A stretch of 64,000 nt of DNA, from positions 1 to 64,000 of the forward strand of contig JBEKHN010000009.1 in assembly GCA_050012255.1 (NCBI GenBank), written 5' to 3'. Below, in pieces: positions 1-64,000 of the stretch. This DNA comes from Candidatus Bathyarchaeia archaeon. Its GTDB lineage: Archaea > Thermoproteota > Bathyarchaeia > Bathyarchaeales > Bathycorpusculaceae. The notes below the pieces were generated by a model. The model searched no databases. It was given only the letters and a program-made list of their open reading frames with translations, and was not told the DNA's origin. Both the position numbers and the translations under genes were made by a program. How positions within the stretch are numbered: position 1 is the stretch's first letter; each line of letters opens with the position of its first letter.

Positions 1-662
1 CCTTCTGAACGATGCCCATCGTATCCCGACGTCCATCACTATCCATAGACGGAGTACAGCCGGAAGCACAAAATACTCTGCAAACGAATTTAGGAACAGG
101 CATGCGCGCTAGAAGATGGTGTTGTAGCGCCTCAGAATCAATTTAATGTCAAATCATCTTGGGAAAAAAGAACCGAACTTAAATCCCTTCATACTGACGT
201 GATATCATCATAGGCGCCATGATTCTTTCGAATCGAGTATACGCCCGCACTAATTCCTTCTCAGAAACTTGTCGGAGAATGGCTGTATTTTTTTTGAGAC
301 GTCTTTATTTTTTCTTATTTGCTTTTCCAGCGCAACGAGGACTGCAATATTTATTTTTGTTGTCTAATGTCGTAAAGACTTTTCCGCAAATTGAGCATTT
401 CTTCTGAATGATTGCCATCCGGCAGACCTCATAACCTCATCACTATAATGACGATTCAACAAATATAAGGTTGGACTGTGTGCTGGGATAGAACTTCCCA
501 AAAAAAGAAGAAAGGAGGATTGTACGGGAGACATCTCCACTTGTCCGGGATTTTTGGCTGTTATTTGCGTTTTCTGGATGCAGGGCAAAGAAGAAAGAAG
601 GGTTATGGGGTTCTGGGTTTCCGTGCGGGCGTGCGAATACACTATAAGCCGCGAAGCATCTA

Positions 663-869
663 TTGTCGGAAATGCAACCTAATCAGCAGAGGAGCCAGAT
701 CAATCCTGGTATCCGCGTAAAAATCGTCTTGAAGCAGGACCAACGGAGCGGCAAATTAACCGAGGGTATCGTCAAGAATATCCTCACCAACAGCTCAACT
801 CACCCCCGCGGAATCAAGGTACGACTGACAGACGGCAAAGTCGGCAGAGTACAATCAATAATAAAATAA
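663..869 (+). CDS. YwbE/DUF2196 family small protein
   Basis: Motifs VKIVLKQDQRSGKLTEG and HPRGIKVRLTDGKVGRV are typical of the family. Confidence 0.85.
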   Translation: MSEMQPNQQRSQINPGIRVKIVLKQDQRSGKLTEGIVKNILTNSSTHPRGIKVRLTDGKVGRVQSIIK

Positions 870-873
870 TAAC

Positions 874-1086
874 GTGCGCTATGGTTGGTCGGTCCACAAC
901 AGAGCGCGCGCGAAGGAAATGGAAAAAGGAGTAAGAGAACGCACTTTGAGTTTTGAAATGTGGTCGAGACACGTTAAGAACATGGCTGGGCAACAAATCT
1001 TCGAAATGAAAAATGAGATCAATCGAGACCATGCTAAAAACCGTGAACTGCAGGAAGAACACGCGCAGTGGAAGGAGAAGAAATAG
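874..1086 (+). CDS. Hypothetical small charged protein or gene fragment
   Basis: 70-aa ORF in a purine-rich, coding-like tract; no recognisable motif; a GC run lies near its start and another just after its stop. Confidence 0.3.
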   Translation: MRYGWSVHNRARAKEMEKGVRERTLSFEMWSRHVKNMAGQQIFEMKNEINRDHAKNRELQEEHAQWKEKK

Positions 1087-1431
1087 TTAGCTAGCGCGCG
1101 CGGGCTAGCGCGATGGGAAGCTGTGGCACAATAGGCATCATTTCTACTTCATTGCTTCTTTCTTCTTCTTTTCTTCTTTCATCCTTTCTTTCTTTCTTTT
1201 AGTTGTTATCGCATCACGTCCTCTTTACCATATGTCTCTAACAATTTCGTAGACTTGTTGTAGAGAATATCTATTTCTATGTTTCCTTGCTAATTTTCTT
1301 ACTTTACGCGCCCTTACGGAACCCTTCAGGTCCTAACCATAGGTTCCTATCCCCCCTCTAATTGAAGAATGTTCATGGGGTTCTTAGCGCGCGCTTTGAA
1401 GAACCCGAAAATGTATCTGGACTCTCAGAAG

Positions 1432-1444
1432 TAAGCTTTATATT
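1432..1444 (+). promoter_or_regulatory. Candidate BRE/TATA promoter of the thermosome gene
   Basis: AAGCTTTATATT about 65 nt upstream of ATG 1509; GGAGG RBS at 1498-1502. Confidence 0.55.
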
Positions 1445-1508
1445 GTTAAGCATTTTTGCTTATTTCGGACTAATATAGTTTTATTTTAGCCTTGAAGGGA
1501 GGATATGT

Positions 1509-3164
1509 ATGGCTTACTTAACTACGACAGCGTCGGGACAACCAGTCCTGGTACTGAAAGAAGGAACATCAAGAAACAGAGGCAAAGATGCTCAGAGAAA
1601 CAACATAATGGCCGCAAAAGTAATCGGTGAAGTCCTCAGGTCAACTTTGGGACCTCGCGGTATGGACAAGATGCTCGTCGACAGTCTCGGAGACATAACA
1701 ATAACAAACGACGGAGCAGCGATCCTGAACGAAATACAAGTTGAGCATCCAGCAGCAAAAATGATGGTGGAAATCGCAAAGACTCAAGACGACATGGTGG
1801 GCGATGGAACGACAACCGCAGTTGTATTGGCGAGCGAACTGCTCAAAAAGGCCGAAGAGCTACTTGACCAGAACATCCACCCAACAATCCTCGTCAGCGG
1901 CTACCGCAAAGCAGCACTGAAGGCAGTCGAAACGATAAACAAAGTGGCAGTACAAGTGGAGATGGAAGACCGCGCCACCCTAAAGAACGTCGCCATAACA
2001 TCGATGGCAAGCAAGGGAGTAGGCGCAGCAAGAGACCACCTAGCCGACATGGCAATCGATGCCGTTAGACAGATAGTTGAACAACGTGGAGACAAGAACA
2101 TCGCCGACATAGACAACATCCAAGTCATAAAGAAAACTGGAAAAAGCCTCATCGAATCACAACTCGTCAAAGGACTCGTAATAGACAAAGAAGCAGTCCA
2201 CCCGGGAATGCCTAAAACGGTTGAAAAAGCAAAGATAGCCCTTCTGGACGCCGCACTCGAGATCAAAAAAACAGAAATCAGCGCCGAAATAAGGATAAAA
2301 GACCCAAGTCAGATGAAAGCCTTCCTTGACCAGGAAAACAAGATGCTGCAAGACATGGTCAGCAAGATAAAGGCTTCGGGCGCAAACGTTGTCTTCTGCC
2401 AAAAAGGCATCGACGACATAGCCCAACACTTCCTCGCCAAAGAAGGAATACTCACAGCAAGACGCGTGAAGCAATCGGACATGGAGAAACTCGCAAAAGC
2501 CACAGGCGGCAGAATAGTCACAGACCTGAGCGACCTGAAAGCCCAAGACCTAGGTATGGCAGGGCACGTGGAAGAGCGCAAGCTGGGCGAAGATAAGATG
2601 ATCTTTGTTGAGAAATGCAAAGACCCCCGCTCAGTTGCTATTATCATTCGCGCTGGGCTCGAAAGGATGGTTGACGAAGCCGAAAGGGCAATGACAGACG
2701 CATTGTCAGTGGTCTCAGACGTCATAGAGAACAATAAGATAGTTGCAGGCGGCGGCGCAGTGGAAATCGAAATGGCAAAGGAACTTCGAAAATACGCCAC
2801 AAGCGTTAGCGGAAGAGAACAGCTCGCGATAGAGAATTTCGCCAGTGCCGTCGAAGTGATCCCCAAGACTCTTGCCGAAAACGCGGGGCTCGAAGCTATC
2901 GACGTGCTCGTGGAATTGAGGTCTGCACACGAAAAGCCAGAAGGAATGTACAAAGGAATAAACGTCTTCAACGGAAAAGTTGAAAACATGCTCGACAAAG
3001 GCGTGATCGAACCCCTGGTAGTCAAGGAACAAGCAGTGAAATCAGCAACAGAATCCGCTGCGATGATACTTCGCATAGACGACGTCATAGCATCCACAAA
3101 ACCCAAAGAAGGGCCAGGAGCAGGAAGACCACCTGGCGACGGAATGCCCGAAAGTGAAGACTAA
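1509..3164 (+). CDS. ths: Thermosome (group II chaperonin) subunit
   Basis: [26 protein letters not shown] and LRIDD motifs; 551 aa. Confidence 0.97.
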
Positions 3165-3176
3165 AAAATCTCCGTG

Positions 3177-3186
3177 ACTTTTTTTG
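3177..3186 (+). terminator. Oligo-T terminator candidate
   Basis: T-run just after the thermosome stop codon. Confidence 0.45.
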
Positions 3187-3436
3187 ATATTTCCAAGCGC
3201 GCGCGACGTAGCATTTACAGGTCCGTGGGTTATGTAGGCCGAGGTACTAATGCGTCATTCGTCATTTTGCCCGAGTTCGTTTTGACCAATGTTTTGTCAA
3301 GCCAATCTGTAGCGTGCGCGCACACCGACGCGCAAGCTACACCGATCATTTGAAAGTAAAATATCTGCTTAAGTGATTTGAAAAAGATATGGAGACTGGG
3401 AGAAAGCCAATCTCAGATTTGAGCTGCTGGCTTGAT

Positions 3437-3586
3437 CTAAAATCGATTTCTTCTTGGTGGTGCTCTCTTCGCGTAACACTCTCGGCAGTATACAGGTCTG
3501 CTGCCATCGGGCTTGAATGGTACTTCACATTCCTTTCCGCATTCAGCGCAGACTGCCTTGTGCATCTCTTTTTTTTCATACGTCAA
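3437..3586 (-). CDS. CxxC-x17-CxxC zinc-finger small protein (absent from the ORF track)
   Basis: Manual translation MTYEKKEMHKAVCAECGKECEVPFKPDGSRPVYCRECYAKRAPPRRNRF*; TTG start with AGGAG RBS. Confidence 0.9.
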   Translation of the reverse strand: MTYEKKEMHKAVCAECGKECEVPFKPDGSRPVYCRECYAKRAPPRRNRF

Positions 3587-3827
3587 ATCTCTCAACTCCT
3601 TTTATGGTCGCTGTGCAAAAACTCGCTTCTTACACGCTTCGTCCACCGTTCACATCGCTGCTAATAAACAACACGTCTAGAATCATAAAGTCGAGACCTA
3701 TAGAAATCAAATTCGCACGCATTCCACTTTGCCACAATGTGCCCTTCATGTGCGCACGCAAGAGCCAATTTCTTTCTAACTTCTTCTCTCTTTGTCCAAA
3801 GACTTAACTCACTATAGCGCGCGCGCT

Positions 3828-3917
3828 AATACAGACGCGGACATCAATGATGACGGCAAAATAGACATGCGAGACATCGGCTTCACAGCTCGACACTTCT
3901 TGGAATCATATTCATAG
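3828..3917 (+). pseudogene. Orphan C-terminal dockerin-like/EF-hand fragment of a secreted protein
   Basis: NTDADINDDGKIDMRDIGFTARHFLESYS* resembles the dockerin tail of the S8 protein at 56129; no upstream gene body. Confidence 0.75.
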
Positions 3918-4141
3918 ATTGATTTTCTGTAATATAGTATGAGGAAGGGCGAAGCAGAGCCTCTCTTTTTCTGAATAACTTAAGATTGTCCATTTCTGTC
4001 ACGTATTAAGAACCACTTTCTGTACTGATTTCTTCTCTGGCTAGCGTGCGCCGACGGAGACTTGACAGAACCAAAAATGCATTATCTAATTAAGCAAGGA
4101 AGTGAACAACATCATAGAAAGAAAACAGAGGGGTAGAAGGC

Positions 4142-4429
4142 GTGTCTGAAAGTGGTGAACAAATAAAATACAAGCTACTGAGTGCGAAGCTGGTCGGTAG
4201 CGATGTTGTCTGTTTCAGACTTGAGGATGAGACTCTGATAAAGGTTCACGTGGACCTGACTCGGGTTGGAGTGGCTGCCGATACCAAAACTCCTGATGGA
4301 CAGCCACTTTACAATATCACCGTACAACCCAGGTTCGAGATTATACCGAAAGACAAAATCTTCTATGCCCCCAAACCACCGAACATCGCACCACCTTCTC
4401 TCGGGAAAGACAAGCGATCAGTGGTCTGA
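4142..4429 (+). CDS. Hypothetical protein
   Basis: 95-aa ORF with purine-rich RBS-like leader and coding-like composition. Confidence 0.7.
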   Translation: MSESGEQIKYKLLSAKLVGSDVVCFRLEDETLIKVHVDLTRVGVAADTKTPDGQPLYNITVQPRFEIIPKDKIFYAPKPPNIAPPSLGKDKRSVV

Positions 4430-4700
4430 GCCAGATTTTTTCAAAATCAGTCACTCATTTTGCGCGTGCGCTGCAGTAGGCAAGGCCCTTAACTGCCTTT
4501 CCCACTGAGTAACACAGTCTCCACGAAGCTGAGTTAATTAGCACAATCTACCATTCTTCTTCTTCGAAGTCTTCTTCTTCATCTTCAGTATCTTCATCTT
4601 AGCGCGCGCGGGTAAAGTTTTATCCAACCAACCACAAATCATAAGAAAAAAGTGTTCCCACTCTCTAGCAAGCCAAATACTCCAGTTTGGAGGGGCAGAG

Positions 4701-5252
4701 ATGGGTGTCAAGATTCTGGTTTTCACCGAGGGAACTATTCTAACAAACAAGAAATGGATTGGTCTTCCAAGAGAAGAGGCTGTCAAGCAGGTCAAGAAAT
4801 GGTCAAACCTGTCGAAAGAAGAGCTTGAAAAACTGCAGAAGGCTGGTGATGCACCTTCTCCTGAATATTTTGCAGCTTCAGTTCCTATAGGAAAAAGTGC
4901 AAAGAAAATTGGAGCCTGGAAAAAACAAGGCGCAACCATTGTATATCTAACATCCAGAAGGAAATCAACTGAAGTCAATATCATCCGACACGTTCTCAAG
5001 AAATACGAATTCCCTGAAGGGAAACTGCTATTCAGAAAGGAAGGCGAAGACTACAGAGATGTGGCCGAGAAAGTCATGCCAGATGTGATAGTCGAGGACG
5101 ACTGTGAAAGCATTGGTGGAGAAACAGAAATGACTTATCCTGGAATTAGACCAGAACTGAAGTCCAAGGTAAAGTCGGTCGTTGTCAAAGAGTTTGGTGG
5201 AATAGACCATTTGCCTGACGACCCTGAGGAATTAATGAGGCATCATAACTAG
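4701..5252 (+). CDS. HAD-fold-like hypothetical protein
   Basis: ILVFTEGT, YLTSRR and VIVEDD occupy the positions of HAD motifs I, II and IV; GGAGG RBS. Confidence 0.7.
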   Translation: MGVKILVFTEGTILTNKKWIGLPREEAVKQVKKWSNLSKEELEKLQKAGDAPSPEYFAASVPIGKSAKKIGAWKKQGATIVYLTSRRKSTEVNIIRHVLKKYEFPEGKLLFRKEGEDYRDVAEKVMPDVIVEDDCESIGGETEMTYPGIRPELKSKVKSVVVKEFGGIDHLPDDPEELMRHHN

Positions 5253-5276
5253 TTCTTATGTTTGGGGTAAAGTTTT

Positions 5277-5424
5277 ATCTTTCTCTCTCTCTCCTTCCTT
5301 TACGCAAGCGCTTACTTCCTCACTTCCCCTTCCTTCCTTCTCCCTCTCTCCCCCTCTAGGAAAGCTTACAGTCAGACAGACACACAGACACGCAGACACA
5401 CAGACAGACGCACAGACAAACAGA
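5277..5424. repeat. Low-complexity CT tract followed by a CAGA/CACA microsatellite
   Basis: Pyrimidine tract 5277-5357; cagacagacacacagacacgcagacacacagacagacgcacagacaaacaga at 5373-5424. Confidence 0.85.
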
Positions 5425-5538
5425 AAAACCGCGCGCGCTACAGTAAAAATGAACAATGAATCTAGGCTTTCTCGACTAACAGAATCCAATAAAAAGAGGG
5501 GACTGCGCGGAAGAAACGAGTATTCTTCTTGTCATGTG

Positions 5539-5874
5539 TTAATGTAGTTTGGAGATTATGTAGTCGTTCACAGTCTGCAGAAAAGATTCTTCCAGCTCTA
5601 TGCCATAATGCTCCGCCAACACGAAGATTATGTAAAGAAGGTCCGAAAGCTCAGTGGCCAGCATATCCTTTGTCTTGGGTTTTTCTGGCGGCTTGAACCC
5701 CTCCAAACCCTTGACCACTGCTGCGACTTCGCCTGCTTCCTCGAGAAGGTCGGTGACCATCACAAACGGGGTCCAACTTCTGCCCCTTTCGGGGTCGAGC
5801 TTCTCATTGATTTTTCTGAAGTTTTTCCAGCAGAGATGCTGAGCATCACGAAGAGTCACGGACAAACAGTTCAC
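5539..5874 (-). CDS. MazG-like nucleotide pyrophosphohydrolase
   Basis: LLEEAGEV and ELSDLL motifs. Confidence 0.88.
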   Translation of the reverse strand: MNCLSVTLRDAQHLCWKNFRKINEKLDPERGRSWTPFVMVTDLLEEAGEVAAVVKGLEGFKPPEKPKTKDMLATELSDLLYIIFVLAEHYGIELEESFLQTVNDYIISKLH

Positions 5875-5928
5875 CTTGTACCGATTTACTAGGCTAGCCT
5901 AATAACGATTCTCAGCCCTCAGGAAGCG

Positions 5929-7053
5929 TTACGGAATTATTTCGCAACCATTGTACTTCACATATTCAAAGTCTCTCAACTTGACCCTTCCATGATGAAT
6001 AAGCTCCTGTATCCTCGGCAGCTGGTCCAAAACGGCTTCAATCAGGTTCTTCACAGTTTTGCACACTTGACCATACGCTTCGGAACCCCAACGTTTCATC
6101 ACGTTTGCATACAAGCATCGGCCGCCACACAACCAGAAAGTGCTGCATCTCGTGCACGGCTCGCCCACAAACACTCTGTTCAGTCTTAAGGGGTCAGCAG
6201 TGCTGATGTGTCCCAGGTAGTAATCCTTCATTCCCCACATCGTTGGGCATGGAATGATATGGCCATCAGTCTGAATCGCATAGTTTGTCCATCCTCCCCC
6301 GCAGCGCAGGAGGCTTTCTTTTTCTCCCGAAAGAATGGACTGCGCAATACCCAGCAACGGATAGAGCCGCAGAACAACACCTTTCTCCTCCATATGATTA
6401 ACCCAGAACTCAGCGAGTTTTCGTATGCCCGGGTTGTAGCTTTCCTGGCTCCAAGTCTCGAAATGCCTCCGTGCATAATCGTTCTTCCAGAATCCAGCGT
6501 TCAGCTGCCAGTGAACGGAAGAAAAAGGAAACACATCGTTCTCCAGAAGCCATCTGACCTGTTTGTAAATATCAGTGTTTTCCATGGCTGTCATTCTGGC
6601 GATGAGTTCGCCTTCGAAACCATTGTGCTTTATCAGTCTTAGGTTGTCAACAACTTTCCCGAAGGTGCCCTCTCCTCTATAGAAATCAGTTAGGCTTTCA
6701 TCACCGTCGACCGAAACAAGAATCGTGTGGAAACGGTTAACATAACCTGGTTGAAGACGGTCTAGGAGCAAACCATTCGTTTGGACCATGAAAAGCTTGG
6801 CCGTCACCTCATCCATGACTCGCCTGATCAGGTCCACGCAAAGCAGCGGTTCTCCACCGTAGAAAGTCAGCACACAATCAGGATCCTTCCTGCAAAACCC
6901 CTCTAAGAGACCCACATCGTAGCCTATTTCTCTTGGTAGTGAATAATCAACTTCAACATCCCAGGAATCATCATCCGTGTCTTCAACCGCTTCACCATAA
7001 CAGTACCTGCACTTCGAATTGCATTGACCCGTTAGGATTACGTGGAAGAACAT
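5929..7053 (-). CDS. Radical SAM/SPASM protein (AF0577/TIGR04084-like)
   Basis: CNSKCRYC, FYGGEPLL, and C-terminal SPASM cysteines (C..G..PC, CTRC..CGGRC). Confidence 0.9.
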   Translation of the reverse strand: MFFHVILTGQCNSKCRYCYGEAVEDTDDDSWDVEVDYSLPREIGYDVGLLEGFCRKDPDCVLTFYGGEPLLCVDLIRRVMDEVTAKLFMVQTNGLLLDRLQPGYVNRFHTILVSVDGDESLTDFYRGEGTFGKVVDNLRLIKHNGFEGELIARMTAMENTDIYKQVRWLLENDVFPFSSVHWQLNAGFWKNDYARRHFETWSQESYNPGIRKLAEFWVNHMEEKGVVLRLYPLLGIAQSILSGEKESLLRCGGGWTNYAIQTDGHIIPCPTMWGMKDYYLGHISTADPLRLNRVFVGEPCTRCSTFWLCGGRCLYANVMKRWGSEAYGQVCKTVKNLIEAVLDQLPRIQELIHHGRVKLRDFEYVKYNGCEIIP

Positions 7054-7173
7054 ACTTTTCTCAACTCAAATCAACGAATTTAAGCGTAGCACGCTATTGA
7101 TTAATCTTGTTGGTTTCTTCCCAAACAGTTGACCACAAACCTATGTTGCTGTATCAGAAGTGTAGTGTGCCGA

Positions 7174-8199
7174 TTACATCGCTAACTGTTCTGATATCAG
7201 TGAAGCAAGAATGAAATAGGGTGTACAAAGATATTGGTTGAATACTAGATCTCTCATTCTGGCGGAACGGGACAGAAACCTGCCATAGTCTTCTCTCCAC
7301 AGACGGTCGTAGAGTTTGGGCCTGCTTTGGAAGATTGCTTCAGCCGCCAATTCACCAGACCGGAGAGCGTAGGGAATACCCTCTCCAGAGACCGGGTCAA
7401 CATGCCCGGCAGCATCTCCGATCAGCATCCAGTTAGATCCAGCAATTGGTTTTCGAAGAGTCTGCCAACGCAAGGTTGGAATCAAGGCCGCCCATTCCTT
7501 GATCACCTTGAGATTTGGGTGATACGCTCTAAGAAATCTGTCCAGCTCTGTTTTTGAGCCAGAACTTTTGCTCAGATCAGCCGAGATCCCTACACAGGCA
7601 TGATCGCCTCGCGGAAACAACCAGATGTACCCTTTTCTCCGGGGGAGAGGTCTTAGCAAAATGCGTTGCTCTTCTAATGGTTTTGTCAGATAACCATAGC
7701 ACATTCCTAAATCAAACGGCTGAAAAGAGCCAACTGTCGCCTTCCTCACTATACTTTGAACTCCATCTGCCCCGATCAAAATTTTGACTTTGTAGAGTCT
7801 CTTGTTGGTGCTGATGTTCCAGTTTCCACCGTCTCTTCTTACCCCGATTACTTTTTCTGTTTCCAGTTGCGCGCCGTTAGCAATGGCCAAGCTCAGAATG
7901 TGTTGATCAAGCTTGAGTCTGGAAGTGATTATGAATTTTCGTCTGAGAGGAAGGGTGATACTTTTGCCATACATGTACACTATTTGAATTTGGTTTGCTT
8001 CTCCATGAGTGAACGGCAATTCTTTCAGCAAGGGAAACGCTTCTTGCGCATATGGCGACAAGCCTCCGCCACAGGGTTTTTCTCTCGGATGGGAGTGGTC
8101 CAACACAACTGGTTTGAAGCCTTCCTTTGCTAAAGATAAGGCACAGTAGGCGCCAGCAGGGCCAGCTCCTACGATTGCTACATCCATCACAGTGTTCAT
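7174..8199 (-). CDS. Geranylgeranyl reductase family FAD oxidoreductase
   Basis: GAGPAG, KPCGGG, GADG, YIWLFP and GDAAG..DP..GEGI motifs. Confidence 0.92.
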   Translation of the reverse strand: MNTVMDVAIVGAGPAGAYCALSLAKEGFKPVVLDHSHPREKPCGGGLSPYAQEAFPLLKELPFTHGEANQIQIVYMYGKSITLPLRRKFIITSRLKLDQHILSLAIANGAQLETEKVIGVRRDGGNWNISTNKRLYKVKILIGADGVQSIVRKATVGSFQPFDLGMCYGYLTKPLEEQRILLRPLPRRKGYIWLFPRGDHACVGISADLSKSSGSKTELDRFLRAYHPNLKVIKEWAALIPTLRWQTLRKPIAGSNWMLIGDAAGHVDPVSGEGIPYALRSGELAAEAIFQSRPKLYDRLWREDYGRFLSRSARMRDLVFNQYLCTPYFILASLISEQLAM

Positions 8200-8235
8200 T
8201 CACACCTTATCATAGTGACCTGATTCAACTTGAAA

Positions 8236-9465
8236 TCACTTCTTTCGATCTGATTTCTCTTTGAACTTTTTCGCATCGTCAACGTATTTCCCCAACTCCC
8301 GTTGCTGAATAGTCTTTTCAGGCAATGTTTCAGGAGCGTACATCAAGGGTAAGACAGCCAAAAACAAGAAGAAACTTGCCAAAGAAAACGCTGTTGCCGT
8401 TTGTATCATTCCTGCGTAAGGTTTAACTATTATGGGCAGGAATCCAGCAAGGAAATAGGGGATTCCCCCTAGGGCATAATATTTCTCCCTTCGATAGTCT
8501 CCCGCAAGGTCTCCCCACAAAGTCATGAAGAAAACTGAAGCGAACATTCCCCACGCGAAGCCGTCAAGAACCGTATATAGATACCCCGAAAACTGCATTT
8601 CAGAAAAAAGACTAAGCACAGCATATCCAATGCCAAGTATGATAAAACCGGTTATTACCACTCTTTTTCTGCCTACAAGATCTGACAGCAGACCGCCTAC
8701 CACCGCGGAGAACCCTGTTATTGCAAATTCAACAAACTCGACAAACACGTAGGAATCCCCAAACAACCTTTCCAATACTGGCGCCTCACTGAAGTTCACA
8801 AGGGAAAACATTACCCAAGGAACCAGATATAGCACCATTTCTCTTCTTTGCAAAATCGACCTGTAAGAGGAAGAGCTGTGTCTTTGTTGGGTTCTTCCCC
8901 AACTCCTTGAGAGAAAGAAGAAAACAACTAGTCCAAATATTCGCCAGGCTGCAAGCGTTGCAAACGCAGAAGCAAGGTCTAGGGGACTTACCAAGACGAG
9001 AAAAATCAGAGTACCGAAGCCAATAGTACCCCACGTTATTCCTCCATACAGTCCACGGTTCTCGACAACCGTTGTGTCAGCAAAATAAGCCAGACAGGAT
9101 GGCAGACCCATTCCAGCTACAATCCCTAGAAAAAGAGAAATCAATATGTTAACTGATGTACTGTTGTTTGCAATGGTGGGTAGAAATGCTGTCATAATTG
9201 CTCCAGCAAACATCCACAGCAAAAGATAGGTCTCGCGTGCGCTTGGAGAGAACATCGCTCCCAAGATACCTGAGCAAGCGATTCCTGCGTAGTAGACCGT
9301 GAAGAATATCAACGTTTCGGAAAAAGGTGCCCGTAGCCCATTGATGGCATCGTTATACAAAGCATACGTTAGTGTGTACCATACAAGACTGTTGAATACT
9401 AAGAAAAGTGCTGGCGATAATTCCTTCCAAGTTATTTTTGGTCTAGAGCCCTTCTGTGACGGCAA
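8236..9465 (-). CDS. MFS-like membrane transporter
   Basis: About 12 hydrophobic segments; SDLVGRKR motif A; PET motif. Confidence 0.85.
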   Translation of the reverse strand: MPSQKGSRPKITWKELSPALFLVFNSLVWYTLTYALYNDAINGLRAPFSETLIFFTVYYAGIACSGILGAMFSPSARETYLLLWMFAGAIMTAFLPTIANNSTSVNILISLFLGIVAGMGLPSCLAYFADTTVVENRGLYGGITWGTIGFGTLIFLVLVSPLDLASAFATLAAWRIFGLVVFFFLSRSWGRTQQRHSSSSYRSILQRREMVLYLVPWVMFSLVNFSEAPVLERLFGDSYVFVEFVEFAITGFSAVVGGLLSDLVGRKRVVITGFIILGIGYAVLSLFSEMQFSGYLYTVLDGFAWGMFASVFFMTLWGDLAGDYRREKYYALGGIPYFLAGFLPIIVKPYAGMIQTATAFSLASFFLFLAVLPLMYAPETLPEKTIQQRELGKYVDDAKKFKEKSDRKK

Positions 9466-9847
9466 TCCTTGAGCGACCTATCACTGAAAGAACAGCGTCT
9501 GCAAATAAAACACTTTTCAAATGATGCCTTTGCGTTCATGCTCAAGAAGGCTCTGTTGACTTCTCATGGGATTTGTTTCCTTGTCAACTGGCGTGGGATG
9601 GCTAATTCTGAGCTTCGAAGGTTGATAGGTTGGCTGTAAGAAATCGTTTGAGTGACAGTGTGTTATTGTATGCGTGAATAGATTCCCACTACTGCTATGC
9701 CGATACCTGTGCACATCATCAATGCTGACGGAGCAATAGCTTCTTGGGGATTGTTCCTAACCCATCTTATGAAATCACACGCAGAACCCTCAAGAAGAAC
9801 CCTTAAGTAGCAGACGTGTTGTACACATATACATGTGAGGGATAGAG

Positions 9848-9898
9848 ATGAAGAAGGTTAAGAAACGGGAAGCTCCGGTTCGAGTCATTCCTCCGTAA
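9848..9898 (+). CDS. Putative 16-aa mini-ORF MKKVKKREAPVRVIPP
   Basis: GAGG RBS, TTAAGTA TATA-like box about 45 nt upstream, stop 3 nt from the convergent prenyltransferase stop. Confidence 0.35.
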   Translation: MKKVKKREAPVRVIPP

Positions 9899-9901
9899 CC
9901 A

Positions 9902-10900
9902 TTACAGGTCCTCAAGCATAGACGATGCAAGGTGAGACAGCAGGTCTCTGATTCCTTTTCTTTCTATCGTAGATGTGAAACTAATACTTTCAGCTACAAG
10001 CTTTTCCATCGTTCCTCTGAGTTTTTCTACACTTCTCGACTTGAAAACTATCCTAATCAGCTCGTCAACATTGCTATTTCTTACTCTTCCCCTAGATGTG
10101 AGCTCTTGGATTCTTTCTTTCGATTCGCTGTCTTGCATGGCGACTAATATTGGAAGTGGCAAGTATTCGCTGCGAATGCGCTGGTTTAACTCTTCGACTT
10201 CGAATATGTCTATGAATTCTTCTCTCAGCTGGGTTAATGTGCCGAGAATTCTTCCATACTTCGCCATGGCATCAATCTCACTCCTCGTTCCATTTCCAAG
10301 GATGGCTCCAATCCTGAAATCAGCTTCGATGCTCGCGGCCTTCATTCTGAAAATTCCAATATATTCTTCTAGGTTGGCGCTGGTTCTTTCTCTGAGGTTT
10401 AACTCCAAGGCGTGCCCATTACCCACCTCGAACAGCGCTCTTTTGAGAATTGCGCGAATTTCTTCGATCTTTTCTTGTGGTAAGTCGCTAGTCGATTCGG
10501 CGAGAAGGCTAAAGCCTTCTACCAGAAACGCGTTTCCTAACAGAAGCGCGATGTCGCACCCAAATTTCCCAAAGACTGTGGGCAAGCCATGTTTCATTTC
10601 TGACTTGTCTATGACATCGTCGTGAATGTCAAGCGCTGCGGCAATCATTGTTATGGCCGCTTGAACGCGGGTGCCAGCGGTCAAGTTTCCTCCAACCCCC
10701 TCACAGGCAATCGAGAACGACCCGGAATGAGTGAAATCGTTCCAGTGTAGGATGTAATGCTCTAATGCTTCTCGCAACTGTCTGTATTCTATCTTTTCTG
10801 CGAGAATAGTTTTCTTTGCGAATTCAAGGGGTTTCTTGCTTCTTCTCTTAAGCTCTTCTACAAGTATTTTGGATTGTTTTCGACTTGTGCCTGGGTTCAT
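9902..10900 (-). CDS. Polyprenyl synthetase-fold prenyltransferase with degenerate second motif
   Basis: FARM LDIHDDVID; second motif QLREEFID; no RRG after the FARM. Confidence 0.85.
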   Translation of the reverse strand: MNPGTSRKQSKILVEELKRRSKKPLEFAKKTILAEKIEYRQLREALEHYILHWNDFTHSGSFSIACEGVGGNLTAGTRVQAAITMIAAALDIHDDVIDKSEMKHGLPTVFGKFGCDIALLLGNAFLVEGFSLLAESTSDLPQEKIEEIRAILKRALFEVGNGHALELNLRERTSANLEEYIGIFRMKAASIEADFRIGAILGNGTRSEIDAMAKYGRILGTLTQLREEFIDIFEVEELNQRIRSEYLPLPILVAMQDSESKERIQELTSRGRVRNSNVDELIRIVFKSRSVEKLRGTMEKLVAESISFTSTIERKGIRDLLSHLASSMLEDL

Positions 10901-10963
10901 GGTCTTACGCTTATTGTTGGTTCTATTTAAAACCTGAGAGTATCGATTACCGAGAGTCGACGC

Positions 10964-11290
10964 TTATTCTACGTCATGTCCTTTTAACTGTTGTTTTAGA
11001 ACGCTTTTATACGCTTCCAAGTATTCTTCGCCTTTTCTAGTGATCTGATACACTTTTCTTTTTCTTCCGCCTTGTCGCTGGTTTTGGCCTATTATGAAGC
11101 TCTCTTGTTCAAGTTCGTTGAGAAGCGGATAGAGTGCTCCATGTCGGAGTCTCACGCCGAATTTTGCTTCTGCCTGCTTCTTAATCTTGTAGCCCCACAT
11201 GGGTTCGGTCTGAATTAGCCTTAACACCTGGATGTCGAGCAGGTTTCTGGTGATGCGTTGTACAATTTCCTTTCTGAAGATCTCCGCCAC
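10964..11290 (-). CDS. PadR family transcriptional regulator
   Basis: PMWGY, GALYPLL..LE and RKVYQIT.KG motifs. Confidence 0.92.
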   Translation of the reverse strand: MAEIFRKEIVQRITRNLLDIQVLRLIQTEPMWGYKIKKQAEAKFGVRLRHGALYPLLNELEQESFIIGQNQRQGGRKRKVYQITRKGEEYLEAYKSVLKQQLKGHDVE

Positions 11291-11450
11291 TTTTTCACGT
11301 TCTAGCTGTGGCCTATTTTGTAGTGGTTCATGTCTGAGTTTATTAGACTTACGTAAAAGTTCATGCTGCTATGTATGCTTCTTTATGCTTGTTTATGTTT
11401 GGGATGCGCATCAACGTTTATATTGGCGTTTAGTGTATATAGAGACTCAA

Positions 11451-11474
11451 GATACGTCTCGCAAGAGACATATC
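11451..11474. promoter_or_regulatory. Imperfect palindrome, candidate PadR operator
   Basis: GATACGTCTC-GCAA-GAGACATATC (9/10 arm match) downstream of the TTTATATT box at 11417, between divergent padR genes. Confidence 0.55.
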
Positions 11475-11527
11475 GTAGTCCCGTCTAACAGGCAAACTGT
11501 TGGACAGGCATACAAGACAAAGAAAAG

Positions 11528-11950
11528 GTGTTCGAAATGAACAACTCAAAGGAAGTCCAAACAAAGTTGATGAAAGGCCTTCTAGACCTCATAATACTCC
11601 AGTTCCTCAACGGACAACCCATGCATGGATACCAGATAATCACCAAGATCCGCAAGACGTTCGGAGTCTACTTCGGACCCAGCACAATCTACCCCCTACT
11701 TGGAACATTAGAAAAGAAAGGATTCGTTAAGAGCGACTGGCAGATGTCCACCGAAAGACCCAGAAAAGTGTACAAACTAACAACTGAGGGACAAAGCCTG
11801 CTGAACTTCACTGAAGATTCGCTCAACTTCATATGCAGAAAAATAGGCTCCCCAAACATGTTCAAGAACGGACCTCCAGAGGAAAATGTCTCACACTCAG
11901 TCCTGCGTCCTCTCCTGCGAAGAATTGAAGAACCCAAAGCAATGATCTAA
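11528..11950 (+). CDS. PadR family transcriptional regulator
   Basis: PMHGY, STIYPLL..LE and RKVYKLT.EG motifs. Confidence 0.92.
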   Translation: MFEMNNSKEVQTKLMKGLLDLIILQFLNGQPMHGYQIITKIRKTFGVYFGPSTIYPLLGTLEKKGFVKSDWQMSTERPRKVYKLTTEGQSLLNFTEDSLNFICRKIGSPNMFKNGPPEENVSHSVLRPLLRRIEEPKAMI

Positions 11951-12086
11951 GCCCCTCACTTCCACTTTCATTTCGTCAGACAAATCGAGAAGGCCCAACG
12001 GAGCACAAGCTGTTAAGATGTTAGACGCTGCTGGGCACAGTTTTTGTTAGCCTCTGAATCCTTTGCATTCTACGGTTACATCGCTG

Positions 12087-12300
12087 AAGGCTGACATAGT
12101 CCCAGTTCACTTTTCAAAACCGCACCTTAAACCCCTGCACGACATCTACGCCAGCATCGTCTACTCAGCACGAAGAAGCGATGTAGACACTGTCATAGTT
12201 GACGGAAAAACCCTGATGAGAACAATAAGATGAAGACTCTGACGAACAAGCTACCGTAGAAAAAGCCCAAAAAACAGCGCTAAATTTGGCGTCACGATGA
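12087..12300 (+). pseudogene. Amidohydrolase (MtaD/DadD-like) C-terminal remnant with frameshifts
   Basis: KADIVPVHFSKPHLKPLHDIYASIVYSARRSDVDTVIVDGKTLM then, after frameshifts, DEQATVEKAQKTALNLASR*. Confidence 0.8.
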
Positions 12301-12306
12301 GTACCC

Positions 12307-13686
12307 CTATCGCCTCAGCTGCCTCTCCAACTGATTCCTGATCTTTCTCAGCGTAGCACTCAGTTCGACTGGATACAAAGCGGCCCCAGCCAGTTTCTTG
12401 TACTTGTCTGGGAGTTGCAAGAGGTTCCGTAGAGTGACTCTTCTTATTTCTTCTAACCTTGGGACGTCGTAGGTTATGCGCCCTTTCTCCATGACCTTCA
12501 CTAGCAGAGGCTCTCCATTGACTTTCTCGTTTTCCAAACCTATAATATCCTTGAAGTATCTTCCTCCCTTGTCTCGCCTTCTGAAGATCTGTTTCTTTCC
12601 AGGCAGAGTTACCTTGCCCTTGCTCAGTTTCATCGCCGGAACAAACACTCCGCACTCCACTTTGCCCGACAGCTTGTACACAACATCCACGTACGGCCTG
12701 TCACAGGACGTGCTCATCCTTGTTCCGACACCGAACGCATCAATTTTGGCCCCTTTCTTCGTGAGGTCTTCGATCGCGTACTCGTCTAGGTCTCCGCTTG
12801 CAAAGATTTTGACGTATTGAAGTCCATGGGCGTCTAGGATGCGTCTGACCTTTATGCTCAAGTTCACTAGGTCGCCGCTATCAAGTCGAACCCCACTCAA
12901 TTTTTGTCCTTTTTCCTGCAATTCCAATGCGACGGTCGCCGCGTTTTCTGCACCTTTGAGGTCGTCGTACGTGTCTATGAGAAGGGTTGAGTTTTCGGGA
13001 AAGGTCTTCGCGAAAGTTCTGAAGGCATCAATTTCACGGTCAAAGGACATTACGTAAGAGTGGGCCATTGTTCCGAACAGAGGAATACCGTGCATCATGC
13101 CTGCAAGGACGTTTGAAGTTCCGCTGGCTCCAGCGATGTAGCTGCACCTTGCTGCCTTCATTCCAGCGTCGGTTCCCTGGGTTCTTCGCAAGCCGAACTC
13201 TACTATGGGCTTGCCTTGTGCCGCGAAAACAACTCTTGAGGCTTTAGTGGCGATCATCGTCTGCAGGTTTACCGTGTTAAGGATAAATGTCTCAACCAAT
13301 TGAGCTTCAACTATGGGTGCAGTCACTCTGATTAGGGGTTCGTCAGGAAAAACTATGGTTCCTTCGGGAACAGACCATACGTCTCCAGTGAATTTGAAGC
13401 TTTTCAGGTATTCCAAGAAATCTTCCTTTAAACCTTGCGTTCTCAAGTAGCTGATTTGGTCTCGACTAAACGTGATGTTTTCGAGAAAGAGCAATGCTTG
13501 TTCCAGTCCGGCGAAGACGAAGTATGACCTGTTGGGGGGTAGTTTTCTTATGAACAGGTCGAAAGTTGCGGCTTCGTTTCTCTTGTTTCTAAAATAGCTG
13601 GCGCACATCGTTAACTCGTAGAAGTCCGTCAAGAGGCTCATGTTTGTCTCGTCGACGAAGTCGAATTGAAGCTTTTTCATCCACAC
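12307..13686 (-). CDS. pncB: Nicotinate phosphoribosyltransferase
   Basis: LLTDFYELTM, EFGLRR, GTMAHS, DTYD and GVRLDSGD motifs. Confidence 0.95.
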   Translation of the reverse strand: MWMKKLQFDFVDETNMSLLTDFYELTMCASYFRNKRNEAATFDLFIRKLPPNRSYFVFAGLEQALLFLENITFSRDQISYLRTQGLKEDFLEYLKSFKFTGDVWSVPEGTIVFPDEPLIRVTAPIVEAQLVETFILNTVNLQTMIATKASRVVFAAQGKPIVEFGLRRTQGTDAGMKAARCSYIAGASGTSNVLAGMMHGIPLFGTMAHSYVMSFDREIDAFRTFAKTFPENSTLLIDTYDDLKGAENAATVALELQEKGQKLSGVRLDSGDLVNLSIKVRRILDAHGLQYVKIFASGDLDEYAIEDLTKKGAKIDAFGVGTRMSTSCDRPYVDVVYKLSGKVECGVFVPAMKLSKGKVTLPGKKQIFRRRDKGGRYFKDIIGLENEKVNGEPLLVKVMEKGRITYDVPRLEEIRRVTLRNLLQLPDKYKKLAGAALYPVELSATLRKIRNQLERQLRR

Positions 13687-13935
13687 CCACAGAGAACTAT
13701 TATCCTTCGATGGTTTTAAGAAAGTTTACATATTTTCTTGCTTGATTCGGCTTAGCATCCCTGTATTCGCGTTTTTCCCCGTTAACTTCACCTACCCCCT
13801 CCCCTCTTAGGTGTCAGCCCCAATCTTACGTGTTCGCCTGAGACTCCCTGAAGACGGATGGGCTGTCGTTTTAGGCTGATGAGCTAGTGCTGGCTAATCT
13901 TAATTAGTTGGTCCGTTATTGTATTTTTTCTTCGT

Positions 13936-14910
13936 ATGGTGCAAAAAGTGCCGCCAATAATCAGGATGGAGAACCTTACCAAAAAATTCGGTGAATTTGC
14001 CGCAGTTGACCATTTGAACCTGGAGGTTGAGGAGGGTGAGATTCTCGGACTTCTGGGGCCTAACGGTGCGGGGAAGACCACGGCCATTCTTATGCTCGCC
14101 ACGGTTATTCGACCGACGGAGGGCACGGCGTATGTTGGTGAGTACGACATACGGAAACAGCCAGAGAAGGTGCGGGCCATGCTTGGCATATGCTTTCAAG
14201 AGCCTAAGATGCTGTGGGTGGCCACCCCCTGGGACCTAGTCAACTGGCATGCCAAGGTCTGTGGGCTCTCAACTGCTGAGCGAAAGAGAAGGGTTAAGGA
14301 GGTCTTGGATGCCGTTCAGATGTGGGATGCTCGACACAAGAGCGTTCACGCACTTTCGGGTGGAATGCGTAAGCGTATTGAAATGGCAAAGGTCTTGGTT
14401 CAAAGACCGAAGATAGCAATTGTCGATGAGCCTACGGCACAGATTGATGTTGTGGGTAAGCACAAGATATGGAACATGCTTCTTGAACTTCGCGATGAAG
14501 GCACGACTATAATTCTTGCGACGAACGAGCTTTATGAGGCTGATGAGCTTTCGGACAGAGTTGGAATACTGCACAGAGGAAAACTGCTCGTCTGCGACAC
14601 GCCTAAAAAGTTGAAGGACAGCATCGTCGGGGGCGACATAATCGATGTCCAACTTGGAGAGGGCGCGTCGCCCAAGATAATCGAAGAACTCAAGGGCTTC
14701 AAGGAAGTTGTTGATATCACGCAGTTTAAACCGACAAACCTCCGCCTTTACTTGAACAGGGTTGAAGAGATCGTGCCGCGCATCATGAACCTGTTCACGG
14801 AGAGAAACGTGCCGGTCACTTCGATACGCATGAGCGAACCAAGTCTTGACGATGTCTTCGCGCACTACACAGGCTTGACGATCGAACAGGCACAGAAAGA
14901 CCAGGAGTGA
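13936..14910 (+). CDS. ABC-2 (DrrA-like) exporter ATP-binding protein
   Basis: GPNGAGKTT, LSGG, DEPT; C-terminal DUF4162-like EPSLDDVF. Confidence 0.93.
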   Translation: MVQKVPPIIRMENLTKKFGEFAAVDHLNLEVEEGEILGLLGPNGAGKTTAILMLATVIRPTEGTAYVGEYDIRKQPEKVRAMLGICFQEPKMLWVATPWDLVNWHAKVCGLSTAERKRRVKEVLDAVQMWDARHKSVHALSGGMRKRIEMAKVLVQRPKIAIVDEPTAQIDVVGKHKIWNMLLELRDEGTTIILATNELYEADELSDRVGILHRGKLLVCDTPKKLKDSIVGGDIIDVQLGEGASPKIIEELKGFKEVVDITQFKPTNLRLYLNRVEEIVPRIMNLFTERNVPVTSIRMSEPSLDDVFAHYTGLTIEQAQKDQE

Positions 14911-14932
14911 ACTGTGGACGAACAAGCTTCTC

Positions 14933-15676
14933 TTGGTAATTGAAAGAGACGTGCGCCTCTTCTTCCAGTATAAATTTCTGATAATAATGAGGGCAATTTG
15001 GTTCGTGTCACAAATAGCATTTTTCGGACTCATCGCATCTCGCATGATGAGCGTGCCCGACTACTTTCACTACTACGTGGGCGGGCTTTCAGTCATGACG
15101 TTGTGGTCTGCCGCCGTGTTCATCGGCTTCGACATCTACGAGGAGGCAGAACACGGCGTTTTTGAGTATTTGCTCAGTCTGCCAGTGTCTAGGAGGCAGC
15201 TGGTCTTGGGCAGATCAATTGGTGGAGGCCTCAGGGCCTTTATTTATGTAGGGCCTTTGATCGCCGTATCAATGTTTGTTATCGGTTCCGTGAATCCGGT
15301 TGCATTCATCGTGTCTCTGCTTGCTCTGTTCCTTTTTTCATTCGGCGTCTCAGGCATGAGCATCACGATTGCAGTGGTAATAAAGTCCAGTGATCGGTTT
15401 GACATCTTCATGGGCGTCCTAGATGCTCTAGTGGTCCGTCTCAGCACAGCGATGTACCCCTTGGCGATTGTGCAGGCGACCAACCCCGTTTACGCCGGGA
15501 TCACGAATTTCAACCCGCTCACTTACGCTGCGGACCTGTTCCGCTGGGGCGCATCGATAATAACGCTGGACAACCCGCTCTTACCATTGCTCGGCATAGT
15601 CGCATTTTTCGCGTTCTTCACTTTCGTGGGTATGGTACTCTACGAGCAGCGGATAGAAGGCGGAGGGTGGCAATAA
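14933..15676 (+). CDS. ABC-2 type permease
   Basis: About six TM segments; NPLTY motif; in operon with the ATPase. Confidence 0.88.
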   Translation: MVIERDVRLFFQYKFLIIMRAIWFVSQIAFFGLIASRMMSVPDYFHYYVGGLSVMTLWSAAVFIGFDIYEEAEHGVFEYLLSLPVSRRQLVLGRSIGGGLRAFIYVGPLIAVSMFVIGSVNPVAFIVSLLALFLFSFGVSGMSITIAVVIKSSDRFDIFMGVLDALVVRLSTAMYPLAIVQATNPVYAGITNFNPLTYAADLFRWGASIITLDNPLLPLLGIVAFFAFFTFVGMVLYEQRIEGGGWQ

Positions 15677-16452
15677 TGAAGGCGATTCTATACATGGTTG
15701 AACACGATTTCAGGAACTTTTTCCGGTATAAGTGGTGGCTCGTAGGACTGATCAGTATGAACTTGGCAGACCTGTTCATAATGGCACTGGTTTACAGCCA
15801 CATGCTGAGCAGCTCTGCGGGGATCACGAACTACTTCACCTTCTTCGCACCTGGACTCGCAGTCACCGGCTTGTTCGCCTCAGCCTTCATGATCGGTCGT
15901 GAAGTAAACATGGAGCGCCGGAGGGAAGTCCATCATTACATGCTAAGTCTACCAATGACGAGGACCGAACTCGCCGTGGGACGAGTGTTATCGGGAGGAT
16001 TGCGCGGAATGATCTACATGTCTCCTCTGCTGCTCACATGCTTCATTTTCCTAGGCTTCCCAACGATACCGCAGTTCCTGTTGATCTTGGCAGTGCTCTT
16101 CTTTGTAGCGTTGGGAATCTCAGGCTTAAGCATCACAATCGCAGTGTCCACCTCAAGTCTAGAGAAATTCATAACCGCAAGAGGATTGGTCTATTATTCG
16201 CTCTTCTTTTGCAGCAGCGTCTTTTATCCACTTTCCCTGATTGAAGAGCTCGGGCGAGAAGGCAAATTTCCAAGCGTACTCGTGACGTTCGCGGAAATCA
16301 ACCCCCTCAGTAACGCGTCTGACATGATACGCTCCTTCCTGCTGCCAGGATACATTTTTAGCCAAAGTTGGGTGCTCTCTGTTCTGGTTTTCTCAGCCAT
16401 CTTCACCCTGAGTGCAACATTTGCTTACATGAAAATAATAGAACGCACATAG
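15667..16452 (+). CDS. ABC-2 type permease (probable start 15676)
   Basis: About six TM segments; FYP and NPLS motifs. Confidence 0.88.
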   Translation: MAIMKAILYMVEHDFRNFFRYKWWLVGLISMNLADLFIMALVYSHMLSSSAGITNYFTFFAPGLAVTGLFASAFMIGREVNMERRREVHHYMLSLPMTRTELAVGRVLSGGLRGMIYMSPLLLTCFIFLGFPTIPQFLLILAVLFFVALGISGLSITIAVSTSSLEKFITARGLVYYSLFFCSSVFYPLSLIEELGREGKFPSVLVTFAEINPLSNASDMIRSFLLPGYIFSQSWVLSVLVFSAIFTLSATFAYMKIIERT

Positions 16453-16549
16453 TAACGTTCAAGCCTATTTCCCATGGTTAGATTTATGAATACGCACAAC
16501 ATATCTTGTTTCCCTCCACCTTCGAAACTTCGGTCTGAAGGGTACACCC

Positions 16550-17911
16550 ATGGACAAAGTGGACGCCATCTTTGAACCGAAATCGGCCGTACTGATAGGC
16601 TCTAGCAAGATTCGAGAAGAGGTCGGGATGGCTTCACCGCAGCTCTTCGGCAACGTTACGTACAACATGAAGAGGTTCTACCGCAAGAAAGCCTACGTCG
16701 TAGACATCGACGGCCGAGCTGGCTACAAGAACCTGATCAAGCTGCCAGAAGTACCTGACCTTGCAGTCATCATGCTTCCACCCGAACTTTCGGTCGCCCA
16801 AGCAGTGGAGTGCGCCAAGGTGGGTGTCAAAGCCCTTGTCATGATCACTGGTGGCTACAAAGAAAATCAGCGCGCCAGCCTTCTAAGACTTAAGGAGAGG
16901 TATGGCACCAGAATCCTTGGCCCAAACACGATTATGGGTGTACTGAACACTGCCAACGGATTGAACACGACCTTTGAAATAGACCTCATGCCCGAAAAGG
17001 GAAACATCGCAGTCATATCCCAGAGCGGCGGAGTCGGCGCCTGCCTACTCGACTGGGCATGCTTCTTCAACGTCGGAATCAGCAAGTTTGCTTTTGTAGG
17101 CGACAAGGTTGACGTGAATGACGTTGATTTGCTGCGGTATCTCGGAAAGGACAGGAAAACGAAGGTGATATGTCTCTACATGGAAGGGGTCAAGAACGGC
17201 AGAGAATTCATTGACGAGGCGAGAAGGATCGTAAAGCGGAAGCCCATTTTGGTTCTCAAAGGGGGAGTTACCCGCGAGTCGGCGCAGAGGGCAAAATCGC
17301 ACACGGCTTCAATAGCCGGGTCAAACGAGGTTTTTGATGCGGCTTTCAAGAAAGCAGGTGTAATCAGGGTGGAAAACATCGAGGAACTGATGGACATGGC
17401 TATCGCGCTGTCTAAACAGCCACCGATGCTCGGAGACAACGTGGCAATCGTGAGTAACGTTGGAGGGCCGGCCATACTGGCGGCGGATGCAGTTCAAAGG
17501 AACGGTCTGAAGCTTGCAGGCTTGTCTTCTGGGACAAAGAAGGAAATCGAGCGTCAATATCCTGGGGTGGACGCCAGCAATCCTATAGACTTGATTGCTG
17601 ATGCAAAGGCTGACAGATACAAGAAGGTGCTTGAGCTTATACTTGCGGACAAGAACGTAGACGGCGTGCTAGTGATCAACATGCTCAAATCTACGTTCTT
17701 TGAACCGAAGGACTCAAGGGTAATTCCAAGAATAGCGTCAAGGTTTCCACGCAAACCGGTTGTGGATGTTCCAGCTGGCGGAGCGGATTTCGCAAAAGTG
17801 TATGAGGTGCTGGGTCGATCAAGTATTCCGCTGTATAATCTCCCCGAGAAAGCCGCGAGAGCACTGCGAGTGTTGAGAGCTTACGCAATGATTCGCGAAA
17901 GAAAGGATTAG
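16550..17911 (+). CDS. acdA: ADP-forming acyl-CoA synthetase alpha subunit
   Basis: GPNT.G, SQSG, LYMEG, SHTAS (phospho-His), SNVGG and NPIDL motifs. Confidence 0.88.
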   Translation: MDKVDAIFEPKSAVLIGSSKIREEVGMASPQLFGNVTYNMKRFYRKKAYVVDIDGRAGYKNLIKLPEVPDLAVIMLPPELSVAQAVECAKVGVKALVMITGGYKENQRASLLRLKERYGTRILGPNTIMGVLNTANGLNTTFEIDLMPEKGNIAVISQSGGVGACLLDWACFFNVGISKFAFVGDKVDVNDVDLLRYLGKDRKTKVICLYMEGVKNGREFIDEARRIVKRKPILVLKGGVTRESAQRAKSHTASIAGSNEVFDAAFKKAGVIRVENIEELMDMAIALSKQPPMLGDNVAIVSNVGGPAILAADAVQRNGLKLAGLSSGTKKEIERQYPGVDASNPIDLIADAKADRYKKVLELILADKNVDGVLVINMLKSTFFEPKDSRVIPRIASRFPRKPVVDVPAGGADFAKVYEVLGRSSIPLYNLPEKAARALRVLRAYAMIRERKD

Positions 17912-18017
17912 ATCCCATCACTAACGCGATCTCTTCGGGTGAAGTCAGAAGCATCAACTATATCTCGTAGAGATCTAGATTGTACTTGAGATCATAGTCC
18001 TCGTTTAGGGTGAAAAG

Positions 18018-19724
18018 TTGGTTCAGAGCACATTGCACCCAGATCCGAAACTGACTGAAGAAGTTCTCGACTTTTGCAGGCATGTCGCAGGCTCTTCCCA
18101 TGTTGTTGCAGGTTGTGTACGAAGCGATTACGCTTCAGTATTGCCCACGACGAAAACGGTTCTTCAGGTGCTTGTCATTCTTCGCGATTTTCAGCCGAGG
18201 CTGATGAATTACGTCAAGGTTCTGGGTGCAAGCTACGTCACTGTTTCAGCAGTTGACAAGTGGGTTTTTGAAAGAGACGTAGACAAGGGATTGCTGGGCG
18301 AAGCTTTGGCCGGTGCACTCACCTTCCCATACGCAACCCTAGTAAATGAGCCGTACTTGCACTCGCAGGAGGTGAAGTTGAAGAAACGCTTGGTTGCCGA
18401 ACTTTTACGGAGTCTGGTTATGGATTTCCCAGAACTCTCGTACGAATTGCACATTAAACCAGAGTATTTCATGTATGAAACCATGTTGACGAGAGGCCGA
18501 CTTTTTCCACCGACGATGTACGCCTTGACGAGTCTCCTAGGAAAAAAGGAAGGTGAAATGGGTGTGGAGTGCTCTCTTCACGGTTTCGTCGAAGCATTGA
18601 AGCAGCTTGAAGAAGACGGCATAGTTTATCACTCGAAAGGTTACCTGAGAATTTCAAAGAAGTTTGTCGATGATTCGCGAAGTCGCAGGGCACGTTTTAC
18701 CGACCTTTTCAAGACAGGCCAAAGAGCTTTATTTACATCCTTGCTCGGTCTCTTCCCGCAGATTATGAACGCGCTTTCACAGAACAGGGAGCTTTTCTCT
18801 GGCATTCAGAGGGCTTTTGGTGAGGATTCAAAGATTTGGCAGAGGTTCGAGGATCCTGAGAATTACGTTTATGTTCCGACGGCAACCGGTTTAGTGCCGC
18901 TCGCGAGCAGGTTAGACATCGAAGTTGTTGCCAGAAAGGTGTTTTCGGCAGATGCGAATGCTGAAGTCAAGGTTGAGAACATGGGCGGCATCTTGAACGA
19001 TGTTTATCTGGTAAAGACGTTTGCTGGAGGTAAGCCTAGGAAAGCAGTTGTCAAGCGATTCAGGGACTGGTCGAATTTCAAATGGTTTCCTCTCACGTTG
19101 TGGTCTGTTGGAACGCGAACCTTTGCGGTTTCAGGCAGCTCAAGACTCCAAAGGGAGTGCGCTATCAGTCGATTGTTAGATTCAAACGGTTTCGTCGTCC
19201 CTAAAGTTCTGCACGTGAGTCGTGGCGACCGGTTGATAGTTATGGAGTACTTCGAAGGAGAGGATATTGGAAGGGTCGTGAAGCAAGTTGCGAGTTCGAA
19301 GAATTCTGATGAGATTGCGAAAGATCTAGATGTGGTCGCAAGAGTTGGGAAAACGCTTGCAGGTGTGCATGCGCTGGGTATTGCTTTGGGGGACACGAAG
19401 CCTGAGAATATCCTTATCGGAAAGGAAGGTCAAATATGTCTGATGGATTTTGAGCAGGCAAGTCGAAACGGAGACGCGGTTTGGGACCTTGCCGAATTTC
19501 TCTACTATTCAGGACATAACATTTCTCCGTTCGTTGAAGCTAGAAGGCTGGAGAAGTTCGCTGAGACTTTTATCAGGGGATATTTGGAAGGCGGAGGAAG
19601 CGTTGCTACTGTCAAGAAAGCTGGCAGCCCAAAATACACGAAGGTTTTCAGCGTGTTCACTTTTCCGCACATAATGTTTATTCTCTCAAGCGTCTGCAGG
19701 AGAGCAGACAAGCTGAAGGCGTAG
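18018..19724 (+). CDS. Degenerate nucleotidyltransferase-like domain plus Kdo/Bud32-like kinase
   Basis: C-terminal VVKRF, LGDTKPENIL, MDFEQA; N-terminus resembles a Pol-beta fold. Confidence 0.75.
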   Translation: MVQSTLHPDPKLTEEVLDFCRHVAGSSHVVAGCVRSDYASVLPTTKTVLQVLVILRDFQPRLMNYVKVLGASYVTVSAVDKWVFERDVDKGLLGEALAGALTFPYATLVNEPYLHSQEVKLKKRLVAELLRSLVMDFPELSYELHIKPEYFMYETMLTRGRLFPPTMYALTSLLGKKEGEMGVECSLHGFVEALKQLEEDGIVYHSKGYLRISKKFVDDSRSRRARFTDLFKTGQRALFTSLLGLFPQIMNALSQNRELFSGIQRAFGEDSKIWQRFEDPENYVYVPTATGLVPLASRLDIEVVARKVFSADANAEVKVENMGGILNDVYLVKTFAGGKPRKAVVKRFRDWSNFKWFPLTLWSVGTRTFAVSGSSRLQRECAISRLLDSNGFVVPKVLHVSRGDRLIVMEYFEGEDIGRVVKQVASSKNSDEIAKDLDVVARVGKTLAGVHALGIALGDTKPENILIGKEGQICLMDFEQASRNGDAVWDLAEFLYYSGHNISPFVEARRLEKFAETFIRGYLEGGGSVATVKKAGSPKYTKVFSVFTFPHIMFILSSVCRRADKLKA

Positions 19725-19726
19725 GC

Positions 19727-21064
19727 ATGGTCAAACGTGAAACGACTTTAGCCTTTTACGGTGGAGTGAACGAGATCGGCGGCAACAAGATTCTGGTCAA
19801 GGATGGAGACACCAGGATTTTCTTCGACTTCGGCATGTCGTTTAGCATGAAAAAACTGTTCTATTCGCCACCTTTCTTGTCTCCCAAGAGCGAAAGAAGC
19901 TTGCAGGAATTTGGAATTCTGCCCAAACTTGATGGAGTCTACAGGTTCGATGAGAAGGCTCCTGAAGTGGATGCCGTCTTCGTGTCTCACGCACACTTGG
20001 ATCACTCCGCTTACCTCTCCTTTATCAAACGTGAGATCCCAGTTTACTGCGGCGAAACAACAAGGATCATCCTGCAAGCGCTGAGCAAGATGCGCCGAGC
20101 GGATTTGGAGTTTGACATCGAGGGGTTGAACTTCAGACCCTTCAGGACTGGCGACAAGATCCATGTTGGAAACGTGGAGGTCGAGCCGGTTCACGTCGAT
20201 CATTCTGTTCCAGGTGCCTATGGTTTCGTTGTTCACACGTCAAGTGGTGCGATAGTTTATACAGGAGATTTCAGGCATCATGGCGCGAAACGTGAGATGA
20301 CTGATGATTTTACTCGAAAAGCAAGTGAAGCGGACCCTGTGGCGGTTGTCACAGAAGCGACGAACATGACCAGTGCACACGTGTCTTCGGAAGATGAAGT
20401 TGAAAACAAGCTGAACGCCATCGTCGAAGAGGCAGATGGGATTGTGCTTGCAGAGTTTGCTTATGGAGATGTGGACCGTTTCAACAGTTTCTTCCGAGTT
20501 GCCAAGGACAACGGGCGTTGTTTTGCGATCTCACTTAGGCAAGCATGCTTGTTGAACGCTCTCCGTGCTGACAGGGGCCTGATCCTTCCAGACTTGAACG
20601 ATGAGAGCCTGTTGATTTTTCGAAAATCGAAGGTCACAAGCTACGCCTGGGAAAAGCAGATCCTGGAGCGGTACGGTGGCAAGGTGAAGAGTGCCTTCGA
20701 TCTTTCGAAGCAGCAGTGTAAGGTTGTGTTGGCATTGTCATTCTATGATTTGGAGGAGTTGGTTGAGCTGCGACCAGACGCAGGGAGCTGTTATGTTTTG
20801 TCTGCATCGGAACCGTTTAATGAGGAGATGGAGATTGATTTTGAGAGGCTTGTCAATTGGCTTGGGCATTATGGTCTGCCACAGTATCACGTTCACGTTT
20901 CGGGTCACATCATGCCGTTGCAGCTGAAATCCATTCTTAAGGAGGTTGATGCGGTGAAGGTTTTCCCCATTCATACGGAGAACGCTGAGCTGTTCGGCAA
21001 GTTCACGCGAGACCTTAGGGGTGAAGTGGTGCTGCCTGAGAAGGGAAGAGAGTACACGGTTTAG
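19727..21064 (+). CDS. RNase J-like beta-CASP metallo-beta-lactamase hydrolase
   Basis: GGVNEIGGN, SHAHLDH, HSVPG, YTGD, HVSGH and PIH motifs. Confidence 0.9.
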   Translation: MVKRETTLAFYGGVNEIGGNKILVKDGDTRIFFDFGMSFSMKKLFYSPPFLSPKSERSLQEFGILPKLDGVYRFDEKAPEVDAVFVSHAHLDHSAYLSFIKREIPVYCGETTRIILQALSKMRRADLEFDIEGLNFRPFRTGDKIHVGNVEVEPVHVDHSVPGAYGFVVHTSSGAIVYTGDFRHHGAKREMTDDFTRKASEADPVAVVTEATNMTSAHVSSEDEVENKLNAIVEEADGIVLAEFAYGDVDRFNSFFRVAKDNGRCFAISLRQACLLNALRADRGLILPDLNDESLLIFRKSKVTSYAWEKQILERYGGKVKSAFDLSKQQCKVVLALSFYDLEELVELRPDAGSCYVLSASEPFNEEMEIDFERLVNWLGHYGLPQYHVHVSGHIMPLQLKSILKEVDAVKVFPIHTENAELFGKFTRDLRGEVVLPEKGREYTV

Positions 21065-21176
21065 ACCCGTGGAAATCCGTCAGCATGCCATGAGTCTTGA
21101 AGGCTTGTGGTCAGCATTTATATAAGGAGCAAATAGTTTATTCTGACACGCAGACAGTAGGCAAGGAGAAGTTTGG

Positions 21177-21416
21177 ATGCCAACGGCTTTCGTCTTGATC
21201 AACACGGAGCTAGGGTCTGAAACGGATGTTTTGAAGGATTTGAAGAAGGTCGCGGGAGTAGATGAGGTCTTTGCTGTCTACGGGACATATGACATAGTTG
21301 CGAAGGTGAAGGCGGAAACTATGGACAGGCTCAAGGAGATCGTGACCGTTCGCATCAGAAAGGTGAACAACGTCAGGGCCACGCTCACGTTGATGTCTTC
21401 GGAGGACGCGAAGTAG
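21177..21416 (+). CDS. Stand-alone Lrp/AsnC ligand-binding (RAM) domain
   Basis: AFVLI and VYGTYDIVAKV motifs. Confidence 0.9.
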   Translation: MPTAFVLINTELGSETDVLKDLKKVAGVDEVFAVYGTYDIVAKVKAETMDRLKEIVTVRIRKVNNVRATLTLMSSEDAK

Positions 21417-21705
21417 CAGTCAAACCCCTCTTTTTATGGTCTCTTTGAAGGATGAAGGTTAGCAGAATGCGGTTCTCTCAGCGTCGGCGCTGTGCCGTGC
21501 GTCGCGCGCCCAGTAGCACATGGACGCCTCTCACCCAGGTTTTTTCCATGGCAAGATTTTCTAACGGGTTTCGTCTAGGAGCTTGGACTGACACTTGAGC
21601 AGGTTGGACATGGTGATTAGGCATTAAGCTGAGGCGTGGCATTAGGCGCGCAAAACCAATATTTAGAGTTTACAGAAAAGCAGGATCAGTGAAAAGGATG
21701 TTTTC

Positions 21706-22899
21706 TCATTCAAGTTGGTAAGGTTTGAATTGCCATGCTTCTTCCTGTTGGTAAAGATCTCTAAGTATTCCATTGGCTTGTTCTCTGTCAATTGACAATA
21801 GCAGTTTTGCGAGGTGCTTGCAGAGTTTTTTTGTTGACGAGACTCGTTCCCAGTCTGCACAGTCATGAAGGATGATCTTTGCTCTTCCGTCTATCACTAT
21901 GTGATATTCTCTCAATCTTGCTTCAAGCCTTTCACTTACCTGCTTGGTAATCGTCAGGTCGCTGTCCGGGATCTCTTCAGCTCTCTTCAGCCTTTCAGGG
22001 GGAACGAAGTAGTTTATAAGACTGTCAAAATTCATGTTCTTGGGTGCAGCAAAGGTTTCAAGAGTGGAATAAGTCGTCTGAGTTGCAGCTTTGCGGTAGC
22101 TTTCTATCCTGTTTTTGATTTCGATTTGCTTTGGCTCTAGAGCTCCAGCCATTTCCATTATTTGCAGACAGTTCTCAACTGCGTAGCCATGATAATGGTT
22201 GTTGAAGTAACCGTAGACTTTTTCGACTTTGTCGGCAACTTCTTGAACTCTGGGAGCCCAGGGCTCAAGTTCTTCGGCGCGATAGCGATAGTTGTACCAT
22301 GGTCTGGTTCCGTGTCCGTGCCACCGGAAGTAGGCGATCTGAGATGTCAAGTGTGTCTCTGGAGGTAAAAGTGGTTCATCGACGATTGTGTATGCTACCT
22401 TGTATTTCTCGAGGAGGGCCCATGTTTCGCTTCGCATCCATGAGAGGTCTCGGAACTCGACTGCGAATTTCACGTGGGTCGGGAGCAATTTGAAGAAGTC
22501 TTCCAGCTGCTTTGGCCTGTAGTCAAACCTTGGAGGGAGTTGGATAAGTATGCAGCCTAGTTTGCCGCTTAGGGAGAGTGGTTCCATTAGTTCTAAGAAT
22601 CTCCCTAGATCTTCCTCAATGCCTCGTGCAAGCTCTAGTTTCTTCTCGTGTGTGATTAGGCCGGGCAGTTTGGCTGTGTAGACGAAGCCCTCGGGTGAGT
22701 ATCTGGTCCAGCCCATGACGGTGCCTTTTGAAGGATAGCGGTAGAATGTGGAGTCGATCTCAACGGTCTTGAAGACTCTTGTGTAGGCGCGGAGCATGCT
22801 CTTGTCCATTTTGGTGTAGAAAGGGCCTATCCATTCCTTGTAGCTCCATCCGGACGTGCCCAGGAAGACTTTTTTGGAGATCTCAGCCAAGCTGATCAC
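21706..22899 (-). CDS. DUF72 protein with C-terminal SWIM-like zinc finger
   Basis: GTSGW, VEIDSTFY, QLPP, VEFR, YFNN; tail HDCADW..LCKH. Confidence 0.88.
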   Translation of the reverse strand: MISLAEISKKVFLGTSGWSYKEWIGPFYTKMDKSMLRAYTRVFKTVEIDSTFYRYPSKGTVMGWTRYSPEGFVYTAKLPGLITHEKKLELARGIEEDLGRFLELMEPLSLSGKLGCILIQLPPRFDYRPKQLEDFFKLLPTHVKFAVEFRDLSWMRSETWALLEKYKVAYTIVDEPLLPPETHLTSQIAYFRWHGHGTRPWYNYRYRAEELEPWAPRVQEVADKVEKVYGYFNNHYHGYAVENCLQIMEMAGALEPKQIEIKNRIESYRKAATQTTYSTLETFAAPKNMNFDSLINYFVPPERLKRAEEIPDSDLTITKQVSERLEARLREYHIVIDGRAKIILHDCADWERVSSTKKLCKHLAKLLLSIDREQANGILRDLYQQEEAWQFKPYQLE

Positions 22900-23849
22900 C
22901 AGGTGATATGTTCTAGTTTGTCCATTACTTCAGCGATGTTGTTGTATGTTTCTTCAGGAAGTTCTTGGAGGGCTTCCTCTGCGTGGACTCTTGCCGTTTC
23001 TGTCATGTCGAAGAGTTTCCATCCTTGCTTGCGGATAAGCTGTTGTTTCGTGGCAGGAAATTCCGCGTCTTCTCTGAGAACCTCTTCAAGGGAAGATATA
23101 CCCGTTGACCTCGTTATCATCGGAAACTTGCCCGTCTGCTTATACTTCTTCAACCTTACAGCGTCTTTGTACATTCTTACAAAATGAAAGCTCATGGCTA
23201 CTTTCTGGGACTTTGACCCGGAGGCCCTCCGATCTATTTCGACCAGTTCTCCATCCGTTGACTGGTAAATGTTGTGTTGCCCCTTTCCGAAGAGTCTGGT
23301 GTACAATAGGTCTGACCCGTAAGCGGGTTCCTCGCCTTTCGACAAATCCACACAGTGTACCATGTTCTTGTCTTGCATGATCTTCAAGAGTTCCGGTGAG
23401 AGCACTTGACCAGGTGCTTGTCTCAGTTCGAGGGCCACTCGCATGTTCCCAAGGTCCAGTGAGGACAGGAGGAGACGAAGGTCTTTAACTGATGCTCGAT
23501 TCAGCCTGAATGATCGCGGAACCTGAAGGTGCAGGATATTCGCTTTTAGAACCTGACATATCTTTCTCATTTTTTCAAGAGTTTCAATGGCCTGTTCTAC
23601 GGGTTGGAACTTGTAGGTGTGGCAAATTGAGCGATGCGCTCTGACGCTGAATTGAAAATCTGGCGGCACCAGCCTTCTCCACTTTTCCACTTCATTCAAG
23701 GGAGGTTTCTGGTAGAATGTCGAGTTTACTTCCACAAAGTTGAAAACCTTAGAATACGCTGCTAAGGAGCTGACTCCTGGAACTTGAAAATAAGCCCATC
23801 CACCGGCTCCGATTAGGTATTCCTTCAAGACTTCAGGCCTCTTCGTCAA
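22896..23849 (-). CDS. Divergent DUF72 protein with DUF2795-like tail
   Basis: GAGGW, VEVNSTFY, YTRLFG; tail EFPATKQQLI..LQELP..TY. Confidence 0.82.
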   Translation of the reverse strand: MTKRPEVLKEYLIGAGGWAYFQVPGVSSLAAYSKVFNFVEVNSTFYQKPPLNEVEKWRRLVPPDFQFSVRAHRSICHTYKFQPVEQAIETLEKMRKICQVLKANILHLQVPRSFRLNRASVKDLRLLLSSLDLGNMRVALELRQAPGQVLSPELLKIMQDKNMVHCVDLSKGEEPAYGSDLLYTRLFGKGQHNIYQSTDGELVEIDRRASGSKSQKVAMSFHFVRMYKDAVRLKKYKQTGKFPMITRSTGISSLEEVLREDAEFPATKQQLIRKQGWKLFDMTETARVHAEEALQELPEETYNNIAEVMDKLEHITW

Positions 23850-24185
23850 ACACTTCGCGTACTACGTGATTCGAGCCTTAAGAAGGGTTTCGACTTTTGG
23901 CTATTTAAAACCAGAGTGTTTTCCCTCAAACATGTCGAAGGCAGGATACTCGACTTCTACACTTCTGCGTCCGGACAACAAGGATCGCTATATGTCGTTT
24001 GATCCTCTAGATTCCAACAATTATTAATAAGGCGGTGCATAAGGAAAGCCTTAGCCACGTGTTTCTAAATGAGCAAATTGTCAGAAGATGATTCAAGTAT
24101 AAGAGAGCAGGTTTCAAGACCTGTTGGCGAAAGTCAGCGACTGTATGGATCGATCGCATGTGGCAAGTCGTTGTGACGGGGTGTT

Positions 24186-25187
24186 ATGAACTTGTACTGT
24201 CCTAAGTGCGGTGCTCAACTTCCAGATGAGGCCGCCTTTTGCATGAAGTGCGGAACCAGCGTCGCTGCTGGGCAGTCGAAGCAGGCTGAAGCGTCGACGG
24301 CACCGGTCCTGGCTCCTTTGGGGGCAACGGCGTTAAAGTGCCCCAGTTGTGGCGCACCCATCTCGCCCAAGTTTGGCGAGATGATCATAACGTGCGAGTA
24401 CTGCGGAACCGGGATAACACTCGGAAACGACGGCTGGAAAGGTGTACAGAAACAGACGATGCTTCCGCTCAAGTTTGGGGAAAGAGATCAAGTCGTCGCC
24501 AAGATTCACGACCTCATGGATAGGGGACTGCTGCACCGACACCTTCAGGAGAGTTCAACGCTCGAGGAGATGAACCTGAGCTTTGTCCCATACTGGATTG
24601 TTTCTGTCTCGGCAAGAACATCGATTGTAGCGAGTGACATGGTAGTCCAGGCTGGAGAGATCGCCACCACCGCGGCTCTCTTTGGCGTTATGGGGTCCGC
24701 GATGGGCGGCAGAAGGGGCGGGGGAGGCTTTGCAGGGCCTCTTCTTGCGGGAGCAGTGCTGGGCACCATGATGGGTCCCGGTCAAGCCAGTGCGAAGAAG
24801 ACCTACGAGATGGACAACAACTACAATTTCCCGATAGTGGCGCTCAAGGCCCTTATCGAGCACCAGCCCAGAAATTACCAGTTCAGCCTCGATGACAGGG
24901 CACTCTTCGATGTCTCGAAGGTCCCAAAGGGCATAAAGATTCTGAACGGTGATGTTGGACAAGAGGCTGCCAACTATCAAGCGAAGACGCTCGTCGACCA
25001 GTTGCAGTCCGAGAAGGCGCATGCACAGTACCACATGATCCAGCAGCTACACACAGACGTGGATGTCGCGGATGCAGAGCTGCTCTATGCACCGATATGG
25101 TTTGCCCAGTACGACCACAAGGGGAACAAGATAGTTTTGGTAATCGATGGCAACTCAGGCGCCGTGATTAACAGCATCGGTCTCTAA
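24186..25187 (+). CDS. Double zinc-ribbon domain protein
   Basis: CPKCG..CMKCG and CPSCG..CEYCG; internal Gly/Ala-rich hydrophobic segment. Confidence 0.85.
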   Translation: MNLYCPKCGAQLPDEAAFCMKCGTSVAAGQSKQAEASTAPVLAPLGATALKCPSCGAPISPKFGEMIITCEYCGTGITLGNDGWKGVQKQTMLPLKFGERDQVVAKIHDLMDRGLLHRHLQESSTLEEMNLSFVPYWIVSVSARTSIVASDMVVQAGEIATTAALFGVMGSAMGGRRGGGGFAGPLLAGAVLGTMMGPGQASAKKTYEMDNNYNFPIVALKALIEHQPRNYQFSLDDRALFDVSKVPKGIKILNGDVGQEAANYQAKTLVDQLQSEKAHAQYHMIQQLHTDVDVADAELLYAPIWFAQYDHKGNKIVLVIDGNSGAVINSIGL

Positions 25188-25423
25188 AGACCAGAAGAGA
25201 ATTCTGTTCCATCCACCGTCTTGATAATATGTATTTAGCCTCTAACAAGGCCGGCCCTAGTGCGGGCTACAATGGACGATATTCTGAACCTGCTCAAATA
25301 TAGAGAGGAAAAGACCGAATGCGCATCTTTGAAAAACCTAATAGGTAACAACAAACACTTTGCGCAGGGATATCAAATGCCAAAATCTCCTACTGCGGAC
25401 GAGAAATCAGAGAGGGAGACAAC

Positions 25424-26140
25424 TTGAGCAAATACTCCAGAACGAAGCTAAGCGGATTAACTGAAAACCAGGCTAAGGCTGGATCCTCTGCGGAGGATGA
25501 GGTCGAGAAGACCGTGGTCAGGAGGCTCGATGGAATAAAGAATAGAGACGAAGGCGCAGTTAGAGCGGTCCTTGATGAACGCTACAGCAAATTTGATGAC
25601 TGGCCTCCTTTTAGAAGACAAGAGACTGCAGAAGCTCTAGAGAATGAGTTCGCGGCGTTCAAAGTTCTCTCCAACTATAGTTACGAGTTAAAGAATTTTG
25701 AAGTAAACGTCCTTGGAGACATCGCTGTTGCCACTTTCAGTATACATTATCAGGGAGTAATCAGAAACAGGCCATTTGAGGTGAATTCGCGTGTTACATC
25801 AGTCCTCATGAAGCAAGATTCAGGATGGAAAGTCGTTCACGAGCACTTCTCTAGGTTCCCTGAAGAGACGGGGCAACAACTCGGCGCGTCTCCCTCGCCT
25901 CAACCGACGCAATCCCCATCGCCTACATCGCATCCGTCAGGAGCGGATAGGACAAGAACTTATGCTATTCTAGGATTTGTTAGTGCTGCTATTGGTTTGC
26001 TTATATTACCTGAGATATTTGGTTCGGTGGCGATAGTTCTCGGAGCCTACGTATGGAGAAGAAAACAGGGAAACCTTGGGCTCATCGTTTTGATTATCGG
26101 AATCATAGGCATAGTTATACCTTATCTCCTCCCATCGTAG
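25424..26140 (+). CDS. NTF2/SnoaL-like domain with Pro-rich linker and two C-terminal TM helices
   Basis: WKVVHEHFS terminal strand; PSPQPTQSPSP linker; hydrophobic tail. Confidence 0.8.
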   Translation: MSKYSRTKLSGLTENQAKAGSSAEDEVEKTVVRRLDGIKNRDEGAVRAVLDERYSKFDDWPPFRRQETAEALENEFAAFKVLSNYSYELKNFEVNVLGDIAVATFSIHYQGVIRNRPFEVNSRVTSVLMKQDSGWKVVHEHFSRFPEETGQQLGASPSPQPTQSPSPTSHPSGADRTRTYAILGFVSAAIGLLILPEIFGSVAIVLGAYVWRRKQGNLGLIVLIIGIIGIVIPYLLPS

Positions 26141-26250
26141 ACTTAGCGGGCAGGGCGAAGAACCATTAACGGGGAACTTTCGCGTCTGGTGATTATGGAA
26201 AGGAATAATAGTATTCTTCACCCAAGTTTGAGGGAAGGCTAGGTCGCAGT

Positions 26251-27681
26251 ATGAAGTTTTCTTTCATTGCTCCTGGCCCCAACGCAGATTTGGATGAACG
26301 TGAGGGAAAAAAGTCTATCGGCGCCTGGCCTCCTCTGGGCATCTTGTATTTGGCCGCGGTCTTAGAAGAGAGAGGCGTTGAGGTTTCTGTTCTGGACCAG
26401 GCAGCAGAAGGTTTCACGCTGAAGGAAACGATTAGCTGGGTAAAGGCTGAGAACCCTGACATTCTTGGTTTTTCAACTTTTGCAAGCTCAGGCCGCACGG
26501 CCGCGGCGATAAGCAGCGAGGTTAAGAAGGAGAATCCGAACGTTATTGTAGTGTTCGGGAATCATTACGCGACGTTTAATCCCGAAAGAATTCTGAGAAA
26601 ATATCCTTCAGTTGACATCATTGTGCGAGGAGAAGCAGAACGTACAGTCATCGACCTAGTGGATTGGTTCGAGAAAAGGCGAACGCTTAAAGAAATTCTT
26701 GGAATCAGTTTCAGGAACGGAAGCGAAGTGGTATCGATGGCTGATAGGCCTTTGATAGAGGACTTGGATTGTCTTCCTTTTCCTGACCGTGCCTTAATCA
26801 GTGAGGACTATCACTCTATGATTGCAGGAGCAAATGTTGCCCCAAGAAAGTTCACAAGCATCGTTTCTTCCCGCGGCTGCTTTTACAGATGCCGGTTCTG
26901 TTCCTGTGCGCAGTTTGCTCGTAACAGATGGAGATCCAGATCCGTGAAGAGCACTTTGGAAGAACTGTGTTTTCTTGCGTCCGAAGGATATAGACAGTTC
27001 GTCTTTGTTGACGACAATTTCACCGCTAACCCAAACAATGTGATCAAGCTTTGCAGAGGAATGAGAAGAGAAAAGCTGGATGTCGAATGGATCTGTGAGG
27101 GAAGAGTGAGTAACGCTTCCTACCAGATGTTCTGGGAGATTGCGAGAGCGGGGTGTAAAATCTTGTACTTTGGCATCGAGAGCGCTAATCAAAGAATTCT
27201 CGATTACTACGACAAGCGGATAACGCCTGAACAATCTAAGACCGCGGTGAGAACGGCCAGAAAGGCGGGAGCAGACGTGATAGTCGGGTCTTTCATAGTG
27301 GGCGCGCCTGACGAGACCAGAGAGGAGATTCAGAACACGATCGAGTTTGCAAACAGAATTGCAATAGACCTGCCACAGTTTAACATAGTGGGCGTTTTTC
27401 CTGGAACAGACATGTGGAACGAACTCGAAACCAGGGGGTTTCTAACGGACGGAGACCACTGGGAGACAGGCATCGCGGTCTCAGAAATATGCCCGACTGC
27501 AGTCCCTTACGAGGAAATAAGGCAAATGGTACATGAGGGTTTTTACCGCTTTGTCAAAAGGCCAAGCTTCATATCAAAACAGATCGCGAGGCTAATCAGG
27601 AGTCCTTACCGGGTCAGAAGTCTGATAAACAATCTTGAACAAATGGGCAGTATTAGAGAAGGCATCCGCAGCGTTACTTGA
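26251..27681 (+). CDS. B12-binding radical SAM protein
   Basis: PPLGILYLAA, RGEAE, SRGCFYRCRFC, DDNF and GIES motifs. Confidence 0.93.
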   Translation: MKFSFIAPGPNADLDEREGKKSIGAWPPLGILYLAAVLEERGVEVSVLDQAAEGFTLKETISWVKAENPDILGFSTFASSGRTAAAISSEVKKENPNVIVVFGNHYATFNPERILRKYPSVDIIVRGEAERTVIDLVDWFEKRRTLKEILGISFRNGSEVVSMADRPLIEDLDCLPFPDRALISEDYHSMIAGANVAPRKFTSIVSSRGCFYRCRFCSCAQFARNRWRSRSVKSTLEELCFLASEGYRQFVFVDDNFTANPNNVIKLCRGMRREKLDVEWICEGRVSNASYQMFWEIARAGCKILYFGIESANQRILDYYDKRITPEQSKTAVRTARKAGADVIVGSFIVGAPDETREEIQNTIEFANRIAIDLPQFNIVGVFPGTDMWNELETRGFLTDGDHWETGIAVSEICPTAVPYEEIRQMVHEGFYRFVKRPSFISKQIARLIRSPYRVRSLINNLEQMGSIREGIRSVT

Positions 27682-27702
27682 CGCCATGGACTTGCTCGCG
27701 CG

Positions 27703-28206
27703 TCAAGAGGGCTGCCACTCCTCTCTGAAGAAAATCTCTGAGAGCTCTTTTCTCCGTCTGGGAGCAGGCTTTTCATCTGGCATCCCTATTGGCAACAGTG
27801 CGACGACTTTCATCTTTGCAGGAATCTTGAGCAGACTCTTCACCGCGTCCTCGTCAAATGCACCTATCCAACAAGTGCCGTAACCCAGGGCTGTGGCCGC
27901 CAAAACCATGTGTTCCAACGCTATCATTGTGTCCTTTTCGTGCCATCTGGCAGACTTTTCAGGATCACTGATTGCCACCACAATCGCTCCAGCGTCGCCT
28001 ACGAACGTCTGATCATTCGCCGCTTTTGCCAGAGCCTTCCTTCGTTGCCTTTCTTCAACTACTACGAAGCGCCAAGGTTGGCGATTGGCTGCAGACGGTG
28101 CCAGACGGGCGGCCTCGAGAATAGTCTCCAGCTTTTCGTCAGGAATTGGTTCCGGCCTGTATTTTCTGATGCTCCTTCGAATCCTTATGGCTTCAAGAAC
28201 ATCCAT
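27703..28206 (-). CDS. Nitroreductase family protein
   Basis: RRSIRKY, APSAANRQPWRF and GYGTCWIG motifs. Confidence 0.95.
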   Translation of the reverse strand: MDVLEAIRIRRSIRKYRPEPIPDEKLETILEAARLAPSAANRQPWRFVVVEERQRRKALAKAANDQTFVGDAGAIVVAISDPEKSARWHEKDTMIALEHMVLAATALGYGTCWIGAFDEDAVKSLLKIPAKMKVVALLPIGMPDEKPAPRRRKELSEIFFREEWQPS

Positions 28207-28423
28207 CTTGATTTTCCTACCCTAAACTCACTCTCTTGCACAGAGCTTATTATTCCTAGTGGCGCATAGGGCGCGCCGGTTCTGACATGGATAGATTGAA
28301 AGTTACACTCTTAGGGGGTTCATTCATGAGATGGTTCCAAACTCTTAGTGCCGATATTGAGAGTGGATTATTAGGGTTTGTAGTGTGCAAGGATTCACAA
28401 CGTATTAATTAAAGTATCAACTC

Positions 28424-28681
28424 TTGCTATTTACGATAACGATGTCCAACACGGCAAAGCAGGACCGGCGCAAGCAAGCCCTTTTTCACACGTTGGGTCT
28501 AAGTTGCTTAGGCGGAGCAATATTCCTGCAGATATTGGTCTTTACAGACATACTGACCCATGGATACTTCATGGCTGTGGAAAGCAACCAGGCTATTTTG
28601 GCTTTTGAAATACTGTTGACTGCTTTTTCTTCCATATACTTCGTGTACATTTACCAACGCTTCATCCGCTCTATGAGATAG
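28424..28681 (+). CDS. Small two-TM membrane protein
   Basis: Two hydrophobic helices; ATG at 28442 is an alternative start. Confidence 0.7.
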   Translation: MLFTITMSNTAKQDRRKQALFHTLGLSCLGGAIFLQILVFTDILTHGYFMAVESNQAILAFEILLTAFSSIYFVYIYQRFIRSMR

Positions 28682-28778
28682 CCCCTTCGGGACGCGCGCT
28701 ATTTTTCTGCACGTTACGGAAACATCCCGACGATGATAGAAAATGTTAAATAAACTTCTCATAGAACTCGCTCAGTAG

Positions 28779-29564
28779 TTGTTCTTCAAGTGTGAGACAA
28801 TGAGAGGTTTACGGAAACTGACTTTAATGGCATACATCCTCGCCTTGGCATTTGCCTTGATAAGCACGGTGAAGGTGCAGGGCTCGGCAGACGAGATGAA
28901 GGCTTTCTTTGACTCACAAATCCCCGGAATCACGATTCAAGTCAACGCAACGACGCAGACTCAGCCAACGAAGAACATCACTGTCATAGTTAGTCTAAAA
29001 ACGAACGTAACTGACATCGGGGTCGAACATTTCAACTTGGAAGTATCTGGGTTCTTGAACGGAACCACTAAACTTTCGATGCTGAACATCACTGACAACA
29101 ACTTCTTCCTAAACAACACATCACCAAAGGAGTACGTGAACAGCACCTACGTACCTAGCTGGGTTTGGGGTATAACCTACGGAGAAATCACGCTGAGTTA
29201 CAACGTGAGTGAAGAAGGCTATGTTTTGACATTTCCTAACTTCGTAAGTGGTTTTCCAATGACGCAAGTAGAGAACACTTTTCTGAAAGGGCTTGAGACA
29301 CAAAACACCATCCTACAAGACCAAATTAAGAGCCTGAATGACAGTTACCAACAGCTAACCAACCTATATCAGAACGTCAGCAACACTCTTCAGCAGCTTA
29401 ACCAGACCTATGTACAGCTTTACCAAAACTACACTTCTGTCAAAGGAAGTCTCGGCGATCTTGATAACACCCGTCGGGTAACGACGGTTCTTGCCGTAAC
29501 AACCATCTGCTTCTTGGTGACAACGATCTATCTGGTGATCCGCAGACCAAAAGAGTCATGGTAG
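28779..29564 (+). CDS. Secreted, membrane-anchored glycoprotein with coiled-coil stalk
   Basis: Signal peptide, many N-x-S/T sequons, heptad Q/N/L region, C-terminal TM plus RRPK. Confidence 0.8.
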   Translation: MFFKCETMRGLRKLTLMAYILALAFALISTVKVQGSADEMKAFFDSQIPGITIQVNATTQTQPTKNITVIVSLKTNVTDIGVEHFNLEVSGFLNGTTKLSMLNITDNNFFLNNTSPKEYVNSTYVPSWVWGITYGEITLSYNVSEEGYVLTFPNFVSGFPMTQVENTFLKGLETQNTILQDQIKSLNDSYQQLTNLYQNVSNTLQQLNQTYVQLYQNYTSVKGSLGDLDNTRRVTTVLAVTTICFLVTTIYLVIRRPKESW

Positions 29565-29641
29565 AGCGCGCGCGGGCTACTACTGAATCTTGAGGGAAAA
29601 CCTTGAAAGCGCCTCGAAAGCTAGGCGGCCTAACGTGCAGG

Positions 29642-30925
29642 CTATTTCTTATGCAACTTCTGCGCCGCGATGAACGTCAATCCGTGTTTGGTCAGGGTCT
29701 CAGCCGTCCTGTTTAGTGCATCGTGTTTGTCAAGGTAATTTATGAGAAACTCTGGCATCAAACCCTTGTCGATGATGTCCTTCTTTGGCATGAAGTAGTC
29801 GAGTGTGTCTGAAGCATGATCCCTTTTTCTTTCTGTCTCAGGTATTCCGCCCTCATGTTTGGCGCTGATGTTCTTCACGTGGTCAGCAAGCCTCACAAGC
29901 TCAGCAGTTCGGTCGTACGGCTGTCTTACGATGCTCTTGTAGGCTTCGGTGATGTGATGTTCAAGGCGAACAACGTCTTCAAAATCGAAAGCATTCCGGA
30001 CGTAAGCCGCTAGTTCGATGGTTTTGTTATCAACAGAGTTTGAGAGGTTGAAACCGATAAGCGGACTTGAGCCATCATCGCGGCTGAAGAGTTTGGCGGT
30101 CATCAGCGTCCAGAGGATCGAGTAGGGGTTATCAATTCCTAAGAAGACTGAAATCTTAAATTCGATGTTGATTCCCAGCTTGTGCAGCCAGTACCCCAGA
30201 AGGACGGTGCCCGAATTTGTGTTCAACACTTGTGGAAGACCGTATTCGGTGTAGTAATGCAGAAACTCATCGACCCATTTCAGCGAATACTCGTTCGGGA
30301 CACCCACTCCCCCGAAATAGCCAGTAATTGTCTCTGGGCCAGCCAGGTGAACGTTGATCGGCTTGCCATCTGGCCCAGGCAGTGTGCCTTTCGTGTCAAG
30401 CGTTTGAACATATGATGCGCCGATGATCTGCATCGCCGCTGCGAAAGCCAGCATGTCATCGTCCTCGATTTGTTCCTTCATTGAACGCACACGGACGTAC
30501 CGCGCTGGCATGAGCTCCTGTTTTGCAATCGCCTTCTGCGCTTCTTCAACGAGCCATGGGAAGAAGTTGAACGCGCTAATCTCCAGAGTGACTGCCAGGG
30601 ACTCGTCAAACTTCATTGAATCCGCCTTCTTCCCCAGAACTTTCTTCCTGTATTCTGAAACGCTGATGAAAGCTTCTTTGTCCCGTTGTTTAGTCAACCA
30701 TTCAAGGTCTTTAACAAACGGAGATTCGCTCTTTCTCAGCCTGTCCATGAGCTTGTCGATCTTGCGTGCCTCTTCGGCTTTGTGGTTGATTTGGTCAACC
30801 CCGCCGTACTTGTCGACGATCTCCAGCAGGCCATTCACAAGCTGGTTGTCCTTTCTCAGCAGAAAATCGTTGATTTCCTTCAGGTTTTCTTCATGAATTT
30901 TCAGCCTGTCCCTTAGGCTAGCCAA
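29642..30925 (-). CDS. Hypothetical soluble enzyme-like protein
   Basis: 427-aa ORF with enzyme-like motifs (TLDTKGT, GPETITGYFGG, EHH, KHEGG); family not assigned. Confidence 0.85.
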   Translation of the reverse strand: MASLRDRLKIHEENLKEINDFLLRKDNQLVNGLLEIVDKYGGVDQINHKAEEARKIDKLMDRLRKSESPFVKDLEWLTKQRDKEAFISVSEYRKKVLGKKADSMKFDESLAVTLEISAFNFFPWLVEEAQKAIAKQELMPARYVRVRSMKEQIEDDDMLAFAAAMQIIGASYVQTLDTKGTLPGPDGKPINVHLAGPETITGYFGGVGVPNEYSLKWVDEFLHYYTEYGLPQVLNTNSGTVLLGYWLHKLGINIEFKISVFLGIDNPYSILWTLMTAKLFSRDDGSSPLIGFNLSNSVDNKTIELAAYVRNAFDFEDVVRLEHHITEAYKSIVRQPYDRTAELVRLADHVKNISAKHEGGIPETERKRDHASDTLDYFMPKKDIIDKGLMPEFLINYLDKHDALNRTAETLTKHGLTFIAAQKLHKK

Positions 30926-31134
30926 GACAGTCGCCCTCCAGATTTTAGTAACTGTTGATTGACTAATGGAATTTAAGTATTTTCGGTCAAAACGGGAGAA
31001 TCGTCAGCGGACCCCCTCCTGGAGCTTTTTCGACTATGTAAACATTGAGTCTTAAACGATCTCACGAGATTGTTCCCGAATTCGAAGCTTAAACGATATA
31101 AGAGCGAGGTTTGACTAAAAGCTAGGGACGACGA

Positions 31135-32613
31135 ATGTTCAAGCCTGAAGGGATTTTTCCAGCTTTGGTCACGCCCTTTACAGATGATGGAAAAGCCGTT
31201 GACGAAGAGAGACTTCGGACTCTGGTTAACCACTGCCTCAAACTAGGGGTCCACGGCGTCGTTCCATGCGGGACGACCGGCGAATTCGTAAACTTGACAA
31301 CTGAGGAGAAAAGGCGCGTGATCAAAATTGTGATCGACGAAGTTAACGGGCGAGTTCCAGTAATTGCGGGAACAGGTTCCAGTGGAACCGACCAGACTGT
31401 GGAAATGACAAGATATGCGAAGGATGCTGGCGCAACCGCCGCCTTGATCGTCACTCCTTTCTACCTGAAGCCAGCCGACCGCGGAATCTACGAGCACTAC
31501 TACACGATAGCGAACGAAGTGGACATGCCGATAATTCTGTACAACATTCCCCAGTGCACAGGGCTGGATTTGCCCTGGCAAATGGTTGAAGACTTGGCCC
31601 AAATACCAAACATTGTCGGCGTAAAGGACAGTAGTGGGCAGCTCAAGTTCATACTGGCTGTTCTTGAGAAGGTGAGAGACAAGATTAACGTTCTTTGCGG
31701 GCACGACGAAGTCGTCGTGGCAGGGTTGGCTGCTGGCTGTTCTGGCGCGATACTGGCAAGCGCCAACGTGATTCCCGACATCTGGGTTCAAATCTATGAT
31801 CACGTCAAGAAAGGCGAGCTTCAACAGGCACGCGAGCTGCAGTACAAGGTTCAGAAGATAGCGAGAATCATTGCTGGTAGCGGAGCCGTAGGCACGAAAG
31901 AGGCTCTCAACATGATGAAAGTCAAGGTCGGCCCGGTAAGAAAACCCCTTAGCGTAGGTGGAGAACTGACCTATGAGGCAAGAGAAGAACTGCGTCTCGA
32001 TTTGGAGAAGATAGGAAAGATAAAGCCCAAGGCCATCGCCTTCGAGATAGCCGAGAAACCTATCGAAGAACGTTTTACTGCAATCGACCTGACACCAGAA
32101 ATGATCAAGAGATTCAAGCTGCGTGTAGGTGAAGCCTTGGCTGGACAGGGCTCAGATGTGGCGCACATCGACCTTCTAATCGGCGAGAAAGATGGACCGG
32201 TTGCCGCCGCGTTCGCGAAGGCCAAGGCCACGCCAGCTTCTGGCCACGAGCCGTTACTGGCCATCTTGGAACCCAACCTGTCAGTGAAACCCGTAACCCT
32301 GATCGTCCCAACGGTCACGATAACCAGCATGCGCCAGGCAAGCATGGTTTACGGACCGGCCCAAGCAGCGGTGGCCAAAGCCGTGGTTGACAGTGTTGCA
32401 GACGGGACGATCCCAAGAGAAGCCACCGATGACCTCATAATAGTCGCGAACGTGTTCGTCCACCCGACAGCAGTCGACAGGCAACGAGTCTACATAAACA
32501 ATTACAAGGCGATGCGACATGCTATCCGCAAGACGATGGAAGGCAGGCCAGACGTGGACGAACTCATAGAGAACAAGGATCGGTCGAAGCACCCGTTTAA
32601 GTACACACCATAG
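31135..32613 (+). CDS. DapA-family aldolase fused to a formaldehyde-activating enzyme (Fae) domain
   Basis: GTTGE, YNIP, GVKDSS; C-terminal GEAL.G.G..VAHIDL.IG, GH..LLA, GPAQAAVAKAV, VFVHP, KHPF. Confidence 0.92.
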   Translation: MFKPEGIFPALVTPFTDDGKAVDEERLRTLVNHCLKLGVHGVVPCGTTGEFVNLTTEEKRRVIKIVIDEVNGRVPVIAGTGSSGTDQTVEMTRYAKDAGATAALIVTPFYLKPADRGIYEHYYTIANEVDMPIILYNIPQCTGLDLPWQMVEDLAQIPNIVGVKDSSGQLKFILAVLEKVRDKINVLCGHDEVVVAGLAAGCSGAILASANVIPDIWVQIYDHVKKGELQQARELQYKVQKIARIIAGSGAVGTKEALNMMKVKVGPVRKPLSVGGELTYEAREELRLDLEKIGKIKPKAIAFEIAEKPIEERFTAIDLTPEMIKRFKLRVGEALAGQGSDVAHIDLLIGEKDGPVAAAFAKAKATPASGHEPLLAILEPNLSVKPVTLIVPTVTITSMRQASMVYGPAQAAVAKAVVDSVADGTIPREATDDLIIVANVFVHPTAVDRQRVYINNYKAMRHAIRKTMEGRPDVDELIENKDRSKHPFKYTP

Positions 32614-33422
32614 TGAAGGAATTGGCAAGTCAAGTAATAACCGAAGGTGACCTCGTACTTCTCAGCCTCAGTCAGAGGAAAACCTACCTAGTCAGAGTTG
32701 AGCAAGGCAAGAGCTTTCACACGCACAAGGGTTTTGTCAGATTCGATGACCTGATAGGAAAAGATTTCGGTTCCACAATCCTGAGCAGCCTGGGGTTTGA
32801 ATTCGCAGCCTTGAAGCCTCTGCTGCGCGATTTCATTATGAAGTCAGCGAGGCAAACGCAGATAATGTATCCAAAGGACATAGCCCTGATAGTTATGTTC
32901 AGCGGCTTAGGCCCAGGAAGCAGGGTCGTTGAGGCCGGAACAGGGACCGGTGCAATGACAACGGCCTTAGCACATTATGTGAGGCCCAACGGAAGAGTGT
33001 ACAGCTACGAGATAAGGGAAGAATTTCAAAAGACAGCCAAGAAAAATCTGGAAAGAGCGGGTCTAATTGATTTCGTGGAACTGAAAAACAAAGACGTTAC
33101 CGCTGGAATAGACGAGAAAGACATTGATACGGTAATCCTGGACTTAGCGGTTCCTTGGCTAGTCGTCCCTCATTCATTTACGGCCTTGAGGTCCAGCGGG
33201 ACAATAGTGACGTTCAGCCCAACGATAGACCAGGTCGTCAAGACTGTTGAAGCATTGAATGAAAATGGCTTCACCGACATTGAAACGGTCGAGTGTCTGA
33301 TGAGAGGCATGCAGATAGAAAGGGGAAAGACTCGACCGCAGACTCTGATGACAGCCCATTCTGGCTACATCACAACTGCTCGCAAAGCCACGAAGAACAT
33401 CGCTTCCATCAGCCCTTCATAG
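32613..33422 (+). CDS. trmI: tRNA (adenine-N1)-methyltransferase
   Basis: THKG, QIMYPKD, VVEAGTGTG, LDL..PW and HSGY motifs. Confidence 0.93.
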   Translation: MKELASQVITEGDLVLLSLSQRKTYLVRVEQGKSFHTHKGFVRFDDLIGKDFGSTILSSLGFEFAALKPLLRDFIMKSARQTQIMYPKDIALIVMFSGLGPGSRVVEAGTGTGAMTTALAHYVRPNGRVYSYEIREEFQKTAKKNLERAGLIDFVELKNKDVTAGIDEKDIDTVILDLAVPWLVVPHSFTALRSSGTIVTFSPTIDQVVKTVEALNENGFTDIETVECLMRGMQIERGKTRPQTLMTAHSGYITTARKATKNIASISPS

Positions 33423-34272
33423 CCCCTGCAATTGCGAATATTTCAATTGGATGTTCAGTTTCAAGTTTATTGCCGAATCTCATCCGGATGCTTTTGTAGC
33501 TCTGGACAAAGCCATGATTGCGCAGCATGCAAACGGCTGTTGTGTTTGGTGATGGGACACCAACGTGGATTTTTGAATTCGGTTCCAGCCTACTAATGCA
33601 TGTGGCAAACAGTTCTTCCGCGTTCTGTCGTTGTCCAGTTCTACACACCCACGGTCCAAGCACGTATCCATTTTCTGCCTTCCTGCAGGTGATGTAGCCA
33701 ATTATGTGCGAGTCCGAGTGCGAGACGAAGCTCAGTTCTGGGTTTTCACTGAAAAGTCTGCTCAGAACTCTGCCCCTGTATCCCCCGAAGTATTCTGCAT
33801 CAAATTTCGCGATATCCTCAATCATCTCTTGTTCTATCGACTTGACTGAGGAACTTTTCGAGGGTTGCAGTTTTTGACTGGTACCCATGAGCCGGAGAGA
33901 ATCGAATTCATACGCGAATCCCACATTTCGGTACAAATCTGCAATCTCTTGAACAGCATCCAGTTCCACTGTTTCAACTTTCCGACCTTGCAAATAGCCA
34001 AGAGCTTTCTCCATCAAGACCGTGCCGATTCCGCTCCTTCTGTGCTTTGAACTCACGATGAGTAACCCGACCCATCCCAGCGTTCCATATGTTATGGAAA
34101 AAACGTGACCAACAGGTTCTCCGCCCACATCGGCCATGAAACAACCTTCAGGTTCGAAGTCAAGCATGCGAGCAATGTCATTCCTCGTCACATTCCACTG
34201 CTCAGTCGAGGTCATTTTGTGGGCAAAGTCTATGTCTTCCCTCTCGAACCTACGGACAAAGACACGCGGCAT
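33409..34272 (-). CDS. Tandem GNAT acetyltransferase (YitH-like)
   Basis: RRSGIGT and LYRNVGF; second domain with LGPW. Confidence 0.88.
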   Translation of the reverse strand: MPRVFVRRFEREDIDFAHKMTSTEQWNVTRNDIARMLDFEPEGCFMADVGGEPVGHVFSITYGTLGWVGLLIVSSKHRRSGIGTVLMEKALGYLQGRKVETVELDAVQEIADLYRNVGFAYEFDSLRLMGTSQKLQPSKSSSVKSIEQEMIEDIAKFDAEYFGGYRGRVLSRLFSENPELSFVSHSDSHIIGYITCRKAENGYVLGPWVCRTGQRQNAEELFATCISRLEPNSKIHVGVPSPNTTAVCMLRNHGFVQSYKSIRMRFGNKLETEHPIEIFAIAGAMKG

Positions 34273-34780
34273 TCTTTTCCACCCAGCGAAGAGAGTCTGT
34301 AAAACTCGATTGGTGCTTCGAGAATTATTAAGGCTGATGACACAACTTAGTGCGTTACTAGCACGTGTCGCAACAACGTTGGGTTCCTGGCCGATAGGAC
34401 GCGCGAAAGGAGTGCATGCAATGAGATCCGAAACGAAAAGGAAAAGGAGAGTGCCCCATCAACTAAACTGCTGTGAGAGAACTTCTTAGCGTATCCAATG
34501 GCAAGCATGCAATATGCACTAGAAGATTCTTCTAGAATGCTCTTTCATAAGCAATAAATCGTTCAGCTTTTCGTATAGTTCTTGTTCAAGCTGACATTGT
34601 ACAGCCGAAAGGAGAAGGGAGAAGAAGGATTGCGCACTCCATCAAGGAGTGCGTGATCCCAACCAACTCCAAATTGACGTTAAGCCTTCTCAAGAGGCTT
34701 TCAGGCCGCCGCGCTAAATCTGGATTTGGGGTAAACAAGATTGAAAAGCGTTGTTTCTTAACGTTGCCTAAGCGATCTCC

Positions 34781-35353
34781 ATGCAAAGGATTCCCGAGCT
34801 TGAGTATCCAGGAATAGTCAAGGTCTACAGGCAACGGTTCGACAGGATGGCAACACCAGAGTACAAACAAGAACTGCGCATCCACGCAGAAGCTGTCTTA
34901 CATGACCCCGTTAGGGGCCTAGACTGGAAGCAACTGTTGAATTGGGAGCATCGACACCTTGAGTACACCAAGGAAGAATTGCCTAAACCAAGAGCAGAAA
35001 TGCCGATTGACATAATCGTTCAAGCCAAGGGCAGGTGCGGAGAGTTTGCACTGCTCTACAACGGATTGTTGCTGGCGAATGGCTATCAAACACGGGTAGT
35101 GATCGATTGCTCTGTACTTCAAGACAAGTCGAGGAAGGTGGCTGGAGACCATGTTTGGAACGAAATTCTCTCCGAGCGCATTTGGATGCACGTGGATCCT
35201 ACCGAGAAGAGGATCAACTGCCCATCGATGTACGCTATGGAATGGAGCAAGGATGTGAACTTGGTCTACGCGATCGCAGAAAAACAGATTCTGGATGTTA
35301 CGGAGAATTATCGTATCCACATCAATGAGGCTAACTGCAGTGGCCTTCTGTGA
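34781..35353 (+). CDS. Transglutaminase-like protein resembling the peptide:N-glycanase core
   Basis: GRCGEFA, DHVWNE and WMHVDP (Cys-His-Asp triad). Confidence 0.85.
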   Translation: MQRIPELEYPGIVKVYRQRFDRMATPEYKQELRIHAEAVLHDPVRGLDWKQLLNWEHRHLEYTKEELPKPRAEMPIDIIVQAKGRCGEFALLYNGLLLANGYQTRVVIDCSVLQDKSRKVAGDHVWNEILSERIWMHVDPTEKRINCPSMYAMEWSKDVNLVYAIAEKQILDVTENYRIHINEANCSGLL

Positions 35354-35743
35354 TGACACGATAAAAACTGTTGAACACTGTGAGTTCTACGATGTGAGGT
35401 TTGCCATGTTATTCTGGAGGCTCTCATGCGTTGCCGTCCGAGTAACTCTGAGCTTTCATCCTGTGTGTCAATCTAATGCCTTTTCATCATCCGGCAAAGG
35501 TACAGTAGTGAAACTGGAAATAAAAAGTTTGACGCCACGGAAGCGATTTCTCGCGCGATGAACTACAGATTGCGCGTCCATAATCTTCTCTTTCTACAAA
35601 AAGCACATAGTCTACGATTGACAAGAATGCCGGACTGACCGTCTACCGTTCTCTTTAAGCACCCTGTAAAGGACCGAAAGACTACGTTGAAACCTTCCGA
35701 AACAGGACGCGGCAAGTTCGTTGGACCCCCTTCGCGTATGAAT

Positions 35744-35755
35744 TGTGAATTCACA
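35744..35755. promoter_or_regulatory. Perfect 12-bp palindrome TGTGAATTCACA, candidate operator
   Basis: About 50 nt upstream of the 35808 ORF, near two wHTH genes. Confidence 0.4.
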
Positions 35756-35807
35756 TTTTGGATTCATAAGACAGTTAAGTACCAAAGGCTTATCGTGTGC
35801 GTAAACA

Positions 35808-36005
35808 ATGGAGGAAAGCCCTTTGAAAAAAACATTGACTCTTAAAGAAAGAAAGGAACTGCAGAACAAAATGGCCAAGGTTTTCAATAGAAACGTCAAA
35901 GGACTCTCAGCAGAATTGCAACGAATATTGGTAGACGACCTGGTCACAGCCTTCCAAAATAGAATGAACGTGTTAATTCGAGCACAGGCGAAAAGGAGCT
36001 ACTAA
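35808..36005 (+). CDS. Small helical hypothetical protein
   Basis: 65-aa ORF with coding-like composition. Confidence 0.7.
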   Translation: MEESPLKKTLTLKERKELQNKMAKVFNRNVKGLSAELQRILVDDLVTAFQNRMNVLIRAQAKRSY

Positions 36006-36092
36006 CGGAGACTATTTACAGAAAAGACTTAGCTTGAATCCGTAAAACCTTTATATGGAGACCTGTAATATGGGAAAAAAGAGGTTTGAACA

Positions 36093-36389
36093 ATGAGACG
36101 TTCCAAACTTGAGATGTACATAGACATACTCAAGGTATTGGCTCATCGAGGCCCGTTGAAGCTGACTCACATTATGTACAAGGCTAACGTTAATTGCAGT
36201 GTTCTAAAAGAATACTTAGACTTCCTCATCAAGCAGAACCTCGTTGAAGAACGAATGGTGGGGAAACGACGCATCGTCTACGCTGTGACCCAGAGAGGCA
36301 TAACAGTGCTCAAGTACTTCAGAGAGTTGAAGCAGGTTCTGCCGATACTTGAAGAAGAGCTGAGAAACCGCGTCCCAGTGCCTTACTAG
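36093..36389 (+). CDS. Winged-helix DNA-binding protein (HTH_45-like)
   Basis: MRRSKLEMY.DIL, THIMYKANVN and Y.VT.RG motifs. Confidence 0.9.
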   Translation: MRRSKLEMYIDILKVLAHRGPLKLTHIMYKANVNCSVLKEYLDFLIKQNLVEERMVGKRRIVYAVTQRGITVLKYFRELKQVLPILEEELRNRVPVPY

Positions 36390-36636
36390 GCTACCTCCCG
36401 AACTTTTTTGACAGAGTTTTCTTCTTCGTTTTCTTGATGCTCGAACCCATTGATTGATGTCAGATGCTGCAGGTCAGCTCGATCGGCTCGGAGAGAACAT
36501 CCTTTAAGCACACGTTTAGAAGACTTGTTAAGATCGTTGGTATCTGTCGCGGGTTGTCTTGTGAATCATTATCATTGTTTCGTAAGACTTAATAAACCGC
36601 TTTGTCTTTTATCATGGTGTACGCGCTTAAGACACG

Positions 36637-37029
36637 TTGAGGAAAGACACTTTGTCCAAGGAAGAAGTTCTTGCGAAAAAGCCTCTGCAGGTTCTAGAAA
36701 AGATCAGAGACAACCTTGAGAAGCTGAACGAGAAAGTGGAAGTCATGATTGAACTGCAGAAGCATGAGAGAAAAGACATTCAACAGCCACTGCCAGACAC
36801 TCCTCTGGACGTTATGACTTTGCTTTCGATGCCTGACCACCTGAGAAAAACTGCTATGACTATCTGCAGGTTGGGCAGGGCTACAGCAGACGAGGTCGCT
36901 GAGCAAACAAAGAGGGCGAGGGCTGTGGAAAGCGCGTACTTGAACCAGCTCGTAATAATGGGCCACCTTAAGAAGGAGAGGAATGGAAGAAAGGCCTACT
37001 TCTTCGTAGACAGGGAAAACCAGGAGTGA
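36637..37029 (+). CDS. Coiled-coil plus winged-helix protein
   Basis: N-terminal heptads; ATADEVA..TKR.RAVESAYLNQL..G. Confidence 0.85.
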   Translation: MRKDTLSKEEVLAKKPLQVLEKIRDNLEKLNEKVEVMIELQKHERKDIQQPLPDTPLDVMTLLSMPDHLRKTAMTICRLGRATADEVAEQTKRARAVESAYLNQLVIMGHLKKERNGRKAYFFVDRENQE

Positions 37030-37808
37030 TCGGTATGGGTAAGATATTAGCTGTGCACTCTTATAAGGGCGGAACGGGGAAGACGCTTCTTTCAGTCAAC
37101 CTGGCTGCAACCTTTGCCAAGCATGGAAAGAGTGTTTGCTTGCTTGACCTTGACTTCCGTGCTCCGAGCCTTTCTACGCTGCTGAAGATTGACAAAGCAG
37201 AGTACTGGTTAAACGATTATCTCAACGCAGTGTGCGAGATCAACAAAGTACTGATGGACCTAAGCGACAGGATTGGCAACAGCGGCAAACTCTTCGTAGG
37301 CTTGGCCAATCCGTCCACCGAAGCGATCAGGGACATGTCTGCAAAAGACAGAAAGTGGGAGATGCGGGCATTAGGAAGACTCCTTGCTCTAAAGACTTCG
37401 CTCTTGAACGACAAAGGCTTCGACTACTTGATACTCGACACAAGCCCTGGATTGCAATACTCGTCCATAAACGCGATTGTCAGTGCGGACCTTGTCCTCG
37501 TCGCAACGACATTCGACCGATCAGACGTGGATGGAACTAGACGCATGCTGAGAGAGCTGTACGACCTGTTTGAGAAGAAAACCGAAATCGTCCTAAACAA
37601 AGTCCTAGACGGCTCCTTGAGAAGTGGGAAAGACGACGTGAAGACCAAGCTTAAGGAAGTATATCAGGTTCCGCTTCTAGGGATAGTTCCGTGCTTCTGC
37701 GATGTCCTGAAGGCTGAGGGAGGGGTCATTTTTGCCCAAGAAAAACCAGACCATCCCTTCACCAGAATCGTAAGCGAGATGGCGAACAAAATAGAGGGCA
37801 TGAGCTGA
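37026..37808 (+). CDS. MinD/ParA family ATPase
   Basis: Deviant Walker A KGGTGKT, DLD, DTSPG and LNK motifs. Confidence 0.92.
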   Translation: MIGMGKILAVHSYKGGTGKTLLSVNLAATFAKHGKSVCLLDLDFRAPSLSTLLKIDKAEYWLNDYLNAVCEINKVLMDLSDRIGNSGKLFVGLANPSTEAIRDMSAKDRKWEMRALGRLLALKTSLLNDKGFDYLILDTSPGLQYSSINAIVSADLVLVATTFDRSDVDGTRRMLRELYDLFEKKTEIVLNKVLDGSLRSGKDDVKTKLKEVYQVPLLGIVPCFCDVLKAEGGVIFAQEKPDHPFTRIVSEMANKIEGMS

Positions 37809-37817
37809 TTTTCGTCT

Positions 37818-37937
37818 CTAGCACGCGGCTATTCTGTTCAACAAATAATGAATTCTAAAATCTCTGCACTTTTCATATTCCTTCTCTCCGCACTTGTTGC
37901 AGATGATGCGACTGAGTTCCTTAACTTCTAAGCTCAT
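37818..37937 (-). CDS. Possible small Cys-rich protein
   Basis: MSLEVKELSRIICNKCGEKEYEKCRDFRIHYLLNRIAAC. Confidence 0.4.
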   Translation of the reverse strand: MSLEVKELSRIICNKCGEKEYEKCRDFRIHYLLNRIAAC

Positions 37938-38081
37938 CTGACATCCCGTTGCACAAGGCCACGAGCAATAAAGTGTCCGCCTATATACTGTATTCCAGTT
38001 AAGAAATATTTCACGCAAAAAACTTATACAACCGAACGGATACGTTAAGAACCTCACAGCGGTGACGGAGACCACTCATTA

Positions 38082-38699
38082 TTGGAAAGATCAGCAATCA
38101 TACTGGCAGGCGGGTTTTCCAGCAGGCTAGGCCAAGACAAAGGACTCGTTCAATTGTCGAACAGACCTCTTGTAAAACACGTTATGGACAAGACCAAAGA
38201 CCTCGTTGACGAAAGACTGGTGGTTGTAAGCTCAAAGGTTCAGGCTGACAGGTATTCAAATGTCCTAGGTGAAGACGCCAATGTTCTCGTTGACGACGCT
38301 GGAGTCCCAGGCCCGCTGGCAGGTGCGACAGCCGGCTTTGAACGCGCACAAGGGAAGTATTCGCTCCTCCTCCCATGCGACACGCCATTCGTTTCGCGGG
38401 ACATTCTCCACCTTCTGTTAGAACTGTGCATAAACAGAAACGCAGCTGTCCCTCGATGGCCGAACTGCTACACAGAACCTCTGCAGGCAGCGTACTGTAC
38501 GAGACCCGCGTTGGAAGCCTCCAGAAACGCATTGCTTTCGGGCAAGTTAAACCTGCAGGCGATGGTAGATAAGCTGCAAAGAGTGCGTTATGTCTCGACC
38601 CTGGTGCTCGAGCAATTAGACCCGCGGCTGAGAACGTTCTTTAACGTCAACACTGCCCTAGACCTGAAGAAAGCGGAAGTCATGCTAAAACGTTCATAA
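38082..38699 (+). CDS. mobA: Molybdenum cofactor guanylyltransferase
   Basis: ILAGG.SSRLG.DK, GPLAG, PCDTP, EPL and FFNVNT motifs. Confidence 0.93.
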   Translation: MERSAIILAGGFSSRLGQDKGLVQLSNRPLVKHVMDKTKDLVDERLVVVSSKVQADRYSNVLGEDANVLVDDAGVPGPLAGATAGFERAQGKYSLLLPCDTPFVSRDILHLLLELCINRNAAVPRWPNCYTEPLQAAYCTRPALEASRNALLSGKLNLQAMVDKLQRVRYVSTLVLEQLDPRLRTFFNVNTALDLKKAEVMLKRS

Positions 38700-38747
38700 G
38701 CAACGTCAACTGCTTGCGCTGTTATGGTGCCTGAACGTGCGCGTGCG

Positions 38748-38822
38748 CTAATCTCGGGGGCCCTCATGTACGTAGGCCAGCTTACCGTGCAGGTCAAACA
38801 GGACTGCCTTCGTTTTTGGCAA
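38748..38822 (-). pseudogene. N-terminal fragment of a HAD-family hydrolase
   Basis: GAGGTGA RBS then MPKTKAVLFDLHGKLAYVHEGPRD*; ends in the GC-rich motif. Confidence 0.6.
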
Positions 38823-39026
38823 GCGGGTCACCTCGTTGGCCTAGATTCGTCGTCTTGCGATGAAACACCAAGAGACTATGAGGACTATGCAGAATGAGCG
38901 GAAAAAGCTCGAATAAAGGTAAACATCATTTGCTCAACTGTGTGGTTACGTGCCGCAAAGCTTTTAAACCGATGCTTAGCTGGCCGATTCCTAGACATAC
39001 TCATGTGAAATGCCGAGGGGCCAGAC

Positions 39027-39743
39027 TTGAATATTGAAACTGAGTTGCTAATTTCAATACTGAAGTTGACAAAAGACGGGCCTGTTTCACAAGAAGTAAT
39101 CAATAAGGAGCTCAGGGTCCCGGCAAGTCTTGTAGAGAGATTGCTTCGAAAACTGCAAAGTGATGATCTCATTTATCTCCATGGGAGCATAGTGCAGGCT
39201 AGTAGCGTGCAACGCCTTCGCTTGGCTGTTCGCGGGCTAGAATCAGGTGGCGACATTGAAAGAGTGAGCGGTTTTCTTCAGTGGAAAGAGTTTGAAGGCA
39301 TGGCCGCGGTTGCCTTAGAGAGCAATGGTTACACTGTGGTGAGGAATCTGCACTTTAAACATGGTGGCCGCAGATGGGAAATAGACATCGTCGGCTGGAA
39401 GAGTCCAATAGTCGTGTGTTTGGACTGCAAAGACTGGCACCATGGACTACAAGGGTCAGCAGCAGAGAAGATTGCTGAGCAGCAGACAGAACGAACGCGC
39501 GCGCTGGTTATGTCGTTGCCAAATCCGGCTGTAAAGATCGAGTTCCTTTCTTGCGGCACCGCAAAGTTCGTGCCTGCCGTCTTGTCTCTCACCTTTGACA
39601 AGTTCAAATTCTACAAGGGAGTTCCCGTCGTCCCAGTCCTTCAACTGCAGGATTTTCTAAATCAACTGCCGGCCTACGCGGACTCGTTGCTTTGCCTCGG
39701 CGCAAATGGCCTGAAAGATTATGCTAGAAACAGCCTTCAGTGA
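39027..39743 (+). CDS. wHTH plus Mrr/NERD-like PD-(D/E)xK nuclease
   Basis: WKEFE, EIDIV and LDCKDW motifs. Confidence 0.82.
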   Translation: MNIETELLISILKLTKDGPVSQEVINKELRVPASLVERLLRKLQSDDLIYLHGSIVQASSVQRLRLAVRGLESGGDIERVSGFLQWKEFEGMAAVALESNGYTVVRNLHFKHGGRRWEIDIVGWKSPIVVCLDCKDWHHGLQGSAAEKIAEQQTERTRALVMSLPNPAVKIEFLSCGTAKFVPAVLSLTFDKFKFYKGVPVVPVLQLQDFLNQLPAYADSLLCLGANGLKDYARNSLQ

Positions 39744-39765
39744 GATCGCTTTTCGCAAGAATCGG

Positions 39766-41628
39766 TCATGTTTGCCTCATCATCTCAAGCAAAGGCTTCC
39801 TCGCAAATCTTAAGGCGGGGTAAAGGCTTGAAACGAACGTTGCTACCAAGGCGACCGTCAGCAACCCCGAGATCTCGAAGACAGTGTAGACCGTGACGAG
39901 CGGTTCTTGAACCAAAATCAGCAAAGTGGCGATTATGCCAAAGGCTATCCCGACACCGTAGCTCGACAGCAGGACAAGCAGGCTCTGTCCAGAAACGACG
40001 TGGAGAACCATGCTAGGCCTCGCTCCTACAGCCCTTAGAACGCCGAATTCTTGGCGCTGCTCATCCACGGCCAGCATCACATAGCCCACTAAACAGAGTG
40101 AAGCCGCGACTAACGAGAACAAGGGCAGAATCATCACCGTTGACCACATATAGCCCACGAAGCCGAGGCACTTGTTTAATACGTCGTTGAGGTCAAAGAC
40201 TGCAAATTCTGGGTTCACTGCGTTGACAGTCGCCCTTAATTGATTCAAGAAGGTTGCTCGGTCAGCCGATGGGTCAGATTTCAGCAGAACAACGTTTGGT
40301 CCGAGCACGCCTGATGCGCTCTGCAGCGCCTCGAAGGAGACGTAAGCAACCTTCCCGTTGTTGATGGGATCAAGGCAAACACCGACGACGGTTAGACCCC
40401 TGCCAAGCACTCTCAACCCCTGGGCCAATGGGTCAGAGAACAAATTCTTGGAGAGAGTATCGCCCACGACGACCTCCCACGTCGCGTTCAGGAAACTGCC
40501 ATCCAGAACCCAATCATTCAACGTTCTTCCAGGTTCGACGCCCACCACGAGGGAATGCCCCGTCCGAGAATCTCCAACGGTCGTGATGTTCGCCGAGGTC
40601 TCCCCATAGACATATCCTTGAACTTCTGCCACGGGCGCTTCAAGAACGATGCGAGCATCGATACGGCTATCCCCGTACGAAGAGGAAAGATTCTTGAGGA
40701 GATTCTCAGGTATGACGTATCTTTCATCAGTGTAATTGAACTGTGTAGCGGTGCTTCCCTCATAGAATTCCTTCAGCAGCAGTTCATACTGCGCGCCCAC
40801 GTCTTGATGCGCGATCAAAACTGTGTTTCTGCCTATGGCTTTTTCAACCCAGCTTTCTGTGGTCTGATCGGCTATCAGTCCTCCTGCAACGCCGACAGTA
40901 ACGAGTGTGAAGACGATACTCAGGCAGACCACGATCTTGACAGTCGCAGACTTGTGACGTATGAGGCTTCTCAGAGCAACTCTGAAGGCTAGGCTTGACT
41001 TTGAGACCACCTTAAAACTCGACCCCTTGCCCAGTCCAAGGTAGTACGTGGGTGAAACTGCTTTGGCCGGCTCAACTCTCGAAGCGCTGTAGACGGGCTT
41101 GGCACCGACAACCAATGCGATGACAAAGTACAAGGCGAACACGCCAAGAACTAGCCACAAGTCTAAGGGCACCTGCGGGGCCTGAAGACCTAGGCTACCA
41201 AAAACACTTGTTGAGGCAAAGTCCGCCAGCAAACCTAGCAAGATTCCGAAGAAGCAGCCAGAAAAGATGACGACTAAGAGTTCGGTGAGAAAATAGCCGA
41301 AGACCAAGTCGTTTGGACACCCCGCCGCCTTCATGAGTCCAATGTCCTTTATCCTCCGAGAAATCATCAAGGAAGTCATGAAAGACACCATGACCGCGCC
41401 GGCAATGAGAATCAAAACGACCAGCAGCAGGATGAAAGGAGAGAAGACAGCGGAAAAGCCCGCCGTCAGTTTGCCCTCAACCATCAGCGAAACGCTGAAC
41501 CCGATCCTTTCTGCAAAAAGAAGTAGGAAAAGGGTTGAAGCGACAGACAACGCCAGACTAACGACGACCAGAGCTGTCTGAAGCTTCCTTCGAAGCAGGT
41601 CATTGATCGGAAAGGATGTTTCACTCAT
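39766..41628 (-). CDS. FtsX/MacB-like ABC permease
   Basis: RIKDIGLMKAAG and EFGVLRAVGA repeats; large extracellular domain. Confidence 0.9.
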   Translation of the reverse strand: MSETSFPINDLLRRKLQTALVVVSLALSVASTLFLLLFAERIGFSVSLMVEGKLTAGFSAVFSPFILLLVVLILIAGAVMVSFMTSLMISRRIKDIGLMKAAGCPNDLVFGYFLTELLVVIFSGCFFGILLGLLADFASTSVFGSLGLQAPQVPLDLWLVLGVFALYFVIALVVGAKPVYSASRVEPAKAVSPTYYLGLGKGSSFKVVSKSSLAFRVALRSLIRHKSATVKIVVCLSIVFTLVTVGVAGGLIADQTTESWVEKAIGRNTVLIAHQDVGAQYELLLKEFYEGSTATQFNYTDERYVIPENLLKNLSSSYGDSRIDARIVLEAPVAEVQGYVYGETSANITTVGDSRTGHSLVVGVEPGRTLNDWVLDGSFLNATWEVVVGDTLSKNLFSDPLAQGLRVLGRGLTVVGVCLDPINNGKVAYVSFEALQSASGVLGPNVVLLKSDPSADRATFLNQLRATVNAVNPEFAVFDLNDVLNKCLGFVGYMWSTVMILPLFSLVAASLCLVGYVMLAVDEQRQEFGVLRAVGARPSMVLHVVSGQSLLVLLSSYGVGIAFGIIATLLILVQEPLVTVYTVFEISGLLTVALVATFVSSLYPALRFARKPLLEMMRQT

Positions 41629-42319
41629 TCTGAGTCATCAGCTTTCCGTCTTCTAACCAAAGCTTTTGGTCTGCCAGCTTGGAGATCCCTTCGTCGTGAG
41701 TGGCAACGATGATTGTTTTTCCCTCATTTTTCAAAGTCTGTAATATTTGCACGATCTTGGCACTTGTTTTCTTGTCCAGGTTTCCAGTTGGTTCATCAAC
41801 GAGGAGCAACGGTGGGTTGTTAGCTAATGCACGAGCAAATGCGACGCGTTGCTGCTCACCGCCGCTGAGCTGAAACGGAAAGTGCTCTGACCTCTGCTGG
41901 AGGCCCACAACTTCTAGGAGCTCGTCGACAAGCTTCCTTATCTGATCTTCAGGTTTCCTCAGCCACTCCATCGGGAATGCAACATTTTCGGCTACAGTAA
42001 GAGTTGAAACTAGGTTGTAGGACTGAAAAACGAAACCGACCTTTGTACATCTGAAATTGGCCAAGAAATCTTCGTCTCTTGCCGCCAGATCCTCTGAAAA
42101 GACGACGATTTTCCCGCTTGTCGGCTTGTCGATGCCGCCGATTATGTTAAGGAGTGTTGTCTTGCCCGAGCCTGAGGGACCACCAACAACCGTGAATTCG
42201 CCCTCTCCAACCTTCAAGTCTACGTCTTTTAAGACTTCGACTTTTGAATCGGTCGTCTCGTATGTTTTACAGAGGACAGATGCTTGGACCGCTGCTTCGG
42301 AAGTCTTCATTCCAATCAT
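41621..42319 (-). CDS. LolD/MacB-like ABC ATP-binding protein
   Basis: [25 protein letters not shown] and ATHD motifs. Confidence 0.95.
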
Positions 42320-42747
42320 CCTCCTCTTGTCATGTCGATGTTTCCTCTGTCGCGCTTCAGAATCCTTACCTTCTCTTGAAGTTTTCCCTTCTCGTAGTCT
42401 CTCCAGCCTATTTCCTTAAAGATCCATTTCTTGCCGAGATGAGCAGCGAGCACGGCATGTTTATGCTCATTATCCACGGGGATGAGCTCGTTAAGAAACC
42501 TGAAGAGTTTTTCGATCTGCTGTTTAGGGAAGTAGGCATAGTATCCTGCGTTCTTGACCTCGAAGGCGTACATGTCCAAGCCTCTTCTGGCCATGATGTC
42601 TGGCAAGGGGTTGAGGCTCGGGTTGCTCACTGGAACCCGCACAGAATGGTAGCCGTTCTTCTGAAGAAGCTTCACCAGAGCGTTTTCGCTGTAAAAACCT
42701 CTTTTGCGCCATCTGCGAATCGCGTCTTTGTCGACCTGCCTGATCAT
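42316..42747 (-). CDS. Hjc-like Holliday junction resolvase family nuclease
   Basis: RG..SE, RVPVS, PDIMA and FEVK motifs. Confidence 0.82.
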   Translation of the reverse strand: MIRQVDKDAIRRWRKRGFYSENALVKLLQKNGYHSVRVPVSNPSLNPLPDIMARRGLDMYAFEVKNAGYYAYFPKQQIEKLFRFLNELIPVDNEHKHAVLAAHLGKKWIFKEIGWRDYEKGKLQEKVRILKRDRGNIDMTRGG

Positions 42748-42927
42748 CAGAAGCCTCTTGTTCCCAGCGACTACAGCGTATTGTTGGTAACCTAGAGATA
42801 AAAAAGTATTGAGCCTGTGGTTGCGTGTGCCGCGAACATGGCGATTTGAGGAATCGGAAGAGTCTAGCCAAGAAAACTGAAGAATTCCCGAGGGCTGTAA
42901 GAGGTAGCTGAAAAATTTGTCCGGGTG

Positions 42928-45237
42928 CTAAATTCTGGCGTTTCTCGGAGCGTTAGTCCGCACGTTGCGCCTCCAAGCCTGGCCTGGAACCTTGAGCACA
43001 GGCGTCTCAACGAGGCACGCCTTCAAATAATCATCCAAGGTCGCCGCAGGAGCGACTTCAATCTTGTAGTCCCTGACGTCGATGGAATTCTCATAGTTTT
43101 TTTGCGGAATGACAACTTTCTTGAACCCCCATGCTTCGGCGGACTTGATCTTCTGGTAGACGCCTCCGACGGCCGTTACCTGAATGGATTCTCCAACGCC
43201 AAGGTTGATTTCTCCGGTGACCGCAACGTCCTGTCTTATCGGTTTTCCCTCGATGAGCGAGCACAGCAGAATCGCCATCGTAACGCCCGCTGATGGCCCA
43301 TCTATGCCGTAAGACTGGGCAAAATCGATGTGGGTGAGATAGTCCTGCGCGATGTCCACGTTGTACTTCTGCAGAATCACGCTTCTGACTTTGGCTATGC
43401 TGTCTGAAATGAAGCTCTGACCTTTGGCGGCCCCCGTCACTTTGTAGTATCCTTTGAAGGAGTAGTCTCTTGCAAGCGCGCTTCTCTTGACCATTTGGGC
43501 CTTCACGTTCAGCACGCTACCCGTCATTTCACCACTGTAGGGGTCCTGGACAACGGCTAGGCCGTGTATTTGTCCCAGCTTAGCTCCGTTTGGTTCGATC
43601 TCCAGGAGCTTCCCCCTCTCTTGCATACTGTGCTCGAGTATCTGCGTCTGGATGGTCTTACAATGCTGTTCAACAGCTTCAATCACATATCTTCTTTCCA
43701 CGATCGCAGTATTCTCATTCATCGCCAGCGTCGATGCGGTCTTAAGAATCGAAATCAACGGTCTGAACTTTGTTGTTAACGCGTACTTTTTGTCGCTTCT
43801 GCGTCTGCCTTCCTCAACTATTTCCTCGCATGCGTCTCTGCTGAACGGGATAAGGTTGAAACGTTTGACCTCCTGCGCTATGAACTGCACGTACCTGCGT
43901 CTGTTTTCGATGGTGTTCGGCATGTCGTTGTTCATCCGCACGACTTTGCCGTACCCGTAAATTCTGTCCATAAGAGCAGGATGAATCTGTCCTATACTGT
44001 CAAAGTTCCCAGCGCCGACAAGAAACGTTATCGAAGGAACAGGTTCAGTTGAAACGGCCATTGCCGCCGTGTCTCCACCGTTGAATCTGCCTCGCAAAGT
44101 TATCGGCAGCTGCCCGTCTTCCAGCACTGTCAGCAGCGTTACCGCTTCCTCAGCGTCAAGGTTCTTTATCTCGTCGATGTAAAGGATGCCTAAAGACGCC
44201 ACTTGCACGTCTCCAGCACTAACCCTCTGATGCTCAGGAGTGCCCAAGCCGCCAGTTTGATACGGATCCCAAGCTATTGAACCGAAAAGCTGGGCAGTCC
44301 GGTGTCCCGTCGCGTCAATAAAAGGCGCATAGCCGGAACTGTTGTCGACGATCAACTTCGGAGCGTCAGACTGTTGGGCGCCTCCGATACCCTTGAGGTT
44401 TGCCATCCCGCCCATCTTGGAAAACCACCACATGAACACTCCGAAGAACACCAGGCTTCCACCTGGGATGAAAGTTAGAGGAACCAGGCCCACGAACTTT
44501 GCGATGAGATAATCTACGAAACTGTTGCCATAGAATTCCTGAAGAGTCTGGCCCGAATAGGGCGGGTTCGACTGCCAAGTAACCCAGCCCTGGTAGATGA
44601 AGTAAAACCCGAGGCTAATCAAGAACAAGCCCATCGTCACCATCAAAATCTGCAGGGTCTTGAACCCTACCCTCGTGAGGAATTTCCTCTTAAGGTCCTT
44701 GAGCTGTTCTTTATGAACGATCTTCTTTCCTTCACCAGCCTTGTGGATCGAAATCTTGGGTTGACTGGGCAACAGCGAGTTTTTCCAACAAAGCGCGTCG
44801 GCCAATCGTATGCCGTTTTCGTTGTACACCTGCGTCAACTTTTCTGACAGGGCCCTACCGATCAGCGATTTCCCTGTTCCAGGATCTCCCAGCAGCATGA
44901 GATAGGGTCCAGGACTGATCAGCGTCTTGACAGAGGCTTTAGACTTGTCAGGACTGCTCCAGTTCTCGTACCACTTGTTCTTCTCTAACCACTTGAGCTT
45001 GTGCACCCACTCATCCAGGCATAAGAAACATTCTTTCAGGGCCTGGTCTTGTCCGATGGCCCAGTTTATCAGGTTGTCATCAACAGGAAAGCCTTCAGTG
45101 CTCCTGAAGTTTCCCCAGTCCCAATTTACACTGACTCTCCTTCCGTTGACTTTCCTCTCGAGGGTTTCAACGTCATCTCCAAAACAGCCTGGGGGCAAGA
45201 CTGGCACCTTTGCTATCCCTTCTCTGTCAAAAAACAC
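42928..45237 (-). CDS. lonB: LonB-type membrane-anchored ATP-dependent protease
   Basis: GDPGTGKS, two TM helices inside the AAA+ domain, ILYIDEI, DGPSAG (Ser) and GGVYQK (Lys). Confidence 0.9.
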   Translation of the reverse strand: MFFDREGIAKVPVLPPGCFGDDVETLERKVNGRRVSVNWDWGNFRSTEGFPVDDNLINWAIGQDQALKECFLCLDEWVHKLKWLEKNKWYENWSSPDKSKASVKTLISPGPYLMLLGDPGTGKSLIGRALSEKLTQVYNENGIRLADALCWKNSLLPSQPKISIHKAGEGKKIVHKEQLKDLKRKFLTRVGFKTLQILMVTMGLFLISLGFYFIYQGWVTWQSNPPYSGQTLQEFYGNSFVDYLIAKFVGLVPLTFIPGGSLVFFGVFMWWFSKMGGMANLKGIGGAQQSDAPKLIVDNSSGYAPFIDATGHRTAQLFGSIAWDPYQTGGLGTPEHQRVSAGDVQVASLGILYIDEIKNLDAEEAVTLLTVLEDGQLPITLRGRFNGGDTAAMAVSTEPVPSITFLVGAGNFDSIGQIHPALMDRIYGYGKVVRMNNDMPNTIENRRRYVQFIAQEVKRFNLIPFSRDACEEIVEEGRRRSDKKYALTTKFRPLISILKTASTLAMNENTAIVERRYVIEAVEQHCKTIQTQILEHSMQERGKLLEIEPNGAKLGQIHGLAVVQDPYSGEMTGSVLNVKAQMVKRSALARDYSFKGYYKVTGAAKGQSFISDSIAKVRSVILQKYNVDIAQDYLTHIDFAQSYGIDGPSAGVTMAILLCSLIEGKPIRQDVAVTGEINLGVGESIQVTAVGGVYQKIKSAEAWGFKKVVIPQKNYENSIDVRDYKIEVAPAATLDDYLKACLVETPVLKVPGQAWRRNVRTNAPRNARI

Positions 45238-46269
45238 AGCGCGATGAGCAATTAAAGTGGTATTTCAAAATCAGCAATATGAAGAAACTGATAACATGAG
45301 CTTCTAACCATGCAGACTGCGCGGTTCGAAGGAGGCTACGCTTTGAAAGCGTTTCGAAAACCGACAGCGCCATTTTCATTAAAACGGCGAATTCCCAACA
45401 TAAACCCTGTAAAACAGGCCAGATGAGAGTACGAAGTTCAGCCGTAAAACTACCCTTCAGCAACAGCTGACAGTTTTTCGCAGCGGACACGAGACAGAGA
45501 ACCCCAAAGCAAGCTCCCTTGAGCGAAAGCAAAGAGATTTTGGCCAGTTTCTCTCACTCTTGAGGACAAGACATGGACTTCGCTGGGGCCTCATATAAAT
45601 ACCGACGAAAATCTCCATGCGAACCCAGCGGCCTCGACCTTCGTAACTACTTCGACCCTTTCCGATGATTTAGAGCTGAATCGTTAACAGACCTGACCAA
45701 CACTCATATGACTCCAAGTACTGCACGTGCTGTTTGCCTAGGGTGTACTGTGAGATAGTGCCTTGTGAACCTAAATCGTTCTCACACGTGTCCTGCGCAC
45801 AAGTTCTCTGGCCCGTCGGCCACCGCCTTTTAGGGCAGAACCCGCTCTATTGAGCAGGCATTGGACAGTGTGTTAGCCGATGTCCGGACTGACTCTTGGA
45901 GATGCTATTGTCTACGCCAGCATCCCTAGGTCGACGCAGATTCGGGGGTTTTCACCAACTTCTGCGGGGCGGATTTGAGAATCAATGAAGCCAAATTCTG
46001 GCGTCTCCCCCATGAGTGCACATGTTTGTACTGTCGACTGTAGGCCAAGAGTGCGAAATTCTGGTCTGCTTTAGATATCCAAATTACTTGCTGGTGGCCT
46101 TAGTGACCACTGTATTACAAGCGTTTTTAACATGTCACCAAAGCCCTCAGCTTTGCACGAGGCGCAGGGCCGCGTATACGAAAACATCAACCCGGTCACT
46201 TCGTGTCGGGGGTTAATTAAGGCGAGCCGTTTGAAAAGGTATTAAAGTTGTGCTGCCTTAGCTTGGCTT

Positions 46270-46818
46270 ATGAAGTCAGGCAAAATCCTCGAGACTTTCT
46301 CTGTTAAAGACGGGCGCAGGGTTGTCTTGAGAACTCCAAAGTGGGAAGGCCTGGACGACTTGTTGGAACTCATTAACTCGTTTGTGGAGGAGAAGGCTGA
46401 GGTGATTGTGGACGAGAAGTTGTCAAGGGAACAAGAGGCTGAGTGGCTTTCAGGCGTGCTTCTTCGTCTGGAAAAGGATCAGATCTTTTTCTTGGTTGCA
46501 GAGGCGGATGGAAAGGTTGTTGCGTCTTCTGACCTCCACGTGGGTAAAGGCTCCGAGAAGCGTTCTGGTGCAGTTGGCATAGTTGTCAAGAGCGGTTTTA
46601 GGAATTTGGGAATTGGAACCCGGGTCATGCGAGCTATGCTGAAGGAAGCCCAAAGGATCGGTTTGAAGGTTCTGGTGCTTTCTGTCTTTGCAACCAGTAA
46701 GCATGCGATTCATGTTTATGAGAAGGTTGGGTTTGTGCAGACTGGTCGGGTTCCGAAAAAGCATTTCAAGCAAGGTAAGTACATAGACGAGATAGCGATG
46801 GCAAAACTGTTGGAGTGA
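46270..46818 (+). CDS. GNAT acetyltransferase
   Basis: FRNLGIGT and YEKVGF motifs. Confidence 0.92.
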   Translation: MKSGKILETFSVKDGRRVVLRTPKWEGLDDLLELINSFVEEKAEVIVDEKLSREQEAEWLSGVLLRLEKDQIFFLVAEADGKVVASSDLHVGKGSEKRSGAVGIVVKSGFRNLGIGTRVMRAMLKEAQRIGLKVLVLSVFATSKHAIHVYEKVGFVQTGRVPKKHFKQGKYIDEIAMAKLLE

Positions 46819-46825
46819 GAGGCTC

Positions 46826-47242
46826 GTGCCTGGATGTAAAGTGTTTAGCACAACTCACAGTTTTTCTACGGAGGGCGAGATAGAGTTTATCGACTTGACA
46901 GACGAAGTCCAGGAAGCCGTTGCTAAGTCTGGCGTCAAGGAAGGTTTGGTACACGTGTTCGCGCCGCACGCGACGGGCGTGCTGGTCTTGACCGAGAACG
47001 AGTACGGCCTGTTAGGGGACATTAAAATGCTTCTAGAGAAGCTTGTTCCAAAATATGGGAACTATGGGCACCCTTCGAACGCGCACTCGCATCTGAGGTC
47101 AGTTTTGTTTCCGCCTGACAGGACGATGCCGGTGATTGATGGTCACGTCGAATTTGGGACATGGCAGTCTCTGCTCTTCGTGGAGACGGACACTCATCCG
47201 AGAAGGAGAACCGTGATCATACAGGTTATAGGTGAACAATGA
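46826..47242 (+). CDS. yjbQ: YjbQ/UPF0047 family protein
   Basis: PHAT, ENE, NAHSHL and GTWQ motifs. Confidence 0.92.
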   Translation: MPGCKVFSTTHSFSTEGEIEFIDLTDEVQEAVAKSGVKEGLVHVFAPHATGVLVLTENEYGLLGDIKMLLEKLVPKYGNYGHPSNAHSHLRSVLFPPDRTMPVIDGHVEFGTWQSLLFVETDTHPRRRTVIIQVIGEQ

Positions 47243-48023
47243 TTTGACCTATGGCGAGCTGAAGGGCGGGGCGCTCAGGTGGGCCACGGAGTTCCGCTTT
47301 GGTCTCAGCCCAGCAACGATGCCCGCTAGCGTCGTGATTAGCCCTGTGAATGTTGACGAGTGTTTCGAGGATTTTCAGACAACCATGACCTCGAAAGCCT
47401 TGGACTCTAAGAGAGTTGGAAGCGGTTTCTTGGTTTGGAATGATCAGAAATCGGCTCTGTTCTGTGAGGGTGGTACGGGAGCGTCAAATTTCGCGGACTC
47501 AACCATTGTTCTTTGCCACTGCAGAAACGTGGAGGAGATACTTTTCGTCGGGACAGGCGGAGGAATAGGCAAGCGTGTGGAGACGGGGGACGCAAACATA
47601 CCGCCTTCCTGCATGCGACTCGATAAGGTGCCGGAGATAATCTTGCCGCCTGAAGCTCCAGCAGATGCCTACGAAGACCTGTGGAAAACGTTGAAGCTGA
47701 TGGTTGAAAAGGCCGTGAGAAGCCTTGGAATAAAGGTCCACGGAGGAGTTCATGCAACAGTACCGTTCTTCCTTTCAGAAACGAAGCAGCTCCTGACGAG
47801 GCTGCAGAGCCAAGGAGTTGTTTCAGTTGATATGGAGCTTTCGGTGCTGTACGCTCTAGCAGGCTATTACGGGAAGAAGGCGGCGGGCATAATTAGGATA
47901 GGGGACCTCCCTCTCAGAGGACTTCCTACGTGGAAGTCTCGATCGTACAAGGTGGAGCTCAAGAGAGAAGTCCATCGAAGAATCTTGGAGAGTGTAGTGA
48001 CTTACCTTTTTGAACAGTCGTAG
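47232..48023 (+). CDS. Nucleoside phosphorylase (PNP/UDP) family protein
   Basis: LFVGTGGG and SVDMELS motifs. Confidence 0.8.
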   Translation: MNNDLTYGELKGGALRWATEFRFGLSPATMPASVVISPVNVDECFEDFQTTMTSKALDSKRVGSGFLVWNDQKSALFCEGGTGASNFADSTIVLCHCRNVEEILFVGTGGGIGKRVETGDANIPPSCMRLDKVPEIILPPEAPADAYEDLWKTLKLMVEKAVRSLGIKVHGGVHATVPFFLSETKQLLTRLQSQGVVSVDMELSVLYALAGYYGKKAAGIIRIGDLPLRGLPTWKSRSYKVELKREVHRRILESVVTYLFEQS

Positions 48024-48707
48024 CAACCACGGCTCAGCCATTATGCATCGTGGAGCCACTCAAACTCTATGATGTTTCTTCACATTCTCTCGTTTTTTGC
48101 ACTAGACGAGTGCGCTGCATCCAGTACGCAACGCGTTCCACTTCGCCCCATCTTCCGGTCTACTCTAGTCTCCTTTGAGTTTGTCTGCACGCCTCTCGGT
48201 ATTCCCAGCACGCCAGTCTTTAGTTTGGTCTCTTTTTGTGTTACCTTCTAGGGATGGATGGGCTTCTGTTTCGAGGCGAGCATTTGAGTCGATGTCGAAT
48301 ACTTTCTTCTCGAGTGTTCAAGTCTCTGGTTCGGGTGACTTGTCGGCCAGACAGTATCTTCCACGGTTGATTTTAGAGTTTTAGCGCATTTCTCCACTCT
48401 TTTCATGTGGAATTTGAAGTCTCTATTTAAAAAACCTGGGCTTCGTGCTTTTTCGTATGTTCTCTGTTCTGAGAGTCTGTCTGGAACCTTTCTAGACTGC
48501 GTTTGAGGGTTCACAAGAAGCCTTGGGATCATGGTGTTCTTGCATTCAGCGTAGGGTGGGCTTCCTAAAAGAGCGCGGGTCTAGGACCACAGTCTTCCCT
48601 TTTTGTTCGTCCTTTTAAGGTTCGAGAATGTTCGTTGCTCATTTATTGTTTGACGGGTTCACGCACAAGAGTTATTAGCTTTCAATCGTCATTTCTCCGT
48701 TCGAGCG

Positions 48708-49562
48708 GTGTCACCTGGTTTGTCGTTTGAGATACAGGAATTGCTCGACATTATAAGAGTAATCGTTCTCGTGCATCTTCGCAAAGGAGCTCCAGTGGAG
48801 AAGTCCAGATTGAAACTGGAGATTGACAGGGTTTGCGCGGGCTATGCTTGTATCGAAAGGCGCGACCTCGACAATGCTCTCGGGCAAATGGCTTCCGAGG
48901 GACTCATCAGCGATTGCGGCCAGACGGTGCAACTCACTGAGCAAGGCGCAAGAATGGGCAACGAATGGGCAAGGTTGCTCTTGAGAAAGGAGCCGATTCT
49001 TGAAGTCGTGGCAGGATTAGTCGATGGTTCAATCACGGCGTTGGTCGTTATTCTTTCAGCCCTTTTTGCCGGTCTGGCTACGCGAGCAGCAGCTTTCGCT
49101 GCATCCTTGACTTTGTCGGCCGTTGCCGTGACGAACTTTTCAAGTTTTCTCCTCGGTGGAATAACCGAAGACCTGGCGGACATGATTACGCTTCGGACCT
49201 TGATGAATTACAGCCTCAGCGACATCGCCGACATGGCCGAGCGAGACAAGTCATTGATGCTGGTAAAGCACTTGTTCACCGTGCTGCACAAGGAGATAAG
49301 CAGGTCCAATCTGGTCGCTGCCTTAACCTGCAGCGTAACGACCTTTCTAGCAGGCATTCTCCCGATCCTGACTTACCTGACATTGCCAAGACCCTTCAAT
49401 ATTGCTCTGTCTCTTGTAATGGTCGCCATTGTTGTTGGGGTCTTCCTAGTCCGCTACCGCTCAGAAAGATCGCAAGTTCACTGGAAAACAACGTTACTTG
49501 AAACGACCGTCATCGTCGCCATCGCAGTAATAGTCTCATTGCTAATTGGCGGCAACGCATGA
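48708..49562 (+). CDS. VIT1/CCC1-like membrane protein with N-terminal wHTH-like domain
   Basis: GLVDG motif and about five TM segments; N-terminal L..M.SEGLI..VQLTEQG wing. Confidence 0.72.
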   Translation: MSPGLSFEIQELLDIIRVIVLVHLRKGAPVEKSRLKLEIDRVCAGYACIERRDLDNALGQMASEGLISDCGQTVQLTEQGARMGNEWARLLLRKEPILEVVAGLVDGSITALVVILSALFAGLATRAAAFAASLTLSAVAVTNFSSFLLGGITEDLADMITLRTLMNYSLSDIADMAERDKSLMLVKHLFTVLHKEISRSNLVAALTCSVTTFLAGILPILTYLTLPRPFNIALSLVMVAIVVGVFLVRYRSERSQVHWKTTLLETTVIVAIAVIVSLLIGGNA

Positions 49563-50695
49563 GACACCGAACCTGTCATAAAAATCCGTTTCGCACTCTC
49601 GCTTCGAACTCTAGCTGATGCAAAAAGAGCCACAAAACCCGCATGATTTTACACCTTTCCATATTTTGCACTTAAAGAAGACGGAAACAGTTGAGGGCTT
49701 CTTGTCAACTTTGTACACTCAACCGACCTTCGAACAAACGATTCGAAAAACGATTTTATCCCACGTACGAAAACCCGCATTTTCAACGTTTTACGTCCCC
49801 TTTCTGCCTGCACAGAGAGTCAGGCTTGTTGATTGACTTTGGTGGTTCCATGAATAGGAGAAGCACGCGCGAAGATCCACGCTCTGTTTATAAACTTCGA
49901 CGGCTTACGAAGCACCCGCTCCTATATGGGCGCCTTCCGCACTTGATCCTTGTTGCTATGAACGCCCATTGAGCAGATCTGTCTTATTCCCATGTTTGAT
50001 GACGAAAACTTGCGATCAAGCAGAGTCAAGGCGTTTGCAAAAGGGCTTGTGCAGATGCCAACGCAAAGACATCATGAGCTTCCGTGTCCTCATGTCTTTT
50101 GCCATGATAGACCGATGAAGTCGGCATTCAGCCGGCTCGAATGGTTGAAGCGCATATGAGATACTCGTGTTTCCACTATTCAAGCCCAGAAACCCCCGCG
50201 CGTTCAAGCTCCGAACTGAGTTCTGAAGAATAATGCACTACCCACCCCTGCAGTTCTTCGACCACAAATGCGCAAGTGACACTGGAGTTCATATTAGCAT
50301 CGAGTGGGCACAATTCGAGGAAAAGAGCAGGTTTTCAGGACCAAAGTTGTGAACAAGTGCGCAGGGGTAGAGGAACTTTGAAAGCTCGTGCACCTGATAG
50401 CACTCGGGTAGCCCGTTGATTTTTGTGACTGGAAAGCGTTAAAGTCATTGCGCGGCGCGCGCGGTTCTGTGCTTGTTTTGGGCATAATCGAAGCTTGGAA
50501 CATATGGGCATCTGTAAGAGAATAGGTAGCCCTCTTGCTGTTCGTTCTCGCTTTTACAGTCCATTGCGGTTCTACGATCTACATTGTCAAAAAAAGACTC
50601 GAGATGCTCCAGACTTGAACACAGGTGCCAAAAGAATAAAGAGTTCTCGTTTCTTTCTAACTAGCCTCTGTTAAGATGGCGGCAGGGAAGATTCG

Positions 50696-51895
50696 TTGTC
50701 CAAGATTGCCGGCTACAGGCGTATCTTATCTTACGGTGTTCCGTTCGGAGCTCTTACTCGAAACGTTTGGCTAGTTTGCCTCTCATGTGTTATAGGCGCG
50801 TTCGGTGAGGGAATGTACTTTTGGGTTTTCCCTCTCTACATCAGACAATTGCATGCTGATTATGTGCAACTAGGCTTAGTGTATTCCGTCCTTCTTGGTG
50901 TTTCAGCATTGGTCGGGCTGGCAGGCGGGCTGCTTGCTGATCGTTGTGACCGTAAGAACTTGTTGATCTTAGGGTGGGTGTTGTGGATTTTCGCGCCACT
51001 GATTTATTCCTTCGCTGTGGAATGGCCACAGCTGATTCCTGGAGCCGTCTGTTGGGGTGCATCGAATATCGCTGGTCCCGCAATAAGTGCTTATGTCATT
51101 ACGGCCGTCACAGATAAGAAGAGGGTCGCCACTGTTGTTACTTTCGTGTTCTCTACATTCACTTTCAGTTACATTTTTGCTCCCGCAGTTGGCGGTTACT
51201 TGTCGACGATTGCGGGGATGAGACCTGTGCTTTACCTCTCGACTTTGCTTATTGTTGTCTCCACCGGTGTCCTCTTCTTCATTGACAGCCAGTGCCCTTT
51301 GAAAAGAGGGCCAGATGAACATCATTCTCCTTTGGCTTTGGCAGAGAGAAAAGAACAGTTGCGAAAATTGCTTCTTTGGTCGTTCTTCCTTACATTGACA
51401 ACCTTCTTCACGAGTCTTGTAAGAAATTTCGTGCCAGTCTTTCTTTCTGAAAAGGCCAGCTTGAGCGAATTCTATGTCGGATTGTTCGGATCTGTCAATT
51501 TTGCAGGCATGACCTTCGTTGGCATTACTTTGGGACGCTTAGGTGACAGGTGGAAGAAGTCAGGCGCCATAAGCATATCCTTGCTCTTCTTCATCGGTTC
51601 GATGGTGCCCATGCTTTTGGTTCGTGACCCGCCGATCTTGCTGCTTTTGGCGTTTGTTTACGGAGGTTCAGCAGTCACGGGTTCCTTGGTGAGCTCTTTT
51701 GTAGGAACGATTGCACCTGAAACCAGACGGGGGCTGTGGCTATCCATTCCGCAGAGCTTGAGTTTGTTGGCGGCTTTCGCGGCACCTTACTTAGGAGGTT
51801 TTCTCTACACCTACTCGCCATATTATGCCTTCATTACTTCGATTGTTGCTGCACCTTTTCTATTGATATTTTCCATCCTCGTGTTGAAGGACTAA
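50696..51895 (+). CDS. MFS transporter
   Basis: About 12 TM segments; GLLADRCDRK and GRLGDRWKK motifs. Confidence 0.9.
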   Translation: MSKIAGYRRILSYGVPFGALTRNVWLVCLSCVIGAFGEGMYFWVFPLYIRQLHADYVQLGLVYSVLLGVSALVGLAGGLLADRCDRKNLLILGWVLWIFAPLIYSFAVEWPQLIPGAVCWGASNIAGPAISAYVITAVTDKKRVATVVTFVFSTFTFSYIFAPAVGGYLSTIAGMRPVLYLSTLLIVVSTGVLFFIDSQCPLKRGPDEHHSPLALAERKEQLRKLLLWSFFLTLTTFFTSLVRNFVPVFLSEKASLSEFYVGLFGSVNFAGMTFVGITLGRLGDRWKKSGAISISLLFFIGSMVPMLLVRDPPILLLLAFVYGGSAVTGSLVSSFVGTIAPETRRGLWLSIPQSLSLLAAFAAPYLGGFLYTYSPYYAFITSIVAAPFLLIFSILVLKD

Positions 51896-51981
51896 GCTTG
51901 GGCACGCACATTAGCCTGAATTTGAGACTGTCTTAAGAGCGTTGGCTTGTCCCTAAATTCGCAAAAAGCACGAATCTCAGA

Positions 51982-52028
51982 GCATATACATTTTGCATAT
52001 ACGTTTTGCATATACACTTTGCATATAC
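51982..52028. repeat. Four 13-bp tandem repeats with core GCATATAC
   Basis: GCATATAC at 51982, 51995, 52008 and 52021. Confidence 0.9.
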
Positions 52029-52204
52029 AGCTGATGAGGATTGTTGAAAACGCTGAGGCTGTTCAGGTCGGATGCGGAGCTATGCGGGCTGTTAAAGTGC
52101 GCACGCACAATAAAGGGACAAGGCAGCGTGCTTCTGTGATATTGGAAAGCGAGACCATGTTGTTATTAAATGAAGGACCTTCTAGAAGTCAAAGACTTTC
52201 TAGA

Positions 52205-52384
52205 ATACGGCATTCAAAGCAGGAGAACACACATAGACATGGACTGAACATCATTTGAATCTAGAAGCGGTAATTTCATGGCAAGGTAGGCGAAACAGAA
52301 GTAGAGATGAAGGAATTGCTTGAGGAAGGCTTTGAATACGTTTGCTGAAAGGATAACTTGATATTCTTGAGAAAACCAAAATGA
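52205..52384 (+). pseudogene. Tyrosine integrase C-terminal remnant
   Basis: RHSKQENT..., then *FHGKVGETEVEMKELLEEGFEYVC*KDNLIFLRKPK*; resembles the GFEYVC..F.RK tail of bathyarchaeal integrases as I recall it; abuts a tRNA. Confidence 0.7.
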
Positions 52385-52426
52385 ACGAGAATCTAACAGA
52401 AAAGCATAAGAAGTCAACAAAAAAGC

Positions 52427-52503
52427 GGCCGGGGTGAGGTAGCTTGGTAGCCCATAGGCCTGTGGAGCCTAGCGCCCGGGTTCAAATCCCGGCCCCGGCC
52501 CCA
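52427..52503 (+). tRNA. tRNA-His(GTG)
   Basis: G-1, acceptor stem GCCGGGG/CCCCGGC, anticodon arm TAGGC-CTGTGGA-GCCTA, GTTCAAATC T-loop, C discriminator, encoded CCA. Confidence 0.96.
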
Positions 52504-52633
52504 CATATTCTCTTGAGAGAAGCATAAATCAGGGCACGCGAAATAGAACTCTCGGGATCGTTTTTGGGAGGTGGACAGTCACAGTTGCCTGCGTGTCCTC
52601 GGAGGAGAGTGGACTCGGTTTTTTATCTTCTCG

Positions 52634-52879
52634 CTATGCTCTTCTCACTATGTTCCATCCGGCCAATGCGCCGAGGATGTCAACCACTGCCATGATGATT
52701 GTGAGGTATTGCCACATCGACTTTTCTTTGAATAGGTCTTCTGCTGCGAATGAAAGGATTATTGCAGCAACTCCTACGTATAACCCAATTGAGAAGAAGC
52801 CGATGAGGAAGAATCCCAACACGCTCAGCACAAAAGAAACGAATGAATACCTGCTTGTACCCTCTTCGCCGTATCCCAT
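52634..52879 (-). CDS. Small membrane protein
   Basis: Two to three TM segments; GAGGAG RBS. Confidence 0.7.
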   Translation of the reverse strand: MGYGEEGTSRYSFVSFVLSVLGFFLIGFFSIGLYVGVAAIILSFAAEDLFKEKSMWQYLTIIMAVVDILGALAGWNIVRRA

Positions 52880-53012
52880 AGACGTCTCCTCATAGCTTGG
52901 AAGTCGTTTCTCACAACCAATAAATAAAGGTGTCGCAAGGCACCAACACAGCTCTCTCTAAGAGCCTTGGGAAAACACTTCAAAACGTAAGTCTAGCGGG
53001 GTGCTGAAATCT

Positions 53013-53996
53013 TCATATTGGAGGTTTCACGTGCTTCTTGTTCTCATCCCTGGACTTCATCCAGGTTTCAAACTCTTTGGACGGCGGGTCTTCGTTGAAA
53101 AGCCTTTTCCTCGAAGCTTCAAGCAAAGCACTCTTTTTCCCCAAGAATTCGGCCGCAGTCTGGAGCGTGACCCCTGACTTGTAAGTATCGTAGAGTATGT
53201 TGATCGTGTCTTCTTGCCAGTTTTCGTCTCGCAGAACATGATGGTCAAGGATCACGTTTGGAATTTTTTTCACGATTTCATTCAAGTTTTTGAGCCCAGT
53301 TTGAAGTTCGTTTTCGCCGACCTTCAAGGCAGAAAGGTAGAGGGGTGGCCCTCCGATCATCAACAACTGGGGGTTTTCATTGATGATAGTTTGGAGCGTG
53401 CGGGCGGACATCGGCCCTTGGACATCTGGAGCGAAAAGGAACTTCTCATCCTGTGACACAATCGTTGTCATCAGCACCCATCCTAGCTCCGAGTTTTGTG
53501 GTCCGTGGAAAACCGGTTCGGAAAACTTCACTTTCGTGGCGCCAAACGTAAAGGTTTTGCCATCTGCGTTTTCGATCTTCTCTGCATACTTGCCGCCCGT
53601 CTTGCTGAACATCCAAGCTCTTTCCCGTTGGCTGTAGTTGATTTGCTCCCGAGGATTCTTCACTAGAACGGTCTTGTTCTCATAGATCTGTCTGGCAGTC
53701 TCACCAGCATCTGTCCAGTTGACGAGCCAGTCCTCGAAGGAAGGCGTGTGATGGTCGTAATGGTAGTGGCTTATGGTGACGACGTCAGCCTTCTCTGCGG
53801 CCCGCGCGATTTTTCTGCGACTCTCAACTATTGCTTTAAACTCTTTGGGATGAGGAGGGAGGCCGAAACGGTTTGGACACAGTGAAACGCCGGCGTCCAA
53901 GAGAATCCGCGTGTCAGGCGTTTCAACGTATGTGCACATGGACCTCACTCCGAGACTTTCGGCGGCCAACGGAACGACGCGAATCCTTCTTAGCAT
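53013..53996 (-). CDS. UPF0282-type metallo-beta-lactamase fold hydrolase
   Basis: AESLGVRSM, SHYHYDH, DVQGP and DHH.LRD motifs. Confidence 0.9.
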   Translation of the reverse strand: MLRRIRVVPLAAESLGVRSMCTYVETPDTRILLDAGVSLCPNRFGLPPHPKEFKAIVESRRKIARAAEKADVVTISHYHYDHHTPSFEDWLVNWTDAGETARQIYENKTVLVKNPREQINYSQRERAWMFSKTGGKYAEKIENADGKTFTFGATKVKFSEPVFHGPQNSELGWVLMTTIVSQDEKFLFAPDVQGPMSARTLQTIINENPQLLMIGGPPLYLSALKVGENELQTGLKNLNEIVKKIPNVILDHHVLRDENWQEDTINILYDTYKSGVTLQTAAEFLGKKSALLEASRKRLFNEDPPSKEFETWMKSRDENKKHVKPPI

Positions 53997-54265
53997 CAGG
54001 TCTCACAAGCTTGGTGCGATGCGTATAAGCTTTTTATGCGGGATACTTTTAGCTTTGCGTGGCGGGCGATGAAGACTCTGGCCCCATGAACTCAAAATGA
54101 TTGTGATCTTGAGTGCGGAGCCCGCTTCTGGACGAAGCAACCGCTCACGGCTGAAGCAGTCTGAAGGAAGGAACGAACTGCGTTGATGCTTTTGTATACG
54201 AAACAACGTTTCTGTGGCAAAAAATTAAGAAATTGAGCCTTTGTCACATGGGCATAGTGCGTTTC

Positions 54266-54847
54266 CTATTTTTCTTCAGGCGGCTTTTTCCAGATCTCAA
54301 GCATCTTCTTCTTCAGTTGTCTTCGCTTTCTCTGCAGAAACCTGTAGACTGTGGCGTGCATGCTGCCCCTTATGAGCATTTCAATCGCTTCTCTTGCCAC
54401 TTGAGCCTGTTCTAACGTGCCGATTATGCCTACTGTGTGCCCGTAGACAGCAATATTAGTGTCTGTTAGTTCTTCGATTATCATGCGGGTCTTGCCGTTC
54501 ATTCCGATTATTCTTCCTTTGACACGGATGATGTCTGCCTCAGACTTTCCGAAAACGGTCCTCAGGTCCAAAATGTCTAGAACGGCTTCTTCGTCGCGAA
54601 TCAGTCGAAAGGCATGCTCGGGTGAAAATCCTCTTCCAACAGCCGTGATAACGTCTTTTGCCCTGAAAAGCATAGATGGGTCGGTGACGTTTTCACCCAT
54701 CACCACGGTGACGTCGCCGGTTTCGCTGTCAATTTGAAGTTCCACTGAGAGCTTTTCCTCAATGCTCTTTTTTATGGTTCCCTGAGGGCCGATCAATGCA
54801 CCTACGCGTTCTTTGGGGATTTTTATGAACGTGTTAGCCCTCGCCAC
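54266..54847 (-). CDS. KH-domain rRNA processing protein (Dim2/Pno1-like)
   Basis: GALIGPQG, GRGFSPE, GRIIG.NG and H.TVY motifs. Confidence 0.93.
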   Translation of the reverse strand: MARANTFIKIPKERVGALIGPQGTIKKSIEEKLSVELQIDSETGDVTVVMGENVTDPSMLFRAKDVITAVGRGFSPEHAFRLIRDEEAVLDILDLRTVFGKSEADIIRVKGRIIGMNGKTRMIIEELTDTNIAVYGHTVGIIGTLEQAQVAREAIEMLIRGSMHATVYRFLQRKRRQLKKKMLEIWKKPPEEK

Positions 54848-55640
54848 GACCAGTCACCCTCCTGTAGGAGTCTTCGACCGACGGAACCTTAACGCCTAAG
54901 CGGCTGAAATACTTGTTGAGATTAGTCAGGTCTCTGCGAAGAAGATAACTTGCCATGGGGTGCACAAGGGGAACAGCCTGGGACACGTCGAACAACACTG
55001 TCCGTCCTCTCCAGCTCATTATGTTGTACTCGCTCAGGTCTCCGTGGACTAGTTTAGCCTTGCGGTACAGCCTCTCCAGATAGGTCATGAGCGTCTCGTA
55101 GACTTTCGCGGGGTTTTTAGGGGTCTTCTCTTTGAATGATGGCGCGCCTTCGCCGTTTTCGCCTATGAACTCCATGATGAGCACATTGTTCTTCACGGCG
55201 ATCGGTCTTGGCACCCTTACCTTGGCTCGTGTGGCCAGCTCCAGATTTTTGAACTCTTTCTGGGCCCAAGCGAAAATCAAAGAGCGGGTGTCATGTCTCA
55301 CTCCTTGAAAGCGAGGATCTCCCTCAATGTACTTTAATAAGCCTTTTCGGAACTCTCGGGACACGACAAGGTAGATCTTTATCGCCAGCTCCTTTCCTTC
55401 TTTGTCTTTTCCCCAGTAGACCCTCGACTCCTTTCCGGCCTTGACAACGCCGTGAATCTCATCTATGTTCCCCTTGTTCATGAATTCGTAGATTACCATG
55501 AGCGTGGACTTGTCGAAAACCTCTTCCATAACCGCTCTTTCGGATGAAAAGTCTTTGGTTAGCATCCGCTGATCGCGCTCGGAGCGCTGCTCTTTCCTCG
55601 TAAGCTTGTCTTCAGCTCTCTGCGATCGCTGCCTGCTCAT
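54834..55640 (-). CDS. rio1: RIO1 kinase
   Basis: GKES.VY, AIKIY, HGDLSEYNI and FDVSQA motifs. Confidence 0.95.
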   Translation of the reverse strand: MSRQRSQRAEDKLTRKEQRSERDQRMLTKDFSSERAVMEEVFDKSTLMVIYEFMNKGNIDEIHGVVKAGKESRVYWGKDKEGKELAIKIYLVVSREFRKGLLKYIEGDPRFQGVRHDTRSLIFAWAQKEFKNLELATRAKVRVPRPIAVKNNVLIMEFIGENGEGAPSFKEKTPKNPAKVYETLMTYLERLYRKAKLVHGDLSEYNIMSWRGRTVLFDVSQAVPLVHPMASYLLRRDLTNLNKYFSRLGVKVPSVEDSYRRVTGRGEG

Positions 55641-55925
55641 CCAATTCCCTTTTTTTCTGTTTGATATTACCGCTCTTGGTTTATATTAATATTGATGGGA
55701 AAAGCCTATGAGGTCACTAAATAGTGGCCGGGGTGAGGTAATCCGGGCAACGATGGTGACGTCTCCACTTTCTTTCGCACAATTCCCTTTTTTAGTGTGT
55801 TTGGTTGATGCTTTTGTATACAGAGTCAAAGAACAATTCTGAGAATGCCCCATGCCGTTGGATTTGGGTTTGGACAAGACTTTGCTCCTAAGACCAAACG
55901 GGTTCAGGTCCAAACGCTTTTTTCA

Positions 55926-56096
55926 TTATATGGTACCCATATAGGCCATCACAAATATGATTGCGATCTGGAATATCGTCTGGCTGCCAGCGAAGTAGAA
56001 GTTTCGCATGCCAAGTTTCACAATCTTCTCTTTGTCTGGGCTTGGCTTCCTGAGCTCGAGAAAGATGCGAACCTCGTTGGGCATTATCAGACCAAA
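55926..56096 (-). pseudogene. C-terminal fragment of a membrane protein
   Basis: FGLIMPNEVRIFLELRKPSPDKEKIVKLGMRNFYFAGSQTIFQIAIIFVMAYMGTI*; starts immediately after TAGCGCGCGCGC with no gene body upstream. Confidence 0.65.
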
Positions 56097-56128
56097 GCGC
56101 GCGCGCTATCAGACTACGAGAATTACGG

Positions 56129-59100
56129 CTAGTGTGGCTTGAAGTGGGCGGACTGTATTATGGCGTCGTAAATGTCCACAATGCCGTCGCTGTTGATGTC
56201 TGCGTTGGGGTTCCAGTTCGAGTTGCCAGGTTTTGTGTTGAACGCTGCACTCAATAGGATGGCATCGTAGATGTCAACTGTGTGATCACCGTTTATGTCG
56301 CCTGGCATCGTCACAGTAATCGAGGTGTAATAGTTGTTGTCGCTGGTGTCCGTTTCGTTAGGAACTGGCCCAGCGTGTATGCTCAAAGCGTGTATGCTCA
56401 ACGTGTAATTGCCATAACTCAAGCCAGCAGTGCTGAGTGAAAAAGCGACGACTGTTGCGTTTCTAATCGTTAATGTTAACGTCTGCGTTTGATTTGGTGC
56501 AGGATCTGCTTTCAGCGTTATGTTGAAGATTTCTAGTTGTTCTCCGTAGTTCAGCACTACTGCGGTTATGTTTACAGGGTAGCCTTGTCCCACAAACGTT
56601 TTTGATAGGTTAACGCTTGTTATTCCTATGTCGTGTGGACCAGCGTAGGGTTTCATCAGCGGATAGTGATCTATGTTGCTGCTGTCAATGAAGTTCTCGG
56701 TGTCTCCTATACCATCAATGCTGGTCTCATTCTGGGACTCGCCTTTGCGCAAGTCTACTCCAGCGTAGTTGATCCAATAGTTTCCGCCAGAAGGATAACC
56801 GTTGTCCCACAGGTTTGTGGAATTGTAGCACAGAGCTTCCACGTTGCCTCCCATGAAGTTATTATGGTAAACTGTGTTGTTGCTCGAACCGATGATCTCA
56901 ATGCTTATGCCGTTTGCCACCAAATTGTTTGCAGAAATCCTGTTACGATCAGAAGAGTAAAGCACGATGCCGTCCTGATAATTTTCAGCAACGCTATTTT
57001 CACTTACAGTGCTGTTTGTCGTAAATGCGAACAGTATGCCTTGAACGTTTTTTGTTATGTTCAGTTGCGCCACGGTGATGTTAACGGAATTGACTACAGC
57101 TACGTATCCTGCGTCTTCTGGAACTTGCTTGTCAAGTTGATTTATCCAGTAGTACACGGGCCTCCCATCCACAGTGTTCGACGTGTTTACGTCATTAACG
57201 AGATCGACGAGTTGCGTGCCTGTTACGCCAAAGTTGAATTGGTTGGAGGTCATATTGCAACTTCTGAGAGAATTGTTTCCAGACATCTCCAGAAGCACAC
57301 CATAAGTGTTGTAGAGTGCGTTTACATTGCTCGCGGCGTTGTTGTATGATGTCACCATGTCAAGACCGAAACTGTTGTTGGACAGGGTGCTGAACGCAAC
57401 TGTATTGTTATTGGAAGAAGCTAAGTAAATGCCCTCTTCATTGTTACTGAGTGAAGTGTCTGTAACGCTGTTGTTCATTGACTCATAGAGATGAATGCCA
57501 AAACCATTGTCTGATGCGTTTACGTTCTGTATGGAAGAATCAACGGTATAGGCAAACAAAACGCCCTCGGAATTTCCAGATAGATTCGCGTCCTTTACGC
57601 TTATGTTTGTTGAGTTCACTACGGCTACGTAACCAGCATCCGTGGGAACGTTGTTGTCCCGTTGATTAACTAAATAGTAGATAGGCTTGCCGTTGACGGT
57701 GTTTGAAGAATCTATGTCTTGGATAAAATCCATGATAGATTCACCGTACAAGTCGAAGTTGTACGTATTATTGGTAACAGCATTGTTGCGCGCAATCGTG
57801 CTTGGGGAGAACACCAAGAAAATCCCGTAGGTGTTGTTGAGTATCAAAGTGTTGTTAATCGTGTTGGCGTTGGACCCAAGCAGCAATACGCCCGCGTTGT
57901 CCTTACCGCCGTTTTGAATGGTGAAATTGTCTACTTTCACGTCATCTGCGGTTACAGAGACAACGTTGTCTCTTCCGCCTCCGTCAATAATAGTGCTGTT
58001 TCGATTCTCTCCGACCAGCGTCAAACCTGACGTTACGATTTGGATGGTTTCACGATAGGTTCCCGAGGCCACGAAGATCGTGTCCCCCCCGTTGGCTGCG
58101 TTTACCGCGCGTTGGATCGTGCTGTAGTCATTTGGCACCCTGATAACCCGTGGAGAGTTGCACGTAACTTCCGTGGGGAAGGCGTTATTTCCGATGGAGG
58201 TCTCACCTGTAACGGGTAACACGCATGTTGTCACATTGTACATGCCTTCAACCGTTGCGTTCCATGAGAGGCTCACCATTCTTGATGCACCACTTGTCAG
58301 GAACCCGATGGCAGAAGAATCAGCGAGAGTGCCGTTGACGAGCAACTCGACTGTTATGTTGCTTTCGTCGTTGCTTCCCATGTTGAGTATAGTGGTGTTT
58401 ACGGTTGGTTGCGTACCAAGCTGAACGTATGAAGAGGTTCTCATTCTTAAGACGAGCAGATCATGGTCAAGCGGAGCTTGTTCCACTGCCTTTCTTGCGT
58501 TGATTCTTCCAAATCCGTAGTAAACGTCAAAGCCTGGGGCGCCTAAGTCGTCTGCAGTGTATTGCAGTTGAGCCCACACTTGATCTCGGGTCATGTTTAG
58601 AAACCTGCTCCAAATCAACGCTGCAACCCCGGCGACATGAGGACTTGCCATTGAGGTGCCGCTCAAGTACACGTACGAGTTGTTGATCCATGTTGAGTAT
58701 ATGTGGACCCCGGGTGCGGCAACATCGACCCAGCCTCCATAGTTGCTGAAGCCGGCCAAGCTGTCTTGCATGTTGGTAGCAGAAACGGCCACGACTTCAT
58801 CATAACCGGCCGGGTATTGCTTAACATTTGAAGCGCTGTTTCCTGCCGCGGCAACCACCAGCACACCGTGGTCGAAGGCGTATCTCACCGCTTCGTACAT
58901 CGTTTGAGTGTTGAAAGTGGCGCCCAAGCTTAGGTTAATAATTTTTGCCCCGTTGTCCACAGCGTGTATAATTCCCTCAGCGATGTCACTCGCTGTTCCA
59001 CTCCCATACTGGTCCAAAACCTTTTCAGCCATGATCCTGACGTTCGCTAAACCAGCGATGCCTATGCTGTTGTTAATTGCAGCGGCTATCGTTCCTGCAA

Positions 59101-59902
59101 CGTGGGTCCCATGTCCGTTGTCATCCATGGGATCTGGATCTTTGTTCACCCAGTCGTATCCCAGCGGAACGTAGTTCGGAGCAATGTCAGGGTGACTCCA
59201 ATAAATTCCTGTGTCAACAACTGCCACAAGCATCGAAGCGTTGCCCGTTGTTGTATTCCACGCATAGTCAGCCTGTATTTTGGCTGGTCCCCATTGGTTT
59301 AGCCAGTAGGGATCGTTTGGAGTGAAGTCAGCCTTGAACTTCACGTCTGGCTCGATGTATCTTGCCCACCTTGACAGTTCGGCTCTCGACACAAAAGTGG
59401 ATACAGTGTCAACGGGGACCCTGATGACAAGAGCCGAGGTCTTTCTGTCCATCACAAGAGTTTCCGCGAGCTTGCCTCCGCTGTTCGCAATGAGGTCTAT
59501 TAAGTCAGAATAATGGTTCTTTTCGGCATCGTTAAGCCCAATCACCAACTCTGCTGAACCGTTGTCAATCCAATCAGAATTATTCCAGCCGGATGTGCTA
59601 AAGGTGTCTGATGTGCCCGTATCCATGAATGGCGGATAAACATTGTTCGTCGATTTTGTGTTTAATCCCTTCTGGGCAGCAGTCTTCATGGTTTGTGCTG
59701 ACTCATATCCGGTCCAAACGCCGTCAGAATTTGCGGCATCTCCCATAAACGTGGCGTATTGCATCATCGGCACGCCTGCCGACCCACCATAGGACAAGGT
59801 CCACGGTTTAGACTGTAGCTCTGACTGAACGCTGGATATGAGAGGGAGGATCTCCATCAGCAAAATCAGAATCAGAACAAGAAGTCGTTTCTTCAACCTC
59901 AC
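56129..59902 (-). CDS. Secreted S8 subtilisin-like peptidase with CARDB, NosD/beta-helix repeats and dockerin-like tail
   Basis: Signal peptide; VDTG, HGTHVAG and GTSMASPHVAG; PbH1 repeats; two DIN.D..VDIYD repeats. Confidence 0.95.
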   Translation of the reverse strand: MRLKKRLLVLILILLMEILPLISSVQSELQSKPWTLSYGGSAGVPMMQYATFMGDAANSDGVWTGYESAQTMKTAAQKGLNTKSTNNVYPPFMDTGTSDTFSTSGWNNSDWIDNGSAELVIGLNDAEKNHYSDLIDLIANSGGKLAETLVMDRKTSALVIRVPVDTVSTFVSRAELSRWARYIEPDVKFKADFTPNDPYWLNQWGPAKIQADYAWNTTTGNASMLVAVVDTGIYWSHPDIAPNYVPLGYDWVNKDPDPMDDNGHGTHVAGTIAAAINNSIGIAGLANVRIMAEKVLDQYGSGTASDIAEGIIHAVDNGAKIINLSLGATFNTQTMYEAVRYAFDHGVLVVAAAGNSASNVKQYPAGYDEVVAVSATNMQDSLAGFSNYGGWVDVAAPGVHIYSTWINNSYVYLSGTSMASPHVAGVAALIWSRFLNMTRDQVWAQLQYTADDLGAPGFDVYYGFGRINARKAVEQAPLDHDLLVLRMRTSSYVQLGTQPTVNTTILNMGSNDESNITVELLVNGTLADSSAIGFLTSGASRMVSLSWNATVEGMYNVTTCVLPVTGETSIGNNAFPTEVTCNSPRVIRVPNDYSTIQRAVNAANGGDTIFVASGTYRETIQIVTSGLTLVGENRNSTIIDGGGRDNVVSVTADDVKVDNFTIQNGGKDNAGVLLLGSNANTINNTLILNNTYGIFLVFSPSTIARNNAVTNNTYNFDLYGESIMDFIQDIDSSNTVNGKPIYYLVNQRDNNVPTDAGYVAVVNSTNISVKDANLSGNSEGVLFAYTVDSSIQNVNASDNGFGIHLYESMNNSVTDTSLSNNEEGIYLASSNNNTVAFSTLSNNSFGLDMVTSYNNAASNVNALYNTYGVLLEMSGNNSLRSCNMTSNQFNFGVTGTQLVDLVNDVNTSNTVDGRPVYYWINQLDKQVPEDAGYVAVVNSVNITVAQLNITKNVQGILFAFTTNSTVSENSVAENYQDGIVLYSSDRNRISANNLVANGISIEIIGSSNNTVYHNNFMGGNVEALCYNSTNLWDNGYPSGGNYWINYAGVDLRKGESQNETSIDGIGDTENFIDSSNIDHYPLMKPYAGPHDIGITSVNLSKTFVGQGYPVNITAVVLNYGEQLEIFNITLKADPAPNQTQTLTLTIRNATVVAFSLSTAGLSYGNYTLSIHALSIHAGPVPNETDTSDNNYYTSITVTMPGDINGDHTVDIYDAILLSAAFNTKPGNSNWNPNADINSDGIVDIYDAIIQSAHFKPH

Positions 59903-60095
59903 CTTTCCCAGTCTTAGAATGTGCTAACCGCAAAATATAAGTCTTATAAAAATCGTGTTGCGCTGCTACTCAACGGTCAAATCTGTCTGGGCTGGATGAC
60001 CAGACTTGGCCCACTTCTTTAAGAGTTTGTCTACGGGCTTTCTTCGACTCCAAAATGGTCGAGAGAAGGGGCGAGCGAGAGCCTGTCTATTTGTC

Positions 60096-60392
60096 CTAGA
60101 GTTTTACGATTTGAGCGTGTGGCACGCCTTCTATGTTCAACACTGCCTCTGGGTGTACGAAGCCTCTTTCTATCGCTTTTTTTACGATGTTCTTGCCCAC
60201 CATGTTAACTATTGTAGACGCTTCAATCAGAGACACTGCCTCTTCAAGAGGTACTCTGGCGCCCTTGTAGAAGTCTTCCTTAACAGAGAAAACTATCTTT
60301 CCTTCATGCAAAGTTTTTCCAAGAATGTCAATGTCACACATGCAGAGAAGCACGTTTCTGCCGACCTTCTTCAGGTTCATGTAGACTTCCAA
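60096..60392 (-). CDS. DUF424 family protein
   Basis: CD.DILGK, FY.G, N.VG and VPHAQ motifs. Confidence 0.9.
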   Translation of the reverse strand: MEVYMNLKKVGRNVLLCMCDIDILGKTLHEGKIVFSVKEDFYKGARVPLEEAVSLIEASTIVNMVGKNIVKKAIERGFVHPEAVLNIEGVPHAQIVKL

Positions 60393-60405
60393 TGTTTGAA
60401 CACTC

Positions 60406-60816
60406 TTACAGCTGCTTGATAGAAGACCTTGCCCCGCATGCTTCGCACACTAGGAAAGATAAGCGCTTTTCTTTAACGATTTTCGTGTCCGGACGCTTGC
60501 ACACGGGACACACGACGAAGGTCTCTAAGTATCTCTGAATGAGTCTCTGAAAAGTGTCCTCTGAAAACTTGCCCTGGAAAATCACCCTTGACGCCTGCAT
60601 CGTTGCAGCCGTGGCCATTTCACCCGTCAAGAACTTGAGCAGGTGTTGCGGGTCACGGTTCAAGGCGTCAGCGACTTCTTTGAAATTGTAAATCACCGTG
60701 CGCATGCCTATCCTTGCGTAGCTCAGCCTAGGGAGTTCCAAGCGTTCACGCTTTGAGGCCACCTCTGGAAACTGGCCTCGTGCTCGCTTAAGCAGTTCGT
60801 CATAGTCATATTTCAT
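60406..60816 (-). CDS. eif2b: Translation initiation factor aIF-2 beta subunit
   Basis: YDELLKRA, LNRDP.H and CPVCKRPDT..CEACGA; start reassigned to ATG 60816. Confidence 0.95.
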   Translation of the reverse strand: MKYDYDELLKRARGQFPEVASKRERLELPRLSYARIGMRTVIYNFKEVADALNRDPQHLLKFLTGEMATAATMQASRVIFQGKFSEDTFQRLIQRYLETFVVCPVCKRPDTKIVKEKRLSFLVCEACGARSSIKQL

Positions 60817-61109
60817 GGGTGAACTCTCCAACAGAAACAAGACGCAACACACTATTAAAGACTTTATTCTAAAAAGTCAGATCTCTGTCTCATGTGTGCG
60901 AGCTGCAGCTGCTGCAAGGATTTGGAAAATCCTAAAAACAGGCATCAACAAATCACACAAAGGGGACATGGATGGGCCATGCATATCTGTACATTGGGAC
61001 GGGCGCTCTCTTTCAGCTCGACTCGCTCCTCACCCTTCAAAGAGCCCATCTTGCGAATACTTGAAAAAGCTTAAAGAAGCAACAGCGTTCTACTTTCTAA
61101 TTCCCAACG

Positions 61110-62519
61110 GTGAAGTTTGTGACCAGACCCAGCCATCCTTACATCCCCAACTCCGTTTCCGAAACCAAACAGGAAATGATGCGAGAAATAGGCATACGTG
61201 ACATCACTGAATTGTACAGAGACGTTCCAGAGAAGTACATTCTGAAGAAAAGGCTAAACCTTCCAGAGAAGGGCTTGTCTGAGTTCGAAGTCAGAAAGCA
61301 TGTTGAAGCCTTGCTGTCAAAAAATGATGCAAACAACCGTATGTCAGTTTTCTTAGGTGCAGGCTGCTGGCCCCATTATGTGCCAGCCGTCGTTCAAGAG
61401 ATTGTTCAGCGCAGCGAGTTTCTAACGTCCTACACTCCGTACCAGCCTGAAATCTCACAGGGCATGCTTCAAGCGCTTTTTGAATATCAAAGTATGATCT
61501 GTGAACTGACAGGTATGGCCGTTGCTAACTGCTCAATGTACGACTGGGCTTCCGCACTAGGCGAAGCGGCGCGCATGGCTACAAGGGTCAAGAGGCGCAA
61601 GGAGGTGTTGGTTCCGAAGCTTATTCATCCTGAGAGAGCCTCAGCGCTGAAAGTCTACTCTGACCCAGTAGGAATCAAGATCAGAGAAGTTGCCTATCAT
61701 ACGGAGACGGGGCAGCTGAACCTCGAAGATTTAAAAAGCAAAATCTCAGACGAAACGGCAGCCGTCTACGTGGAAAACCCGCACTATTTAGGATTCATCG
61801 AAACACAGGCTGAGGAGATAAGCCAGGAAGCACACTTGCACAACGCCCTTTTCATAACAGGGGTCGACCCAACGTCACTTGGATTGTTGAAGCCTCCGGG
61901 CGAATATGGGGCAGACATCGTCGTCGGAGAGGCTCAACCCCTGGGGAACGCGATGAACTTCGGTGGTCCTCTGTTAGGAATAATGGCTTGCCGCGACGAC
62001 ATGACTCTGATAAGACAGATGCCGGGCAGAATAATCGGGCTGACCACAACTCAAGACGACAGCAGACAGGGCTTTTGCATGACGATGCAAACTCGCGAGC
62101 AGCACATAAGACGGGAGAAAGCCACGTCTAACATCTGCACGAACGGAGCTCTGTGCGCAGTGGCTTCCGCCGTTTACATGGCTTTGCTCGGACCAGAAGG
62201 CCTGCGCGAGCTCGGAGAAACAATAATGTACAAGGCCAACTACGCCATGCGTCTGCTTTCAAGAATAGGCAACGTCAGAGTCCCCATTTTCAAAGCAGCA
62301 CACTTCAAAGAGTTCGCAGTTAACTTCGACCAAACAAACCTTACGGTCAATGAGGTCAACGGAAGACTTTTGAAGCATCAGATTCAGGGAGGAAAAGACC
62401 TGTCAAAAGAGTTCCCCGAGCTGGGTCAGGCAGCATTGTTCTGCGTGACCGAAATCCACTCAGAAGAGGAGATTCAACGCCTCGCGAATGCTCTTGAAGA
62501 AATAGTGGGCGAGAGATGA
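61110..62519 (+). CDS. gcvPA: Glycine cleavage system P protein subunit A
   Basis: FLGAG, YTPYQPEISQG and REQHIRREKATSNIC motifs. Confidence 0.96.
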   Translation: MKFVTRPSHPYIPNSVSETKQEMMREIGIRDITELYRDVPEKYILKKRLNLPEKGLSEFEVRKHVEALLSKNDANNRMSVFLGAGCWPHYVPAVVQEIVQRSEFLTSYTPYQPEISQGMLQALFEYQSMICELTGMAVANCSMYDWASALGEAARMATRVKRRKEVLVPKLIHPERASALKVYSDPVGIKIREVAYHTETGQLNLEDLKSKISDETAAVYVENPHYLGFIETQAEEISQEAHLHNALFITGVDPTSLGLLKPPGEYGADIVVGEAQPLGNAMNFGGPLLGIMACRDDMTLIRQMPGRIIGLTTTQDDSRQGFCMTMQTREQHIRREKATSNICTNGALCAVASAVYMALLGPEGLRELGETIMYKANYAMRLLSRIGNVRVPIFKAAHFKEFAVNFDQTNLTVNEVNGRLLKHQIQGGKDLSKEFPELGQAALFCVTEIHSEEEIQRLANALEEIVGER

Positions 62520-64000
62520 AAACCATGTACAAACAGGCGAACTGGGATGAGCCGGTTATTTTCAACCTCGGAAAGAAGGGACGGAGAGGGCATGTCCTTC
62601 CAGCTGTCGAGGACGAAATTAGAGAAGCTGTAGGTGATCTCAACGCGCTTCTACCAAGAAACATGCAGAGGAAGAGCAAGCTTGCTCTTCCAGAGCTTTC
62701 TGAGGTCGAGGTTAACAGGCACTTTTTGCATTTGTCTGAGATGAATTATGGTGTTGACTCAGGGTTCTATCCTCTCGGAAGCTGCACCATGAAGTACAAT
62801 CCGAAAATCAACGAGCTGCTGGCAAGTTCGCCCGCGTTAGGAATGATCCACCCGTATCAGGATGAAAGCACAGTGCAGGGCATGCTGGAGATTCTGTTCA
62901 AGCTTGAACGTTGGCTCAGTGAGATAACTGGAACATACGAGGTCTGTTTGCAACCTGCTGCAGGAGCTCATGGTGAGCTTCTGGGTACGTTGTTGATGCA
63001 TGCATGCCTAAAATCGAACGGTGAGTGCGAAAAGAGGACAGAATTGATCGTTCCTGACTCTGCACATGGGACGAACCCTGCAAGCGCGTCAATGGCTGGC
63101 TTCAACGTAGTAGTTCTCCCATCAGGTGGTGACGGTTGCATGGATTTGGAGGCTCTCAAGTCGGTCACCTCGAATAAAACGGCAGGCTTGATGCTTACCA
63201 ACCCCAACACTCTCGGAATATTCGAAAAGGACATTGAAGAAATAGCCAAAGTTGTCCATGACGCGGGGGGCCTTCTTTACTATGACGGGGCAAACCTCAA
63301 TCCGCTGCTCGGCAAGGTCAGACCAGGTGACATGGGCTTTGATATTGTTCACATCAACATCCACAAGACCTTCAGCACACCTCACGGGGGAGGCGGACCC
63401 GGAGCAGGCCCGGTCGGTGTGTCGAAAGCCTTGGTTGATTTCTTGCCAGTTCCACGAATAGTTTACGACGGAAAGCGGTACCACTTGGACTATGAAAGGC
63501 CACGAAGCATTGGAAAGATCAGGAGCTTCTATGGAAACGTCGCAGTCCTGTTTAAGGCTTATGTCTACGTGCTTAGCATGGGTTCTGAAGGACTGAAGGA
63601 AGCAGCCGAAGTCTCGACATTGAACGCTAATTACTTGATGAAGAAGCTCAGTCGGATCAAAGGCATGGCTCTCCCTTACGACGCCGAAAAGCTGAGAAAG
63701 CATGAATGCGTCCTCAGCGCCAAGCCTTTGAAGGACGACACTGGCGTTTCAGCTTTAAACATAGCAAAGCGCTTGCTTGACTACGGTCTGCACGCGCCGA
63801 CGGTCTATTTTCCCCTCATTGTGGATGAGGCGTTAATGATTGAACCAACGGAAACCTTCGAGAAGGAGGAAATAGACCGGTTCGCTGACACGATGCAAAA
63901 AATCTGCGAAGAGGCGTATGCACGCCCTGATGTCATCCTGAAGGCGCCGCACAACACGGCTGTCTCGCGTCTAGATGAAGTTAAGGCGTCCCATCCTAAC
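62516..64000 (+). CDS. gcvPB: Glycine cleavage system P protein subunit B (runs off the window end)
   Basis: Manual translation: YPLGSCTMKYNP, SAHGTNPASA, HKTFSTPHGGGGPG; ATGA overlap with gcvPA. Confidence 0.95.
   Translation, partial: MKTMYKQANWDEPVIFNLGKKGRRGHVLPAVEDEIREAVGDLNALLPRNMQRKSKLALPELSEVEVNRHFLHLSEMNYGVDSGFYPLGSCTMKYNPKINELLASSPALGMIHPYQDESTVQGMLEILFKLERWLSEITGTYEVCLQPAAGAHGELLGTLLMHACLKSNGECEKRTELIVPDSAHGTNPASASMAGFNVVVLPSGGDGCMDLEALKSVTSNKTAGLMLTNPNTLGIFEKDIEEIAKVVHDAGGLLYYDGANLNPLLGKVRPGDMGFDIVHINIHKTFSTPHGGGGPGAGPVGVSKALVDFLPVPRIVYDGKRYHLDYERPRSIGKIRSFYGNVAVLFKAYVYVLSMGSEGLKEAAEVSTLNANYLMKKLSRIKGMALPYDAEKLRKHECVLSAKPLKDDTGVSALNIAKRLLDYGLHAPTVYFPLIVDEALMIEPTETFEKEEIDRFADTMQKICEEAYARPDVILKAPHNTAVSRLDEVKASHPN

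Follow-up and report, generated by a model that had tools for sequence, protein, structure and literature searches.

Architecture of the aldolase-Fae fusion

What reaction is catalyzed by a protein in which an aldolase of the DHDPS type continues in frame into a formaldehyde-activating enzyme (Fae)? A gene for such a protein, comprising a DHDPS-like aldolase, a linker, and Fae in 492 amino acids, is located at positions 31135 to 32613 of the window, i.e., the whole 64,000-nucleotide stretch of bathyarchaeal DNA analyzed here; it lies on the plus strand, as do all of its parts described below, and runs from an ATG start to a TAG stop with no internal stop codon. The N-terminal domain (residues 4 to 291; 31144 to 32007) matches Pfam family PF00701 over profile positions 2 to 287 of 289 (E = 2.3e-80) and is expected to form a TIM barrel of the DHDPS/NAL superfamily. 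The intact Schiff-base core that the original prediction had described was recovered in full: GTTGE spans residues 46 to 50 (31270 to 31284), Tyr136 opens the motif YNIPQCTG (residues 136 to 143; 31540 to 31563), and Lys164 (codon at 31624 to 31626), within VKDSSG (residues 163 to 168), aligns with the Schiff-base lysine of DHDPS. As judged from its sequence, the domain is a full-length class I aldolase of the DHDPS/NAL type with the Schiff-base lysine and the catalytic Tyr and Thr residues. The reported change of the DHDPS motif YNxPxRT to YNIPQCT was also confirmed; in the alignment with DHDPS of M. jannaschii (PDB 2yxg), which reads YNVPSRT, Cys141 takes the place of the Arg.

The Fae domain, placed by the original prediction at about position 32120, begins at 32125 and is complete (residues 331 to 488; 32125 to 32598). 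It matches PF08714 over profile positions 1 to 158 of 159 (E = 3.8e-62; 209.4 bits, with a cut-off of 27) and the NCBIfam model TIGR03126 with 222.9 bits (curated cut-off, 118.05), and the match to Fae of M. extorquens (1y5y; E = 2e-37) attests to its overall conservation. Between the two domains lies a linker without a Pfam match (residues 292 to 330; 32008 to 32124). In the AlphaFold2 model, pLDDT values are mostly above 90 for the aldolase domain and fall below 50 at residues 301 to 312 and 322 to 327 of the linker, where a stretch of about 35 residues is predicted to be disordered. A Foldseek search with the model of the fusion returned DHDPS-type chains only, with a TM score of 0.95 to DHDPS structures and with YagE (2v8z) among the fold matches, so that a fold match of this kind cannot discriminate between specificities.

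Conservation and distribution of the fusion

The two-domain architecture was found in all of at least 120 homologues, which are 492 to 502 amino acids long and 86 to 100% identical, and in about 13 further clusters, the most distant of them 36% identical, of a 50%-identity library. Since architecture and length recur in this way, a misassembly or a chance, one-off fusion, which had been considered at the outset, is excluded. The full-length fusion was detected in 86 of the 301 genomes sampled from the class Bathyarchaeia, and Loki-, Thor-, and Korarchaeota, as placed by source names, carry it as well. Among 55 distinct fusions, the catalytic residues are almost invariant (K164 in 53, Y136 in 54, T47 in 52, and T48 in 53), and the position equivalent to Arg138 is occupied by Cys in 29, Ala in 9, Val in 7, Leu in 5, Thr in 4, and Tyr in 1, but by Arg in none; the proposed loss of the substrate-binding Arg from a retained aldolase core thus holds throughout the set.

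The aldolase domains of the fusions form a single, monophyletic clade. Within it, the A form, to which the window gene belongs, has retained a complete, high-scoring Fae domain, even where identity drops to about 44%, and spans at least three archaeal phyla. A long-lived clade of this kind argues for selection on the domain pair. In a peat metatranscriptome, a fraction of 0.05 of the sampled words was present, and contigs 85 to 92% alike over positions 31152 to 32480 originate from relatives; carry-over of DNA is possible in this data set, which is therefore uninformative as to expression of the window gene.

Relationship to DapA

At NCBI and JGI, the protein is named 4-hydroxy-tetrahydrodipicolinate synthase (DapA), which would make it an ordinary enzyme of lysine biosynthesis that incidentally bears a Fae domain. 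The name has its grounds. The protein scores 247.7 bits on the dapA model TIGR00674 (cut-off, 206.15), its top PDB matches in sequence and fold searches are DHDPS without exception, and it has the fold (TM score, 0.95), the Schiff-base Lys, Tyr and Thr, and the GTTGE motif in common with DapA (TIGR00674; PDB 2yxg and 1dhp) at 33 to 38% identity. It differs from DapA in having Cys in place of Arg138, KDSS in place of KEAT, and Fae at the C terminus, and in residing in a genome without a DAP pathway or supply of aspartate semialdehyde (ASA). The Arg of YNxPxRT (R138 in E. coli) binds ASA in DHDPS, and its absence from all 55 fusions speaks against the database name. Moreover, canonical DapA exists separately in relatives: G038 and G163 each encode such a protein, with the motifs YIIPGRTG or YVIPGRTG and VKEATG, in dapA-dapB-asd and dapA-dapB-aspartate kinase operons. 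These proteins are 27 to 30% identical to the window aldolase domain, and G163 carries the fusion in addition. TIGR00674 does not discriminate between the two, since the canonical DapA of G163 scores lower (230.3 bits) than the window protein.

Genome content points in the same direction. In the window genome (98.54% complete), dapB, lysA, and lysW were not found, and the Semialdhyde_dhC domain of Asd-type enzymes is absent, whereas the control for this domain was positive in 14 of 14 genomes. Overall, dapB occurs in 77 of the 301 genomes but in only 3 of the 86 with the fusion (these counts, like those for asd, hom, and thr genes below, were compiled by hand from tables). A 33-bit match to DapB_N (PF01113) in a 350-residue open reading frame was not accepted as DapB, as a Sulfolobus control was likewise positive, and the AAA/LysW route of lysine synthesis was dismissed as the cause of the missing DAP genes, as lysW was not found in the window genome. 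The fusion is not DapA despite its naming, and an ordinary DHDPS, which would have contradicted the original prediction, is highly improbable.

Complementarity with asd and hom

With PF00742 as the marker for hom and TIGR00978 for asd, the fusion was compared with the homoserine pathway across the 301 genomes. Hom was detected in 26 of the 86 genomes with the fusion versus 158 of the 215 others, and asd in 27 of 86 versus 162 of 215. Conversely, the fusion is present in 14 of the 152 genomes that possess both genes versus 47 of the 80 that possess neither (plus 3 with fragments), so that 14 of the 301 hold fusion, asd, and hom together. These counts were taken over related genomes that are not independent of one another, and TIGR00978 was positive in just 7 of 14 control genomes, which means that other types of Asd could escape it outside the window genome. 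The pattern extends to individual families. In family f5, all 4 genomes of one genus (g29) carry the fusion and none has hom or asd, whereas all 7 genomes of another (g30) have both hom and asd and none carries the fusion; in family f4, the fusion occurs in 6 of 6 genomes, hom and asd in 0 of 6. In families f16, f17, and f23, asd and hom are missing from all 9 genomes; thrC is present in every one of these and thrB in 6. Among genomes with thrB, the fusion was found in 11 of the 22 lacking asd and hom (plus 1 fragment) and in 9 of the 109 having both. Ten of those 22 lack the fusion and yielded no split ortholog, only paralogs of 31 to 40% identity and Fae-Hps; another source of homoserine must therefore exist.

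Some gene neighborhoods link the fusion to the same pathway. In G031, it is followed on the same strand, after a T-rich gap of 80 to 140 bp, by thrB (298 bits) and then thrC (376 bits), and in G163 and G265 its immediate neighbor is hom. Between the usual neighbors of the fusion, G135 has hom, and the copy of the fusion there is a pseudogene broken by three stops; in the congeners G112 and G116, which lack hom and asd, an intact fusion occupies that site. Most neighborhoods are unrelated to homoserine, featuring TrmI, a 427-residue protein of no known family, peptidase S9, and others, and an aminotransferase is not a conserved neighbor in the loci examined. The 427-residue protein, encoded divergently, has at least 8,000 homologues, all annotated as hypothetical; it gave no match in Pfam, NCBIfam, or the ESM Atlas, its AlphaFold2 model has a pLDDT of 62, and Foldseek found nothing at E ≤ 0.001. 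A U32-like protein of 316 residues was considered as an obligatory partner and rejected: it adjoins the fusion at 5 of 42 loci, drawn from three families, and tblastn detected no copy in the window genome. It matches, at 0.99, ESM Atlas clusters annotated in part as U32 peptidase, with no match in Pfam, NCBIfam, or PDB.

In the lineage of the window genome itself, known homoserine kinases were not found. GHMP homoserine kinase is absent from the window genome and from the fusion-bearing relatives of its order, and in the window genome and its relatives G008, G077, and G124, the PGM-like "proposed homoserine kinase" stayed below the cut-off and metX was not found. Apart from a hom gene (NF004912, 420 bits) that sits in a polysaccharide-type cluster, a consumer of homoserine was thus not identified there. 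The absence of known homoserine kinases counts against a biosynthetic role in this lineage.

The Fae domain and C1 metabolism

Fae interconverts free formaldehyde plus H4MPT and methylene-H4MPT, and formaldehyde is, to our knowledge, the only aldehyde known as its substrate. The H4MPT genes sought in the window genome were found: Mch (PF02289) is present with 412 bits, as is a separate Fae-Hps (NF009833, 583.8 bits), to whose Fae part the Fae domain of the fusion is 51% identical. In methanogens, the Fae-Hps fusion captures formaldehyde released by an aldolase. It resembles what is proposed here in combining Fae with an aldolase-type enzyme that has formaldehyde as its substrate or product; it differs in the order of the domains, Fae being C terminal in the present fusion, and in its partner, which is an OMPdecase-fold Hps rather than a class I pyruvate aldolase. 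Accordingly, only the Fae part of the fusion matches NF009833 (profile positions 2 to 161 of 392; 184 bits, with a cut-off of 274), and the Hps half is absent. The channelling of formaldehyde between the domains that the original prediction envisaged found no support, the aldolase and Fae being joined by a disordered linker. A mechanistic analogue from an unrelated family is PanB (ketopantoate hydroxymethyltransferase), which transfers the hydroxymethyl group of a methylene-pterin to C3 of a 2-oxo acid. A role of the fusion as a replacement for PanB, i.e., as a methylene-pterin:2-oxoacid hydroxymethyltransferase, was discarded, PanB itself being present (313 bits).

Possible functions of the fusion

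We tentatively favor a bifunctional enzyme that, quite possibly, acts as an aldolase for 4-hydroxy-2-oxobutanoate (HOB) coupled to the H4MPT-bound C1 pool and supplies HOB and homoserine from C1 units. Its N-terminal half would be a pyruvate aldolase of DHDPS descent operating through Lys164; with a small residue in place of the Arg to which the ASA carboxylate binds, its site would be suited to a small, uncharged aldehyde. The C-terminal Fae would interconvert formaldehyde plus H4MPT and methylene-H4MPT, giving the net reaction methylene-H4MPT + pyruvate + H2O ↔ HOB + H4MPT. Transamination of HOB would then yield homoserine, a role conceivable in lineages without the route via aspartate kinase, Asd, and homoserine dehydrogenase. 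We infer the HOB aldolase activity from the lost Arg, the fusion to Fae, and the homoserine-pathway context; since HOB is the keto acid corresponding to homoserine, the link to this node of metabolism lends circumstantial support to the reaction.

The same reaction has an engineered precedent, based on RhmA, which belongs to a different class of aldolases. According to a review covering the engineered homoserine cycle of E. coli (PMC8879981), pyruvate and formaldehyde are condensed to HOB by the promiscuous RhmA, HOB is converted to homoserine by endogenous aminotransferases, homoserine kinase and threonine synthase follow, and HOB is termed a non-native metabolite. The thrB-thrC neighborhood in G031 mirrors the sequence from HOB via homoserine to threonine described there. 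The RhmA route is synthetic and uses free formaldehyde, whereas that of the fusion would be natural and linked to H4MPT. That such a C1-assimilating route to the C4 skeleton of the aspartate family, from methylene-H4MPT and pyruvate via HOB to homoserine, operates in energy-limited Bathyarchaeia, Asgard archaea, and Korarchaeota is a possibility that we regard as rather doubtful; in it, the methyl branch of the archaeal Wood-Ljungdahl pathway would feed methylene-H4MPT, and aspartate kinase, Asd, and homoserine dehydrogenase would be replaced. By our own estimate, such a replacement would save ATP.

The enzyme may instead work in the catabolic direction, cleaving HOB derived from homoserine or from dehydrated C4 sugar acids (erythronate, threonate) to pyruvate and formaldehyde, which the tethered Fae would trap as methylene-H4MPT for oxidation or acetogenesis. 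The analogy to Fae-Hps may suggest as much, and where homoserine kinases are missing, as in the lineage of the window genome, a biosynthetic need is not evident. Several neighbors would also fit: a UxaA/GarD-type sugar-acid dehydratase and a LarA-like hydroxyacid racemase near the fusion in G129, G195, and G258, an Ldh_2 2-oxoacid reductase after it in G116, and divergently oriented AOR-family aldehyde:ferredoxin oxidoreductases next to it in G077, G268, and G051. Fae genes of Bathyarchaeia are, moreover, interpreted in terms of formaldehyde detoxification or use in published surveys (PMC10321748). Yet the dehydratase and racemase are confined to one genus and to the opposite strand, no natural pathway supplying HOB is established, and the catabolic reading leaves unexplained why the fusion is complementary to asd and hom, why it neighbors thrB-thrC, and why it has decayed where hom occupies its locus. 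We consider this direction unlikely.

Still less likely, in our judgment, is that the aldolase handles another aldehyde or 2-oxo acid, in the manner of KDG aldolases or YagE acting on sugar acids, with Fae as an independent second Fae or an oligomerization module and no coupling to C1 metabolism. YagE/YjhH, KDG aldolases, and NanA are, like the fusion, pyruvate-dependent class I aldolases without the Arg of DapA; their partners are sugar aldehydes of two to six carbons, none is fused to Fae, and the fusion scores far below the cut-offs of the NanA, KDG-aldolase, and HpaI models. The lack of the Arg is common in members of the superfamily other than DapA, extending to 74 of the 126 nearest unfused relatives, and the stand-alone paralog of the window genome reads YNVPKFTG. 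The long linker, disordered in the model, would also be compatible with domains acting separately. In a paralogous B form, the Fae-like domain is shortened (profile positions 1 to 139 of 159; 36 to 141 bits) and the His of the AH.DL motif is lost from most copies, suggesting that a Fae domain can persist without its canonical activity. Against such uncoupling stand the A form, with its Fae complete across phyla, the age and monophyly of the fusion clade, and the restriction of Fae to formaldehyde as its known aldehyde.

Implications

A description of the fusion was not found in the literature searched; supplementary tables of papers on Bathyarchaeia might list it. In databases, thousands of entries name the protein 4-hydroxy-tetrahydrodipicolinate synthase or simply Fae, with the consequence that metabolic reconstructions of Bathyarchaeia and Asgard archaea would credit these organisms with an unusable lysine step and would miss a possible link between C1 and C4 metabolism. 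If HOB is indeed made or cleaved with methylene-H4MPT, the fusion would be the first natural enzyme devoted to this reaction, for which synthetic biologists had to borrow promiscuous aldolases, and would provide them with a ready-made catalyst that shields formaldehyde. How abundant subsurface archaea without asd and hom obtain or dispose of C4 compounds of the homoserine type would become easier to understand as well.

Domain architecture of the fusion protein

The gene at window positions 31135..32613 (+ strand) reads without interruption through 492 codons, from ATG to TAG. Pfam searches assigned residues 4-291 of the product to the DHDPS family (E 2.3e-80) and residues 331-488 to the formaldehyde-activating enzyme (Fae; E 3.8e-62), the latter covering profile positions 1-158 of 159, which confirms a complete Fae domain. 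The protein also exceeded both curated NCBIfam cut-offs (dapA, 247.7 vs 206.15; fae, 222.9 vs 118.05), and every motif named in the original prediction was found, i.e., GTTGE (residues 46-50), YNIPQCTG (136-143), and VKDSSG (163-168). In an alignment with the DHDPS of M. jannaschii (PDB 2yxg; E 2e-55), YNVPSRT lies opposite YNIPQCT, and the DapA arginine thus corresponds to Cys141 in the fusion.

AlphaFold2, supplied with 54 fusion sequences, gave a model with a mean pLDDT of 84.4, in which the TIM barrel is confident and the Fae domain reaches about 80, whereas the linker is disordered, with pLDDT values of <50 at residues 301-312 and 322-327. The barrel superposes on DHDPS structures with a TM score of 0.95 (Foldseek). 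PDB entries of Fae comprise five chains each (1y5y and 1y60; 2 entries, 10 chains) and the DHDPS entry 2yxg four, so that a five-chain and a four-chain symmetry meet on one fusion polypeptide.

Distribution and phylogeny of the fusion

The original prediction had left room for the fusion being a one-off, an option that was discarded when its distribution was surveyed: all of the 120 close homologues listed, each of 492-502 amino acids, carry both Pfam domains. Where an organism is named, they stem mostly from Bathyarchaeia or Bathyarchaeota and are labelled "4-hydroxy-tetrahydrodipicolinate synthase." An exhaustive 50%-identity library contributed about 13 further full-length fusion clusters with identities down to 36%, some of which, judged by source names, derive from Lokiarchaeota/Promethearchaeota, Thorarchaeota, and Korarchaeota/Thermoproteota, and one from an Anaerolineae metagenome-assembled genome. 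Within the class, 86 of 301 sampled species genomes carry the fusion (match at E <= 1e-140), 83 at full length and three clipped by contig ends; eight more with fragments or a pseudogene alone were excluded from this count. In a FastTree phylogeny of aldolase domains that also included 125 unfused nearest representatives and the paralog of the window's own genome, the 55 distinct fusion sequences grouped together in a clade with a support of 0.81, which otherwise contained just four fusion-protein fragments and one aberrant sequence. The fusion is thus confirmed as real, old, and widespread.

Three genomes harbor two tandem copies (L030:7718-10653 in G015, L051:3198-6099 in G057, and L031:1197-4118 in G051), one of an A form, to which the complete gene of the window belongs, and one of a B form, whose Fae-like domain is shortened to profile positions 1-139 of 159 (36-141 bits). 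The histidine of the AH.DL motif is absent from most B copies, and in two divergent clusters the Schiff-base lysine is gone as well. The A and B copies may form a heteromeric pair, or B may serve as a subunit for regulation or as a scaffold.

Loss of the DapA arginine and relation to the diaminopimelate pathway

R138 of E. coli DapA binds aspartate semialdehyde (ASA). At this position the 55 distinct fusions have C (29), A (9), V (7), L (5), T (4), or Y (1) and in no case R, while K164 (53/55), Y136 (54/55), and T47/T48 are kept. The intact Schiff-base core with a lost arginine noted in the original prediction is therefore borne out across the family, and the loss is systematic. The window's own genome (2.35 Mb, 98.54% complete) yielded no dapB, no lysA, and no Semialdhyde_dhC domain, the search for which was positive in 14/14 reference genomes; it supplies neither the next enzyme of the diaminopimelate (DAP) pathway nor the co-substrate ASA. 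Across the class, dapB occurs in 77/301 genomes, yet in only 3/86 fusion genomes (G163, G259, and G299). A separate canonical dapA, whose presence in the genome the original prediction proposed to check, was found in dapB-bearing relatives within the operons dapA-dapB-asd (G038) and dapA-dapB-aspartate kinase (G163); the encoded proteins have YIIPGRTG or YVIPGRTG together with VKEATG and share 27-30% identity with the window's aldolase domain, and G163 encodes both canonical DapA and the fusion. The dapA names of the fusion in databases arise because the dapA equivalog model ranks it (247.7) over the canonical DapA of G163 (230.3). That it is nonetheless a true DapA is highly improbable, given the missing arginine, the missing pathway genes, and the canonical enzymes of relatives; four lines of evidence concur in placing the fusion outside the DAP pathway.

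The own genome also encodes a stand-alone DHDPS-family paralog of 301 amino acids (G000:C4:82104-82964; L004:1462-2364, -) with YNVPKFTG and VKDSSG, which shares 42% identity with the aldolase domain of the fusion and likewise lacks the arginine, yet passes the dapA model (226 bits). It adjoins a gene for a 343-amino-acid FAD/NAD-type oxidoreductase-like protein.

Co-occurrence with genes of the aspartate-to-homoserine route

Mutual exclusion of the fusion and the aspartate-to-homoserine route was assessed in the same 301 genomes, the sets being tallied by hand and related genomes representing non-independent samples. Homoserine dehydrogenase (hom) was present in 26/86 fusion genomes vs 158/215 others, and asd in 27/86 vs 162/215 according to model TIGR00978, which was positive in only 7/14 control genomes. 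The fusion occurred in 14/152 genomes with both genes, in 25/69 with exactly one, and in 47/80 (plus three fragments) with neither. This contrast is repeated across separate families. Of two genera of family f5, g29 has the fusion in 4/4 genomes and hom and asd in 0/4 each, whereas g30 has the fusion in 0/7 and hom and asd in 7/7 each; in f4 the fusion is present in 6/6 and hom and asd in 0/6 each, while nearly all genomes of f2 and f12 have asd and hom and none the fusion. Even within genus g10, one genome (G145) has asd and hom without the fusion, and another (G256) the fusion and neither gene. In f16, f17, and f23, which carry the fusion, asd and hom are wholly absent, and thrC (9/9) and thrB (6/9) are found. 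Among thrB-positive genomes, the fusion was present in 11/22 (plus one fragment) without asd and hom vs 9/109 with both; 10 of these 22 lack the fusion as well as any split ortholog.

Genomic neighborhoods

Immediate neighborhoods of the fusion vary among families, and most are uninformative. In G031 the next genes on its strand encode a homoserine kinase (thrB; NF002288, 298 bits) and a threonine synthase (thrC; TIGR00260, 376 bits); fusion and thrB are separated by a T-rich gap of 80-140 bp, so that they may or may not be co-transcribed. The conserved N-terminal motif of this thrB (L023:9505-9622) precedes the first in-frame ATG, GTG, or TTG, with only ATC available, so that the gene probably uses a rare start codon, is frameshifted, or has been misassembled. 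In G163 and G265, hom lies directly beside the fusion. In G135 (C8; L042:6560-9193), an intact hom is followed by fusion pieces of 187 and 288 amino acids with three stops (two TGA, one TAA) and sits between the fusion's usual neighbors, while in the congeners G112 and G116, which lack hom and asd, that site is occupied by an intact fusion. Other neighbors hint at catabolism. One genus has a UxaA/GarD-type dehydratase together with a LarA-like racemase, G116 has an Ldh_2 reductase, and three of the fusion loci contain AOR-family genes.

A conserved protein of about 316 amino acids adjoins the fusion in 5/42 loci from three families (L030:10769-11716 [-], L025:6294-7253 [-], L049:4773-5705 [+], L051:6204-7160 [-], and the contig end of L050). 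The window's genome has no copy of it, and it matched no Pfam or NCBIfam family; in an ESM Atlas search it scored 0.99 against clusters of which part bear a U32 peptidase annotation, and its 3151 homologues are all "hypothetical."

In the window, a GCD14/TrmI-type tRNA methyltransferase gene (32613-33422, +) begins with a GTG codon that overlaps the fusion's stop codon by one base, the last of the stop. Such a gene comes next after the fusion in 16/42 loci, an arrangement suggestive of joint transcription despite unrelated functions. Upstream and divergent lies an open reading frame of 427 codons (29642-30925, -), whose position is kept in 13/42 loci (f1, f4, and f5; window's order). Its product is strongly conserved (72-96% identity; at least 8000 database homologues) and matched no known Pfam or NCBIfam family; its AlphaFold2 model, with a pLDDT of only 62, displays an alternating beta/alpha pattern and had no Foldseek matches. 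The window further contains an adjacent pair of DUF72 genes (21706-23849, -), of which the second has a DUF2795 tail, as well as a gene for a B12-binding radical SAM protein (26251-27681, +).

C1 and homoserine metabolism of the own genome

Of the H4MPT genes to be looked for according to the original prediction, the genome has Mch (412 bits) and a separate Fae-Hps with an N-terminal extension (NF009833, 583.8 bits), whose Fae part is 51% identical to the fusion's Fae domain. It therefore has H4MPT-bound C1 metabolism, with the fusion providing a second Fae.

Neither GHMP-type thrB nor metX was found in this genome, and of the PGM-like "proposed homoserine kinase" there is only a below-cut-off paralog (357 vs 446 bits); a true one (524.6 bits) adjoins hom in G090 of genus g30. 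The sole ThrC homologue (G000:C4:26990-28399; L039:5991-7397) is PRK05638-like, with 375.8 bits vs a cut-off of 421 and a C-terminal PadR-like domain; many of the order's genomes that carry the fusion have no ThrC other than this lower-scoring type. The genome's hom (NF004912, 420 bits) lies in a cluster (G000:C1:316972-326621; L038) with genes for a GT2 glycosyltransferase, an FrhB-like protein, a polysaccharide pyruvyl transferase, a diaminobutyrate-2-oxoglutarate-transaminase-like enzyme, and two unknown open reading frames. Since the genome has no Asd, we speculate that this hom could work only from homoserine, and the cluster may represent a homoserine-to-ASA-to-diaminobutyrate branch for a surface polymer.

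Proposed reaction and physiological role

4-Hydroxy-2-oxobutanoate (HOB), the product of pyruvate and formaldehyde, is the keto acid that corresponds to homoserine. The aldolase domain would interconvert pyruvate plus formaldehyde and HOB, and the tethered Fae would exchange the aldolase's C1 partner with H4MPT. We infer that such a HOB aldolase with Fae-H4MPT exchange, operating in either direction, is the best-supported mechanism and probably the correct one. A different aldehyde partner, with a Fae domain that is independent or structural, is rather doubtful. No description of the fusion was found in the literature searched; supplementary files may list the gene. In excerpts of three papers on Bathyarchaeia or soil, fae is mentioned in generic terms only. 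Passages of a review on formaldehyde metabolism term HOB non-native and describe an engineered "homoserine cycle" that combines promiscuous RhmA as HOB aldolase with endogenous transamination, homoserine kinase, and threonine synthase (PMC8879981).

As to direction, a catabolic role, in which the HOB aldolase and Fae would trap formaldehyde, is consistent with the dehydratase/LarA-like, Ldh_2, and AOR-family neighbors, and the lack of GHMP thrB, metX, and an above-cut-off PGM-like kinase in the own genome, its below-cut-off ThrC homologue, and the 10 thrB-positive genomes devoid of asd, hom, fusion, and split ortholog argue against biosynthesis; we nevertheless regard this role as unlikely. 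For a biosynthetic role, a tentative assignment that falls somewhat short of an even chance, the HOB aldolase-Fae fusion would feed the homoserine node of these archaea.
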